Source: an uncultured candidate division Zixibacteria bacterium (GTDB lineage: Bacteria; Zixibacteria; MSB-5A5; UBA10806). Taken from it: a DNA stretch of 64,000 nt. The translations under genes were made by a program, and so were the position numbers. Shown here in pieces: positions 1 through 64,000 of the stretch. The notes beneath the pieces were generated by a model. It was not told the DNA's origin. It did not search any database and saw nothing but the letters and a program-made list of their open reading frames with translations. The stretch covers positions 96,001-160,000 of the forward strand of contig CAWDFP010000011.1 of NCBI GenBank assembly GCA_963801605.1. The letters run 5' to 3'. Each line of letters starts with the position of its first letter. The stretch's first letter is position 1.

Positions 1-1683
1 ACAATTTCTACGCCCTGAAGGTAATTGGTTGTCCCGTCAAAAATAGTAGTCGACGAAAGCGGCACCCAATTCGAGACGTTGGTTATATCAAAAATCCAGA
101 GCTTATGGCTTCCTGTTATGTAGAGTCGGCCATCAGCGGCTCTGGCAGTGCGACAATATTGCATCCTGCCGATGTCATATTCCTCAATAATCGTTGGCGC
201 CAGAGGATCAGTTAAATCGGCAACCTCGATAACCTGGGCGGAATTCTGGAAAATTGCATAGTGATCGAATGTTTCTAGAAAACCGGGTGTGGTGCTGTTA
301 TTAAAAAATCCAACTTGCGCCATATTAGCAGGATCGGAAATGTCGATTATTCGCAAGCCGCCGTTTTCAAGCAAATAGATGTAATGATCGTATTTGGCCG
401 CCTCGTAATGCACGTCATGTTCAGCCGTATAGCTGCCCAGTAACGCGGGCGATGCAGGATTGGAAAAATCAACTGCATACAGGCAGGTATTAGATTGTTG
501 ACATGAATAGACGATATTTCCGACGTATATCAAATTCTTGATTATCTGAGCGAATTCAAAATTGCCGACTTCATGTGGATCGTTTATGTCATTAATATCG
601 ATAGCTGTAATTTTGTATTCACCCTGAACAAATGCGATGTCGCTTTGAACCGTAACAGCTAAATCGTGCCCGTAACGATTATGAACTGCCTCCTCGTGAG
701 GATTAGTTGGTTCATAAATATCAATCAGTCGAAGTCCGTGATAATAATCGGCGACATAAATCAAATCGTCTTTGATGGCGAAGTTGACTATGTCCTGGCG
801 GAGGATAGTAGATGCCCATTGTTTGAGGATTGTAAGGCTCGGAAATATTAACTACCGCCAGGGGGCATTCAGGATCGCCATATGTCATGTAAGCGTAGTC
901 GTTCCTGACTTTTATTTTAAAAGCATAGGAAAGCGAATCTATTCCGGCGATAATTTGCATCGTTTTCATATTAAGCACCTGTAATCCTCTACTGCCGCAG
1001 GCCAGGTAGGCATAATCGCCGGAAACCGAAACTCCGGACACCCAGGTACCATCCTCAAAGTAGAATCGATCAACGATCAGCGGGGAAGTTATCTGAGTGA
1101 TATCCATAACTTTCAATCCGTGTTCGCCCCAGGCGGCATAAGCCGTATCTCCTTTGATTTCGATATCACCCATTTCGAACTGATCCTCCGATTCCCAGAT
1201 AACCTGGGAGTTGATCGGATCGCTGATATCGATGATTCTCAAACCATAACTGCAAACAAACGCGTAGTTCCCCGAGATTCGAATCGATTGAATTGTGCTG
1301 GTCGCTAAAGGTATTCTATGAATAATAGCGGGTTCGGCCCGATTGGAGATATCAATCACTAAAACACCGCTTTGAAAGGTGCCCAGATAAGCATAATTTC
1401 CGCTTACGGCCACCGCGTTGGCGCAATCAAAGGTAGTGTCGCCGATATAACACTGCCCAATATCCATGATGGCGTTGGGCTCAGAGATATTTACAATGCG
1501 CAACCCATCGGAATTGCAGGCGAGATAAGCATAATCGCCGTCGATACAAACATCTGTTACGCCATCACCCCAATTATGATAATATTGATTGACACTGGTA
1601 ATGTTGAAATTGTCTTGAGCGTGAACCAGGCCAAACGATAAGGCGATGATCGCGAGAACAAATAAGCAGCACTTCCCATTCAT
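1..1683 (-). CDS. Secreted LVIVD-repeat (beta-propeller-like) protein; one frameshift near 798; runs off the window start
   Basis: Signal peptide and repeated 'GDYAYLA...GLRIVNISEP' units. Removing one C near 798 continues the same repeats (DIVNFAIKDDLIYVADYYHGLRLIDI...) to position 1. Confidence 0.8.
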
Positions 1684-2169
1684 ACCATCCTCCGATCCCT
1701 TCCGAGAAACTGGAATTTTTTCAAAAGAACATAACTTACGAATTACGGCCGGTTTGTTTCTCTCCGCTCAAAGGCGTTATTCGATTTATTACAAAAAAAG
1801 ATAATTACGGAAATTAATTTAATGGATAATTTTCACATCTTCAAGAATAATCTTTTGTTTTTTTACCTCCTTAATTAGTAATTCGTAGCATGACGCCGAT
1901 TGTTTCGATTTTAAAGCTTTTTTTAGAATTTCAATAAACCGGATTCGCCTTTCAATCCGAGTTTCTTATCAAATACTAATCACGGAATTACTACTAAAGT
2001 AATAACAATGAAACCGTTTTAATTCTCCGGTTATTCTCGTAAACGTCTATAATTCAATAAGATAAAAGCCTAAAAAATGGAACTTGAGTTATGAAATTAA
2101 AACTTTTTAACTTTCGAACCTGAGAAGAACTGTTTCGGGGATTTTAGGCGATTATTATCGTTAGGGCAT

Positions 2170-3033
2170 TTATCTGAAATTAAATACGAAATCCACCCAG
2201 GGTAATCCGGGGAAAATAAAATCCTCGCCGGTTGGTGTAATAAATCCCAAATCGAAACTCATGTTTTCGCCGAAAAATCGCGCTCCGTAGGAGATTAGAG
2301 GATTATCGACTTTCGGGAAAATCCAGTTCTCCGAAACAAATGATATTCTCCTGGAAATACGTTTCTCGCCTCCAATTACCCCCACAGGCTTGTTTGCGAC
2401 CCGGTTATCAACAAATCCGAACCCCAGGCCCGCGGTTATGCTGCCATCGGGCCCTCCATATGTACCGACTCCATATAGTATCCCGAACGCCGGTACATTT
2501 TCGTCGAATACTTTATGCGGAATCGATATAACCAAGGCTCCCAAGGCCAGACTGGTATTCTTCGATGTGGCCAGGCCTATCTTGGGAGTAAAATAATATA
2601 TCTGCTTATCGAAACCGAGTCCGGGAAATAACGAAACCCCGCCCCCAAGAGTGATATTATCGGTCAGGCCATAGGAAATGCCGGGAAAGAAAATATAATA
2701 ATCGGAAAAATATCCCTGCCCTTTCTTCAGCATGTGCGCTGTAGGGGAGAAGAATAATCGAGTAGCATTTGGATTTTCAAACCAGTATTTACCATTTTTT
2801 ACGCTTGATTGTGGAACCTCACGTACTTCTCTGATTTTCGTTTTGAGTATTTTCAAAACGCCCAAATCCGATTGAAAAGTAATCTCGTTTTCGTCGATAG
2901 CGGTTATCCGTCCGATAAGCTCTGAGCCATCCTGTAACTTGAGTATTTGAAACGACGTCGAATCGGAAATTTTAAAATCCAGATTAGGAATATTTTGAGC
3001 CGCGGCAAAATCGGTCATAAAACATATTGCCAA
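2170..3033 (-). CDS. Hypothetical exported/outer-membrane protein
   Basis: 287-aa ORF with Gly/aromatic beta-strand pattern and C-terminal FNFR. The true start may lie slightly upstream. Confidence 0.6.
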   Translation of the reverse strand: MAICFMTDFAAAQNIPNLDFKISDSTSFQILKLQDGSELIGRITAIDENEITFQSDLGVLKILKTKIREVREVPQSSVKNGKYWFENPNATRLFFSPTAHMLKKGQGYFSDYYIFFPGISYGLTDNITLGGGVSLFPGLGFDKQIYYFTPKIGLATSKNTSLALGALVISIPHKVFDENVPAFGILYGVGTYGGPDGSITAGLGFGFVDNRVANKPVGVIGGEKRISRRISFVSENWIFPKVDNPLISYGARFFGENMSFDLGFITPTGEDFIFPGLPWVDFVFNFR

Positions 3034-3269
3034 AACTAAAATTACAGTGCGGATAAGTGAATTCGTCGGAGGCTCCTTTTTCCAAAGTTGCGATTATTAT
3101 CTGAAATCAATCTATGAGGAATAGCATATTATGTCAACCTTAATAACTTGTTATTACGGGGTCCATAATGTTTGATTATATAGAAGTTTAATAAGTATAA
3201 GCATTGGAGATTCGGAAAAATTAATCAGCTAAACTTTATAATTTATTACTACAGTACGATATTAATATA

Positions 3270-3668
3270 TTACGCTGACGCTTTTACCTGAACGCCTTTA
3301 GCCTTCTTATCCTTCGAAAATCGCCTGGCGATATAATCGTCGAGCTCTTCGATATTCGAAAACTTGACTTTGGCGGTATATTCGGAATCAAATTCGCATC
3401 CTGACGGATCATGCTCGCGACAGATTTGGGGACGGTTGTCATAAATCCCACAGCGACCATCGGATGTCAAATGACGGCAAATCGAATCAATATGCAGAAA
3501 CCAGATATTGCCCTTCTCTAAATAAATAGTTGTACCATGATGGCTCAAGTACCAGCGCAGATTCTCGAAATCGATTTTGCGTGTCGGGGTGTCAATTTGA
3601 AGCATAATATATCGGCAGCATTTGGCGTGGCAGCGTATGCAAACATCCGGATTATCAAAAACGACCAT
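3270..3668 (-). CDS. YkgJ-family CxxCxxxCC cysteine-cluster protein
   Basis: CIRCHAKCC, CRHL...GRCGIYDNRPQICR motifs. Confidence 0.85.
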   Translation of the reverse strand: MVVFDNPDVCIRCHAKCCRYIMLQIDTPTRKIDFENLRWYLSHHGTTIYLEKGNIWFLHIDSICRHLTSDGRCGIYDNRPQICREHDPSGCEFDSEYTAKVKFSNIEELDDYIARRFSKDKKAKGVQVKASA

Positions 3669-3812
3669 TTTTCACTTACTCCTATTTAGATTAAAGGTCT
3701 TAAGACTATAGAAAATCAAACAGACCAGATTGCGCTAATTTATATTGTCCCAATGCCTATTTCAAGGCATATTATCATCCGATAAATAATTGGAGGGCAC
3801 GTCAAAGGAATA

Positions 3813-4899
3813 ATGGAATTTACTTTAGAAAAACGAATCGCCCACCGGGCAATTGTCAACGGCAAAGAGGTCCTGATCTTCAGCTCTAACGATTACCTGG
3901 GGCTATCGGCTCATCCAGCGGTGTTGCAGGCCGCATCCGAGGCCGCAGTGCGATATGGCGTTGGAACAGGCGGAGCGCCCGGCACTACCGGCACTACCCA
4001 GATCCATACAGAGCTATCGGCAGAAGTTGCGTCTTTTCAGTCGCGAAAGAATGCTGCTCTTTTCCCCTCCGGCTACCAGGCCAACCAGGCGATCCATCAG
4101 GCTCTCGATAGTGACCGCACCATTTTCTATGTCGATAACCGCCATCACCCGTCGGCCATAGATGGAGTGAAACTGGCCAAAAATTCGAGGATGGTGCGAT
4201 TCGATCATAACAATCTCGATATTCTCAAGGGGGCGATCCTGGCTCATCGGGGGATGGTCAATATCGTTTCGATCCCGTCGGTCTTTACGGTTGACGGCGA
4301 TATTGCGCCGCTCGATCGACTTTATGAGATGAAACAGAAGCTTGGCTTGATGCTAATTTTCGATGAAGCGCACGCCACCGGCTGCCTGGGAAAAACGGGA
4401 CGGGGGATAGAGGAGCATTTCAATCTAATCGGCGCCGCTGATTTTATCATGGGGACATTCTCCAAATCGCTGGGTTCGCAGGGTGGATTTCTGGCATACA
4501 ACGATGACGCTGCTAAGCTGTTGCGCGCTCATTTCCGCACGCTTAGAATATTCGACGTCGCTGTCAGCCGTATCGGCTGCCGCCGCGTTGAAAGCGTTAC
4601 GGCTTCTAGAAAGCGACCCTACGCTGATGGCATCTCTTCGTCACGTTAAACAAACGATTATCGAAAATTGCCAGGCGCTTGATATTCCTCTCATTTCCAA
4701 AGAGAGCATGATTATGCTCCTACCAAACGATAATTGCGACGCCCTGCAAGCGCGCTTATTTGAGGCCGGTTTTCTGACAATAGTAGTGAAGGCTCAACTG
4801 GCATCGGGCTTGCTTCATTGCTTGCGCATTATTCCGATGGCCACCCAAAGCGACGACGAGATCAAATCGTTCGCTCAAGCCATAAAGGCGAATCTATAA
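3813..4899 (+). CDS. PLP-dependent alpha-oxoamine synthase (BioF/KBL-like); frameshift near 4530
   Basis: SNDYLGL, FDEAHATG and TFSKSLG motifs. The C-terminal part lies in ORF 4483..4899. Confidence 0.8.
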
Positions 4900-4909
4900 A
4901 ACCGCTACT

Positions 4910-4962
4910 TCATTGCGAAGTTCGGTCGTTTCGACCGAATTGAAATAATCCCCCCGTATAAA
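4910..4962. repeat. Truncated copy of the ~132-bp CGTC-type palindromic element
   Basis: TCATTGCGAAGTTCGGTCGTTTCGACCGAATTGAAATAATCCCCC closely matches the start of 12421..12552. Confidence 0.65.
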
Positions 4963-5116
4963 AAGTTACTAATACCTGCCGGATGCCGCAATTTATTATT
5001 CCGGGAGGCCGATTAAGGCACAGCGGCGGATTTATTTGGCCGAATGTCGATTCTCCCGGGCATAAAAAATGGCGAGGCTTTGAATGCCTCGCCATAAGTC
5101 AGATTAATCTTAGCGA

Positions 5117-6595
5117 TTAATAATATTCATTCGAAACAATTTCGACTCTGCGATTCATCTGACGTCCCTCAGGAGTCTTGTTATCGCCAACGAAATAAGC
5201 CGGATTCTCTCCAAATCCCTTGGAAATCATTCTGTCGGCAGCGACACCCTGCTTAAGGAGATACTCCATTACGCCCTGGGCGCGCTTCTCAGACAAAGTT
5301 TGATTGGCCGCGTCTTTACCAACGTCATCAGTAAAGCCATCGATTTCGATCTTGACGCCGGTATAATTCTTCATGGTTTCAGCCAGATCGTCGAGAGTCT
5401 TCTTGGCTGGAGCGTCGGGCTCGAAGGAACCGGTTTTGTACTTAATGTTCAGTGTGATTTTCTTGACGGGCGGCTTGACATTCAACGGGCAGCCAAGCGA
5501 ATCAACCTTGGTGCCGGGCGGAGTGGTTGGGCACTTGTCAATACCGTCGCAAACACCGTCACCGTCGCTGTCCAGCGGGCAGCCGTCTTTGTCAACCTTG
5601 CAACCCTTGCGGGTATCCGGGCACTTATCGACACCATCGCAAACACCATCGCCGTCGCTATCGATCGGGCAGCCGGCTTTATCGACGACGCATCCCACCG
5701 GCGTATTCGGGCATTTATCGAGACCATCGAATACACCGTCTTTATCGGTATCCAGCGGGCAACCGGTGATATCGACTATCGCTCCCTTGGGAGTATCGGG
5801 GCACTTATCGAGACCATCGCAAACACCGTCGCCGTCGCCATCGAGCGGGCAGCCGTCTTTATCGACTATACAACCTACAGGCGTATCGGGGCATTTATCT
5901 TTCTTGTCCGCTACACCATCGCCATCAGTATCCTTGGCTTTACCTAATACATAGGTAAGGCCAATTGACGGTTCGATATAGCCTCTGAAGGGACGCTCTT
6001 TCCATTTGGAGTAATCGATGCCGGTATTTTTTGTGCCCGAAAGATTGGAAACTTCATAGGTAATCTTGCCCTGAATGTCCAACGTTACCTTTTCGGACAA
6101 CCAGAAATTAATACCCAATCCGCCTTTGATACCGAAATCTGTCACGCTGATATTTTGACCCACTCCAGAGACCGGTTTGAATTTCCACATATCAATTCCG
6201 ACACCGGCCAAAAGATATGGCTGTACCTTTTTGCCCGGCATAAAGTAGTAATTGGCGGTCAGGCCGATTGGAATATCGGTCAACTTGGAATTAGCCAGAG
6301 CTTTTTTCATGAATTTCAGGTTGGCGTCCTTGGTTGCTGTGGTGTCGTTGTAGGTTGTGTTGTATCCAATTGAGAGATCCACAACAAAGCTATTGCTCAA
6401 GCCGTGTTTTAAGAAAATCGAAACACCGGGGATTCCCATGCGATATGGTTCAGGTCCCCAATGATCGTCAAACGGAGTCCAAACCGGGCCTCGAATTCCA
6501 ACTGCGTTTTTGCCGGCCCAATCACCGGCGTTGGCTGAGACCGAAAACAGCATTACCCCCGCTAACAACAACAGAATTAAAATTTTCCCTTTCAT
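5117..6595 (-). CDS. OmpA-family protein: N-terminal beta-barrel, five thrombospondin type-3-like repeats, C-terminal OmpA domain
   Basis: Signal peptide MKGKILILLL, DxDGDGVxDxxDKCP repeats, GFTDDVG...NQTLSEKRA...NRRVEI. Confidence 0.9.
   Translation of the reverse strand: MKGKILILLLLAGVMLFSVSANAGDWAGKNAVGIRGPVWTPFDDHWGPEPYRMGIPGVSIFLKHGLSNSFVVDLSIGYNTTYNDTTATKDANLKFMKKALANSKLTDIPIGLTANYYFMPGKKVQPYLLAGVGIDMWKFKPVSGVGQNISVTDFGIKGGLGINFWLSEKVTLDIQGKITYEVSNLSGTKNTGIDYSKWKERPFRGYIEPSIGLTYVLGKAKDTDGDGVADKKDKCPDTPVGCIVDKDGCPLDGDGDGVCDGLDKCPDTPKGAIVDITGCPLDTDKDGVFDGLDKCPNTPVGCVVDKAGCPIDSDGDGVCDGVDKCPDTRKGCKVDKDGCPLDSDGDGVCDGIDKCPTTPPGTKVDSLGCPLNVKPPVKKITLNIKYKTGSFEPDAPAKKTLDDLAETMKNYTGVKIEIDGFTDDVGKDAANQTLSEKRAQGVMEYLLKQGVAADRMISKGFGENPAYFVGDNKTPEGRQMNRRVEIVSNEYY
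5483..5932 (-). repeat. Five tandem 90-bp (30-aa) TSP3-like coding repeats
   Basis: Five DxDxDGVxDxxDKCPxTxxGxxVDxxGCP units in register. Confidence 0.9.
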
Positions 6596-6677
6596 CTTAG
6601 CACCTTTCTCACATGTTGCATTCAAAATTAACATTTTTCCCTACTGTAATACTATATCGGCAAAGTTACTATTTTGA

Positions 6678-7121
6678 CTACGCCGCCCTTAACTCCGATG
6701 TGCAATGGGGGCAGCGCGTGGCGTTGATCGGAATACTGGTAAAGCAGTACGGGCAATCCTTGGCGGTAGGAGCCGCAGGCGCGGCGGCAGGTTTGCGGTT
6801 CAGCTTGTTCATCTGCCTGATCAACATGAAAATTACGAAAGCCACGATTACGAAATCGATAATGGCATTAATAAATAGCCCATAACTGATCGTGGCGGCC
6901 CCAGCCGCCTTGGCAGCAGCCACCGATGGATATGAGCCTCCGGAGAGATTAATATATAAGCTGGAAAAATCCACCTTGCCCAGCAGAAGGCCGATCGGCG
7001 GCATCAGGACATCATTAACAAGTGAGGTTATGATCCTGCCGAATGCCGCACCGATTATGATGCCGATGGCCATATCGAGGACGTTGCCTCGCATGGCGAA
7101 CTCCTTGAACTCCTTCAGCAT
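6678..7121 (-). CDS. mscL: Large-conductance mechanosensitive channel with C-terminal CxxC/CxxC zinc ribbon
   Basis: [27 protein letters not shown]; tail CPYC...RCPHC. Confidence 0.95.
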
Positions 7122-7177
7122 AATATTTTCCTTTCTTTAGGGTTTATTATTTACACCTATCATGTTCCCGGAAAACA

Positions 7178-8111
7178 TCAAATCATCTTGTAAGTCAGGC
7201 CCAAACCAAACGTTTCCTTGAACCGTCCTCCCAGAGCTATTTCTTTATCGTAAAGCAATTGGGTATAAAGATTGACCGTAATGATTTTGGTAATCGCCGC
7301 CGCAAACGTATTTTCCCAGTTGACATCGACAGCTTTCCAATAATTGGCGTTGGGCAGTCCCTTGAGTTCATTCTTTTTGGAATTAAAAACGGCTTTGAAA
7401 ATTGTCAATTTGCCGGTGTAGGTAACATTCGATAGCAATTTGTATTGAGCATCGGTGACGGATTCAATACCGCCGTCGTTAGTAGTTAAGGTCTTAGTGT
7501 TTTTCGCCAGAGTATCAGCGGGAGTACCCGGAATAGCCCTATTGAGATTCTGACGGAACGCGAATCCCAATCGGCTCAGGATTTGATCCTTATCCTTCTG
7601 ATAAATCATCCGGGCGATACCGGCTGATTCTGTTAAGAGGATGGGATTAATGACGCGATCCAGCGGCTGATAGGAATCATCGAGAAATTGCGATTGAAAT
7701 CTGAAAGCAACGAAGGGATCGACAAAGGCATGAAGCGTGAATCGTCCCAGATTATCCAGATCAATTTTATCGGTTGACTTAAGGGGCTTAGCCCAATGTT
7801 TGGTGGTTTTATCCTGTTGATGAGTCTGGCCGAATTGCAGGTTGCTGGTATTTCTGAAATTAAACTTACTTGAGACCTGCTTTTCAAATGTGCCGTTAGC
7901 TAATGCCACCCAGGCGATATTTCCCGCCTCGCCGCCGGCCCAATTATCGGAATAAGAGTTCTGGCTTAGATTTAGGCCGATATTAAGCGTATTTTTCCAG
8001 GGTTGAGGGCCCGTTGTCGAATCTACTTTTGCCTCGATCCGCGAAGGCAACAACTGGTATCAAAACCAGGAGAGCGACGCATAAAATGATTTTTTTAAGA
8101 AATCTGTTCAT
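7178..8111 (-). CDS. DUF3078-like outer-membrane protein; frameshift just after the signal peptide
   Basis: SQNSYSDNWAGGE and KSTDKID motifs. ATG at 8111 gives signal peptide MNRFLKKIILCVALLVLIPVVAFA. Confidence 0.75.
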
Positions 8112-8270
8112 ATTAGCCCTTTCCAATACTCGTTTCTCATAAGAATCAATCTGTATTAATACAGACTATGAATATCCATAAAACGCATTGTAAACTTTCT
8201 TATAGGATAAAAAGCGCCAAAATGCAAAAAATATTTTATAAAAATCATCTTTGTTGCGTATAATGCAACA

Positions 8271-9185
8271 ATGTCTGATTCGCGTCCTCTACAGGAAGAT
8301 TACCGCCGTTATCTCGACCCGGCTACAGTCAGTAAGCTCTCATCCATCGAGCTTAAGGCCCGGCTCGTGGTTGAGGGGTTTATCGTGGGACTGCACCGCT
8401 CTCCCTATCATGGATTTTCGGTGGAATTCGCCGAACATCGTCAATATATGCCGGGCGATGATTTTAAGCATATCGATTGGAAAGTTTACGGTAAGTCGGA
8501 TCGTTTTTATATCAAGCAGTTCGAGGAAGAAACCAATCTCAAGGCCTATATCCTCTTAGATGCGTCCCGCTCAATGGGCTATAAATCTAACGGTATCAGC
8601 AAGTTGGAGTATGGCTCCTATCTTGCGGCCTCGTTAGCGTACCTAATGCTTCGTCAGCAGGATGCTCCCGGGTTGCTCATCTATGATGAAAAAATCCGAA
8701 GCTATATCCCACCCAAGGGCGCTAGATCCCATATTACACCGATACTAAGACAGCTCAATAATACCGAGCCATCCAATCAAACAGACGCCGGCGTGGCTTT
8801 TCATGAGTTGGCTGAGCGAATCAAGCGCCGGGGTTTGATCATAGTTATCTCAGACCTGCTTGACGACCCCGACAAGCTTCTTATGGGCCTCAAACATTTC
8901 CGGCACCGACAGCACGAAGTTATCGTTTTTCAAATACTGGATCCTTTCGAACGCAGTTTCGAATTTAGTACTGAAGCTCGTTTTCGTGATATGGAAACTG
9001 GCCGGGAGTTGTTGACCGATCCCTGGCAAGTCAGGAAGGAGTATACCAAACGTCTGGAGGAGTATATCGGGCAGATCAGCCGCGCCTGCCGCGATTCGAG
9101 AATAGATTATCAACTTCTGGACACATCGATCCCGTTCGACCGGGCGCTTTTTGGATACTTGTCAAAACGATCAAAATTAGGTTGA
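8271..9185 (+). CDS. DUF58 protein (MoxR/VWA-associated)
   Basis: GLHRSPYHGFSVEFAEHRQYMPGDD, IDWKVYGK, KQFEEETN, LDASRSM. Confidence 0.92.
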   Translation: MSDSRPLQEDYRRYLDPATVSKLSSIELKARLVVEGFIVGLHRSPYHGFSVEFAEHRQYMPGDDFKHIDWKVYGKSDRFYIKQFEEETNLKAYILLDASRSMGYKSNGISKLEYGSYLAASLAYLMLRQQDAPGLLIYDEKIRSYIPPKGARSHITPILRQLNNTEPSNQTDAGVAFHELAERIKRRGLIIVISDLLDDPDKLLMGLKHFRHRQHEVIVFQILDPFERSFEFSTEARFRDMETGRELLTDPWQVRKEYTKRLEEYIGQISRACRDSRIDYQLLDTSIPFDRALFGYLSKRSKLG

Positions 9186-9252
9186 CGAATTGAAAAATAT
9201 TGCGATATTAACAAAGATGTAATTTCTGTCAAGTAAGAGTAGGAGCAGTAGT

Positions 9253-10134
9253 ATGAAGAAGTTTCTGGTATCATTTGTCTTTCTCGCCTCTCTGCCCGCC
9301 GTTTCGCTGGCCGGGCCCCAAATGTCGGTGCCTGAGACACATTGGGATTACGGCAATGTGCCCCAAAACAGCATCCTGACGCACGATTACTGGATCAGAA
9401 ACATAGGTGACGATACCTTGAGGATTATAGATGTCAAACCTGGCTGAGGATGCACCTCAGCGCCAATCCAGAAAAAGGCATTGGCGCCGGGCGATTCCAC
9501 GGTCGTGGAATTAATTTTCGGAACCAAGACATCAAGAGGAAGAATTACCAAGAACGCCAAGATTACCTGTAACGACTCTACCAGGGCATCGCTGACAATC
9601 GATTTTGCAGCCAATGTCATCCTGGATCCGGATACTGTTTCGGTAGTAAAGTATACGCCGCAGCAAATAACATTCAGCAAGGATACGACCAAATGCGCGG
9701 TGACTGTCGCAAACAATGACTCTCTTCAGGCCAACCTCGTCATGGTCGGGATACCTGTTGATAATATCAGCGCCAAGGTAAAGAACTCGGCGATTAAAAA
9801 GGGAAAAAACACAAAAATAGAATTTGAATGGAAAGGCACAGAGCCTGAATATGACGCCAACCATGTTTTAACGTTTGCGACAGGTCTTCCGGATAAAGAA
9901 AGTGCGCGTTTTTCAGTGCCGTACACTATCAGAGGTACCAAAGGCCCGAAACCCGCGACGAAACCTCAGAATTCGGCGCCAATAAAGGCCAAAGACCTCG
10001 GTAAGACCGCAGTACCCGGAACCGTTGGGCAAGTGCAGCCCCCGGGGGTAAGTGTCAAACCGTTAAAACAGATTACGCCAGATAGCATTAACACAGTTAA
10101 GCCAATGCCTAACACGAAGTGGCCGCCTAAATAG
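9253..10134 (+). CDS. Exported DUF1573-domain protein, 293 aa, with in-frame UGA at codon 65 (candidate selenocysteine, U-G-C-T)
   Basis: ORFs 9253..9447 and 9481..10134 share a frame and are separated only by TGA 9445-9447. Read-through gives IRNIGDDTLRIIDVKPG-U-GCTSAP...LAPGDST, matching the DUF1573 'NxGxxxLxI..CGCT..I/LxPG' pattern. Confidence 0.8.
9445..9487 (+). promoter_or_regulatory. Putative bacterial SECIS element
   Basis: Stem GCGCCAAT (9460-9467)/ATTGGCGC (9480-9487) plus CC/GG closing the loop AGAAAAA. The stem starts 12 nt after the UGA. Confidence 0.6.
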
Positions 10135-10158
10135 GCGTTTAGATAGCTTTTATCGATG

Positions 10159-10190
10159 AGCCGCGAATTAAGTTCAATCGCGGCTTTTTT
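10159..10190 (+). terminator. Intrinsic terminator
   Basis: AGCCGCGA/TCGCGGCT stem followed by a T run. Confidence 0.7.
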
Positions 10191-10300
10191 ATTGGGAAAA
10201 GACTTTGAGATTTTACAAAACATATCATAAGCTATCGAAGTTGATAATGAACAAATATGATATTTAGTTTGGTTTACATAAAACCTAAGGAGAGATAAAA

Positions 10301-11514
10301 ATGAATTTCGAGCTCAACGATGATCAGCAATCGGTCCAGAAGCTTTGCAGGGAGTTTGCGGCCAAAAATGTTACACCCAATATCCGCGAAAACGACCGGG
10401 CGCAGAAATTCGATCCATCGATTATGACCAGAATGGCAGAATCTGATCTCTTAGGTCTTTGCCTGCCTGAAAAATATGGCGGGGCCGGAATGGATTATAT
10501 CTCCCTGGGATTAGCCTGTGAGGAATTGGAATATGCCGATACATCGGCCCGCGTGATACTCTCGGTGCATATCGGCCTTAATTCGCTAACTCTCCTTTCA
10601 TGGGGCAACAAATTCCAAAAAGAGAAATATCTCATACCGCAGGCCAAAGGAGAGAAGATCGCCAGTTTCGGCCTGACCGAACCGAACGCCGGTTCCGATG
10701 CAGTTGGAATTCAATCAACCGCTGTGAAAAAGGGGAATAAGTATATCTTGAACGGCGAGAAGATGTGGATCAGCTTAGCCGATGTAGCCGATAATTTTCT
10801 CGTCTTTGCCTGGACTGATCTCGAAAAAAAGAGAAAGCGCGACCACACCGGCATATCGGCTTTTATTATCGAAAGGGCCTTTTCCGGCGTGACCACCGCT
10901 ACAATCCACGGCAAGCTTGGGGTGCGGGCCGGCAATACCGGCTCAATCGCCATGCAGGATGTTGAAGTGCCGTCGGAGAATCTTCTGGGCAACGAGGGCG
11001 AGGGTTTCAAGATCGCCATGTTCTGCCTGGAGCAGGGACGATACACCGTAGCAGCCGGTTCAACAGGATTGATCAGGGCATGTCTCGACGCCAGTGTCAC
11101 CTATTCCCACACCCGTAAAACTTTCGATATGCCGATTGCCGAACATCAGCTTGGTCAAGGAGATGATTGCCGGCATGGCAGCGGGATATGAGTACTCAAG
11201 GCTTCTCTGGCTAAAAGCCGGATGGCTGAAAAACATGGGGGAGAGAGCTACCAGAGAAACCGCCCTGGCCAAGTGGATCGCCTGCGAGCAGGCTGAAAAA
11301 GCGGCTGCCGATGCCGTTCAGGTGCATGGAGCGTACGGATTCTCAGATGAATATCCGGTGGAGCGCTTCTATCGCAATTCCAAGGGGGCCTCGATTTATG
11401 AGGGCACCCGCGAAATCCAGAAACTGATGCAAGCCGATTATGCGCTCGGGTTTCCGAAAGGATAAGCCTCGCCGCTGCAACCTGCCTGCCTGGCCGTTTG
11501 GGAATGATGTATAA
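10301..11514 (+). CDS. Acyl-CoA dehydrogenase; frameshifts near 11150 and 11455
   Basis: FGLTEPNAGSD, LNGEKMWI, QVHGAYG and IYEGTREIQ motifs. The tail DKPRRCNLPAWPF is in a shifted frame. Confidence 0.9.
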
Positions 11515-11548
11515 CAACCTTGGTGGCGTCAGGTCCGCGAACCTGACG

Positions 11549-12352
11549 CTATACTGTTTTCCTGGCCCTCAGACTAAACATCAGCGGCAATTTCCCTCGA
11601 AGATGGGGCAGCACCCACCAGCCATCCTGATCCTTTTCCATATCGGGAAAATATTTGCTGAATACCTTGTCGTATTCATTGAAAAATTCGATTGTCAATC
11701 CGGCGGAGATGAGCGAGTTAATAATATCGGAGATCGTCCAGCGCCATTCATATGATGGATTTTCCTGCAAATGTGTCGGATCGGAATAATCGGGGGCGTG
11801 GTCATCCCATATTATAGGCTCGTCTTTGTGAAAATAGTCGATCGTAATAGCCAACGGCCCAGGTTTGGTATCGTCGAAAATATTGATTATCGGATGCGAT
11901 TCCATCAAATACAACATTCCGCCCGGCTTGAGATAGCGGCCTATAATTTCTCCCCAGCGTTTAATATCTTTTAGCCAGCAAAGGACGCCCATGGTGGTAT
12001 AGACCACATCGAATTTCTCATCGAGTTTGCTTTCAAGGTCATAAATATTGGAGAGAATGAATCTGGCCGGAATGCCGGTAACATCCACAAGTTGCCTGGC
12101 ATTAATAATTGCCCGTTCGGAGAAATCAACGCCGGTCACAATTGCGCCCTCGCGGGCCAGCGACAGCGTATCGAGTCCAAAATGGCATTGCAGATGCAAG
12201 AGCGATTTCCCCTTGATATCTCCCAGTTCGCGAAGCTGAATCTCATCGAGCGTCGTTTCCCCGGCCAGGAATTTATCGACACCATACGATTTGATATGCA
12301 CGTCGGTAAGTTCATTCCATAATATTCTATTGCCATCTTCATAATTAATCAT
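11549..12352 (-). CDS. Class I SAM-dependent methyltransferase
   Basis: LLHLQCHFGLDTLSLAREGA.VTGVDFS; LKPGG. Confidence 0.9.
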   Translation of the reverse strand: MINYEDGNRILWNELTDVHIKSYGVDKFLAGETTLDEIQLRELGDIKGKSLLHLQCHFGLDTLSLAREGAIVTGVDFSERAIINARQLVDVTGIPARFILSNIYDLESKLDEKFDVVYTTMGVLCWLKDIKRWGEIIGRYLKPGGMLYLMESHPIINIFDDTKPGPLAITIDYFHKDEPIIWDDHAPDYSDPTHLQENPSYEWRWTISDIINSLISAGLTIEFFNEYDKVFSKYFPDMEKDQDGWWVLPHLRGKLPLMFSLRARKTV

Positions 12353-12420
12353 CGCTTGCTCCCGCGTTAAAAATTTCCATGAAATAATAGGATATTAACA
12401 ACGATTTGTCAAAAATAGCT

Positions 12421-12552
12421 GTCATTGCGAAATTCGGGCGCTTCGACCGAATTGAAGCAATCCCCCTGCATAAAGCGTCATTTATTAAATTAGATACCCC
12501 GGCTATATGCGAGGGGATTGCTTCGTCGGTCAAGTGACCTCCTCGCAATGAC
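12421..12552. repeat. ~132-bp CGTC-type palindromic repeat
   Basis: Terminal GTCATTGCGA/TCGCAATGAC and internal GAAGCAATC/GATTGCTTC. Its reverse complement aligns with 38254..38384. Confidence 0.8.
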
Positions 12553-12772
12553 GATCTTACGTGTTGGCGCCTCAGGATGTCACAAAGATTTCCATCCTGA
12601 GGTATAAAACACGCTCCAATTCCGCTCGGAAAAAATCGAGTCTTTTAGACTTGCTTTTCAGGACGTTATAACGTAATTTTTTGCCTTGTGAATAACGGGC
12701 GACGGTCCGCCGCTTGCCTTTATGGTTTCGATTATCGTTTTTGGGCCGTCGATGGTGACATTAAACTAAGAG

Positions 12773-14645
12773 GTGCCAATGGCCTCCGACCTGTACAATG
12801 AGACTGCGTATCGGCAATTTGTCGAGAACGTAAGGCCAACTTTCAAAGGCAGTAATATAGAAGAATATTCGATGCGCAAGCTGCGCGCTCTGTCGATCAA
12901 AACCGGCACAAAAACCATATTCGGCTCGTGGGGCTGGCGCAGCGCCGTTTCCAGCCGTATCGGCCCGCGGACAGTTTATCTCGGCTCGCCGTCGGTGCGG
13001 CTGCCCAAGCTGACCGATCTGATGCGCGGCTTTGTCGAAAATGCCCCCGAGGAACTGCATAAAGTGTCTCAGGTGATGCGCGATCTGCCGTTTGTCCATG
13101 TCCGTCGCCAGATGGGCGATAACCCCGAATTCAATCCGATTTGCAATCTGTATATGTCGGTGTCCGATCCCAAGCTTTACCGCACCGCCTACCTGTGGGC
13201 CAACACCATGGGCGATGTCAACCCCAAACGCCCCGGCCCGGAATTCACCATGATCCATATCCCCGAGGAACATCCGATTCGTCAGCAGGTGCTCTCACTT
13301 CCCGAATACAATATGAATATCTGCCTGGGAAGCGACTATGTCGGCGAGGATAAGAAGGGATTCCTTCGGCAGGCGATGTGGGCCGCCGACCAGCGCGGCA
13401 TGCTGGGTCTTCACGCCGGCACCAAAGTTGTCTTCATCAAAGACCCGATATCGGGCAAGCTCAGAAAATTCGGCGTGCTGTTGTTCGGTCTCTCGGCCAC
13501 CGGTAAATCGACCTGGTCATGCCATCAGCTTGGGCTGAACTACAAGGAAGGCGAGATGACCCAGGTCTGCCAGGATGATATCGTTTTCCTGCGCAAGGAT
13601 GGTTCCGCATTCGGCTCCGAGCGCGGCTTCTATGTCAAGACCGATGTCGATGTCAAGCTGCAGGAGGCGATGTATTACGCTCTGATCGATAAGACCGCTC
13701 TGTATGATAATGTCATGATCGATGCCAACGGCCGTCCCGATTTCCTCGATGAGCGTCTCAACGCCAACGGCCGCGCGGTGATCAGAAAAGATAAGGTAGC
13801 CATCAAGGTCGGACGAAAACTGGTTCCGATCGAGTCCGAGAGCATCAATCTGCCGCCGCTCGAGGAGCTCGACGGCCTGGCGTTCGCGTTTATTACGCGC
13901 CGTCATACGATCATGCCGTTTGCGCAGAGGCTGAATCTGGAGCAGGCGGCGTTGGCTTATCTCTGGGGCGAATCGACTCACAGCTACGCTTCCGAGCCGG
14001 CCAAGGCGGGCGAATCGGTCCGCACAGTCGGCACCGATCCGTTTATCATCGGTTCGCGCGGCTTCAAGGTCAACCGCTTCTATGAGATCATCAAGGGTCT
14101 CGATGCCAAGTACCCCGGCAAGCTGATGTTCTTCCAGTACAACACCGGCGGCGTCGGCGAGATTTTGGAACGCACCGAGGTTGGCGGGCAGATCAAGAAG
14201 AATCTGGTGCGCAAGGCGGTGCGAGTGCCAATCGAACTCATGGCGGCGATTGCAGCGCGGCGATCTGCGCGGCACCAATAAGTATCAAGCAGTGCATTTT
14301 CGGCACCGAGGAGGTTATCGAGACCGCGGCGGCGACCTGACCCCGTTTGACCCGCACAAGTTCTATTCGCAGGAGCAGATCGATTTCTATCTGACCGATA
14401 TTGTCAATGGCCGCAAGAAATTCACCGACGAGATCAACGCCGAGGGGCTGAACCCCGATATCCTCAAGGCGGCTGAGAAATCGTTCGCCGATCTCGCCCA
14501 AGGAGAAGCCGAAATTTGTCTCTCCGGGCATGGATCTCGGCAAGGGCGCGACAGAAGCCGGGGATCGACACCTCGCCACCCGCGTTCGATCTTCTCCGAC
14601 CTCCCGCCGGTCACCCGACCGCCGCGACGGTTTGCGGGGAGGTAG
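12773..14645 (+). CDS. pckA: Phosphoenolpyruvate carboxykinase (ATP)-like; C-terminus scrambled by frameshifts
   Basis: YVGEDKKG, GLHAG, LFGLSATGKST P-loop, QDD, GSERGFYVKT, NGRA, YNTG. End coordinate is approximate. Confidence 0.75.
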
Positions 14646-14740
14646 AATAGAATAAGGTTAATAAGCCGCCGGGTTTGAAAGGATTCGGCGGTTTGAATTT
14701 TAGAAACAGTGCCAACTACAAAATGATAAAAGGAATTAGC

Positions 14741-15556
14741 ATGGCTGAAGAGCAAATGCCGCAGACTCTTTATAAGTATATTTCTTGGAATAATGAACAT
14801 CATAGAAAGATTTTAACAGTAAACAAGATATTCTTTAGCTCTGCAATTAGATTTAACGACCCATTTGATAGTTCGCCTGATAGTATACGATTTGAAGATC
14901 TAAGTGAAGATGAGATACTGGAGACTTATCAACAAGGTCTAAACAATATTATTCCCAATATAAGCGATAAGTCTCGAAGGGAATTAGCAGAACAAATAAA
15001 ACAGAATGACGCCGAACTCTATAGAAGAATTATTGCTAATACACGTAAGCGGAATATAGATATGATATATAATGAAGTTGGAATATTCTCAGCTTCAAAA
15101 TTTGACGATAACATCCTTATGTGGGCGCATTACTCGAATTCTCATACCGGAATTTGTATAGGTTTAGATTTTAAAAAGCTTTCAGAATTCTTAATAAGTC
15201 ATTTTCATGCTAATTCACTTACTATTGCCCGTTCAAATGTAACGTATAGAGAAAATATGCCATATATTAAGGCAATTCCTTTAGAAGATGAAAGTGCGGA
15301 AATAATCTTAACAACTAAGGCGAAATTTTGGGAATATGAAGGTGAATGGCGTTTTATTTGTTGGGGAAAAACTGATGTTGAAGTAACATTGCCTGATGGC
15401 ATAATATCTGAGGTTGTTTTTGGATGCAAAACATCGCAAGATCATAAGGTTGAAATAATTAATCATCTTAAAATGAAAAATACCAAAATCAAATTAAAAG
15501 AGGCTTGCCCGAATCCAAGAGAATTTATTCTTGATCTTAAAAACATAAGCTATTGA
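14741..15556 (+). CDS. DUF2971-domain protein (AT-rich)
   Basis: FNDPFD, LMWAHYSNSHTGICIG, TKAKFWEYEGEWR. Confidence 0.85.
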   Translation: MAEEQMPQTLYKYISWNNEHHRKILTVNKIFFSSAIRFNDPFDSSPDSIRFEDLSEDEILETYQQGLNNIIPNISDKSRRELAEQIKQNDAELYRRIIANTRKRNIDMIYNEVGIFSASKFDDNILMWAHYSNSHTGICIGLDFKKLSEFLISHFHANSLTIARSNVTYRENMPYIKAIPLEDESAEIILTTKAKFWEYEGEWRFICWGKTDVEVTLPDGIISEVVFGCKTSQDHKVEIINHLKMKNTKIKLKEACPNPREFILDLKNISY

Positions 15557-15718
15557 AGCGAGAGAGCAGGCCGGGAGGCCTGCCGCCCAAAAAATGCAAT
15601 TTTATGCTTTACATTTGGGATGTGCCTTATTATACTTGTTTCACTGAAACTTGGTGTTGAGAGTGACGAAGTTGTCATTAAAACTAAGTTTAAAGGGCCT
15701 TTAAAGTGGAGGTACAGT

Positions 15719-15967
15719 ATGAAAGGTGATACTACAAAATTCACTAAAACAACGCTTCTATATGACGATCCAAAGGACGGTTTTGCTATCGCAAAAGGAA
15801 TTTGGGATGGCCAAGAAACGGCTATAGGAGCTAGATGGTATGAGGAGGGTGGCCTAGGATATCCTCAGACGTACGGAAAACCCCAATGGTTTATTTTTCC
15901 TCAGAATATTGGAAAGATTATTGAATTTGTGCTATCGATATTAAAAACAGTTAAAAATATGGCATAG
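15719..15967 (+). CDS. Small hypothetical protein (82 aa)
   Basis: GGAGG RBS before ATG 15719; W-D-G...G-A-R-W...G-Y-P...G-K-P-Q-W-F pattern. Confidence 0.65.
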   Translation: MKGDTTKFTKTTLLYDDPKDGFAIAKGIWDGQETAIGARWYEEGGLGYPQTYGKPQWFIFPQNIGKIIEFVLSILKTVKNMA

Positions 15968-16136
15968 TTGCAATATCCCAAGTTTCAGTATTTTTTTCGA
16001 GCCATTAGGAGTCCAATCCTGATGGCTCTTTTGTGTAGCTCTCCAGCTTATCCCTTTGACCCGAATTGGGCCTGGTCGAGCCCAAATAAAAACCGGGGAC
16101 CGCAGGGGTCCCCGGCTACAAAAATACCAATAATTA

Positions 16137-16490
16137 TTAGGCTAAAGGCAACTGTGCTGGAGTCGTAAAATCTCCGACCAAATGGCTTACATAACCTCCT
16201 GCGAAGGATTTAATCGCGACTTTTTTGTCATTATCCAATTGGCTATATTTATATATTAACCAAACAATACCAATTATTACCAGCAAGATAAAAATGCTAT
16301 GCCATATCTTTCGATGAGTGCATGAAGTTGCTGGCTCAAGAATATCAGGCAATATTCCACCAATTAAACCGAGCAAAGCACAAAAACCAATACCTTTACC
16401 ACTAATATTCTCCTTGTTTCTCCTCTGATTCTCCACATAGATTCCGGCTCCCGTAATTGCGCCAAGAGCCAAATGCGTTTTTCCTTTCAT
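16137..16490 (-). CDS. Membrane-bound metal-dependent hydrolase (YdjM/DUF457-like)
   Basis: TH, LPD, HRKIWHS and SHLVGD motifs. Confidence 0.85.
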   Translation of the reverse strand: MKGKTHLALGAITGAGIYVENQRRNKENISGKGIGFCALLGLIGGILPDILEPATSCTHRKIWHSIFILLVIIGIVWLIYKYSQLDNDKKVAIKSFAGGYVSHLVGDFTTPAQLPLA

Positions 16491-16624
16491 TCAATTCCTT
16501 TCTGTTTAATGTTTCTAAATAATACAAATAATGGCGGGCAAAATAATAGGATATCTGAATGGTTGATGTCAATATCAATTTGGATAAATCGTATAAGATA
16601 TTCTATTTCAAGCAGTTCTTAGCC

Positions 16625-16680
16625 GTAGGTCAGGTCGCCTGCGACCTGACTCTTTGATTTAATGTCAGGTGCCAGGGCAC
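16625..16680. repeat. GTAG-type REP doublet, second unit interrupted by the IS
   Basis: GTAG-GTCAGGTCGC-CT-GCGACCTGAC, then GTCAGGTGC-CAGG-GCAC|IS|CTGAC-CTAC. Confidence 0.8.
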
Positions 16681-16746
16681 TGAGCTTTACCTGATAAACT
16701 GGACACCAAACTAAGCCTAGTTTATAATTAGGCGGGAGGTGTCAAG

Positions 16747-17052
16747 ATGAAGGGGATTCGGCGGCAATATGATCGGGCCTTTAAGCTTTCGGCGGTGAGG
16801 CTTCTATTAAGTTCGGATAAGCCACTGATACAGGTCGCCAGGGGGCTTGGTATCTCTGGTAGCATGCTTCGCAGATGGCGGGAGCAGGTCCAGGAGCGTG
16901 GAGGAGAAGCATTCTCTGAGTCAGGCCGAATGGAGCGAAGGGAGATATTGCGTCTTCAGCGGGAGAATCGGGAGCTTCGCCGGGAGAATGAGATTCTAAA
17001 AAAAACTCTGGGCTTCGAGAAGCCGGCAAAAGGGAGAGGTACCGGGCAATAG
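16747..17052 (+). CDS. IS3 OrfA (HTH plus leucine zipper)
   Basis: RRQYDRAFKLSAV...VARGLGIS..LRRW; LQRENRELRRENEILKK. Confidence 0.92.
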   Translation: MKGIRRQYDRAFKLSAVRLLLSSDKPLIQVARGLGISGSMLRRWREQVQERGGEAFSESGRMERREILRLQRENRELRRENEILKKTLGFEKPAKGRGTGQ

Positions 17053-17897
17053 CGGCCCAGGCGGGTGAATATTCGGTTCGGGAGTTGTGCAGTCATTTAG
17101 GTGTATCCGCCAGTGGTTATTATGGCTGGCTGAGGGGTGGGACAAGCAGGCGACAGCGGGAGAACGAGGGGCTTTTGAAAGCGATCAGGGAGATTCACAA
17201 ATCAGTTCGAGAGACATATGGCAGTCCTCGGATGAGGGCGGAGCTTCTCTCCCGGGGCTACTTATGCGGGCACAACCGGGTGGCTAGACTCATGAGCGAG
17301 GGTGGTATTATATCCAGAATGACGCTACGCTTTAGACGGCTTACCAAGGCCGGGAAGAGGCGTCCTGCGGCACCCAATCTTTTAGACAGGAAGTTTGCAG
17401 TTGCCACGGCCAACTCTGTCTGGGCTTCGGATATTACCTACATTCCCACTTCCGAGGGGTTTTTATACTTGGCGGTAGTAATGGATCTGTACAGCCGAAC
17501 AGTGGTTGGTTGGGGGATGTCATCGAGGCTGACGCCTGACCTAGTTGCATCTGCTTTACGACAGGCCATAGATAAGCGAGAGATTAAACCGGGGCTCGTG
17601 CATCACAGTGATCGGGACATGCTCTACTCCAGCTACCTCTATCAGGGTCTTCTCTCAGACAATGAGATTACCTGTAGTATGAGCCGCAAGGGCAATTGTT
17701 ATGATAATGCGGTGGTGGAATCGTTCTTTGGGAGCCTAAAGAATGAGTTTTGCGCTTTCGAGCACTTTGAAAGCCGAAACGAAGCCACCATAAGGATATT
17801 TGAGTGGATTGAAGCGTTTTACAATAGAGTCAGACGCCATTCAACATTGGGATATTTAAGCCCGTTTGACTACGAGAGCAAAAACGCTTATGCTTAA
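16998..17897 (+). CDS. IS3 OrfB (DDE transposase), joined to OrfA by -1 frameshift at the A8 run 16998-17005
   Basis: The -1 frame is open from the A run onward; YGSPR, WASDITY, HHSD, CYDNAVVESFF, FYNRVRRHSTLGY. Confidence 0.92.
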   Translation, partial: KKNSGLREAGKRERYRAIAAQAGEYSVRELCSHLGVSASGYYGWLRGGTSRRQRENEGLLKAIREIHKSVRETYGSPRMRAELLSRGYLCGHNRVARLMSEGGIISRMTLRFRRLTKAGKRRPAAPNLLDRKFAVATANSVWASDITYIPTSEGFLYLAVVMDLYSRTVVGWGMSSRLTPDLVASALRQAIDKREIKPGLVHHSDRDMLYSSYLYQGLLSDNEITCSMSRKGNCYDNAVVESFFGSLKNEFCAFEHFESRNEATIRIFEWIEAFYNRVRRHSTLGYLSPFDYESKNAYA

Positions 17898-18107
17898 AAC
17901 AGTGTCCAGTAAATCGGGTAAACATCACACCTGACCTACGGGGTTTTGCGATTTGGTTAGCGATCAGGTTCGGGGACCTGACGCCACAACAGGGGACCTG
18001 GCACCACATAAAAAATAACTGGCTATAATCCTGTATCATTTACTATACTGCCGGTCATTAAAGTAACCGGGGGAATACCGGATAAGATTCAAACTTAGGA
18101 GGACTAC

Positions 18108-18774
18108 ATGAAAAACACGATTAAGATTCTAATTCCACTTGCATTGATTGCAACGATTTTTGCCTGCAGCAAAGACAAAACCAACAACTCTACGCCCCCC
18201 CAGCAACACATTTCGCATTGTCACCACGGTCACCGGTGTCGGCCTTGACAGCACCCTGAGCGGGTCGGCCACGTTCACTGTGACCAACAACACAACTGTG
18301 GCAGGCTTATTCCGAATCGTCACTCCGGATACGGCGTCTCATAACCTCGTTGGCACCTATATCGATACCCTCGGTGTCAATATCTTAGCGGCGTCGGGCG
18401 GCGGCTACAATTTCAGCGGCTATGTGAACGATACGACCGGGCAATTCCGGGGCGTAGCATCGGGCGCGGCCAACGCTCTGGTTATAGGAGCCCGCGACGA
18501 TGACAACACATCAATAGCTTATTGCGGCACCTTCACCGGCACTGACCACGGCACCTGGAATTTTACAGTCGAGGGCAACTCGGTTTGGGGTTCGTATTCG
18601 CCTGTTGGCGGCGATGGTGGAATACTTGAGGGAACGATTACCGGAAACGTCATTACGCTCAATGAGGACGGTGTGCAAGTCGCCACCGGCACCAAAAGCG
18701 GCGATAATGTCACCGGCACCTGGAACAACGGCAATGGCGGCAGCGGCGCCTGGACCGGTTCGCGCTGTAACTAA
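18108..18774 (+). CDS. Putative lipoprotein (Gly/Thr-rich, beta); frameshift at the C run near 18200
   Basis: AGGAGG RBS; MKNTIKILIPLALIATIFAC lipobox joins ORF 18148..18774. Confidence 0.7.
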
Positions 18775-18868
18775 ATTAATTTTAACCTAAGCATTTACGG
18801 CAGGTTTCAGATCATTTTGATCAAAGCCTGCCGTTTTTGTTGGGTAGGCGAGGCTGTCAGCTAGTTAT

Positions 18869-19003
18869 GTCGGGTTTCTCGTCCAAGGGACTCCGAACCC
18901 GACCTACATCCCACTTTTCAGTTGGCGCACGGGGACGTACGCCAACCACAATACATAAAAGTTCCGTCAGGTCTTAGACGCCGAAGGAGACGTGACCTGA
19001 CGG
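18869..19003. repeat. Cluster of REP-like palindromes
   Basis: GTCGGGTT...AACCCGAC-CTAC (18869-18907), GTTGGCG...CGCCAAC, CCGTCAGGTC...GACCTGACGG. Confidence 0.7.
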
Positions 19004-19092
19004 ATTTGCCGTTAAAAAAAACCGAGGTCCCAATCGAACCCCGGTTATGATTCTGTGGGACTTCGAACTGCCACATTTCGCATTTCCAACTC

Positions 19093-20178
19093 TTAGGGTA
19101 TTCTGTATACCATCGAATTAATATTCATCCCCGCCCCGACCGAGGCGAAGACGATAATATTGCCGCTGTGCAGGGGATGATCGTGCATCTTGCCCTTAGT
19201 CATCATATCGAGCAGCGTGGGCAGGGTGGCCACCGAGCTGTTGCCCAGACGGGAGATGATCATCGGCATGATATGCACCGGGGCGCTGTCGTCGCTGTAT
19301 TTGCTGTAGATGCGACGTAAAATTGCCTCATCCATCTTGGCGTTCGCCTGATGAATCAGAATCTTATCGACATCACCAAGCGCTACGCCAGCCTTATCCA
19401 GGCTCTCTTTCACCACCGATGGCACCGTGCTGATCGCATACTGGTACAGCTTGTGGCCGTCCATCTTGAGATAGATATTATCATCATTGGATTCGGGATT
19501 ATAGCTCTTAGCCATCCATAGCATAAAGGCGTGATCGAGGGTATCGGACCTGGTGACATGCGAAAGCACCCCTACGGGCTGGGAGCTTGTCCTGGCCTCC
19601 AATATCGCGGCGCCGGCGCCGTCAGCGTAGATCATGCTGTCGCGGTCGTGAGGATCGGATACCCGCGAGAGAGCCTCCGAGCCAATCACCAGCGCCTTTT
19701 TGGCGTCACCGGATTTGAGATAGTAATCGGCCTGGATCATGGCCTGCAGCCAGCCGGGGCATCCAAACGGGAGATCGTAGGCAACCGTTTTAGGGTTTTC
19801 GATGCGGAGCTTATGTTTGACTCGCGCAGCCAGGCTGGGAACGAAATCGGATCGTCTATTGGATGCTTTAACATCGCCGAAATTATGAGCGACTATTAAA
19901 TAGTCGAGACTTTCTTTGTCTGTTTTCGATGATTCCAAGGCGTCACAAGCCGCCATATAGGCCATATCGGATGTGACCAGATCATCGGTGATAAATCTGC
20001 GCTCGATTATGCCGGTTATTTCCTCGAGCTTTTCGATTATCTCGGTGTTCGATTTATCGAATTTCTTGCCGTCCGGATCATAAAACTCGCGGCTTTCGAA
20101 ACTTTCATTCGGAATTTCCCTGGCAGGTATATAGCTGCCCGTACCGGTAATAATGGAGCGAATCTGATTATCAGTCAT
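19093..20178 (-). CDS. 3-oxoacyl-ACP synthase III family protein (second FabH-like copy)
   Basis: Cys-His-Asn triad in FGCPGW, IHQAN and LGNSS; ADGAGA. Confidence 0.9.
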   Translation of the reverse strand: MTDNQIRSIITGTGSYIPAREIPNESFESREFYDPDGKKFDKSNTEIIEKLEEITGIIERRFITDDLVTSDMAYMAACDALESSKTDKESLDYLIVAHNFGDVKASNRRSDFVPSLAARVKHKLRIENPKTVAYDLPFGCPGWLQAMIQADYYLKSGDAKKALVIGSEALSRVSDPHDRDSMIYADGAGAAILEARTSSQPVGVLSHVTRSDTLDHAFMLWMAKSYNPESNDDNIYLKMDGHKLYQYAISTVPSVVKESLDKAGVALGDVDKILIHQANAKMDEAILRRIYSKYSDDSAPVHIMPMIISRLGNSSVATLPTLLDMMTKGKMHDHPLHSGNIIVFASVGAGMNINSMVYRIP

Positions 20179-20420
20179 GAATAATTATCCCTTTAACTCT
20201 TGATGTGGATATCCCACCATACAAACCAAACGACCGTTATAAATATTAATAAAGTAGCTCCCATAATTCAAGTGATTAATGTTTGATGGACAACAGACAT
20301 TATCATAAAAATCTTATTAAAAACGGAATATCTTTTGGACGGATATCTTGCGAATGCTTTTTTAATCACAAAAAAGCCGGGGACCATGATAGTCCCCGGC
20401 CGGAGCACAAACCCCAATTA

Positions 20421-21278
20421 TCAGGACAAACTGAGCGTTTCAAACTCGGTATTTATGGCATCATGCTCTCTTATAGTGAGAGTCTTGCCGGGCTGCGAGA
20501 GCATCAGTTCGGGCATAGTAATCGCCGAAAGATCGGTGATCTGCGCGGGGGCAACATTATCGCCTGTAGTCCCGCTGGGAACATTAGACAGGCCCGACCA
20601 GTTGGGCACCTCATCGGCGGTCTTCATCGCAAAATAGTAGGTTCGATTCGATTGCAGACCGGTTACTATGAACGTCTGCTGAGTGCCGGCAATCTGAGGC
20701 GTTGGTTCGCCGGTGCACTGAGTTGCCGAGGACCAGTTGGCATCAGTTATCGGCGACGTTGAATATCTGATATCATACTGGCTGGCAGTACCGGAACCGC
20801 TGTCGTCACCCGGAGCAGTCCATGTCAATCTAAGGGAGCTGCTGGTAGGATTTGAGGTGATTAGATCGGCAATATTGCGTGGAGGAATCGATTCGGGCGC
20901 TGTAATGCCGGTAGCGATATTGGAAAGGGGCGACCAGTTCGGAACTTCATCGCCGGTTTTTATGGCAAAATAGTACCTGGTAGCGGATTGTAGGCCTGTC
21001 ACGGTATATGTTTGGGCAGATCCGGCTGCTAATGGCGTCGGTTCGCCGGTTACCTGAGTTGCCGATGGCCAGTTGGCATCGGTGATAGTCGATGTCGAAT
21101 ACCTGATATCGTACTGGCTTGCCGTTCCGGACGTACTGTCATCGCCCGGCGCGGTCCAATGCAATCTTATCGTACTCGAAGTTGAATCGCTGGCAATAAC
21201 TCCGGCTTTAGCTGCCGGCATTAATGCAACAATGAATGCCAAAATACTTGCCATCCTCGCAAAGTAATTCTTTTTCAT
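20421..21278 (-). CDS. Secreted protein with two tandem fibronectin type III domains
   Basis: GAGGAG RBS and signal peptide; two near-identical WTAPGDD...YDIRYSTS...YYFA.KT.DEVPNWS units. Confidence 0.85.
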   Translation of the reverse strand: MKKNYFARMASILAFIVALMPAAKAGVIASDSTSSTIRLHWTAPGDDSTSGTASQYDIRYSTSTITDANWPSATQVTGEPTPLAAGSAQTYTVTGLQSATRYYFAIKTGDEVPNWSPLSNIATGITAPESIPPRNIADLITSNPTSSSLRLTWTAPGDDSGSGTASQYDIRYSTSPITDANWSSATQCTGEPTPQIAGTQQTFIVTGLQSNRTYYFAMKTADEVPNWSGLSNVPSGTTGDNVAPAQITDLSAITMPELMLSQPGKTLTIREHDAINTEFETLSLS

Positions 21279-21755
21279 TTTACTCCTCGCTCTCATCATA
21301 ATGTTGCTTGCTAGATTTCCTGCGTTCACACTCTCCGCAGTAAACCTATGCAAAAACCAAACCAAGCCAATATAAATAAATTATGTTATATAAATCAAAG
21401 AGTTATATAAATGGAATATAAATATATTCTGGGACTAAGGCCTCAAAACTTGTGCTATTATTGGAATTTGTTCACTAATTAATCAGGATAATTATGACAT
21501 TTAAAGCCTGACAGGCGTCATAAGTTTAAGTCTATTAGAATATTGTAGAATTTGTTTGAAATGGCGAATCAGCACTCTATTCGCAAAATAGTGACTAACG
21601 ATTCAGACTGAAACAATATGGGTCGATTAAATATTTGTTAATATAGTGTAACTTATCCGAAATAATTAGAGTTTATTGATATTAGTAGAAACAAATGTTA
21701 CTACTAACGATATACATGAAAAGATAAGCGAAATTTGGATTTATATGGGGGCTCA

Positions 21756-22277
21756 ATGAAACCGGTTGAAATTCTATTAGTCGAGGATGATCCGGGTGAC
21801 GTTAGATTAACCGCCGAGGCATTGAAGGAAAGCGGGTTTCCGTTTCATCTCAGCGTTGCCAATGACGGTGATGATGCGCTCAATCGACTTTATAAAGTTG
21901 GCAAATATTCAAATCAACCAACTCCCGAATTGGTTTTACTCGATCTCAACCTTCCGACACTGAGCGGTAAGGAAGTTTTAAAAATAATCAAACACGATAA
22001 CATCCTAAGCCAGATTCCGATCATTGTCCTGACAACGTCCAAAGACGAAGACGATATTAATGCCTCATACAATCTTCATGCCAACTCCTATATAACCAAA
22101 CCGACAGATCTGGATCGGTTTATTGAAATCATCAAGATGACCGAAAACTACTGGGTTAATATCGCCAGGCTGCCGTCGAAAGCCGCAAATAACGAATCGA
22201 ATCAAATCGAGGTTAAAAAAGATGAACTGCCGAAAGGGTCGGTCAAAGTAACTGCCGGACCCGATCGACATAATTGA
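21756..22277 (+). CDS. Single-domain response regulator (Rcp1-like)
   Basis: ILLVEDD, LLDLNLP, VLTTS, ANSYITKP. Confidence 0.9.
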   Translation: MKPVEILLVEDDPGDVRLTAEALKESGFPFHLSVANDGDDALNRLYKVGKYSNQPTPELVLLDLNLPTLSGKEVLKIIKHDNILSQIPIIVLTTSKDEDDINASYNLHANSYITKPTDLDRFIEIIKMTENYWVNIARLPSKAANNESNQIEVKKDELPKGSVKVTAGPDRHN

Positions 22278-22417
22278 TATATTGGTTGGGTGTTAACTAA
22301 TTATCGGCGCTGGAAGGGGGTCCGGCGCCTTTTTTTATCGATATGGAAATATTTACTTTTCCAAAGTTCCCTTGCCTTTGCTTTTTAATCTAGACTGAGT
22401 TTATATTCCGTCACATT

Positions 22418-23482
22418 ATGTTCAGGCAAGCAGCGTTTCTGGCAATACTATTCATTTTGATTTCAAATTCCGCACACGGCCAGCAACAATATTTCTACCA
22501 CGGTCGAAATTATGGCAGCGAGGCTCTTTATAATCCTGTCAATCTTATCATAAATAGCGGTTATGGCATCATGCAAATGGAGGAATACAGGCGTGATTTC
22601 CTTCATTTACCATACCGTGAGGGAGCCCGGAATCTCTGGCGCAACCTGAGCAGTCCATTCGGTCCCATTTCACGCTATGGTTGGTGGAATTTTGCCTCCA
22701 ATGAGCTTTTCCCGCTCCATTTGACCAAAACCCGCGCCCAGTGGCTTCCCAATTATCAGCTTCATTTGATAGGCGGCGGTATGAGCTATCGCGCTATGTA
22801 CGAATGGTATGAACTGCACAACTACCCAGTTCCGCGAATAATGTCAATTTCCACAATGGCGGCCTGCCATATTTTGAACGAAATCGTGGAAAACGGCTCT
22901 TACCAGGGAGACAATGTCGATCCTATCGCCGATATCTATTTTTTCGATATCGGAGGAATTATCCTTTTCAGTTTCGATAATATCAATCGCTTCTTCAGCA
23001 AAAAGGTTGTTATAGCCGATTGGTCGTTGATGCCATCACTGGCGCTTCATGATATGACTATCCAGAATAACGGGCAGAATTTCAGCTTCAAATGGCAACT
23101 TCCTTTTGCCCGTAAATGGTCATTATTCCACTATTACGGCCTTCAAGGCTTGACCGGATTTTCGCGCCGTGTCAGGGGAGACGATGATATATCGGTCGGC
23201 CTGGGACTTCGTTCCAAAGCAATTGAAGTTATCGATCAGGGCACTCGACGGCAGACTGTCGATCTCGTTTGGAATGGCGGTCTCTTTTATGACCGCGGTA
23301 ATTCGCTTCTTTGCTCCCTGCTTTTAAGCGGGCAGTATGATAAAACGCTTATTCTGAATATTTATCCGGGTGTAGTTCGAATGGGTAATTTTTCTCCCGG
23401 TTTATGGCTCGTTATGAACGGAGCTGGTAAGCCGATGATCGGCGCTATTACAACCTGGACACCCGGTCTGGCCTTAAAATAA
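22418..23482 (+). CDS. Hypothetical exported/outer-membrane protein
   Basis: 354-aa ORF with signal peptide; no family recognised with confidence. Confidence 0.7.
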   Translation: MFRQAAFLAILFILISNSAHGQQQYFYHGRNYGSEALYNPVNLIINSGYGIMQMEEYRRDFLHLPYREGARNLWRNLSSPFGPISRYGWWNFASNELFPLHLTKTRAQWLPNYQLHLIGGGMSYRAMYEWYELHNYPVPRIMSISTMAACHILNEIVENGSYQGDNVDPIADIYFFDIGGIILFSFDNINRFFSKKVVIADWSLMPSLALHDMTIQNNGQNFSFKWQLPFARKWSLFHYYGLQGLTGFSRRVRGDDDISVGLGLRSKAIEVIDQGTRRQTVDLVWNGGLFYDRGNSLLCSLLLSGQYDKTLILNIYPGVVRMGNFSPGLWLVMNGAGKPMIGAITTWTPGLALK

Positions 23483-23595
23483 AGCGTATCGGGATTTTGA
23501 CATTTTCCATATTATTTTAATTTTCTATATTATTAGCTTGACAGATTTTCAAATATTGAATAAAAATCGTTTATATAAGTATCTCTTGATAGCAT

Positions 23596-23798
23596 CACAG
23601 GGTGACAACATCGAGTTATTAGACGCGTTACGGGCATGAGCGGCTTTTTATCTTGCCGCGATAATCAATACGGTGGGATACCGGGTATTGATTTGTGCAA
23701 CGGCCGGCAAGGTAACGTAAACCGTTAATTACGCCGCTCAATAATGTGCCCCTAATTTTGCAGCCTGCGGGGACTTCCTGAAGTCCCCGCATTGTTTT
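23596..23798 (+). ncRNA. Candidate rod-shaped ncRNA (6S-like); strand uncertain
   Basis: Nested pairings GGGCA/TGCCC, TGAGCGGC/GCCGCTCA, CTTGCCG/CGGCAAG and AATCAATAC/GTATTGATT with an asymmetric central bubble, followed by a terminator-like hairpin at 23766-23791. Confidence 0.4.
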
Positions 23799-23925
23799 AT
23801 CCTCTTATTATAGCACCATTGACACCAATATTTCAAAAGTCCGATAAATGTTATAGATGATTACAGCATAAAAAAAATGGGGCGGCATAGCAGGCGCCCC
23901 ATAAGTTTATCGGATATTGAGAATA

Positions 23926-24453
23926 TTATTGGCCGACAGTTACCGAGATGATCATGAATAAGTCGTATCTAATCGAGGCGCCTTCGGTTGGAATGGCATA
24001 AACATAGAATTGGCCGTCGCCTAAAAGCTGGTCTCGCAAGACGGGCAAATTCTGAACATGAGCCAGAGCATCAGACCAATTTAGAAAGAGTGAATCTCCG
24101 GCCGCAATCGATGGCGAATCGAACATTAGTGTGGAATTGCCAGGAGTCTCTACCTGTGTCGGAGTAGTGTAAAGATTATCAGAAATGTAGATTTTAGTAT
24201 GGGCTTCACTATCGCTGGTGTTGACCACATAACCAACCAGGGAGACTTCATCAACCGATTTTAGCTTGTCTTTGTTGTCTTGGTAATCGCTGCTTTCCGA
24301 TGATACGTCGACATACCTCCATTGCATCTGATTGGGAATAGGAGTCCAGCCGGAAAGCTCGACGTTAAAAACTTTTGTCCCGGACGTCAGTATGCATCCC
24401 CCTATAATGATGGGCAATAAGAGGGCAACCGCAATTAATAAATTCCTTTTCAT
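23926..24453 (-). CDS. Putative lipoprotein
   Basis: MKRNLLIAVALLLPIIIGGC lipobox. Confidence 0.7.
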   Translation of the reverse strand: MKRNLLIAVALLLPIIIGGCILTSGTKVFNVELSGWTPIPNQMQWRYVDVSSESSDYQDNKDKLKSVDEVSLVGYVVNTSDSEAHTKIYISDNLYTTPTQVETPGNSTLMFDSPSIAAGDSLFLNWSDALAHVQNLPVLRDQLLGDGQFYVYAIPTEGASIRYDLFMIISVTVGQ

Positions 24454-24462
24454 ATTACCCTC

Positions 24463-25008
24463 CTATATGATGCCAATGTGATAGTTCAAACCAACAAACA
24501 ACAAACCATTTTTCCGCGAACCGCCGCCGCCGGTAGGCACAATCTCAAACTTTGCCTGGCCTTCGACACCGATACCAGCCGGAAAGACAAATTCGAGACC
24601 TGTTCCCAGGCTATATCCGGTTTTGGAAATAGTCTCCTGGCCGGCGCGTTTCCACTTGTAGCCGGAAATTCCGGCCATACCGTAGAAATGCGGACCGACT
24701 CCGCCGCCCGTCGAACCAAGAAGCGCTTCAAAACCAAAAACGCTGACTTTACCGCCGGTTCCTGTAAAGGTAAGATTTCCTATTGTCTGTTTAGGATCTC
24801 CAAATTTACGAGATTCATAAAACAGGGCGCCCGCCAGAAAAGGTATGGGTGCAACCTTGGCTTTGAATCCAAAACCGGAGCCGGCCTTTGCGTCCTCTTG
24901 AATTATTGGAGCATTTAGTCCGCCGTAAATACCCGCTGAAATATCGAGGACCGCCTGGGCGCTTCCGGCCATTAATAACACCAGAATGACTGGTATCAGT
25001 TTTTTCAT
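24463..25008 (-). CDS. Small outer-membrane beta-barrel protein
   Basis: Signal peptide, alternating beta strands, C-terminal FVGLNYH. Confidence 0.75.
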   Translation of the reverse strand: MKKLIPVILVLLMAGSAQAVLDISAGIYGGLNAPIIQEDAKAGSGFGFKAKVAPIPFLAGALFYESRKFGDPKQTIGNLTFTGTGGKVSVFGFEALLGSTGGGVGPHFYGMAGISGYKWKRAGQETISKTGYSLGTGLEFVFPAGIGVEGQAKFEIVPTGGGGSRKNGLLFVGLNYHIGII

Positions 25009-25075
25009 GTTACCTCCTGTAAAAGATACTAAGTATTTTGATTATCAATATCATTAAAAAATAATTTTAGTCAAG

Positions 25076-25975
25076 TCATTTCAAAAATGAGACGCTGAAA
25101 ATGTGCCTGTCGCCAAATTCGCTTAGAGGAATATAAGAATAATCGAGCGATAATTGGGCTGTGAAAATCCGAAATCCCAGAGAGACCGGATCGAATCTGG
25201 TGCTTCCAGCCCGGAGAGAAAAACCATTGAACGCTCGATATTCCAACCCGGCGGCAACCGATAGTCCCAAACTTCTGCGGGAGATGATATCCAGATTCAA
25301 GTTAATCAAATCGTTATAAAGCGGCGCCCAAGCCGAAATCGCCAGGCGAGTCGGCAGCGGAGATGAACTGCCTCCGATCTTAAAATCAGGTCCGATATTA
25401 TCAGCCGAGAGCGCCAATCGTCCAACCATGGTTTCTATCGAAATTCCGGCGCCTAAACCCCAACCGTTGCCATAGAGATCGTCGAGTTGTTGATTATATT
25501 GTGAAATTGAAATTCCACATGAAAAATCGCCTTTGTTTATTGACCCTGCAAGGCGCAGCAGGCGGTCTCCAACGGCAATATTTCCGGTTTTTTCATCATT
25601 GTTGGAATAACCCTCGATATCACCAGGCTTAAAAAAGTACGCTCCACAAGCCAGAGTAATATCGTTCCCCAACCTGACTGCGCCGGCAAAAGCCTCCGTG
25701 CGCGTATCCAGCAGAAGCTCCTGATGACATGCGAAAGCTCCCGTTCTCTGGCCCATGAGACTGGGATTGAGGAAAATTGCCTCTGGGCCGATTATCCCCG
25801 CATAATTGCCATTTCCGAGCGCCGCTGAATAGGCGCCTGTGGGGAGATTGAGGAATTCAAGCGCATTCTGGCCAGGACCAGCCATCGCCGATCCATAACA
25901 ACTGATCCAAATGCCTGCTAACAGAATCAGCTTAGGAAGCTCGTTTCCAGATTTTGATGGAAGTTTTTGAATCAA
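25076..25975 (-). CDS. PorV/PorQ-like (UPF0164) outer-membrane protein
   Basis: FLNLPTGAYSAALG, AIFLNPS, AGLEY..LRAG, LDYSY...FGDRHIFSV. Confidence 0.75.
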   Translation of the reverse strand: MIQKLPSKSGNELPKLILLAGIWISCYGSAMAGPGQNALEFLNLPTGAYSAALGNGNYAGIIGPEAIFLNPSLMGQRTGAFACHQELLLDTRTEAFAGAVRLGNDITLACGAYFFKPGDIEGYSNNDEKTGNIAVGDRLLRLAGSINKGDFSCGISISQYNQQLDDLYGNGWGLGAGISIETMVGRLALSADNIGPDFKIGGSSSPLPTRLAISAWAPLYNDLINLNLDIISRRSLGLSVAAGLEYRAFNGFSLRAGSTRFDPVSLGFRIFTAQLSLDYSYIPLSEFGDRHIFSVSFLK

Positions 25976-26042
25976 TTAATTACCTCGGCGCCTAAACCGT
26001 ATTCTAATATGCCGTTTCCCGTTTTCTGTCAATCGATATCGC

Positions 26043-26426
26043 TTAAATCTGAGCGATCATTTCAATTTCCACCAATGCGTCCTTAGGGAGCCGGGCTACC
26101 TCCACAGTGGAGCGGGCCGGGAAGTCCCTAATGAAATGTTCGGCATAGACGGCGTTAACTACAGTAAAATCCGCTATATTTTTCAGAAAAATAGTACTTT
26201 TAACCACATTTTCGAACCCGCATCCGGCGGCCGCCAACACCTCTTTCAGGTTATGTAACACCTGATGCGCCTGTGCTTTAACCTCTGGCCCGACTAATTC
26301 GCCGCTGTTGGGGTCCATTCCTATTTGTCCCGATGTAAAAACCAGGCCGCTTTTAGTTTCGATAATCGCCTGATTATATGGTCCAATTGCCTTGGGGGCG
26401 TTTTCAGTGTGAACTATTTTTTTCAT
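26043..26426 (-). CDS. ridA: RidA-family enamine/imine deaminase
   Basis: APKAIGPY, TSGQIG, FPARSTVEVARLPK..LVEIE. Confidence 0.92.
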   Translation of the reverse strand: MKKIVHTENAPKAIGPYNQAIIETKSGLVFTSGQIGMDPNSGELVGPEVKAQAHQVLHNLKEVLAAAGCGFENVVKSTIFLKNIADFTVVNAVYAEHFIRDFPARSTVEVARLPKDALVEIEMIAQI

Positions 26427-26801
26427 TGTGTCCTTTCTAACAATTATCCTAAATTATCGAATGAATGTATATCACTTCGATAAGCCAAATTCAAGATGAA
26501 GTTAATAAAAGAACATAAACCGGAATTGTTGATTGCCTTACTGGGAATCGCAACTTATATCATTTCGCTTGCCAATACATTCCATAGCGATGATTGGCAT
26601 GTACTCATTTTCTTGAGCGACGGCCATTTGCGCGAAGCGACTGCCGATTATATTAAGTAAAGGTAAAAGCTCTAACCCGGATTGGGTCTTTCTTCGAGGA
26701 AAAAAAGAGCCGAGGCAAGCCAAGCTCGCCCCGGCTGAATAAATCGTGGACAGTCCCGATTATAAATGGATCGCGCCTGCCCCAATCTCCAATTATTTTA
26801 T

Positions 26802-27296
26802 TTACTTTGCTTTGTACTGCGTAGTCCCTTTGTTGGTAGTGGTGCTTTGATCCGTCTTATGCCACCCCTTGCTCATTTCTTTCTTTTCCATTTCCTGGTA
26901 CTTCTTAAGCTGGTCTTTATTCAGTACGCCGGAAATCTCTTTGTCAGTTGAGGTCCGTAACTCGGTTCTCGCTTTTTTTAATGCATTGGCGTCGGTGGCA
27001 TATTTTTGATGATCGGCCATCATCTGCTTATCCTGGTTTTCGTAGATGCCGCGGATCTGTGTTGCCTGAGCATCAGTGAGGTTAAGGTTCTCTTTCATCA
27101 TGGCAACATGATGCTCGATCCGCATACTGTCGGATTCCATCGGCTTGGCCATAGTCTCCATGGATTTCGACATGGTTCCGTTAGTCTTAGACATGGTGTC
27201 GTTTGGTTTTGACATTGAAGTCTGAGCGTTGGCAAAAGCCGCAATCAGCAGAAACGTTGCCAATGACGCTAATAGTGTGAATTTTACTGGTTTCAT
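26802..27296 (-). CDS. Periplasmic helical protein (Spy/CpxP-like) with Met-rich heptad repeats
   Basis: Signal peptide; LNLTDAQ and LNKDQ motifs; xM(S/A)Kxxx repeated four times. Confidence 0.65.
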   Translation of the reverse strand: MKPVKFTLLASLATFLLIAAFANAQTSMSKPNDTMSKTNGTMSKSMETMAKPMESDSMRIEHHVAMMKENLNLTDAQATQIRGIYENQDKQMMADHQKYATDANALKKARTELRTSTDKEISGVLNKDQLKKYQEMEKKEMSKGWHKTDQSTTTNKGTTQYKAK

Positions 27297-27434
27297 ACCT
27301 TTCCCCTTTTCTCCTGTTTATGTTATTTTTCGATTTACTTAGGCTTTGATATTCGCAGTGCCTACGTTAGGTTCCAATAAAAAAATATAATAAATGTAAT
27401 ATTGGGCCATTATTCAGCTTCAAAACAATAAATG

Positions 27435-27461
27435 GGAAACATCGCCCCAATTATCATAGTT
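27435..27461 (+). promoter_or_regulatory. ECF-sigma-type promoter of osmC
   Basis: GGAAAC-N17-AGTT. Confidence 0.55.
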
Positions 27462-27516
27462 TATAAACGCGAAAAAGACTTAAGATTAACGTAACTGTGT
27501 AAATTTAGGAGGAATC

Positions 27517-27945
27517 ATGGCCATTCGTAACGGACAAGCAGTCTGGGAGGGGAATCTAGTAAAGGGAAAGGGGACCGTCAAGTTTGGCAGCGGGGCATTT
27601 GAGGGCCAATATTCGTTCGCGTCGCGTTTTGAAAATGGCATCGGAACCAACCCCGAGGAACTAATTGGGGCGGCCCATGCGGGTTGCTTTTCGATGGCTT
27701 TCTCGCATGCTTTGGCCGAGGCAGGCTTTACACCCATAAGAGTCGCAACAACCGCCAAGGTGCACCTTGATAAAGTCGATGCCGGATTTAAGATTACATT
27801 GATAGAGCTTATTACAGAATCGCAGGTTCCGGGAATCGATAATGATCGCTTTCAACAAATAGCAGCCATTGCCAAGGTAAATTGTCCTGTTTCGCAAGCC
27901 CTGGCAGCAGTTGAAATAAAGCTGGATGCCCGTTTGATAAATTAA
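27517..27945 (+). CDS. osmC: OsmC peroxiredoxin
   Basis: GTNPEELIGAAHAGCFSMA; NCPVS. Confidence 0.95.
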   Translation: MAIRNGQAVWEGNLVKGKGTVKFGSGAFEGQYSFASRFENGIGTNPEELIGAAHAGCFSMAFSHALAEAGFTPIRVATTAKVHLDKVDAGFKITLIELITESQVPGIDNDRFQQIAAIAKVNCPVSQALAAVEIKLDARLIN

Positions 27946-27977
27946 TCCTCCGGCTTAATATCGTAGATAACCATCTC

Positions 27978-28006
27978 TTGACCGGATTGCTCTAAAGCCA
28001 TATACT
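27978..28006 (+). promoter_or_regulatory. Sigma70-type promoter for mntP-dedA
   Basis: TTGACC-N17-TATACT. Confidence 0.65.
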
Positions 28007-28010
28007 AAAA

Positions 28011-28088
28011 CAGCAGGGGCGAGGCAGGCGCTCGCCCTTATTTTGTTGTCAGATATTCCCGGTTTTCGGGTTCGAACGAAATCTGCTG
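28011..28088 (+). promoter_or_regulatory. Structured 5' leader of mntP (possible cis-regulatory RNA)
   Basis: CAGCAG/CTGCTG encloses GGGCGAG/CTCGCCC and ATTTTGTT/AACGAAAT with an inner CCCG/CGGG. Confidence 0.4.
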
Positions 28089-28099
28089 CGAGAGGCTTG

Positions 28100-28645
28100 G
28101 TGCAACCGCTACCATTTTATGAAATATTATTGATAAGCCTGGGTTTGAGCGCTGACGCTTTCAGTGTGGCGCTGGCCGCCGGCGCCCAGGGCTTTACTCC
28201 CCGTCGGATATTCAGGCTCTCCTGGCATTTTGGGCTATTCCAATTCCTGATGCCTATCATTGGATGGTATGGAGGAGAGATCCTCGCGGAGCATATCGGA
28301 GGATATGGAAAGTATATAGTCCTGTTGCTTCTGGCTGTTATTGGTTGTAAAATGATCTTTGATGGTTTTAAGCCGAATTCACCCGAACCTCCTGATCTCT
28401 CGCGCGGCTGGAAACTCGTGATACTTTCAGTCTGCACCAGTCTCGATGCTTTGGGAGTCGGTTTTGGCCTGGGACTGATCGGAATAAATATCATCGAACC
28501 GGCCCTTCTTATCGGAGTTGTTTGCGCCGCTATGACGACCGTTGGTCTGTTTCTGGGCGTCTGGATGTACAACTGGTTGGGGCATAAAGCGATGATATTA
28601 GGCGGATTGATATTGATTGGCATTGGAATAAAGATGGTTTCCTAA
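28100..28645 (+). CDS. mntP: Manganese efflux pump MntP family
   Basis: GLSADAFSVAL, FGLFQFLMPIIGW, TSLDALGVG. GTG start inferred. Confidence 0.88.
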   Translation: MQPLPFYEILLISLGLSADAFSVALAAGAQGFTPRRIFRLSWHFGLFQFLMPIIGWYGGEILAEHIGGYGKYIVLLLLAVIGCKMIFDGFKPNSPEPPDLSRGWKLVILSVCTSLDALGVGFGLGLIGINIIEPALLIGVVCAAMTTVGLFLGVWMYNWLGHKAMILGGLILIGIGIKMVS

Positions 28646-28663
28646 ACCGGGAAGATTACTGAA

Positions 28664-29299
28664 ATGGGATTGACTGAATTTCTCGTTGAACATTTTACGG
28701 GCTGGATTTACGGCGGCGGGTATCTCGGCGTAGCAATATTAATGACGCTTGAAAGCATGGTGGCTCCGGTGCCAAGCGAGGCTGTCATGCCTTTCGCGGG
28801 ATTCTTAATCTATGAACATAAATTCACCTTCTTAGGGGTAATATTTTTCAGCACCGTGGGAAGCATAGTCGGATCGCTAATTTCTTACTATGCGGGGGCC
28901 TGGGGCGGACGGCCTTTTGTAAAGCGTTACGGACGATACCTGCTGCTTGATCTTCATCATCTCGACCTCACCGAACGCTTTTTTGCCCGTTACGGCGACA
29001 AGACCATTTTTATCAGCCGCTTTATTCCCGTAGTTCGGCATCTGATTTCGATTCCAGCCGGCGTGGGACGAATGAAGCTCGGTAAATTCTGCATATATAC
29101 AATTATCGGGGCTGCTATCTGGAATTCATTTCTGGCAATCCTGGGATATTATCTCAGGAACAACTGGACGGTGGTCAGAAAGTACAGCGAAGTTGTGGAC
29201 ATAGTCGTTGTCGGGCTGATGTTTATAGCCATAATATTCCTTGTCTATCAATATCTCAAGCGTTCAAAACGTGCCCGTCAGGCTCGACCGACCGAATAA
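28664..29299 (+). CDS. DedA-family membrane protein
   Basis: LESMVAPVPSEAVMPFAG; SRFIPVVRHLISIPAG. Confidence 0.92.
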   Translation: MGLTEFLVEHFTGWIYGGGYLGVAILMTLESMVAPVPSEAVMPFAGFLIYEHKFTFLGVIFFSTVGSIVGSLISYYAGAWGGRPFVKRYGRYLLLDLHHLDLTERFFARYGDKTIFISRFIPVVRHLISIPAGVGRMKLGKFCIYTIIGAAIWNSFLAILGYYLRNNWTVVRKYSEVVDIVVVGLMFIAIIFLVYQYLKRSKRARQARPTE

Positions 29300-29393
29300 T
29301 AAATCGATTTTTTTAAGTTCGTCATTGACCGGCGACGTTAGTTTCGTATAAATTAAGATAATCGAATTTAATTTTATAAATTGAGGATAAAAG

Positions 29394-30416
29394 ATGTCGG
29401 AATTCAGACAGAATATGGCCTCAAAAGAATGGGTAATCGTAGCGCCTCTTCGCGGCAAACGGCCATCGGATTTTATAAAGATAATAGCCAAACGGGAGCC
29501 GCTGCCACCCCATAAAGCAGATTGTCCCTTTTGCAGGGGAAACGAGACCCAGACTCCTCAGGCGGTCTACATAAAACCGGAGAGCGGCGACTGGCGGCTT
29601 AGAGTGGTACCCAATAAATTTGCCGCCCTGCAGCCTGATACCGCCGCAGTCAGAACTCATGTCGGGGCCTTCATGTCCGCCAACGGGTATGGCGTAACTG
29701 AGGTGGTTATCGAAACTCCCGAGCATAATAAAACTATCGTTACGATGGAATTATCTGAGGTTTCGGCTATCCTGACTGCCTATCGTGAGCGCTTCGACCA
29801 GATTTCCCAAAATAAGAATATCAACCTTATTACCATTTTCCGCAACTACGGTCCGCTGGCCGGTACATCTCTGGAACATCCTCATTCTCAAATCATCGCC
29901 ACGCCGCTGGTGCCTCCTCATATACGGAACCAGATCGAGAAATCGATCCTATACCATGATGAAACCGGCCGATGCGTCTATTGCGATATTCTCGCCGAAG
30001 AGCTTCTGCAAAAGGATCGCATCGTGCTCGAAAATGATAGTTTCGTGGCGTTCTGCCCCTGGTCGGCTCGAACTCCTTTTGAGACTCGCATCTATCCAAA
30101 ACGTCATGCGGCCAGCTTCCTTTCGATAACCGAAAAGGAGATAGGGGATCTTGCCTGGATTTTGCGAGCCATGCTGGCAAAGATATACAACACGCTTCAA
30201 AATCCCGATTACAACTATGTTTTGCATTGTGCTCCCGTGGATGAACTTCATACCCGCTGCCTGCACTGGTATTTTATTCTTATCCCCAAAATCGGGACTC
30301 CCGCCGGATTTGAAATCGGATCGGGGATATATATCAATACCGTCCCACCTGAGGATTCGGCTCGGTTTTTGCGAGAAGCATCAACCGAAATCGAAGGTGT
30401 AACGTTATATTCCTGA
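29394..30416 (+). CDS. galT: Galactose-1-phosphate uridylyltransferase family
   Basis: RGKRP, CPFC, VVPNKFAAL, GTSLEHPHSQ. Confidence 0.9.
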   Translation: MSEFRQNMASKEWVIVAPLRGKRPSDFIKIIAKREPLPPHKADCPFCRGNETQTPQAVYIKPESGDWRLRVVPNKFAALQPDTAAVRTHVGAFMSANGYGVTEVVIETPEHNKTIVTMELSEVSAILTAYRERFDQISQNKNINLITIFRNYGPLAGTSLEHPHSQIIATPLVPPHIRNQIEKSILYHDETGRCVYCDILAEELLQKDRIVLENDSFVAFCPWSARTPFETRIYPKRHAASFLSITEKEIGDLAWILRAMLAKIYNTLQNPDYNYVLHCAPVDELHTRCLHWYFILIPKIGTPAGFEIGSGIYINTVPPEDSARFLREASTEIEGVTLYS

Positions 30417-30462
30417 ACCAATTAAGCGAACGGGGAGAATGAACTTAAATGAGGAGTAAGGT

Positions 30463-30811
30463 ATGCTCAAAAAGATAGAATCGCTGATTATCACATCGGA
30501 TAAATATGACGAAGCGATCTCCTTCTTCAAAAACAAATTAGGCTTTGAGATACCTATTGAGGGCGCCGATATGGCTCGTTTCGAACTAAATGGCTTTCCG
30601 GTATTTCGTCGCCAAAAGCGATAGCGGCAGTTGCACCTTTATCTCGCTTGAGACCGATGATATCGAAAGCGATTACCGGCTCCTCAAGGAAAAGGGTGTT
30701 GAATTTCCGGAGGAGATTAGCTCTCTCAAAAACGGCGATAAAGCCTCATTTTTCGGCGGTCCGGTCGGGATACAATTTATGCTCTTTCAATCGACAGCGG
30801 CTGCCGAGTAA
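30463..30811 (+). CDS. VOC/glyoxalase-family protein; frameshift near 30607
   Basis: GAGGAG RBS; AISFFKNKLGF, then ETDDIESDYRLLKEKGVEF in the next frame. Confidence 0.75.
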
Positions 30812-30933
30812 ATATGATCTTGATGAGTATTTTCGAGACTTAATATGCAATTCTCTAAAAAAGCATTGAACTATAACAGGCGATGTTGTAGAATTGGCAG
30901 CGACGTATTAGATTTTGCGATTTTAAGATGTAA

Positions 30934-32664
<1,731 letters not shown>

Positions 32665-33506
32665 TCGGTTCACCGAATCATCGCGGGTGCTGACACTCTA
32701 TTCCCGCGAAATGGGTAAAATCAAGGCCGTCGCCAAAGGTGTGGGACGGCCCAAATCGAAGCTCGGCGGCAAGGTCGAGCTTTTTAATCTCATCGAGGGC
32801 GATCTCTATAAGAAAGAAACCACCGAGCTTGGGGTTCTAAGCACCGCCGGTTTGCTTGAGGATTTCAAGGGGATTACGGAGGATGCCCGTAAATTCGGGT
32901 TCGCCTCGGCCTGGTGCGAGGTTTTGGATCGCACCGCACATTCCGAGGAGCCTCATCCGGAAACCTTTCAGCTTACCTTTGATTATATGAAAACTCTTCA
33001 AACCGCCAAATCAGAGGCGGCCGGGTTGGTATTCTGGGGCGCGCTGATGAAATTCCTGGTCCTTGAGGGTTACGCTCCCAGTCTCGATTCCTGTATCTCC
33101 TGCGGTAAGCCTCCGCAGAAAGAGAGGCTGATGGTCTCGCTGCAACGTGGCGGCCTGATCTGCGGCAACTGCGTGGAGTTGGATGAGCCGGTGGTGGCGA
33201 TTACCTCCGAGGCGTTGGAATTACTTCGCCAAATGGGACAGCAACCGCTTTTGGAGCTCGCCGAACTGCCGATTGATAAACGCACGGGCAGGGCCGTGGC
33301 TGAGGTTATTCTTTCGCTGGCTTCATATCATCTTGACCTGCCCCGCAATTTGAAATCGTTCCGATTTCTGGAAGATTTGACTGATTCGGGAAGGTTGGGG
33401 AGCTAATCGCAAAATGCTTCAGACTCTCTGCAATCCTCCATTTAATAGTCAACTTTTTTATATTTCAAATTATAGATTATAATTATCACTATTTAAATAT
33501 GTCGAC

Positions 33507-33532
33507 GGAACCATCGTATATCTGCATTTGTT
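33507..33532 (+). promoter_or_regulatory. ECF-sigma-type promoter of the FAD oxidoreductase
   Basis: GGAAC-N17-TGTT. Confidence 0.5.
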
Positions 33533-33662
33533 ATATGACTATTAATTGGGAGCGTTATTGTTCTTTTTACGATACAAGTTAGATTCAAATATCATGGGCA
33601 GCCGTGGATATGGGGTCAGAACCATAAAGCAACATCCAATTGCCTTTCTTAGGGGGATCAAC

Positions 33663-35088
33663 ATGAAAACAATCACGGTGACAAACTACAAAGGTGAGCG
33701 CACTTCGGTCAACCCGGATACCTTCGAAAAGTTAAATACAGGCTTTCGAAATCCGATTCTTAAACCTGGCGACGATGGATACGATAAAGCCAGGACAATC
33801 TGGAACGCTATGATAGACCGCAAGCCGGCTCTTATCGTGCGATGTACGCGGCGTAAGCGATATCAGGCGCGCTCTTGATTTCGCCAGGGAGAATGGAATA
33901 TTGACCGCAATTAGCGGAGGCGGCCATAATATCGCCGGCAATGCCATATGTGACGCAGGCATGGTGATTGATTTATCCGCCATGCGCTCGGTGAGGGTCG
34001 ATCCCTTCACGCGCAAGGCCTATGTCGAACCGGGGGCGACACTCGGCGAGTTCGATCGCGAGGCTCAGGCATTTGGGTTGGTTACGCCACTGGGAATCAA
34101 CTCGACAACGGGCGTGGCGGGGCTGACACTCGGCGGCGGTTTCGGCTGGTTCGTCTCGCAAGTATCGGGCTGACAATCGATAATTTGATCGGCGCGGATG
34201 TTATTACGGCTGATAATAAATTCATCCACGCCAGCGAAACCGAAAACGACGACCTGTTCTGGGCGCTTACGCGGCGGCGGCGGCAATTTCGGAATTGTCA
34301 CCAGTTTCGAATTCAAACTGCATGAGCTTGGTCCGGAAGTTTTAAGCGGATTAATAATTTATCCACTGAGCGAGGCCAGATCCGCTCTAAAAAAGTATAG
34401 CAGTTTTATATCCGGTCTCAGCGACGACGCCAGCGTTTGGGCTGTCATGCGAAAGGCGCCTCCACTGCCGTTTGTTCCGCAGGAGTTTCATGGCAAAGAG
34501 ATAATCGTATTTGGAGTGTTTTACGCAGGAGACCCGCAATCGGCAATGAAGGAACTTGAGCCGGTGCGCCATTTCGGTACTCCGATTGCGGAAATGGTAG
34601 GAGTTCAGCCTTATGTCGGCTGGCAGACTGCCTTTGATCCCCTTCTTACGCCGGGCGCCCGCAATTACTGGAAATCTCACAATTTCACGAAATTTAGCGA
34701 TGGACTAATCGATACGGCGATTGAATATGCCTCAAAACTCCCTGATGATCAAACCGAACTTGCTTTCGCCTTGCTTGGAGGAGCGATAAATAGGATTCCG
34801 GTCGGCGATACCGCGTATGGCAATCGCGATGCCAAATTCCTGATAAACGTTCATGGACGCTGGCAAAATCAAACCAATGACGACAAATGCGTCAACTGGG
34901 CGCGCAATCTTTACAAGGATTTAACACCATACGCCACAGGCAGCGTCTACGTTAATTTCCTGACTGGTGAGGAAACGGATCGCATCAAGGCCGCGTACGG
35001 ACCGAATTACGATCGTTTGGTTTCTATAAAAAAGAAATACGATCCCAATAACTTTTTCAGGATAAATCAGAACATTCGGCCGAACTGA
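33663..35088 (+). CDS. FAD-binding oxidoreductase (BBE/6-HDNO-like); several frameshifts
   Basis: [51 protein letters not shown]. Confidence 0.88.
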
Positions 35089-35120
35089 TTTTGTAACCTA
35101 AATATCTGTGAGTATCCCGT

Positions 35121-35304
35121 GCGGTCAGGTCTCCGAACCTGACCGCTGCGCACCTATGTAATTGTGGAAGTTGTTACCGAGGCCTTGCCAGAGACTCAGG
35201 ACCTCCTCCGGCATCTTGCCAAATCCCCAAATATTGATTATTATAGGCATGATCATTTTTCCGTTCCGGCAGGTCGTAGACCGTGAAGCGGCATGACCTG
35301 ACGG
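35121..35304. repeat. REP-like palindromes
   Basis: GCGGTCAGGT/ACCTGACCGC (35121-35146; near-identical at 38985-39011) and CCGGCAGGTC...GACCTGACGG (35266-35304; like 18964-19003). Confidence 0.7.
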
Positions 35305-35352
35305 CAAAATCAAGGCTTGAGCAATGTTATTATTTTAGAATAGGAGTCTCAC

Positions 35353-36665
35353 TTGGCCAAGAAAGTCGCAACCGATCCATTCATGGATAAACTGGTGTCG
35401 CTCTGCAAGCGGCGCGGTTTCGTGTTTCAATCATCCGAAATCTACGGGGGCCTGGGCTCCTGCTGGGATTACGGCCCGTTGGGTGTCGAACTAAAGAACA
35501 ATGTCAAACGTTTCTGGTGGGAGGCGATGACTCATCGCCGCGATGATATCGAGGGTCTTGACGCCGCTATCCTGATGGCGCCGCAGGTCTGGGTGACATC
35601 GGGCCATGTGGAGGGGTTCACCGATCCGCTGGTCGACTGCAAGAAATGCAAGATGCGTTTCCGCGCCGATCAGGTCGACAGCAAGGTCTGTCCCAATTGC
35701 GGCGGCGAACTGAGCGAGCCGCGCATGTTCAATCTCATGTTCAAAACCTTCATGGGGCCGGTCGAGGACGATACCGCGGTGGTCTATCTTCGTCCGGAGA
35801 CCGCCCAGGGTATCTATGTCAATTTCCTCAACGTGCTGCAGCCGTCGCGGCAGAAGATACCGTTCGGGATCGCCCAGATCGGCAAGGCGTTCCGCAACGA
35901 GATCACGCCCGGCAATTTCATTTTCCGCACCCGCGAGTTCGAGCAGATGGAGATGCAGTTCTTCGTGCATCCCTCGGAGGACGAGAAGTGGTTCGATTAC
36001 TGGAAAGAGCAGCGCTGGAAATATTATCTGGAGCTTGGAATCAACCCCGCCAAGATGCGCTGGCACGAGCATGGCCCCGACGAACTGGCCCATTACGCCA
36101 AGGCGGCTTACGATATCGAATATGAGTTCTCGTTCGGCTGGAAAGAGGTCGAGGGTGTTCACAACCGCACCGATTTCGATCTCTCCCGTCACGCCAAGGC
36201 CTCCGGCAAGGATCTGAGCTATTTCGATCAGGAGCGCAACGAGAAGTTCATCCCGTATATCATCGAGACCTCCGCCGGCGCCGACCGCACCACGCTGGTT
36301 TGTTTGGTCGATGCTTACGCCGAGGAGGAGGTCAAGGGCGAGCAGCGGGTGGTGCTGAGGCTTTCGCCCAAGATCGCCCCGATCAAGGCGGCGATATTCC
36401 CGCTGGTCAAGAAGGATGGTATGCCCGAGGTGGCCGATAAGATTTATCACGAGCTAAAGAAGCATTTCAAGGTCTTCTACGATGACGGCGGCGCGGTGGG
36501 ACGTCGTTACCGTCGCATGGACGAGGCCGGCACGCCGTATTGCATCACTGTCGACGGCCAGACGCTGCAGGACGAGACGGTCACCGTCCGCGACCGCGAC
36601 AGCATGGTGCAGACCGGAATAAGATTGCGGAGTTGGTGGATTTGATAGGGGAGAGGCTGAAGTAG
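35353..36665 (+). CDS. glyQS: Glycine--tRNA ligase, alpha2 type; frameshift in the last codons
   Basis: [41 protein letters not shown] start after AGGAG. Confidence 0.97.
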
Positions 36666-36884
36666 TAATCCAAGCATATCGAGCGGGGGCGTATTGCATT
36701 CGCACAGATCCGTAGGATACGCCCTTATACTTAAGATTGGGAAATTGATAGAATTATTCTTGGGGAAATTGAAGCAAGCAAGACAAATGGTTCGAGCTGA
36801 AAAGCCCATAATGGTGTGAAATAGATTAGATATATCAGCATTTCGATCAAAAATTATGATTTTATTCAAGAATAAGGATTAGAT

Positions 36885-38087
36885 ATGCACAAAACAATAA
36901 ATAATATCAACTTGGCGGGTTTCGCCGATCAGGAGGGGCAGCCAGGAGATAATATTATAAATCTTATTAAAGAAGGATTTGCCATATCAAATTCAGATCA
37001 ATTCTATGTTTACGCGGAACAAATCGCAAATATCATTTTTCCAAAATTGGGTATTCCCGATGCCTGGAATAGAACAAATAGATACGTAGCTGTAATCCAT
37101 CCCGACCTCACCGCTGACATTTATCTTGACGATTTTCAGGTAAAGGCTAAGGCTATCGCAAGCAGAGCTATCGAAAAGGGCCAATTAGTATCTTCGTCAG
37201 ATATAAAGGAAATAATTGAGGTTAATCTTCCTGATATTCAATTAAACCCAAATGATCAATTTATATTTTTGTTACGAATCGGTTTAAGATTTGGGATATA
37301 TTTTGATTTGTCGAGAGAAATTGAGATGGATAAAATGCCATTAAAATTGGCTGAATTTCATTCATCCTTATTATTTCAAAGAACTTTGGATGATATTATT
37401 GCTGACCTGCAATTAAGAAACTATGACATTTATATAATTACCGAAGGAAAAACGGACTGGAAGCATTTGGAAAAAGCTTTTCAAAAGATTAGTTATGACA
37501 AGAAAATTAGGTTTTCTAAAACAGAGGATGAACTTGGCGACACTGGTTTGTTAGGAATATGTCGCAGCGAAATTCACTTACCGTTTCACGATAAACCAAT
37601 AATATGCATATTTGATAGGGATAACCCAAAAATAATTAAACAATTGACCCAAAAAACTGAGGATGGCACCGAATTCCAATATTGGGGTAATAATGTATTT
37701 TCGATCATGCTACCCATTCCTGCGGATCGAAAGGATTATGAAAATATATGCATCGAGATGTATTATGCAGATGAAGTTATCAAGCGGGAAACAAAGGACG
37801 GCAAAAGATTATATTTTGATAATGAGTTGAAAAAAATAATTATGCCAGATAATAGTATTAGGAGAATACCTATTCCCCCGGAGAATAATGTGGAATTAAC
37901 AAAGAAATTAGCTTCTGATAATTCAGACAATATTGAAGACTCTTTAGGCCAAAAAAAGGGAATTTCTAAAACTGTGTTCGCCGATCTTATATATAATGAA
38001 GAAAATCCGTTCAATAATATTAATTTCGAGAATTTTGAATTAATCACGGAAGTAATTGAGAAAGTACTTAATCATAAACCTGTTTAA
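36885..38087 (+). CDS. AT-rich protein: unknown N-terminal domain plus OLD-like TOPRIM domain
   Basis: IITEGKTDWKHL...ICIFDRD TOPRIM signature; CIEMYY; SKTVFA. Confidence 0.7.
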   Translation: MHKTINNINLAGFADQEGQPGDNIINLIKEGFAISNSDQFYVYAEQIANIIFPKLGIPDAWNRTNRYVAVIHPDLTADIYLDDFQVKAKAIASRAIEKGQLVSSSDIKEIIEVNLPDIQLNPNDQFIFLLRIGLRFGIYFDLSREIEMDKMPLKLAEFHSSLLFQRTLDDIIADLQLRNYDIYIITEGKTDWKHLEKAFQKISYDKKIRFSKTEDELGDTGLLGICRSEIHLPFHDKPIICIFDRDNPKIIKQLTQKTEDGTEFQYWGNNVFSIMLPIPADRKDYENICIEMYYADEVIKRETKDGKRLYFDNELKKIIMPDNSIRRIPIPPENNVELTKKLASDNSDNIEDSLGQKKGISKTVFADLIYNEENPFNNINFENFELITEVIEKVLNHKPV

Positions 38088-38253
38088 ATTTCGATTTTTC
38101 TGATGCCTTTTTTGGTGTCGGAAAGTAGTTTCCGACACCACGGGTTGGATATCAAGCCCCGCGTGCATGGCATGTGTCCTCTCATGCCATGCTTTTTTCT
38201 AGCAGCGCGGTGAATGGGGCCATACACGGCGCACACGGTACTTTCCACATCGC

Positions 38254-38384
38254 GTCATTGCGAGGAGTCCATTTGGACGACGAAGCACTCCCCCGCATAA
38301 AGCCGGGGTATCCATATAAACAAGTGACGCTTTGTGCGAGGAGATTGCTTCGGTTTGTCCGAGGCGGCGGGACGCCGCAATGAC
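38254..38384. repeat. ~131-bp CGTC-type palindromic repeat
   Basis: GTCATTGCG...CGCAATGAC; homologous to the reverse complement of 12421..12552. Confidence 0.8.
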
Positions 38385-38551
38385 ATCTTGTGGTTAATGG
38401 CGTAAGATTCGGGAGGAAACGCCATTGAAAGCCACTTATATGTTTTACAAAGATTCCATTCTTGACTGCCCGATCCTGCTTGCTATATTTACCGTTGTAA
38501 TAAACAAAGTCGGGATGGAATCGTAAAAACATTTAAATTAAAGGGGGCATT

Positions 38552-38913
38552 ATGCTTTATGTTGATGGATATGTTATTCCGGTGCTTAAGAAAAACGTAC
38601 GGGTGTATTTCCGCATGTCGCGCATGGCGGGCAAGGTCTTTATCGAACACGGCGCGCTGGAGTACAGGGAATGCGTCGGCGATGACCTCGAATTCAAAGG
38701 TATAACGTCGTTTCCAAGGCGCTGAAAATTAAGCCGCGGCGAAACGATTGTCTTTTCGTGGATCGTCTTCAAGTCGAAAGCGCATCGCGATAGGGTCAAC
38801 GCCAAAGTAATGAAAGACCCGAGACTGGCCTCAATGATAAACCAGAGTGCGATACTATTTAATCACCCAAGCGCATGGTTTGCGGGGGATTCAAAATGAT
38901 GGTGAAAGCATAA
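38552..38913 (+). CDS. DUF1428 (YbaA-like) protein; two frameshifts; absent from the ORF track
   Basis: MLYVDGYVIPV...HGALEYRECVGDD, ETIVFSWIVFKSKAHRDRVNAKVMKDPRL, RMVCGGF. Confidence 0.85.
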
Positions 38914-38984
38914 CCCATTACATAAATTTCATTGCGCAGCAGGCCTCCTGGCCTGCCTCTTCGATAGTATAAGAGCTTACCCGT

Positions 38985-39054
38985 GCGGTCAGGTCTCCGG
39001 CACCTGACCGCTTAGGGTGTCGGCTAAAGGTGTCGGGTACGGAGACCCGACACC
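38985..39054. repeat. REP-like palindromes
   Basis: GCGGTCAGGT...ACCTGACCGC and GGTGTCGGGT...ACCCGACACC. Confidence 0.7.
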
Positions 39055-39080
39055 ACCGGTAATAATTCCACTCCATTATT

Positions 39081-39107
39081 GGAAACGCTTTCTCCCAATA
39101 AATCGTT
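39081..39107 (+). promoter_or_regulatory. ECF-sigma-type promoter of the YciI-like gene
   Basis: GGAAAC-N17-CGTT. Confidence 0.65.
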
Positions 39108-39183
39108 ATAGATTATCATAAGAATAGCAGAACCGGGGGATATGGATATCCTCGATAACCGCTAATTTCAAGGGGGGTAATGA

Positions 39184-39603
39184 ATGCGTTACATGATGAT
39201 CGTCAGAGCCAATAAGGAATCGGAAACCGGTGACTTACCAGATAGTGAAATGATCGCGGCGATGACTAAATTCAACGAGGAGATGGCAAAGGCCGGGGTG
39301 CTATTATACGCCGAGGGTCTGCATCCAAGCTCCGATGGCGTCCGGATAAAGTTTTCCGGCAAGAACCGCACCGTTATCAACGGGCCGTTTCCCGATAATG
39401 AACTCATCGCGGGTTACTGGATTATTCAGGTCAGGTCCAAAGCCGAGGCGATTGAATGGGCCCGGCGCTCGCCCAATCCGATGCATGGCGATTCCTATAT
39501 CGAACTGCGCCAGATATACGAAATGGAGGAGTTCGACGACGTGATGACTCCAGAACTCAAGAAACGCGAAGAGCATATCCGCGAGCAGGTAGGGAAGAGG
39601 TAA
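39184..39603 (+). CDS. YciI/DGPF-family protein
   Basis: GLHPSS.GVR, INGPF, ELIAGYWII, EAIEWA, IELRQ. Confidence 0.9.
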   Translation: MRYMMIVRANKESETGDLPDSEMIAAMTKFNEEMAKAGVLLYAEGLHPSSDGVRIKFSGKNRTVINGPFPDNELIAGYWIIQVRSKAEAIEWARRSPNPMHGDSYIELRQIYEMEEFDDVMTPELKKREEHIREQVGKR

Positions 39604-39611
39604 GCATGCAT

Positions 39612-39766
39612 GTCGGGTTTCTCGTTCAAAGGGACTCGGAACCCGACCTATAAATCTATCAAGAGCAATTTGATAGTTAGATTCAGATTGCTTCGGGTTT
39701 TGTTTGACACAAAACCTCTCGCAATGGGCAGGTTATTATGGTGTGTCGGGTCGCCTGACCCGACAC
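39612..39766. repeat. REP-like palindromes
   Basis: GTCGGGTTTCTCG...GGGACTCGGAACCCGAC (near-copy of 18869-18907) and GTGTCGGGTC/GACCCGACAC. Confidence 0.7.
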
Positions 39767-39889
39767 CGCAAGCAGGGCCGGGCATGCTCGGCCCTTTTTT
39801 TATTTAGAAAATTACTGCTATCAATTTGAATATATGATATAATAATATCAAAATAATCCGGTAACGGTTTTGATATTGGATCAGACACT

Positions 39890-40660
39890 ATGAACAAACT
39901 CGCAATAAACGCACTTGGCGCTGAGCTTGAAGTATCAGCCGCATATTGCAGGGTAGAGGGCCTGGGACTTGAAATAACTGATTTCGCCTATCCGCAGAAT
40001 CTCGATTGCGATCCGGCTCCGCTAATCAGCCGCCATATCAAGGCGGTTGATGGAATTACTCCGCTAATTTTGCATGGCCCATGTTTTGATTTAATAGTAA
40101 CCAGCCTCGACCCCAAAATAATAGAGGTATCTCGAAAGCGCCATACGGCCGCTCTCGCCGCCGCAAGAGCAATCGGAGCCACTTATTATATAGCTCACAC
40201 AAATTATAATCCACTTATTCGGAACCCATCTTACCAAAATAACTGGTGCTCGCGCAGTCTGGATTTCTGGCTTCCTTTCGCCGATGAGGCCGGCAAACAC
40301 AACATAATAATCAGCCTTGAAAATCTCTGGGAGCCTGTTCCCGATATCCAGGCCGAGTTGGTATCGGCCGGCAATCATCCAAATCTTCGAGCCTCATTCG
40401 ACAACGGCCATGCCCTTGTATTTTCCAGAATCCCCGCGAGCGGGTGGTTTGCCACTCTTGGACCTCTATTAGCACACTGCCATCTGCATGATAATTCGGG
40501 TGAGTTAGATGAGCACAAGCCAATTGGCGATGGCAAAGAAAACTGGAAAGAGCTCGTTGCTGCCATTGCGAAATATTCCCCGCAGTCCATTCTCGTGGCC
40601 GAATCCGATAAACTGCACAGTAACAGGCTGAGTATTGGAAGGCTGAAAGCTTTATTATAA
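39890..40660 (+). CDS. Sugar-phosphate isomerase/epimerase (AP endonuclease 2 TIM barrel)
   Basis: LHGP, SLENL, FDNGHA, HCHLHDNSG..DEH. Confidence 0.88.
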   Translation: MNKLAINALGAELEVSAAYCRVEGLGLEITDFAYPQNLDCDPAPLISRHIKAVDGITPLILHGPCFDLIVTSLDPKIIEVSRKRHTAALAAARAIGATYYIAHTNYNPLIRNPSYQNNWCSRSLDFWLPFADEAGKHNIIISLENLWEPVPDIQAELVSAGNHPNLRASFDNGHALVFSRIPASGWFATLGPLLAHCHLHDNSGELDEHKPIGDGKENWKELVAAIAKYSPQSILVAESDKLHSNRLSIGRLKALL

Positions 40661-40720
40661 TCATCAAAAAAAAGCATCCGACGACCGCCGGACGCTTCAA
40701 AATCCCCCCTTGTTTTCCTG

Positions 40721-41113
40721 CTACCTGTTAGGCAATTTTTCGTAAGCCTTGGTTGTGGCTGGCTGGACCTGGCCGCCAAAATCCAGTAGAAGCTCATTTT
40801 GCTTTGGCGTGGGGCCGTTGGGCGATATACCCTGGCATTCCATCAGGATTTTTTCCCGGAACCAGACATCGAAAGGCGCATCCGATTTCATCAATATCTC
40901 ATAGAACTTGGCGGGATTGTCAACATCGAGCGATACGATGCCCATATCTCCGTTTGGCGTTTCCTGCAGCCAGAATTGCGCGGAATGCACCCCCATATTT
41001 TTACGCGATTGTTTGAATTCATCCCAATGCGACGTTCTAATCTGTCGCATATATGTTTTCAGGTTCTCCGTTTTGCCGGGAACGATATGAATTGCGAACG
41101 CATACTTAGCCAT
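40721..41113 (-). CDS. ~130-aa hypothetical protein, paralogue 1
   Basis: PGKTE, WLQETPNGD, WFREKILMECQG; GGGAGG RBS. Confidence 0.85.
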   Translation of the reverse strand: MAKYAFAIHIVPGKTENLKTYMRQIRTSHWDEFKQSRKNMGVHSAQFWLQETPNGDMGIVSLDVDNPAKFYEILMKSDAPFDVWFREKILMECQGISPNGPTPKQNELLLDFGGQVQPATTKAYEKLPNR

Positions 41114-41219
41114 ATTAGCCTCCCTTTTAACTGTTGATGCTTAAGTTATAAATTCATATTAAAATTACAGCGTCAGATACTATAAACCTGACGCCAGTAA
41201 TTAATCTTAGTTAATTCCG

Positions 41220-41612
41220 CTATTTCTTCCGCGCCTCGGCGAAAGCCTGAACCTTGCTCGGTTGGCCCTGGCCGCTAATATCGAGAATAAGTTCATTCCG
41301 ATCAGGCGGAGGAATATCGGGCATGGCGCCCTCACATTCGATCAGAACCTTTTCTCTGAACCATTTCAGAACAGGTTCGTCGGATTTGAAAATCTGTTCA
41401 AAAAAGCTGGTCGGATTTTCGACATCCACCCAAACGACACTAAAATCGCCCATTGGTGATCTCTGGAGACGCGCCTGGGCGCTGCGCGCCCCAACTGAAT
41501 GCATCGCCTTCACGAAATCATCCCAGCGCGTGGCCTTAAGCTCATGCATATATTTTAGCCAGGTTTCGGTTTTGCCCGGTACAATCGGTACCGCAAATGT
41601 GTAGATTGCCAT
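41220..41612 (-). CDS. ~130-aa hypothetical protein, paralogue 2
   Basis: FAVPIVPGKTE, LQRSPMGD, WFREKVLIECEG. Confidence 0.85.
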   Translation of the reverse strand: MAIYTFAVPIVPGKTETWLKYMHELKATRWDDFVKAMHSVGARSAQARLQRSPMGDFSVVWVDVENPTSFFEQIFKSDEPVLKWFREKVLIECEGAMPDIPPPDRNELILDISGQGQPSKVQAFAEARKK

Positions 41613-41851
41613 ATGGCCCCCCTTCGGATAATGTTACGTCTAAGTTTAAAATTCAATTTTCATACCAACGAACTCACAGGATAGTTCCTCTTCTTTTCAA
41701 TTGTTCAAATCCTGCGAAATAAATAATATTTGCCCATGAATTTTCGAATCCGGCGATTAAAGATCGGCAGTGTTTACTATTAAGCAAACAATTCTAATAA
41801 TAAAAGCGCCCGGCAACTGTCGGACGCCTCAATTATAGCCCCCTTTTAAAA

Positions 41852-42244
41852 CTATCTCTTGCGCGTTTCGGCGTAGGTTTTCTCATCAACCGGCCGCGCG
41901 ATATAGTTTATTATGGCTTCATTTCTGGGAGGAATATCGGTGACTTTCATGCCATGGCATTCGATCAATACTTTCTCCCGGAACCATACGTCAAATGGTT
42001 CATCCGACTTCATAAAGCGTTCAAAGACGCGGGTAGGATTATCGGCGGGACTTTCCCAATAGACTACAACCATATCACCCATAGGGGTGTGTTGCAGCCA
42101 GATCTGCTCGGTTTTATTCAAGCCTGCCCTTTGACGGGACTTGATGAAATCTTCATGACGGGGTCCCATCAATTCCTCGATATATTTCTTCCACGCTTCT
42201 GTTTTACCTGGTAGAAGGGGTACTGCGAATGCATAATTTGCCAT
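41852..42244 (-). CDS. ~130-aa hypothetical protein, paralogue 3
   Basis: FAVPLLPGKTE, WLQHTPMGD, WFREKVLIECHG, YAETRKR. Confidence 0.85.
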   Translation of the reverse strand: MANYAFAVPLLPGKTEAWKKYIEELMGPRHEDFIKSRQRAGLNKTEQIWLQHTPMGDMVVVYWESPADNPTRVFERFMKSDEPFDVWFREKVLIECHGMKVTDIPPRNEAIINYIARPVDEKTYAETRKR

Positions 42245-42302
42245 TCGATGCCTCCATTTTACTTAGTTGACAATGAAACTCATATTCAATTACATACAAA
42301 TA

Positions 42303-42329
42303 AACGAGGATATGCTGTGATTTGTTTCC
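42303..42329 (-). promoter_or_regulatory. ECF-sigma-type promoter of paralogue 3
   Basis: GGAAAC-N17-CGTT on the minus strand. Confidence 0.65.
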
Positions 42330-42395
42330 TTTTCCCAATATGTATTATTATTCCACTCCTTCGATTAAAATATAATTATAGACAAGCATTATTCG

Positions 42396-42421
42396 GGAAC
42401 GCTGTTTTTCGATAAGCAGTT
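42396..42421 (+). promoter_or_regulatory. ECF-sigma-type promoter of the DinB-family gene
   Basis: GGAAC-N17-AGTT. Confidence 0.55.
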
Positions 42422-42503
42422 TTTTGTCAGGCAAATGAAACGGAGCACCCATAAAATATAAATAAGTATCGCGCGAAACAAATTTGGCAAAAACGGAGGG
42501 CAT

Positions 42504-43028
42504 ATGCCGAAGAACGTAGAAGTAAAACCGGATATGACAACCATGTGGAAAGAGGAATTCATGCAGGTCTGGGATCGGGAACATCAGACCACCATGAATA
42601 TCCTTAAAGCTTATCCCGAGGATAAAAGCGATCTCAAACCGCATGAGAAGTTGCGCAGCGCCAGAGAGTTGGTGTGGGGATTCACCAACGGCGAAGCCTG
42701 GATGATCAATGGGATTCTGGCGGGAAATTTCGAGGGCGGTGAAAGAATCGATCCGCCATCAACAATGAGAGAGGTGATTCAGAATTACGAGAAGGTTCAT
42801 CGTGATGCAGTCGCCAGGGTCAGGAGGATGAACGAAATTGATCTCAACAAGACGGTCAAGTTCTTCGTCGGGCCGAAGCAATTGGGTAATATCAAAGTCA
42901 CCGATCTTCTCGCCATGATGGTGATGGATCAGGTGCATCATCGCGGACAGCTTTCGGTTTACCTCCGAATGGCTAACGGCAAGGTGCCATCGATCTATGG
43001 CCCCACCGCCGATGAGCCCTGGATGTAG
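42504..43028 (+). CDS. DinB/YfiT-family protein
   Basis: HHRGQLSVYLR...KVPSIYGPTAD. Confidence 0.9.
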   Translation: MPKNVEVKPDMTTMWKEEFMQVWDREHQTTMNILKAYPEDKSDLKPHEKLRSARELVWGFTNGEAWMINGILAGNFEGGERIDPPSTMREVIQNYEKVHRDAVARVRRMNEIDLNKTVKFFVGPKQLGNIKVTDLLAMMVMDQVHHRGQLSVYLRMANGKVPSIYGPTADEPWM

Positions 43029-43143
43029 CAAAAAAATCGGCAACGAGGGATTAACAGTCCCGATATTGCTATCGCTTAAAATAAAAACCGGAGCCTGTTA
43101 TAGACTCCGGTTTTACTTATATCGGTAAAGAAAAATTAGTCAG

Positions 43144-43830
43144 TTAAATAAATAACCTGTCCCATCGCACCCTTGATGGGAAGCTGTAAATATTGTAGAA
43201 AAATAACTCGATGGCCGGAATTATATAGGGTGACTCGAGCTTGGGAGCTTGAGGATCGGGAGCCCAGGAAAAATATACGAACATGCCCTTACCTTCGATA
43301 TTGTTCGTGGAGACGAAACCAAATTCGCGGGAATCCTCGCTCTGATCGCGGTTATCTCCCAAAACGAAGATATGGCCGGGCGGCACCTGTTGTCGAGCCA
43401 TGAAATCGCGATTGGAGAACTGAACCGGCAGGATACGGTAATCGGAATGAGTAACAGTTCCGAATTCCTTTAATGGCTGGCTATCGACATATACTACTTT
43501 AGACTTTATCTCAACGGTTTGACCCTCGGTAGCCACCACCCGACGTACCAGCTTCTCCTCAATGCGCAAAGGATGCTGAAAGAGCACCAGGTCGCCCACA
43601 ACCGGCTTGGCCTTCTTGTATGCCAGCTTTGAGGCCATCAGGAAATCGCCAGGGTAGAGGCCGCCCTGCATGGCAGTTCCCTCGATCCTGAAGGGGCTAA
43701 CCACAAAGAATCTTAAAATAGCCCCGATGATAACCACCAAAAGTACTCCCCGAATTATTTCCTGGGACTTGGAGAGTTTCTTAAAATGCTTTTTCTTTTT
43801 TCGCGGTTTTTCAATCATTTTATGCTCCAC
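43144..43830 (-). CDS. lepB: Signal peptidase I-like protein; catalytic positions look divergent (GTAM, VRR)
   Basis: PFRIEGTAM, KLVRRVVA, FVLGDNRDQSEDSREFG. Confidence 0.8.
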   Translation of the reverse strand: MEHKMIEKPRKKKKHFKKLSKSQEIIRGVLLVVIIGAILRFFVVSPFRIEGTAMQGGLYPGDFLMASKLAYKKAKPVVGDLVLFQHPLRIEEKLVRRVVATEGQTVEIKSKVVYVDSQPLKEFGTVTHSDYRILPVQFSNRDFMARQQVPPGHIFVLGDNRDQSEDSREFGFVSTNNIEGKGMFVYFSWAPDPQAPKLESPYIIPAIELFFYNIYSFPSRVRWDRLFI

Positions 43831-43965
43831 TATTTCATGGTCTCATAAAAAGTATCGGCAGTTTGATTATAAAATTGATGCCAGTCTGCCTTTTATTAAA
43901 ATCGCGTATAAATCAAACCGACTCTTAGGATTGACTAAATTACCGCTAATGCGTATTATGTAAAC

Positions 43966-44697
43966 ATGGGGAATAAATTATTTCCAAATCTTAAACTGGC
44001 TTTTTTCGATATCGACGGTACTTTGATAAGGCGAGATTTCGATGGCACCCTGAGTGTCAAGCAGCGGGCCTTCAACCATGCAGTCGAATCGGTTTTCGAT
44101 ATCAAAGGCGCCGACTATACCAATATCCTGGGCAAGCGTCTCTATGGCTTAACGGATAAACTGATTCTGAAAACATTTTTGGGAAAATTGGGTATCGCTG
44201 AGAGTCAGTATTATCTTAGGGAAACCGATTTATTCCTGGCTATCGATGATTATTTCTCCATGAACCGGGATACAAGCCAGGAGCAAGGTTATTATCCGGT
44301 TCCGGGAATACCGGATTTACTGAATCGATTAAAAACCGAAAATATTCGGCTTGGACTTATCACCGGCAATATTCGCAAGCACTCGCTCTGGAAACTTGAG
44401 CCAATTGGCCTGAACGGTTATTTTACTACCGGCGGTTTCGGCGATGACGCCGAATCGCGGCGGGAGATCATGCAAACTGCCATAGATCGCAATCCCGACA
44501 TCGCAGCTCCTAATATTTGCCACTTTGGTGATTCGCCGGCCGATCTCGAAGCTGCCCGCGATTGCCACATAAAATCGGTGGCTATTACGGATTTGGGCGG
44601 CGGCACCCATAGCAGGGATGAGCTCGCCATAGCTGAATACGGATTAATTATCGACGGCTGGGCCGAACATGAAAAGATTACGCGGTATCTCAGTTAG
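43966..44697 (+). CDS. HAD-superfamily hydrolase
   Basis: FFDIDGTL, LITGN, FGDSPAD. Confidence 0.9.
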   Translation: MGNKLFPNLKLAFFDIDGTLIRRDFDGTLSVKQRAFNHAVESVFDIKGADYTNILGKRLYGLTDKLILKTFLGKLGIAESQYYLRETDLFLAIDDYFSMNRDTSQEQGYYPVPGIPDLLNRLKTENIRLGLITGNIRKHSLWKLEPIGLNGYFTTGGFGDDAESRREIMQTAIDRNPDIAAPNICHFGDSPADLEAARDCHIKSVAITDLGGGTHSRDELAIAEYGLIIDGWAEHEKITRYLS

Positions 44698-44804
44698 AAA
44701 CTGTTAAATCGGAATCCCCTTCGAATCTTATAAATAATTTCCTCAATCCCAAACAAAGATAATCAATCTTATAAATGTTCAATCGGTAGTTGTGGTATTT
44801 ATCG

Positions 44805-44831
44805 GGAAACAATTGAGGAGTTAAACTCGTT
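44805..44831 (+). promoter_or_regulatory. ECF-sigma-type promoter of paralogue 4
   Basis: GGAAAC-N17-CGTT. Confidence 0.65.
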
Positions 44832-44889
44832 TAACATGAAGTTGTGTTGATAATGCAAATCAATATCAAAATTAAAAGGAGAGGGTAAC

Positions 44890-45276
44890 ATGGCTATTTA
44901 CTCATTCGCAGTGCCCATTCTTTCGGGCAAGACTGAAAACTGGAAGAGATATGTTCAGGAGATGCGGGGACAGCGCCGCGAGGAATTCAATAATTCCCGT
45001 CAGAGACATGGCCTTAGAATGGAGCAGGTTTGGCTTCAGAAAACACCAAACGGCGATATAGCGGTGGTGACCTGGGATGTTGACAATCCGACGAAGACTT
45101 TCGAAAATTTCATGAAATCAAACGATTCATTCGATCAATGGTTCAGGGAAAAGATATTGATCGAGTGCCACGGCATGAATCAGAGCGATCAGATCCCGCC
45201 CTTAAATGAAGTGATACTTAATTTCACATCTCAGCCCGTTGGCGAAAAAAGGTACGCCGAGACCCGTAAAAAATAG
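44890..45276 (+). CDS. ~130-aa hypothetical protein, paralogue 4
   Basis: FAVPILSGKTE, WLQKTPNGD, WFREKILIECHG, YAETRKK. Confidence 0.85.
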   Translation: MAIYSFAVPILSGKTENWKRYVQEMRGQRREEFNNSRQRHGLRMEQVWLQKTPNGDIAVVTWDVDNPTKTFENFMKSNDSFDQWFREKILIECHGMNQSDQIPPLNEVILNFTSQPVGEKRYAETRKK

Positions 45277-45295
45277 TTAAGAGGGGGCTTTTCTA

Positions 45296-45326
45296 GGGCG
45301 TCCGGCTTTGCGCTGGACGCCTTTTT
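45296..45326 (+). terminator. Intrinsic terminator; homologous hairpins follow paralogues 1 and 3
   Basis: GGGCGTCCGGC/GCTGGACGCCT followed by a T run. Confidence 0.75.
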
Positions 45327-45370
45327 ATTAGCGGTTTGACTTTGGAAATCATCTTTATATATTTGTCGTT

Positions 45371-45790
45371 ATGCCGGAAAAATTAGATAGTTCGATTGAA
45401 GCCAAAATACGAGAGCGTTTCCCCGCCTATCCTTTTCCCTCATTGTTAGGGATTGAAATTGACAGCCTTGAACCCGGTCAGGCCAACCTGCATCTCAAGT
45501 GCCGTCCGGAGCTAACCCAGGGCATGGGCTTTATTCATGGCGGCGTAATCACGTCACTTTGCGACACCAGCGTGGCGGTGGCTCTGTTCACATTAATAGC
45601 CGATGACGAAAAGATATTGACCATCGAGCTAAAGATAAATTTCCTGGCGCCGGCTGCGGGTGATATTCAGGCGTTGGCCAGGATTATCCATAAGGGTCGG
45701 CGAACCGCGGTGGGCGAGGTCGATGTGACTGGCGTGGACGGCACTCTGGCGGCTAAGGCTTTGATCACTTATTATATTTACAAAGACTGA
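45371..45790 (+). CDS. PaaI-family thioesterase
   Basis: IHGGVITSLCD, TIELKINFLAP, GRRTAV. Confidence 0.92.
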   Translation: MPEKLDSSIEAKIRERFPAYPFPSLLGIEIDSLEPGQANLHLKCRPELTQGMGFIHGGVITSLCDTSVAVALFTLIADDEKILTIELKINFLAPAAGDIQALARIIHKGRRTAVGEVDVTGVDGTLAAKALITYYIYKD

Positions 45791-45809
45791 CGAATATTAG
45801 AAGCGATAT

Positions 45810-47606
45810 ATGACTTTAGACGGTTACGGACAAGAAGAGGAAATCCTCGGCAAAGCGTATGATGCCCGCCTGATGAGGCGTTTGGGACATTACCTGAAGC
45901 CTTATCGATTTCATATATCTATCGCTATTGTTGTATTGATAATCGCCAAGCTCGCCGAGTTGGCCGGCCCCTTCATCACCAAAATAGTAATCGATAAATA
46001 TATTACCACCGGGAATACATCGGGCCTGGCCGGCATGGTTGTCCTTCTGATCAGCATGATAATGATTCAGTTTATCATGGAGTATATCGAGGTTTATATC
46101 ACGCAGTGGATGGGGCAGAAGACCATTTACGATATCCGTATGGAGCTTTTTTCTCATGTCGAAAACCTGGGGCTATCGTTCTATGATAAAAATCCCGTTG
46201 GCCGCCTGGTAACGCGGGTCACTGGTGACGTTGACGCTCTCAATGAGCTTTTCACATCCGGAGTGGTAGCCATCTTCGGCGATATCATCACTCTGTTTGG
46301 CATTATCGGAATAATGCTTTATCTCAACTGGAAGTTGGCCATAATTTCTATGGTTGTAATTCCGGTATTGTTTGTTGCCTCGATTATATTCCGCAACAGG
46401 GTTCGTGATTCATTTCGGCGTGTCCGCACCAGGATTGCCAGACTCAACGCTTTCCTGCAGGAGCATATTGCAGGAATGGGCGTTGTCCAGAGCTTCGTAG
46501 CCGAAAGCCGGACTTTTCGCAAATTCGATGATCTCAACCACGATCTGCTGAATAACCATCTCAAATCGGTGTTTTATTTCGCGATATTTTTCCCGGTGGT
46601 AGAGGTCCTCGGCGCTGTCAGTATCGCCCTTATTATCTGGTATGGCGGCGGGGAGATTGTGCGCGGTGTTCTGACATTCGGTTCGCTGGTGGCTTTTTTG
46701 CAGTATGTGGAACGTTTCTATCAGCCGATCCGCGATCTTTCGGAAAAATATAATATCCTTCAGCAGGCTATGGCCTCGTCAGAGCGCATCTTCAAGCTTC
46801 TCGATACTGCCCCTGATATCGTCGACAAGCCCCCAATGAAGCGGCTCGATAATGTTAAAGGCGCTATTAAAATTGAAAAACTCAACTTCGCCTATAACGA
46901 TCAAGAGTGGGTGCTCCGAGATATCAATCTCGATATCAAACCCGGTGAAAAAATTGCTATCGTGGGAGCTACAGGCTCGGGAAAGACGTCACTCAGTAGT
47001 TTACTCCTTAGATTCTACAATTACCAGGAGGGTGATATAAGGCTCGACGGCATTTCCATCAAGGATTTGCCGATTAAAGAGTATCGCCGCAACTTCGCTC
47101 TCGTTTTACAGGATATTTTCATGTTTTCCGGCGACATTGCGCGCAACATCAGGTTGGGGGAGAAGGGGATTTCCGATAGCGATATTCTGGATTCCCTCAA
47201 AACAGTAGGCGCGGATGATTTTGTGCGAGGCTATGATGACGGCATCGGACATACGCTGCAAGAACGAGGTTCGAACCTTTCGGTGGGTCAGAGGCAGCTT
47301 CTGGCGTTCGCGCGCGCCCTGGCTTTCGATCCCAAAATTCTGATTCTGGACGAGGCCACATCGTCGGTTGATACTCAAACCGAAATTCTAATCCAGGAGG
47401 CATTACAGAAGCTGCTTGCAGGGCGGACTTCTATTATCATCGCGCATCGGCTTTCGACAATTAAAAATGCCGACCGTATCGTAGTAATGCATAAGGGGGC
47501 GATAAAAGAGGAGGGCAGCCACGCCGAGCTGTTGGCGCTTGGCGGAATATATTATCGTCTCTACCGGTTACAGTATAAGGAACAAGAGATAGCAGGTACT
47601 GTGTAA
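45810..47606 (+). CDS. ABC exporter, fused permease/ATPase
   Basis: GATGSGKT, LSVGQRQ, ILDEATS, IAHRLST. Confidence 0.95.
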   Translation: MTLDGYGQEEEILGKAYDARLMRRLGHYLKPYRFHISIAIVVLIIAKLAELAGPFITKIVIDKYITTGNTSGLAGMVVLLISMIMIQFIMEYIEVYITQWMGQKTIYDIRMELFSHVENLGLSFYDKNPVGRLVTRVTGDVDALNELFTSGVVAIFGDIITLFGIIGIMLYLNWKLAIISMVVIPVLFVASIIFRNRVRDSFRRVRTRIARLNAFLQEHIAGMGVVQSFVAESRTFRKFDDLNHDLLNNHLKSVFYFAIFFPVVEVLGAVSIALIIWYGGGEIVRGVLTFGSLVAFLQYVERFYQPIRDLSEKYNILQQAMASSERIFKLLDTAPDIVDKPPMKRLDNVKGAIKIEKLNFAYNDQEWVLRDINLDIKPGEKIAIVGATGSGKTSLSSLLLRFYNYQEGDIRLDGISIKDLPIKEYRRNFALVLQDIFMFSGDIARNIRLGEKGISDSDILDSLKTVGADDFVRGYDDGIGHTLQERGSNLSVGQRQLLAFARALAFDPKILILDEATSSVDTQTEILIQEALQKLLAGRTSIIIAHRLSTIKNADRIVVMHKGAIKEEGSHAELLALGGIYYRLYRLQYKEQEIAGTV

Positions 47607-48388
47607 TGAGCGAATTTCTGGAAATTGCAATCCGGGCCGCCAGAGAAGCTGGTAGCCTCTTAATGGAAATGCAGACGATTCATTTGACTGTGGAGAAAAA
47701 AGGTGAGGTTAATCTCGTCACTGACGCTGACCGCAGCGCGGAGGCGCTGATCAGGAAAATCATTTTCGAAAAATTCCCCGGTCATAGTTTTATGGCCGAG
47801 GAGGGGACAGCCTCGAAACAGAAATCACGATATCTCTGGGTAGTCGATCCTCTCGATGGCACCACCAATTATGCTCATCATTTCCCAGTTTGGTGCGTTT
47901 CGATTGGCTTGCTTGAGGACGGTAACCCTATCGTCGGATGTGTTTACAATCCCAATCTCGATGAGTGTTTTACGGCCGAAAAGGGAAACGGCGCCTATCT
48001 TAACAGTAAAATAATCGAAGTCTCGAAAACTTCAGCACTACTGGAATCGCTGCTGGCGACCGGGTTTCCTTATGATATCAGGCAATCATCGAATAACAAC
48101 CTCGCAGAATTTTCGACCTTTGCGGTTCATGCCCAGGCTATCAGACGGGCCGGTTCCGCGGCGCTCGATTTATCTTATGTGGCCGCCGGCCGTTTTGATG
48201 GTTACTGGGAGTTCAAACTTTCGCCCTGGGATATCGCCGCCGGATCACTCCTTGTCGAGGAAGCCGGAGGCAAACTTACCAATTGGAGCGGGGCGAAATT
48301 CGACATCTTCAAAGGCGAAATCGTAGCATCCAACGGCCTTATCCATAATGAGATGCTTGCGGTGTTGCGAAAAATAAAATCCAAGTAA
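47606..48388 (+). CDS. suhB: Inositol monophosphatase
   Basis: WVVDPLDGTTNY, GSAALD, WDIAAG. Confidence 0.93.
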   Translation: MSEFLEIAIRAAREAGSLLMEMQTIHLTVEKKGEVNLVTDADRSAEALIRKIIFEKFPGHSFMAEEGTASKQKSRYLWVVDPLDGTTNYAHHFPVWCVSIGLLEDGNPIVGCVYNPNLDECFTAEKGNGAYLNSKIIEVSKTSALLESLLATGFPYDIRQSSNNNLAEFSTFAVHAQAIRRAGSAALDLSYVAAGRFDGYWEFKLSPWDIAAGSLLVEEAGGKLTNWSGAKFDIFKGEIVASNGLIHNEMLAVLRKIKSK

Positions 48389-48534
48389 TTTATTTCTCGG
48401 AATATGGCTCGGGTTCTTAACCGGGTCATTTGACCGAGTTGGAAACGAAGTGGCATCGTAGGATTCTTGAATCCCTGCATAAAAAAAGCCCCAGGATGTT
48501 CATCCTGAGGCTTAAAAGTTAGTTGTCTGGAAAA

Positions 48535-49796
48535 TTACCCGACATTCTTTTGCGCCTTGAGAACATATTCCGGTTTAGCGCCCTTAATGAAAACATCCTT
48601 ATTAATGATACAGCGCTTGATGTCAGTCCGCGATGGCAGTTCGTACATGATCTCGGTCATCGCCGATTCCATGATGGAGCGCAGAGCGCGAGCGCCGGTT
48701 TTGCGCTTGATAGCCATATCGACAATCGTTTCCAGGGCGTCTTTCTTGAATTCAAGATCGATACCTTCGAGTTCAAAATACTTCTGATACTGCCTCACCA
48801 AAGCGTTTTTCGGTTCGAGGAGAATCCTGAGCAGTGCCTCGCGGTTCAGGTCATGCAGCGAGCAAACCACCGGCAACCTGCCGACAATCTCCGGTATCAG
48901 GCCGAATTCGAGGAAATCCTCATCTTCCACCTGTGCAATCAACTCGCCGATATTGCCTGATGGCGTCCGGCTTTCCGCTTTGAAACCAACAACCTTCTTA
49001 CCGATCCGGCGTGCGACGATCTTCTCAAGTCCATCGAACGCTCCGCCGCAGATAAACAGGATATTTCTGGTATCGATATTTATCAGAGCCTGCTCCGGAT
49101 GTTTCCGTCCGCCTTTGGGAGGCACCGATGAAATTGTGCCTTCAAGAATTTTCAAAAGCCCCTGCTGAACACCCTCGCCGGAGACATCGCGGGTAATTGA
49201 CGGGTTACCCGATTTGCGCGCGATCTTGTCGATTTCATCGATATAGACGATACCTCGCTGGCATGCTCTGACATCATAATCGGCGGCCTGCAGGAGACGA
49301 ACCAGTACGTTTTCGACATCCTCACCAACATAACCGGCTTCGGTCAGCACCGTGGCGTCAGCGATAGTAAATGGTACATGCAAATGCTTGGCCAGAGTTT
49401 GAGCAATCAGGGTTTTCCCTGTTCCGGTCGGACCAACCAAAAGAATATTGGATTTCTCAAGCTCAACTTCATCGCCGTCTCGCTGTGGCGGCTGCGAATA
49501 TGCGTTTATAATGATTATAAACCGCGACCGAGATGACCTTTCTTGGTCTTCTCCTGGCCGATGACATATTTGTCGAGGAACTCCTTTATCTCCGATGGCC
49601 GAGGCAGCGGGATATCGAATTGGGCCGCTTTATTTTTCTCCTCGAAAATGGCATCGTTGCAGATTTTGACACAATCTTCGCAGATGATGGCAGCACCACC
49701 GCCTGAGAATAGACGGGGGGTCATTGACGCCGGCCGGCCGCAGAAACCGCATCGTTTTTCCGGAGGCGGTCCGCTCTTTTTACTTTTCGGAGGCAA
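48535..49796 (-). CDS. clpX: ATP-dependent Clp protease ATP-binding subunit; frameshift(s) near 49480-49540
   Basis: CGFC/CEDC zinc domain, [31 protein letters not shown]. Confidence 0.96.
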
Positions 49797-49806
49797 TAAA
49801 TTACTC

Positions 49807-50394
49807 CTACTTTGTTTTTCTTTCGTAAACTTCGTCGACCAATCCGTAAGCCTTGGCTTCGTCGGCAGTCATGAAATAATCCCTGTCGGTATCGGCAAAG
49901 ACCTGTTCGATCGGTTTGCCGGTATGCTTGGCAAGGATTTCGTTCATCTGCTGCTTGGTCTTGATTATCTCTTTGGCATGGATTTCGATATCGGATGCCA
50001 CTCCCTGGTAACCGCCCCAGGGTTGATGAATCATGATTTTGGAATTCTTGAGAGCCGCCCGTTTGCCCTTGGCGCCGGCTGCCAAAAGCACCGCGCCCAT
50101 CGAGGCCGCCATACCGACACAGGTGGTGTTGACATCGGGCTTGATATACTGCATGGTGTCATAAATTGCGAGTCCGGCGGTAACCGATCCGCCCGGAGAA
50201 TTGACATAAAGAAAGATATCCTTTTCCGGATCCTCAGCTTCGAGGAACAGAAGCTGCGCTATAATTAGATTGGCGATCATATCGTCAATCGGTGTGCCGA
50301 TAAAAACGATCCTGTCCTTGAGCAGCCGTGAATAGATGTCGTAAGCTCGCTCCCCGCGCCCTGTGGTCTCAATGACCATTGGTATTAATGTCAT
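49807..50394 (-). CDS. clpP: Clp protease proteolytic subunit
   Basis: [28 protein letters not shown]. Confidence 0.99.
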
Positions 50395-50409
50395 CTGATA
50401 ACCCCGTTT

Positions 50410-51728
50410 CTAAGCAGTTATTATTTCCGAATTGTTTATGATAAAATCCAGGACCTTGTTTTCCAGAATGGAATCATCAATGTCTTGAATCTTTTTCGAC
50501 TTGCCCAGATATTCCCGAGCGGCCTCCTCGGTGATATTATACGTCTTGGCGAAGTTTTCGACCCACTTTTTGCGGTCATCCGCTTCGACTTTGATCTTCT
50601 CCGCTTTGGCTATCTCGTAATACAAATAATTCCAGCGAAGCAAATTTTCGCCCAAACCGCGGAACTGGCTCCGGATCGCCTGTTCATCGACCTTTTGATT
50701 CTTCTGTTTGTAATCCTCAACTACATTATTGAGATACTCGTCCAAAAGTGAAATCGGTACATCGAACAGGTTAACATCAACGACACGTTTTATGACCTCG
50801 TTTTTGAGCTGACGGCTGGCATCCTCTAATGCTTGATGCTCCAAATTTTCTTTGGTTTTCTGCTTTAAGCTCATCCACAGTTTTGAATTTGGATATCTTG
50901 GCTGCAAACTCGTCATTTAGCTCCGGCAGCGATTTCTTTTTGATCTCTTTAACAACTACCAGATACAAAATTTGATCACCGGCTAAATTAGATTCGCTGT
51001 AATCGTCCGGGTACTTAACCGAGATATCCTTCATCTCTCCGATTCTCATTCCCAACAAACCGCGCTGGAATTCATCGATAAGCCCCTGGCTGCCAAGATC
51101 AATTTCGACATTTTCCAGTTTATCTTCGTTGAGTTTATCCTAACTTGTCATGCTTTTTGATCAGATCGGCAATAACCCGATCTCCATTTTCAGCCGGACG
51201 CTGCACGGGATGATATTCCGCTAAGCGATCTCTCAAATATTGCAGCGATTCATCAACCTCTTTGTCGCCTACTACCGGCGTCTTCTTTTCGATTCTGAAG
51301 CCGGTGTACTTCTTAAGTTCAACTTTGGGTCTGACCTCGAATTCGGCCTTGAAAGTCAGCGGCTGGCCATCTTCAAATTTGATATCGGTGATCTTGGGAG
51401 TGTTGATCGGGATCAGGTCCTGCTGGATTAGGGCTTGTTCGTATGCCCTGGGCAACAGCGCCTCGATGACATCGCCCTTAGCATCGGATGCGAACCGCTG
51501 TTTGACTATGTTTATGGGAGCCTTGCCCGGCCTGAATCCGGGTATCTTGGCGCGCTTACGATAATCCTCAAATGTGGAATCGTATTGAATGTTGATCTCC
51601 TCGACGGGGATTTCGATTTCCAGAATCCTGATCCAGGATTGACCCTCTTTAAGAGTTACTTTCAAGTCCTTGAGAGGCTTGGTCTCATCGGAGCTTCTTT
51701 CGGTATCTAAGTTGTCGATTTCTGCCAT
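50410..51728 (-). CDS. tig: Trigger factor; two frameshifts
   Basis: IPGFRPGKAP, FKBP segment and C-terminal domain spread over three frames; upstream of clpP. Confidence 0.93.
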
Positions 51729-51771
51729 TAAAAATTCCTTATTAAAACAATCGATATTTAATTCATTTTTA

Positions 51772-51853
<82 letters not shown>

Positions 51854-51995
51854 AGTTTAGCCCATAATAATATTTATCCGGGAGGCTTTCGTCAAGGCTA
51901 ATCGGGGTACTCCCCCAAAATGGTTTTAGGTTTTATAATTCAATACCTGAAAACGTATTAAGTGAAATAGCGGCCATTTGTCGAGTTATATTCGA

Positions 51996-52595
51996 TTATG
52001 CCTGACGCGCTCCGTTTTGGGCGATTTCCGATTCTCTGGCGTTTTTCAGTGCCGTAGTCCACCAACGTAACTGCTTGATCAGATTACCGGCTTTGATAAG
52101 CAGCCCTTCATCTTTGAGCTGATTATTCTCATCAAATGCCTTCCAAACAAAAGGAATATTGAGGCTCTCGCGAATTGGGGCCATTTGAAGCTCGATTGCC
52201 ACCTGTCGAAGCTGTTCCACGGCGCGAATTCCCGCTCCCGGCCCACCCGAATAACTGACAAACGCCACCGGCTTGTTATTCCATTCGGTGTACAGGTAAT
52301 CGAGCGCGTTTTTCAGCACTGCCGGATAACCGTGGCTGTACTCTGGCGTGACGATTATATACCCGTCAAACTCCTTGATCTTAGCCGACCATTTACGGGC
52401 AACTTCGCTGGTATAATTGCCATTAATTTTAGTGGGACTGACCGGCTCGTCATAAAAGGGGAGAGGCCAATCGTTTAGATCAAGAAGCTCAACTTCGAAA
52501 TTATTTTGTTTGCGGGCAAAATCATATACCCAAAGGGCCACCCGTTCTCCCTGACGGTTTTTCCGGGTACTGCCCAGAATGATCGCAATTTTCAT
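51996..52595 (-). CDS. NADPH-dependent FMN reductase
   Basis: ILGSTRKNR, TPEYSHGYPAVLKNALD, GIRAVEQLR. Confidence 0.93.
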   Translation of the reverse strand: MKIAIILGSTRKNRQGERVALWVYDFARKQNNFEVELLDLNDWPLPFYDEPVSPTKINGNYTSEVARKWSAKIKEFDGYIIVTPEYSHGYPAVLKNALDYLYTEWNNKPVAFVSYSGGPGAGIRAVEQLRQVAIELQMAPIRESLNIPFVWKAFDENNQLKDEGLLIKAGNLIKQLRWWTTALKNARESEIAQNGARQA

Positions 52596-52663
52596 TATTA
52601 ATCATCATCGCCTTTCATCCCAATTTCGCCTAAAATTATTACTAACATGCTCTCGATATTGTA

Positions 52664-52689
52664 AACATCGAGAAAATTAGACAAGTTCC
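52664..52689 (-). promoter_or_regulatory. ECF-sigma-type promoter of the FMN reductase
   Basis: GGAAC-N17-TGTT on the minus strand. Confidence 0.55.
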
Positions 52690-52802
52690 TCTCTTAAACT
52701 TCTGACCGGTGGGTAGCATACGTTCTCGTATGCCGGCAAATACCAATAAAAAAAACCGGAATCATCTGACTCCGGCCTAAATTTCTCAAAGAGTTAAAGC
52801 CG

Positions 52803-53933
52803 CTATTCAATCATCTCCACATTGGCGCGAGGAATAATCGAACGCTTGCCGTCCTCGAACTCTACCTCCAGCACCCTGGCTTTAGATTCCGATTCCAGCA
52901 TTTGAAGTTTCGATGGCAGATCGCTGACTTTACCAAGTTTTCCGAAATACGGCTGACGAATCACGCGCACCGGCGAACCGATTATCAACCCCATATTCTC
53001 GGATTGCGGATCAGATTCCTTACCAACTTGATTTAGAGCATCGATCTTGGGCACGACCACCTCGGGACGGATTACACCGGCCCTGATCTGCGTGGCGCCG
53101 TTGATACAGGCTTCCTGGCCCTCGTGCCGTTTGAGCTGATCAAATGTTTTCTGAGCCATCATAATCTCGCCAAAACCCTCGGTAACGACCAGCGTAATAC
53201 CTTTATCTTCGTTACCGGTAATGGCCACACCGAGATCGTATCCCAGGAAGTCGCGAAGGTCTTTATCGTTGAAACCGCCAACCACGATGCCTACCGCGCC
53301 AACCTCAATCGCCTTACGCAATCCGGCCGCCGTGATCATGCTTCCGCCGATTACGACTTGGCCCTTACAGGAGGCGTCGAACTCTTTATCCGTCAAAATT
53401 TCTTTATTCGATTTCGAGAGCATTTTTATCGGGCCATGCGTTTCCGGTCCGATTCCAAAAATACCCTGTACGAAACTTCCCTTGGTGGTGACCTCGACGC
53501 CTTCTTTTTCGAAAACGTTAGTCACGATACCGTTGAGATATGCCTTAACCTCGATAGGCACCGGAGCGCCTCGGAGCAGCACCTGGCCGGTAATCGCGGA
53601 GATAGTTTCGACAGTGCCGGAGATCTTGGCTTTGGCGCTGGACGAAAACATGCCGAAAAACGATTTTGCTTTGGCGATGACCTCATCCTGCTCAACCCGG
53701 TCCCCGACTTTCTTGAGCATCGCCTCGGGTACATCCTGAGGCGGCACACCAAGGATATTGGCCACGTTGACCGGCTCCACGATTCCCGGAAGCTCAGTGC
53801 GCGCCACGACCGTATCGGAATTGACACGATCACCAATTTTGACTACGACCTGGCCCTTAAGCGGTAAGATTCGCTTTTTGACCACTGTCATTAAATCTGT
53901 GACTTTCAGACCCGGTGTATATGCATGACCCAT
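52803..53933 (-). CDS. Conserved hypothetical protein (barrel-sandwich-hybrid-like segments, KOW-like C-terminus)
   Basis: HAYTPGLKV, VKIGDRV, KKVGDRV...ISGTV, QGIFGIG, TEGFG, TQIRAGVIRPE, PRANVE. Confidence 0.8.
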   Translation of the reverse strand: MGHAYTPGLKVTDLMTVVKKRILPLKGQVVVKIGDRVNSDTVVARTELPGIVEPVNVANILGVPPQDVPEAMLKKVGDRVEQDEVIAKAKSFFGMFSSSAKAKISGTVETISAITGQVLLRGAPVPIEVKAYLNGIVTNVFEKEGVEVTTKGSFVQGIFGIGPETHGPIKMLSKSNKEILTDKEFDASCKGQVVIGGSMITAAGLRKAIEVGAVGIVVGGFNDKDLRDFLGYDLGVAITGNEDKGITLVVTEGFGEIMMAQKTFDQLKRHEGQEACINGATQIRAGVIRPEVVVPKIDALNQVGKESDPQSENMGLIIGSPVRVIRQPYFGKLGKVSDLPSKLQMLESESKARVLEVEFEDGKRSIIPRANVEMIE

Positions 53934-54130
53934 AAAAACTACCTCGAACTATTCATCCACCAATTCTAAAGATACTACTCCATCTAATCAATCCAGATAT
54001 TTAATAAATTTTCAATCTTAAAGCAAGCCCAAAGGTTAGGGAAAATGGGAAACGGAAGGGATGCCTTATAATGGCTCCCAAATTGCCAGAAAAAGCGCGC
54101 CCGAGTTTTTAAGCTATATTATATGGATAT

Positions 54131-54174
54131 GTAGGTCGGGTTCCGAGCGATCCATCGTGAGCGAGAAACCCGAC
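54131..54174. repeat. GTAG-type REP
   Basis: GTAG-GTCGGGTT...AACCCGAC; inverted relative of 18869-18907. Confidence 0.75.
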
Positions 54175-54291
54175 AAAATTGCTACAGTATAAATGGAAAA
54201 AAGGAGAACGAATTGTAAACCAAATCCCAAATAAAAATCAGGCCCCACCTGGAACCTGATCAATTCTAATTTCTAAGGATCGAATGCGATC

Positions 54292-55054
54292 TTAAATCAA
54301 CTGATCCTCTTTAAGCTTCTTGATCAGGGTGTCGATTACCTCATCGGTCTCGCCGGTTAGAATCTCGCCCTGCGGGACGAGCTTTGGGAGCTTCAATTGA
54401 TTTTATTTTTATTGGAGATGTCAGATCCACACCAAGTTCTGACGGCGATATCTTCTTGATCTCCGCCTTTTTGGCTTTCATCTTTCCTTTGAGCGATGGC
54501 AGCCTTGGCTCGTTGATCTCCTTGACCACAGAACAAACCGCCGGCAGTAGGGTTTCGACAATATCGTAACCGTTGTCGGTGGTGCGCCAGGCGACAATTT
54601 TACCACCCTCCACAGAGTCAAACTTTTTTACAAATCCAATTTGCGGCCAATCGAGATGACCCGCCACTGCCGATGCCACAACAGCGGAGTCATCATCGGA
54701 GGCCTGCTTGCCGGTCAGCACCAGATCGATATCGCCGATCTTCTGAATCGCCGCCGCCAGTACTTTCGCGCTGGTCTGCGAATCGGTCGGGGAGAAACTG
54801 TCAGATTCGATTAAATAGGCATCATCGAGGCCCAAAGCCAGCGTATCGCGCAATACCGAATCCGCGCTTGCTTTACCGAAACTGATCGCTACAGCCGTCG
54901 CGCCGACTTTTTCCTTAAGCCGCAGGGCTTCCTCAACGGCATATTCGTCAAATGGATTGATAATTAGCGATGCCTCCGGCCATTGCGGCCCATTTGGCCC
55001 GACTGAAACCTCGGAAAGCTGTGGAATTTGTTTTACGAGAACCGCTATTTTCAT
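54292..55054 (-). CDS. etfB: Electron transfer flavoprotein beta subunit; frameshift near the C-terminus
   Basis: MKIAVLVKQIP, NPFDEYAVEEAL, GKQASDDD, NEPRLPSL. Confidence 0.92.
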
Positions 55055-55056
55055 TT

Positions 55057-55797
55057 CTATTCCTCTCGTGCCGTTTGTTGCTCTTTTGCGGCAGCGTCTC
55101 CAGCGCCATCTTGGCGGCTCGCTGCTCCGCTTCCTTCTTGGATGTTCCCTGGCCGGTTCCCAGTCGAATTCCATCAATTGCCACCGATATCACAAAAACC
55201 TTGATATGGTCCGGGCCGATCTCCTCGATCACCTCATATTTCGGAATCCCGCGGCCGGCGCCTTGCATCATTTCCAGCAGTTCGCCTTTATAGTTGAACA
55301 TCGCCTCATCTTTGATGAGGTTTTCAAAATCGCTTAACAAAAACTTATCGATTGCCTTGGCGGCGGCTTCCAAACCGCCATCGAGATATATCGCTCCCAG
55401 AACCGCCTCCATGCCGTCAGCAACTATCGAGGGCTTCGGATCGTCCACCGGATTTCTCTTCCTCGGGGCTTAAAAAGATATACTGGCCGAGTCCGAAATT
55501 GCCGGCGACCTTGGAAAGCATGGTCTCATTGACCAGCGCCGCCTTGATCTTGGTCAGGTTACCTTCGTTGTGTTCCGGGAATTTTCTGAAAAGGAAATCC
55601 GAGACAACCAAACCAAGTACGGCGTCGCCCAGATATTCCAGGCGTTCGTTGGCCAGACCATCGCTGACACTGGAGCGATGCGACAGCGCCTTGGATAGCA
55701 ATCGCTGGTCCTTGAAAGAATAGCCGAGCACGGATTCGATTTCCCGTAGCGCCGGCTCTTCTTTGGTAAAGATTTTTTTAAAAAATGAGAAAGACAT
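55057..55797 (-). CDS. rnc: Ribonuclease III; frameshift(s)
   Basis: NERLEYLGDAVL, ADGMEAVLGAIYLD, dsRBD GTSKKEAEQRAA. End is approximate. Confidence 0.95.
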
Positions 55798-57054
55798 TAA
55801 GTACGGCTCTCAAACCTCCGGACGACGAGGGTGGTGTTGTGGCCGCCAAATCCAAAGGAATTGGAAAGGGCACATTTGATATCGGCCTTGCGGGCCTGAT
55901 TGGGAACGTAATCGAGATCGCAGCGAGGATCAGGAGTGTCGAGATTAATCGTAGGATGTAACATCCCATGATAAATCTCCAGAACCGTGGCCGCTAACTC
56001 CGCGGCCCCGGCCGCTCCCAATAAATGTCCGATCATCGATTTGGTGGAATTAATTGCAATTTTATATGCCCTCTCGCAGAAAACGCTTTTAATGGCCATC
56101 GTTTCGGCGACATCGCCCAACTCGGTGGCTGTACCATGAGAATTGATATAGTCTACTATCTTCAGGTCCGATACCGGCATCTCTTGAGCGCCGCCTTGAT
56201 ACTCCTGGCCGCCCCATCACCGTCGGGAGACGGCGCAGTGATATGATAAGCATCAGCGGACATCCCCACTCCCAGGAACTCGGCGTAGATACGGGCGCCG
56301 CGTGCTTTGGCATGCTCCAGTTCCTCGAGGACGAGGATCGCCGAACCCTCACCCATGACAAAACCGTCACGATTCGGATCGAATGGCCGCGAGGCTTTCT
56401 CCGGTTCATCGTTACGCGTTGATAGCGCTTTGGCGGAACAGAATCCGGCCATGGCAGTCAATGTGATTGTGGCCTCCGCTCCGCCGCAAAGCATGACATC
56501 GGCCGCATCCCGCTGAATGATCATGAGGGCATCGCCGATGGCATTGCTCGATGAAGCACAGGCCGAAACAGTGGCGAAATTCGGCCCCTTGAAGACCGAA
56601 CATGGATACTGACCATTCCCGAGGCCATATCGGCGATCATCATCGGGAATGAAAAATGGCGAAACCCTCAGCGGGCTGATTGTTGACCACCAATGCGTGC
56701 TGTTTTTCAAAAGTCTCGATACCGCCGACGCCAGAGCCGATTACTACCCCGGCCCGTTCCAGATTGATCGTAGCGAGATATTAATCCGGCATCCTCGATA
56801 GCGTTTCCCGCGGCGACCACTGCATACTGCTGGGAGATATCCAATCGGCGAGCCTGCTTTTTATCGAGGTAATTTATCGGGATCAAAATTCTTGATCTCG
56901 GCCGCGATTTGAGTCGGCAATATGGAGGCATCGAATTTGGTTATGCGGGAAACCCCCGATTTTCCGCGCAATCAGATTACTCCAAAACTCATCGACTAGA
57001 ACTGCCGATAGGGGTAACGAGGCCGATTCCGGTTATGACTACTCGACTCGCCAC
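55797..57054 (-). CDS. fabF: 3-oxoacyl-ACP synthase II; multiple frameshifts
   Basis: [51 protein letters not shown]. Confidence 0.95.
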
Positions 57055-57067
57055 GGCTTTGCGACTT

Positions 57068-57313
57068 CTAACCTTTTGCTTCTTGATGTTTATTGATGTA
57101 GTCGATTGCTTCGCCGACTGTCGTTATCTTGGACGCTTCCTCTTCGGGGATGGTGCAATCGAATTCCTCTTCCAAAGCCAGAATCAATTCCACCTGATCC
57201 AGGGAATCGGCATCGAGATCATCGACAAATGACGCTTCCGGAACCACCTTCTCAGCATCCACGCCTAGATTCTCGGCGATAATTTCTTTAACTCTTTCTT
57301 CGATTGACGCCAT
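57068..57313 (-). CDS. acpP: Acyl carrier protein
   Basis: [24 protein letters not shown]. Confidence 0.97.
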
Positions 57314-57350
57314 TTTAAGTCCTCCTTAACGTTGTTTAATATTATTTCTA

Positions 57351-58103
<753 letters not shown>

Positions 58104-58105
58104 TG

Positions 58106-59061
58106 CTATTCCGTTCCTTGCGTATTGGTTCATGAATTGATCTAAATCGTCAAGCGTATCGACTCCAAAAATCTCAATTTCGGAATCATCGAATGAACGT
58201 TTCACCATTCCCTGTAGAGCTTTGCCAGGCCCGATCTCGACGAATAATCTGACACCGTCCCGATACATATTCTGCATAATGGGATACCACAGCACCGGGC
58301 TTAATATTTGCGACGAAAGCAATCCTTTAAAAGCATCTCCGCTGGAAACCGGCTCGCCGCTGACATTTGAATACACCGGATATTCGAGATCGGCGAAATT
58401 AAGCTGCGATAAATACTGCAGCATCGTTTGCGCCGAATTTTTCATCAGCGAGCGAGTGATAAGCTCCCGCCACTTGAAGCGGCAGGGCGCGTTTAGCTCC
58501 CGCGGCCTTCAACATAGCGCAAGCGATATCAACGGCGCTCTTATCTCCCGAGATGACTATCTGATCAGGTGAATTATAATTGGCGGGCACGACTATGCCT
58601 TCAACGCTTCCAAGAGCTTCCACTACTTCGTCATACTTAAGTCCAAGTATGGCGGCCATCGTACCGGGCTGGCTATCGCAATCTTCCTGCATGGCAGCGC
58701 TGCGTTTAGCAATGGCTTTTAAGGCCGCATCGAAACTCAACGCCCCGGATGATACCAGAGCGGTATATTCCCCTAGAGAATGCCCGGCGGCGCAGGACGG
58801 CTTGATAAAATTCTCCTTGAGGATCATATCCAGCACGTAAGAATGCACAAAGATCGCCGGCTGAGTGTAGGCTGTTTGTTTTAATTTCTCTTCCGGGCCG
58901 GAGAAACAGACCTCGGCCAAATCGAATTTCAATATTTCGGACGCCTGATCGAAGACTTCCTTAACCGAGGAGAATTCCTCGGCCAGGTCTTTGGCCATGC
59001 CTATATACTGAGAACCCTGTCCGGGAAACAGGAATGCCATCTTTTTGTCTTTACCATTCAA
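58106..59061 (-). CDS. fabD: Malonyl-CoA:ACP transacylase; frameshift(s)
   Basis: FPGQGSQ, GHSLGEY, ANYNSP, GAYHS, EIGPG. Confidence 0.95.
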
Positions 59062-60034
59062 TTAGAGTCGCCCCCCATGTAAAGCCGGCGCCAAATGCGA
59101 CCAGCATGATTTTATCGCCCTTCTTAATCCGTCCCTCTCGCACAGCTTCATCCAGAGCAATCGGGATTGATGCGGCGGAGGTGTTGCCATATTTATGAAT
59201 ATTGACATAAACTCGATCCATTGGCAATTTTATTCTCTTGGCGGTAGCCTCGATAATCCGAATATTGGCCTGATGAGGAATCATCAGGTCGATATCTGCG
59301 GCATCGATTTCGCAGATTTTGAGAATCCTGGTGGCGGCCTCACCCATAGCTTTTACCGCCGACTTAAATACCCCCGGACCTTCCATTCTGATATAGCGGT
59401 CCTCATGGCAGACATTGGAGGCATCAAGCGGGGTTTTAGTACCGCCGATCGGAATCTGCAGCAAATGCGCCAGGGAGCCATCCCCCTTAAGATAGGCATT
59501 AATTATGCCGCCAGGCTCCTTGGAACCTCGTACTATGGCCGCTCCGGCGCCATCGCCAAATAGAACGCAGGTGTTCCGATCTTCCCAGTTAACAAACCTC
59601 GAAAGCATCTCCGAACCTATCACCAGGACGGTCTTGACCTGCCCGACCATTATCAGGGCGCGGGCTATTGAAAGCCCATATATGAAACCGGAACAAGCCG
59701 CCACGATATCCATTACGGCGGCATTTTTGGCGCCGAGTTTGTCCTGGAGAATACAGGCTGTGGACGGTAGAGGAGCGTCGGGGCAAACTGAGCCGTATAT
59801 TATCATATCGATATCGAGAACGCTTATACCGGCCATCTCAATAGCTTTTTTGGCGGCCAGGCAAGCGTAATCGGAACCAACTTTATCTTTGGGAGCGATA
59901 CGGCGTTCCTTGATACCGGTGCGTTCGGTGATCCATTCATCGCTGGTATCAACCATTTTTTCTAAATCGAAATTAGTTAAAACCTGATCTGGGGTAGCCG
60001 AACCGGTCCCTATGATCCTGACATATTTTTCCAT
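59051..60034 (-). CDS. fabH: 3-oxoacyl-ACP synthase III
   Basis: AACSGF, FGDGAGA, PHQAN, YGNTSAAS. Confidence 0.97.
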   Translation of the reverse strand: MEKYVRIIGTGSATPDQVLTNFDLEKMVDTSDEWITERTGIKERRIAPKDKVGSDYACLAAKKAIEMAGISVLDIDMIIYGSVCPDAPLPSTACILQDKLGAKNAAVMDIVAACSGFIYGLSIARALIMVGQVKTVLVIGSEMLSRFVNWEDRNTCVLFGDGAGAAIVRGSKEPGGIINAYLKGDGSLAHLLQIPIGGTKTPLDASNVCHEDRYIRMEGPGVFKSAVKAMGEAATRILKICEIDAADIDLMIPHQANIRIIEATAKRIKLPMDRVYVNIHKYGNTSAASIPIALDEAVREGRIKKGDKIMLVAFGAGFTWGATLIEW

Positions 60035-60035
60035 A

Positions 60036-61073
60036 TTATTGTCTTTGTTTTACCTCGGACGGAGTGTATGAACCGTTGGCGGCCAGCCTTTCCTCAATCA
60101 AGCGGTTGATATCCCGCAGTACCATATTTTGGGCCATTCCCACGGCATTCTTGATAGCTTTAGGCGTGGAGCCGCCATGGCAAATAATTGAAACGCCATT
60201 GATACCAAGCAGCGGGGCGCCTCCGTACTCTGCTGAATCGAGATTTTTTTTCAAATCCTCGAACGCCGGCTGCAAGAGAAAGGCTCCAATTTTGGCGAAG
60301 AGATTGACTCTCACCTGACGCCTGACAAGCTCACCTAAGAAACTATTGATAGATTCCGCAAATTTCAAAATAATATTGCCGACAAAGCCGTCACAGATTA
60401 CAACGTCGGCTTTGCCCTTGAGTATATCGCGGCCTTCGATATTGCCCGCGAAATTGAGATCGGCTGCCGAAAGCAGCTTGTGGGATGCTATCGTGAGTTC
60501 ATTCCCCTTCGATTTTTCTTCGCCGATTGAAAGCAGTCCAACCACCGGATTTTGATTGGAAAACATCTGCGAATAATAGATCGCTCCCATCAAACCAAAT
60601 TGATAGAGGTTGACAGCCTTGCAATCGGAGTTGGCTCCCACGTCGAGAACCAGCGCCGCGCCGCGCTCGGTAGGGAAGAAGGCGCCGATAGCGGGCCGGT
60701 TTACAGCCGGCAGTCTCCCTAACAATATCAAAGAGGCCGCCATGCAGGCCCCGGTATTACCGGCAGATATAAAAGCATCCGATTGGCCGTTCTTCTGCAA
60801 ATTGAGGGCTGAGGAAATAGAGGAATCGGGTTTTTTGCGCACCGATTCCGCAGCCTCGTCACCCATACCGATTACCTGGGTGCTATGAACGATCTTAATG
60901 GGAAGGCTCATAGCATTGAGATTGGTAAGCTCAGCCTCGATTTGGGCCTTATCGCCTACCAAAGTCAATTCGACGTTATCACCGTAAGCCTTTTGAGCCA
61001 GCACGGCTCCGGCCACGATTGAGAACGGCGCGAAATCGCCCCCCATGGCATCTATGGCGATCCGGGTCTTCAT
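60036..61073 (-). CDS. plsX: Phosphate acyltransferase
   Basis: IAIDAMGGD, SAGNTGA, DVGAN, CDGFVGN, GGAPLLG. Confidence 0.97.
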   Translation of the reverse strand: MKTRIAIDAMGGDFAPFSIVAGAVLAQKAYGDNVELTLVGDKAQIEAELTNLNAMSLPIKIVHSTQVIGMGDEAAESVRKKPDSSISSALNLQKNGQSDAFISAGNTGACMAASLILLGRLPAVNRPAIGAFFPTERGAALVLDVGANSDCKAVNLYQFGLMGAIYYSQMFSNQNPVVGLLSIGEEKSKGNELTIASHKLLSAADLNFAGNIEGRDILKGKADVVICDGFVGNIILKFAESINSFLGELVRRQVRVNLFAKIGAFLLQPAFEDLKKNLDSAEYGGAPLLGINGVSIICHGGSTPKAIKNAVGMAQNMVLRDINRLIEERLAANGSYTPSEVKQRQ

Positions 61074-61085
61074 CCTTTGACCAGT

Positions 61086-61271
61086 TTACTTGGTTTCAGT
61101 AACCGCTATCACTTCACGGCCGTTATACCATCCGCAATGCGGGCAGATCTGATGCGAGAGCCGGGGCTCATGGCAATGCGGGCATTCCACCAGATTTGGC
61201 TTGTCGAGTTTCCAGTGCGTGCGTCTCTTGCGGCCTCTGGTTTTGGAATGACGTCTTTTTGGAAGTGGCAT
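61086..61271 (-). CDS. rpmF: 50S ribosomal protein L32
   Basis: MPLPKRRHSKTR...CPHC...CPHCGWY. Confidence 0.97.
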   Translation of the reverse strand: MPLPKRRHSKTRGRKRRTHWKLDKPNLVECPHCHEPRLSHQICPHCGWYNGREVIAVTETK

Positions 61272-61341
61272 ACTACTCCTTTATTGTTCCGATGATACGC
61301 TGGCCCGTTCATTTGCCGGGGGCGTCTTTTTATCGCAATCG

Positions 61342-61851
61342 TTATTGGTCAAATAATTGTTTAAGCGAGTCCCATCTTTCGTCAGTTTTATCGGGGGTAC
61401 AATCGCATTCATCCTCATTGAGATTGGTTCCGCACATGGGGCATAAGCCCTTGCAGTCTTCCGAGCAAAGCGGTTTGAGCGGCAATTCCAGCATAATCGC
61501 CTCGCGGACTCGCTGCGAAATATCATATTCGCCGGTCGTTTTCGGCAGGATCACGAAATCATCGTCTTCCGACGGTTGAGGCTCGTTGATTTCGAGAAGC
61601 TGAATAACAAACTGGATTTTGGGTTTGATATCCGATTCAAACATCTCAAGGCAGCGGGCGCACTCCATTTCGACCGGGCTCGAAACCTGTCCCTGAAATA
61701 CGATTTCGTCGCCAGATTTTGTGGCCGACAGTTTTACCTCGATAGGCTCGGGAAATTCGAAGCCGTCGGCGGCTAATTCGAGGTCTTCGGCAATTTCTGA
61801 AAAGGTCATATCACACCCCTCAGGTGTGATGACTCTCAAATCCACCTTCAT
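61342..61851 (-). CDS. yceD: DUF177/YceD protein
   Basis: CARCL, PLCSEDCKGLCPMCG.NLN, DERW..LK. Confidence 0.92.
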   Translation of the reverse strand: MKVDLRVITPEGCDMTFSEIAEDLELAADGFEFPEPIEVKLSATKSGDEIVFQGQVSSPVEMECARCLEMFESDIKPKIQFVIQLLEINEPQPSEDDDFVILPKTTGEYDISQRVREAIMLELPLKPLCSEDCKGLCPMCGTNLNEDECDCTPDKTDERWDSLKQLFDQ

Positions 61852-62144
61852 AGCTACCAAAATTAATTTCTCCTGCCCCCCCTGTCAAGCCAATTCTGCC
61901 CTGTTAATGGTCAACGGAGAGAACGGCTTAGCAGTCTTTTTTGCCTGAAAATCAGATTAAAACCAAATGTTATACGCTCTTGGGGTGTGGGGTGCACAAT
62001 GCGAGAGTATACAAATCTTTTTTGGGTCGGCATGAATTCCATGACCCCGATTTTTTGGCTAATTCGATTATTCCCGCTAAACAGTTATTAAATCATTTCA
62101 CCACTTGCCGGGTTGATTGCTATCCCCTATAATGCCCCGTCATT

Positions 62145-62764
62145 ATGAAAGTAGGCGAGGCTAAATTCGTGGGGTCGTACCCCGATTACAAACAAGCGCC
62201 CCAAACGGGTTGCCGGAAATCGCTATCGGGGGACGGTCCAATGTCGGGAAATCATCGCTGATAAACTCGCTGCTTAACCGTAAAAAACTGGCAAAGATCG
62301 CTAAAACGCCGGGCAAAACCCGGCTCCTCAACTATTTTGTCATCTTAAATGAAAAGGGAAAAGAAGAGCTCTATTTTGTCGATCTGCCCGGTTATGGATA
62401 TGCCAGGGTGCCAACCGCGGAGAGGAAAAGCTGGAAGAATTTAATCGAGGGGTATATCGAAAATTCTCCGGGATTGCGCGGCTTTGTGCTGCTGATCGAC
62501 TCCCGTCGCGGAGTCGAGCCGCCGGAATTAGAATTTATTGAATATCTTCTAATGCATAAAAAGAGAGTTTGCCCGGTGCTCACCAAATCCGATAAGCTGT
62601 CCCGGCAAGCCGGCACCGAAGTTGCCAGAGAAGCCGCCAGGCTGATTATGCCCCTGGGCGATAAAGTATCTTTTCCAATTCTGCATTCATCGGAAAAGAA
62701 AATCGGCAACGATCTCGTCTGGCGCTGGATCGATGAATCGCAAAAGATCGCTAAGGAAGGATAA
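62145..62764 (+). CDS. engB: Ribosome biogenesis GTPase YihA/EngB; frameshift near 62210
   Basis: GRSNVGKSS, TPGKT, DLPGYGY, TKSD. Confidence 0.95.
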
Positions 62765-62767
62765 GAG

Positions 62768-64000
62768 ATGCGCGTCAATAGTACCGCTGTTTTAGGTCTG
62801 CAATGGGGTGATGAGGGCAAGGGGAAAATAATCGATTTCCTGAGCGAATCGTCCGATGCGGTAGCTCGGTTTGGCGGCGGTTCCAACGCCGGCCATACTA
62901 TCGTAGTTAATGGCGAGAAATTTATCTTAAGGCTGCTGCCATCCGGAGTACTGCATGAGGGCAAACTCTGCTTTATCGGAACGGGCGTAGCCTGCGATCC
63001 GGATGTGCTTCAAGCCGAGATAAGCGCGCTCGAAACGCGCGGTATCAGCACCACGGGACGTATCTTTGTCGATTTCGCCACCCAATTAGTGCTTCCCATA
63101 CACAAAATGCGCGACAGCTACGAGGAAACCAACCGCGGCAAAGGCGCGATTGACACCACCAAGCGCGGCATCGGGCCGTCCTACGCTGACCGGGTCACGA
63201 GAATCGGTATCAGAGTGGCCGACCTGTTTGACCCGGAGCTTCTGCAAGCCAAAGTACTCAATATAGCGGAGTTCCATAAAAACAGCAGCGGTCACGTTAC
63301 TATAGAGGGAGCAGCCGCCAAGCTGAGCGAATATTTAACGGGCTATTTGCCTCTATTGAAGAGCTTGATGGCCGATACGGCTCCGCAAATCATGGAATTG
63401 ATCGATACTGGCAAGAAAGTGCTCTTTGAAGGCGCGCAGGGGTCGCTGCTCGATGTCGATTACGGCACTTATCCATATACTACCTCATCCCACACTACGA
63501 TAGGCGGAATATTTACGGGCATCGGATTACCTCCGAAATATCTGGGCGAGGTTATCGGCGTAGTAAAATCATATATGACCCGCGTGGGACATGGTCCGTT
63601 TCCAACGGAGATGAAGGATGATCTCGGAGAGAAGCTTCGCGAAAAAGGCGCCGAATTCGGCTCTGTCACCGGGCGGCCTCGACGGATCGGCTGGCTCGAT
63701 ATGGTAGCCCTAAAACGGATGATCAGGCAAAACGGAGTCACCAGAATTGCACTGACCAAGCTCGATGTTTTAGATGGCCTAAGCGAGATTTTCGTTTGTG
63801 AATCGTACGAACTCGATGGACAACGATTTGATGTTATTCCGCCGAATCATCCCGATTTCTTCAAAGCCAAACCGATCTATACGAAAATCGAGGGCTGGTC
63901 AGGAAATGTGGCCGGAGTCACGGAACTCGATAAGCTGCCCAAACAGGCGAGGGATTATATCCATTTTATCGAGGAGCGGACTGGTGTCCCGATCTGGCTT
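62768..64000 (+). CDS. purA: Adenylosuccinate synthetase (runs off the window end)
   Basis: GLQWGDEGKGK, GGSNAGHT, TKRGIGP, FEGAQG, TRVGHGPFPTE, TGRPRRIGW. Confidence 0.97.
   Translation, partial: MRVNSTAVLGLQWGDEGKGKIIDFLSESSDAVARFGGGSNAGHTIVVNGEKFILRLLPSGVLHEGKLCFIGTGVACDPDVLQAEISALETRGISTTGRIFVDFATQLVLPIHKMRDSYEETNRGKGAIDTTKRGIGPSYADRVTRIGIRVADLFDPELLQAKVLNIAEFHKNSSGHVTIEGAAAKLSEYLTGYLPLLKSLMADTAPQIMELIDTGKKVLFEGAQGSLLDVDYGTYPYTTSSHTTIGGIFTGIGLPPKYLGEVIGVVKSYMTRVGHGPFPTEMKDDLGEKLREKGAEFGSVTGRPRRIGWLDMVALKRMIRQNGVTRIALTKLDVLDGLSEIFVCESYELDGQRFDVIPPNHPDFFKAKPIYTKIEGWSGNVAGVTELDKLPKQARDYIHFIEERTGVPIWL

Follow-up and report, generated by a model that had tools for sequence, protein, structure and literature searches.

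An in-frame UGA at the motif cysteine of a Zixibacteria DUF1573 gene: an addition to a predicted selenoprotein family

Lists of predicted selenoproteins have included DUF1573 proteins since 2007. Table 2 of Zhang and Gladyshev (2007; PMC1976440) gives OS_HP2 as a new selenoprotein family with two sequences, an entry that PMC2398784 ties to pfam07610 and a UxC motif. The selenoprotein list of PMC9312934 includes a 'DUF1573 domain-containing protein' with the motif UGC, and a 2026 review places the DUF1573 UGC family under 'predicted with high confidence' (PMC13188914). Given these entries, the idea that the gene described below represents a new selenoprotein family is rejected, and the find is sound but ordinary. 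A literature search to which most subscription papers were closed returned no experimental study of the DUF1573/OS_HP2 family.

The gene lies in a 64,000-nt stretch of DNA from an uncultured Zixibacteria bacterium, the whole of which is called the window here. An initial annotation, made from the sequence, had proposed an exported DUF1573 selenoprotein with a SECIS-like hairpin. Based on the evidence presented below, we put the probability that the UGA at codon 65 is decoded as selenocysteine (Sec) at roughly 95%.

The in-frame UGA and its downstream hairpin

The initial annotation described two same-frame open reading frames (ORFs) parted by one TGA that falls on a conserved cysteine, and it expected gene callers to split the resulting 293-aa gene; all three points are borne out. 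The frame at 9253–10134 (+) contains a single TGA, at codon 65 (9445–9447, +), around which it reads IIDVKPG-U-GCTSAP, giving a 293-aa product with a U-G-C motif and one predicted Sec. The match to DUF1573 (PF07610) runs straight across this codon (residues 25–121; Pfam E-value 4.9e-21; 75 bits against a gathering score of 26.1), and the TGA occupies the position of the first Cys of the CGC motif of the domain, a column that is either TGA or TGY in all 42 copies compared. Its partner in the U-x-C motif, Cys67 (9451–9453, +), is never TGA in the 85 motif-bearing domain matches. An AGGAG ribosome-binding site (9241–9245, +) precedes the ATG by 7 nt, and most orthologues have a similar GGAG or GAGG. 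Gene callers do split the gene, as the database protein P0004 (217 aa) is identical to the part 3′ of the TGA. Lengths of 202–221 aa were found for 11 of the 21 protein-database matches, and the four of these 11 that were fetched all start past the motif. Two DNA read runs covered 10% and 6% of words, respectively; their contigs reach only parts of the DUF58 gene upstream, and none extends over 9205–10200.

Just downstream of the TGA lies a SECIS-like hairpin (9460–9487, +). As the initial annotation had pointed out, a perfect 8-bp stem, formed by GCGCCAAT (9460–9467) and ATTGGCGC (9480–9487), begins 12 nt past the TGA and encloses the loop AGAAAAA (9470–9476), the first nucleotide of which is 22 nt past the codon; two further pairs extend the stem. 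The published bSECIS model calls for a loop of 3–9 nt, a stem of 4–16 bp, a G in loop position 1 or 2, a distance of 16–37 nt to the loop and a minimum free energy of −7.5 kcal/mol or lower (PMC13188914). With a 7-nt loop, a stem of 10 bp, G at loop position 2, a distance of 22 nt and −15.3 kcal/mol, the hairpin fits this model. A loose version of the rule has low specificity when applied to the same-frame junctions of the genome, passing 15 of 61 TGA, 11 of 67 TAA and 5 of 31 TAG junctions; the lowest energy among the TGA junctions listed belongs to the DUF1573 gene. In shuffling tests, the 56-nt stretch starting at the TGA (−24.3 kcal/mol) reached a z-score of −4.3, and none of 200 shuffles was equally stable. 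The corresponding values were −1.8 and 8/200 for the 43 nt past the TGA alone, and −2.6 and 1/200 for the 36-nt hairpin.

Across related genes, stable folding is favoured in UGA copies and not in Cys copies. Against shuffles of synonymous codons, 16 of 26 TGA copies but none of 16 Cys copies fold significantly better (p≤0.05; the genomes are related and hence not independent), with mean z-scores of −2.3 and −0.2, respectively; the other ten TGA copies do no better than their shuffles. Two tandem Sec/Cys pairs show this contrast within a single locus, where the stable fold of the Sec copy is missing from its Cys neighbour (−23.1 versus −11.1 and −24.2 versus −3.9 kcal/mol). Over 17 orthologues, the 8-bp stem is 85% paired, a value reached in 5 of 500 shuffles, whereas control stems slid along the alignment reach 25–52%. 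Only one of the eight pairs changes on both sides (columns 22/37, six rows), through a synonymous Leu codon change following an Ile-to-Val replacement, and the covariation score is equalled by 27 of 500 shuffles. An RNAalifold consensus of the orthologues did not recover the stem and returned a different, weak fold. TGAGG and CCTCA, which the initial annotation suggested could pair across the codon, are indeed present in the sequence, yet this pairing is absent from the predicted lowest-energy folds, and just 2 of the 17 orthologues in the alignment preserve CCTCA exactly; as a conserved element the pairing is rejected.

Protein architecture, gene neighbourhood and possible function

The product probably carries a cleavable signal peptide (9253–9312, +), reading as MKK, a hydrophobic core and an S-L-A cleavage site with no lipobox Cys and coinciding with a predicted helix at residues 3–17; export is thus likely. 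An AlphaFold2 model built on a 44-row alignment (mean pLDDT 84) shows this N-terminal helix, two β-sandwich domains and a low-confidence tail. The first domain (9325–9615, +) corresponds to the DUF1573 match and is predicted with pLDDT above 90 as a HYDIN/VesB-like Ig domain, in which the U-G-C motif would occupy the turn that follows strand three. A second, tandem Ig domain of predicted PapD/MSP/ASH-like fold (9631–9942, +) is without the motif and matches 1row_B (Z 9.5), 9c72_A (Z 8.6) and 3q48_B (Z 8.5). The Pro/Lys-rich tail (9955–10131, +) varies in the alignment, has pLDDT under 50 for residues 252–290 and is probably disordered. Sequence and model are consistent with what the initial annotation proposed: a signal peptide, an Ig-like fold and a UxC motif. 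Positions 65 and 67 are Cys or Sec in every one of the 44 aligned rows, and Cys107 and Cys149 lie outside the invariant or nearly invariant columns. A search of solved structures with the single sequence gave no match. A search for longer fused forms scored 7996 candidates and yielded three large proteins with multiple Ig domains but no redox fusion, which is weak evidence.

Upstream of the gene lies a DUF58 (VWA) gene (8271–9185, +; PF01882, E 1.3e-52), with which the initial annotation considered co-transcription probable. This is possible, and read-through from DUF58 could occur because there is no strong terminator between the two genes. Yet it is not needed, since the DUF1573 gene has a σ70-like promoter site of its own (TTGACG, 16 nt, GATATT; 9182–9209, +) and is followed by an intrinsic-terminator-like hairpin with a T run (10158–10190, +; −15.1 kcal/mol, z −3.1, 1/200 shuffles), whose 11-nt loop exceeded the 8-nt limit of a first terminator scan that missed it. 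A motif scan found the promoter-like site in all 19 loci examined, 61–94 nt upstream of the start, as TTGAC(N), 16 nt and [G/T]ATATT in 18 and with TATTTT in one, around a spacer of variable sequence; five of these loci are without DUF58 upstream. DUF58 directly precedes the gene in the window, in L041, in L103 and in all 12 same-family genomes for which flanks were fetched, but in none of the eight loci of other families fetched alongside. Wherever DUF58 is present in the family, the TGA within the TTGAC of the −35 box doubles as the DUF58 stop codon, and this overlap alone could hold both genes together. A functional link to DUF58 is unsupported, given that the adjacency is limited to one family among those fetched and that the promoter-like site persists where DUF58 is missing.

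On its other side, the gene is flanked by an acyl-CoA dehydrogenase gene, and a pair of ORFs resembling IS3-type transposase orfA/orfB in translation lies further along the window (16747–17897). Neighbour scans of 62 and 24 proteins drew on about 40 loci, in which many neighbours matched no family. A TlpA-like redoxin gene is directly downstream in eight loci from about two lineages (L056, L058, L061, L070, L071, L078, L098 and L099); MauE/DoxX (two cases), rhodanese (one) and YajC (two) were also seen. In the first six of these loci, several of which are Krumholzibacteriia or Latescibacteria records, the redoxin follows a pair of DUF1573 genes, Cys+Sec in four and Cys+Cys in two. In Chitinophagales/Niastella (L073, L075, L077 and L080), the Cys form is preceded by nusB and, in the cases scanned, followed by yajC. 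Caspase-domain (Peptidase_C14) genes follow the Cys form in L044, L046 and L047 and, as cysteine proteases, are possible clients.

If position 65 is Sec, periplasmic thiol-disulfide exchange through Sec65-Gly-Cys67 seems to us somewhat better than an even bet. The gene would be transcribed from its own σ70 promoter, SelB acting on the hairpin 12 nt downstream would deliver Sec-tRNA to UGA65, and the signal peptide would direct export of the 293-aa product. Sec65 would then serve as the nucleophile and form a selenenyl-sulfide with Cys67, and the pair would shuffle or reduce the disulfides of clients held on the Ig scaffold by a chemistry akin to that of CsgC and nDsbD, with a TlpA-type redoxin recycling the protein. 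A redox role is favoured by the invariant CxC and by the redoxin, MauE/DoxX and rhodanese genes beside homologues, even though the redoxin-adjacent loci come from so few lineages and none of these genes is beside the one at 9253–10134. CsgC provides a precedent: its Ig fold carries a redox-active CxC with a potential of −139 mV, next to −167 mV for a CGC tripeptide (PMC3173608). Because of this precedent and the redoxin-type neighbours, we infer thiol-disulfide exchange to be the best of three conceivable mechanisms, ahead of metal binding and of a structural role.

Metal binding, an improbable alternative, would have the U-G-C of the selenoprotein hold a soft metal or metalloid (Hg, As(III), Cu or Zn) in the periplasm, with no disulfide exchange. 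Selenol-thiol pairs suit soft metals, and a predicted metal-binding DUF2284 protein is encoded next to the family member in L099. Metals are also involved in about 70% of the predicted ligand interactions of selenoprotein families (PMC13188914). Yet the site offers only two conserved ligands, with Cys107 and Cys149 outside the nearly invariant columns, and no metal-resistance genes were seen beside the gene or its family orthologues.

We regard as equally doubtful a structural or chaperone-like job, in which the selenoprotein would be a PapD-type envelope-assembly scaffold and the Se–S bond would merely stabilise or switch the fold. Such an effect has a parallel in CsgC, which with its CxC oxidised melts at 92 instead of 66°C (PMC3173608). 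The fold matches include PapD chaperones, ASH/MSP domains and S-layer domains, the Porphyromonas gingivalis protein 2QSV and domain 2 do without the motif, and other Zixibacteria have tandem arrays of 2–4 copies. What speaks against a purely structural role, besides the redoxin and MauE neighbours, is that UGA and hairpin are found at the first Cys only, in 30 of 85 motif-bearing matches: keeping a costly UGA and hairpin at one Cys is the pattern of a catalytic nucleophile in selenoproteins.

Relatives, selenocysteine machinery and the source assembly

A DUF1573 homologue is present in 60 of 61 genomes searched, and the UGA/Cys pairs expected of a selenoprotein family are plentiful. Across 42 copies in 32 loci (30 from this search and two holding paralogues of the same genome), column 65 is TGA in 26, TGC or TGT in 16, and never TAA or TAG. 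In each of the 13 same-family genomes and each of the three same-order genomes fetched, this codon is TGA in the best match. Among 90 domain matches in 62 further loci and the genome itself, the first Cys is TGA in 30 and Cys in 55, five lack the motif, and the second Cys is never TGA. The closest named homologues are from Zixibacteria, records of Krumholzibacteriia and of Latescibacteria contain Sec copies as well, and the two closest database proteins (79% and 73%) are Cys forms.

The source genome (G000; 3.06 Mb, 87% complete) holds two DUF1573 paralogues. One, at C6:3220 in locus L008 (C6:2956–4077, +), is a second Sec gene of 373 aa that reads NVKAS-U-GCTA, has a SECIS-like hairpin and is followed by a UbiD/SIR2/TPR-domain ORF. 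The other, at C6:1733543 (region C6:1732945–1733709, −; L009:4945–5727), is a Cys form with PTCGCT and no stable hairpin, after which come a cohesin-like ORF and two TldD/PmbA genes. A further in-frame TGA with a hairpin, at C6:1327865 (+; FFAEW-U-SACKQ), likely belongs to a TlpA/thioredoxin-like selenoprotein.

Decoding of UGA as Sec requires a dedicated machinery, and selA, selB, selC and selD are all present. A tRNA-Sec (68.7 bits, anticodon UCA), selD with a single in-frame TGA of its own, selA (over the cut-off) and selB cluster at C6:1293255–1299696. In the source assembly, selB is in two frames, with the break at about C6:1298435; this frameshift is likely an assembly indel, because selB is whole in 5/5 relatives tested, and more than one frame is also needed for the essential rpoB and for 12 of the 43 genes to which proteins of relatives were matched. 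The window, too, contains genes broken into two or three frames (3813–4899, 10301–11465 and 12773–14645), a pattern that fits assembly indels, in agreement with the initial annotation, which had set such lesions apart from the frame-keeping TGA. In view of these multi-frame genes, gene counts from this assembly need care. Among the 61 genomes, selA was found in 59. One of the two others is 52% complete and has no DUF1573 match; the second (G055), rated 100% complete, contains a tRNA-Sec, a TGA-bearing selD and a TGA copy of DUF1573, but selA and selB were not found, reflecting either an assembly gap or recent loss. A general recoding of UGA to Trp or Gly is rejected: the genome has a tRNA-Trp with anticodon CCA beside its tRNA-Sec, in-frame stops are few in the 43 matched genes, with no widespread TGA, and DUF58 itself ends in TGA.

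That the TGA is instead a sequencing error or a nonsense mutation leaving a pseudogene or two genes, or that the strain has ceased to insert Sec through a broken selB, is very unlikely: the multi-frame genes, the frameshifted selB and the Cys of the closest database proteins would suit it, but TGA stands at the same codon in all 13 genomes of the family and in a metagenome contig of independent origin, the observed errors are of the indel type, and selD has retained its in-frame TGA.

Tandem DUF1573 copies occur in several genomes, with one Sec gene among Cys genes. Five loci (L042, L048, L100, L101 and L102) have three to four paralogues each, exactly one of them a Sec copy, in arrays convergent on genes for GWxTD-domain and ABC-transporter (MacB/FtsX, ABC-2) proteins. 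A tree of the 44 rows needs nine changes between Sec and Cys, eight of them forced by well-supported branches. Five Cys rows fall inside a clade (support 100/99) with 16 Sec rows, although four of the five are known as protein records with unseen codons; when metagenomes were scanned with the nearest protein of the Cys form, a single, more distant locus came up, and the scan did not recover the codons of P0002, P0003, P0005 and P0008. Two tandem Cys copies nest within the Sec lineage, as a tree keeping the 13 ingroup Sec rows together and apart from them was rejected (AU test, p=0.002, on a quick tree of 20 rows with DNA, omitting 24 rows and adding the two copies of L103, and with the grouping named after the first tree). 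The stable hairpin fold is absent from both of these Cys copies. The simplest reading of these sequences suggests duplication followed by reversion from Sec to Cys; alternatively, gene conversion between neighbouring copies may have produced the pattern. In bacteria, changes from Sec to Cys are described as rare and, for the most part, confined to FdhA and SelD (PMC13188914).

From this, a wider but tentative picture can be drawn, which we consider possible though less likely than not: DUF1573 proteins would be widespread periplasmic oxidoreductases on a PapD-like scaffold, and Zixibacteria would keep duplicated Sec copies and reverted, SECIS-less Cys copies side by side, using selenium in the main enzyme and sulfur as a backup. 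If true, this would amount to repeated Sec-to-Cys change in bacteria and would provide naturally occurring Sec/Cys pairs, matched at about 60% identity. Such tandem pairs, together with the redoxin and MauE neighbours found in other lineages, make it possible to test directly whether the protein is a redox enzyme acting after export and what its selenium contributes.

Comparison with known systems

The DUF1573 gene opens no new kind of system. It corrects an annotation, as the databases carry only the 217-aa post-UGA piece, stripped of signal peptide and active motif, and it extends a predicted family to a lineage in which the Sec form is nearly fixed and which the NCBIfam model misses; supplements of the cited papers may list Zixibacteria.

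In structure, domain 1 is closest to 2QSV, an uncharacterised two-domain protein of P. gingivalis, which is both the best structural match (2qsv_A; Z 11.5, rmsd 1.8 over 102 residues, 24% identity) and the best sequence-profile match (E 2.3e-7). Unlike the protein described here, 2QSV has no Sec and no CxC in the aligned stretch, so a DUF1573-type fold can serve without CxC. The fold of both domains is shared with PapD-like, ASH and MSP proteins (CupB2, CsuC, HYDIN, CEP192 and the Ig domain of VesB; Z 7–9.6), but identities are 5–18% and no pilus or usher genes were seen near the DUF1573 gene. We know of no U/C-x-C motif in proteins with these domains. Like the predicted protein, CsgC and nDsbD combine an Ig-like fold in the periplasm with a pair of redox Cys residues, which in CsgC is a CxC at the passage from the BC loop to strand C. 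They differ in being single-domain proteins without Sec or a sequence match, and both CsgC and DsbD are absent among the 50 fold matches listed; the likeness is an analogy of mechanism only.

Finally, OS_HP2 is the system to which the gene belongs. Both share PF07610, Sec at the first position of U-G-C, a SECIS-like hairpin just downstream and widespread Cys homologues, while the gene described here stands apart through its Zixibacteria-like branch, two Ig domains, long Pro/Lys tail and position behind DUF58. The NCBIfam model NF041425 (OS_HP2_seleno) is matched by all 44 aligned rows (best E 4.9e-27) and gives the protein 64.9 bits (E 6.2e-18; model positions 1–97 of 98), under its curated cut-off of 100. 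Given the fit to PF07610 and UGC and this score, the protein is a member of the DUF1573 UGC kind as reviewed, outside the narrower NCBI model, and thus a well-supported addition to a catalogued, so far only predicted, selenoprotein family.
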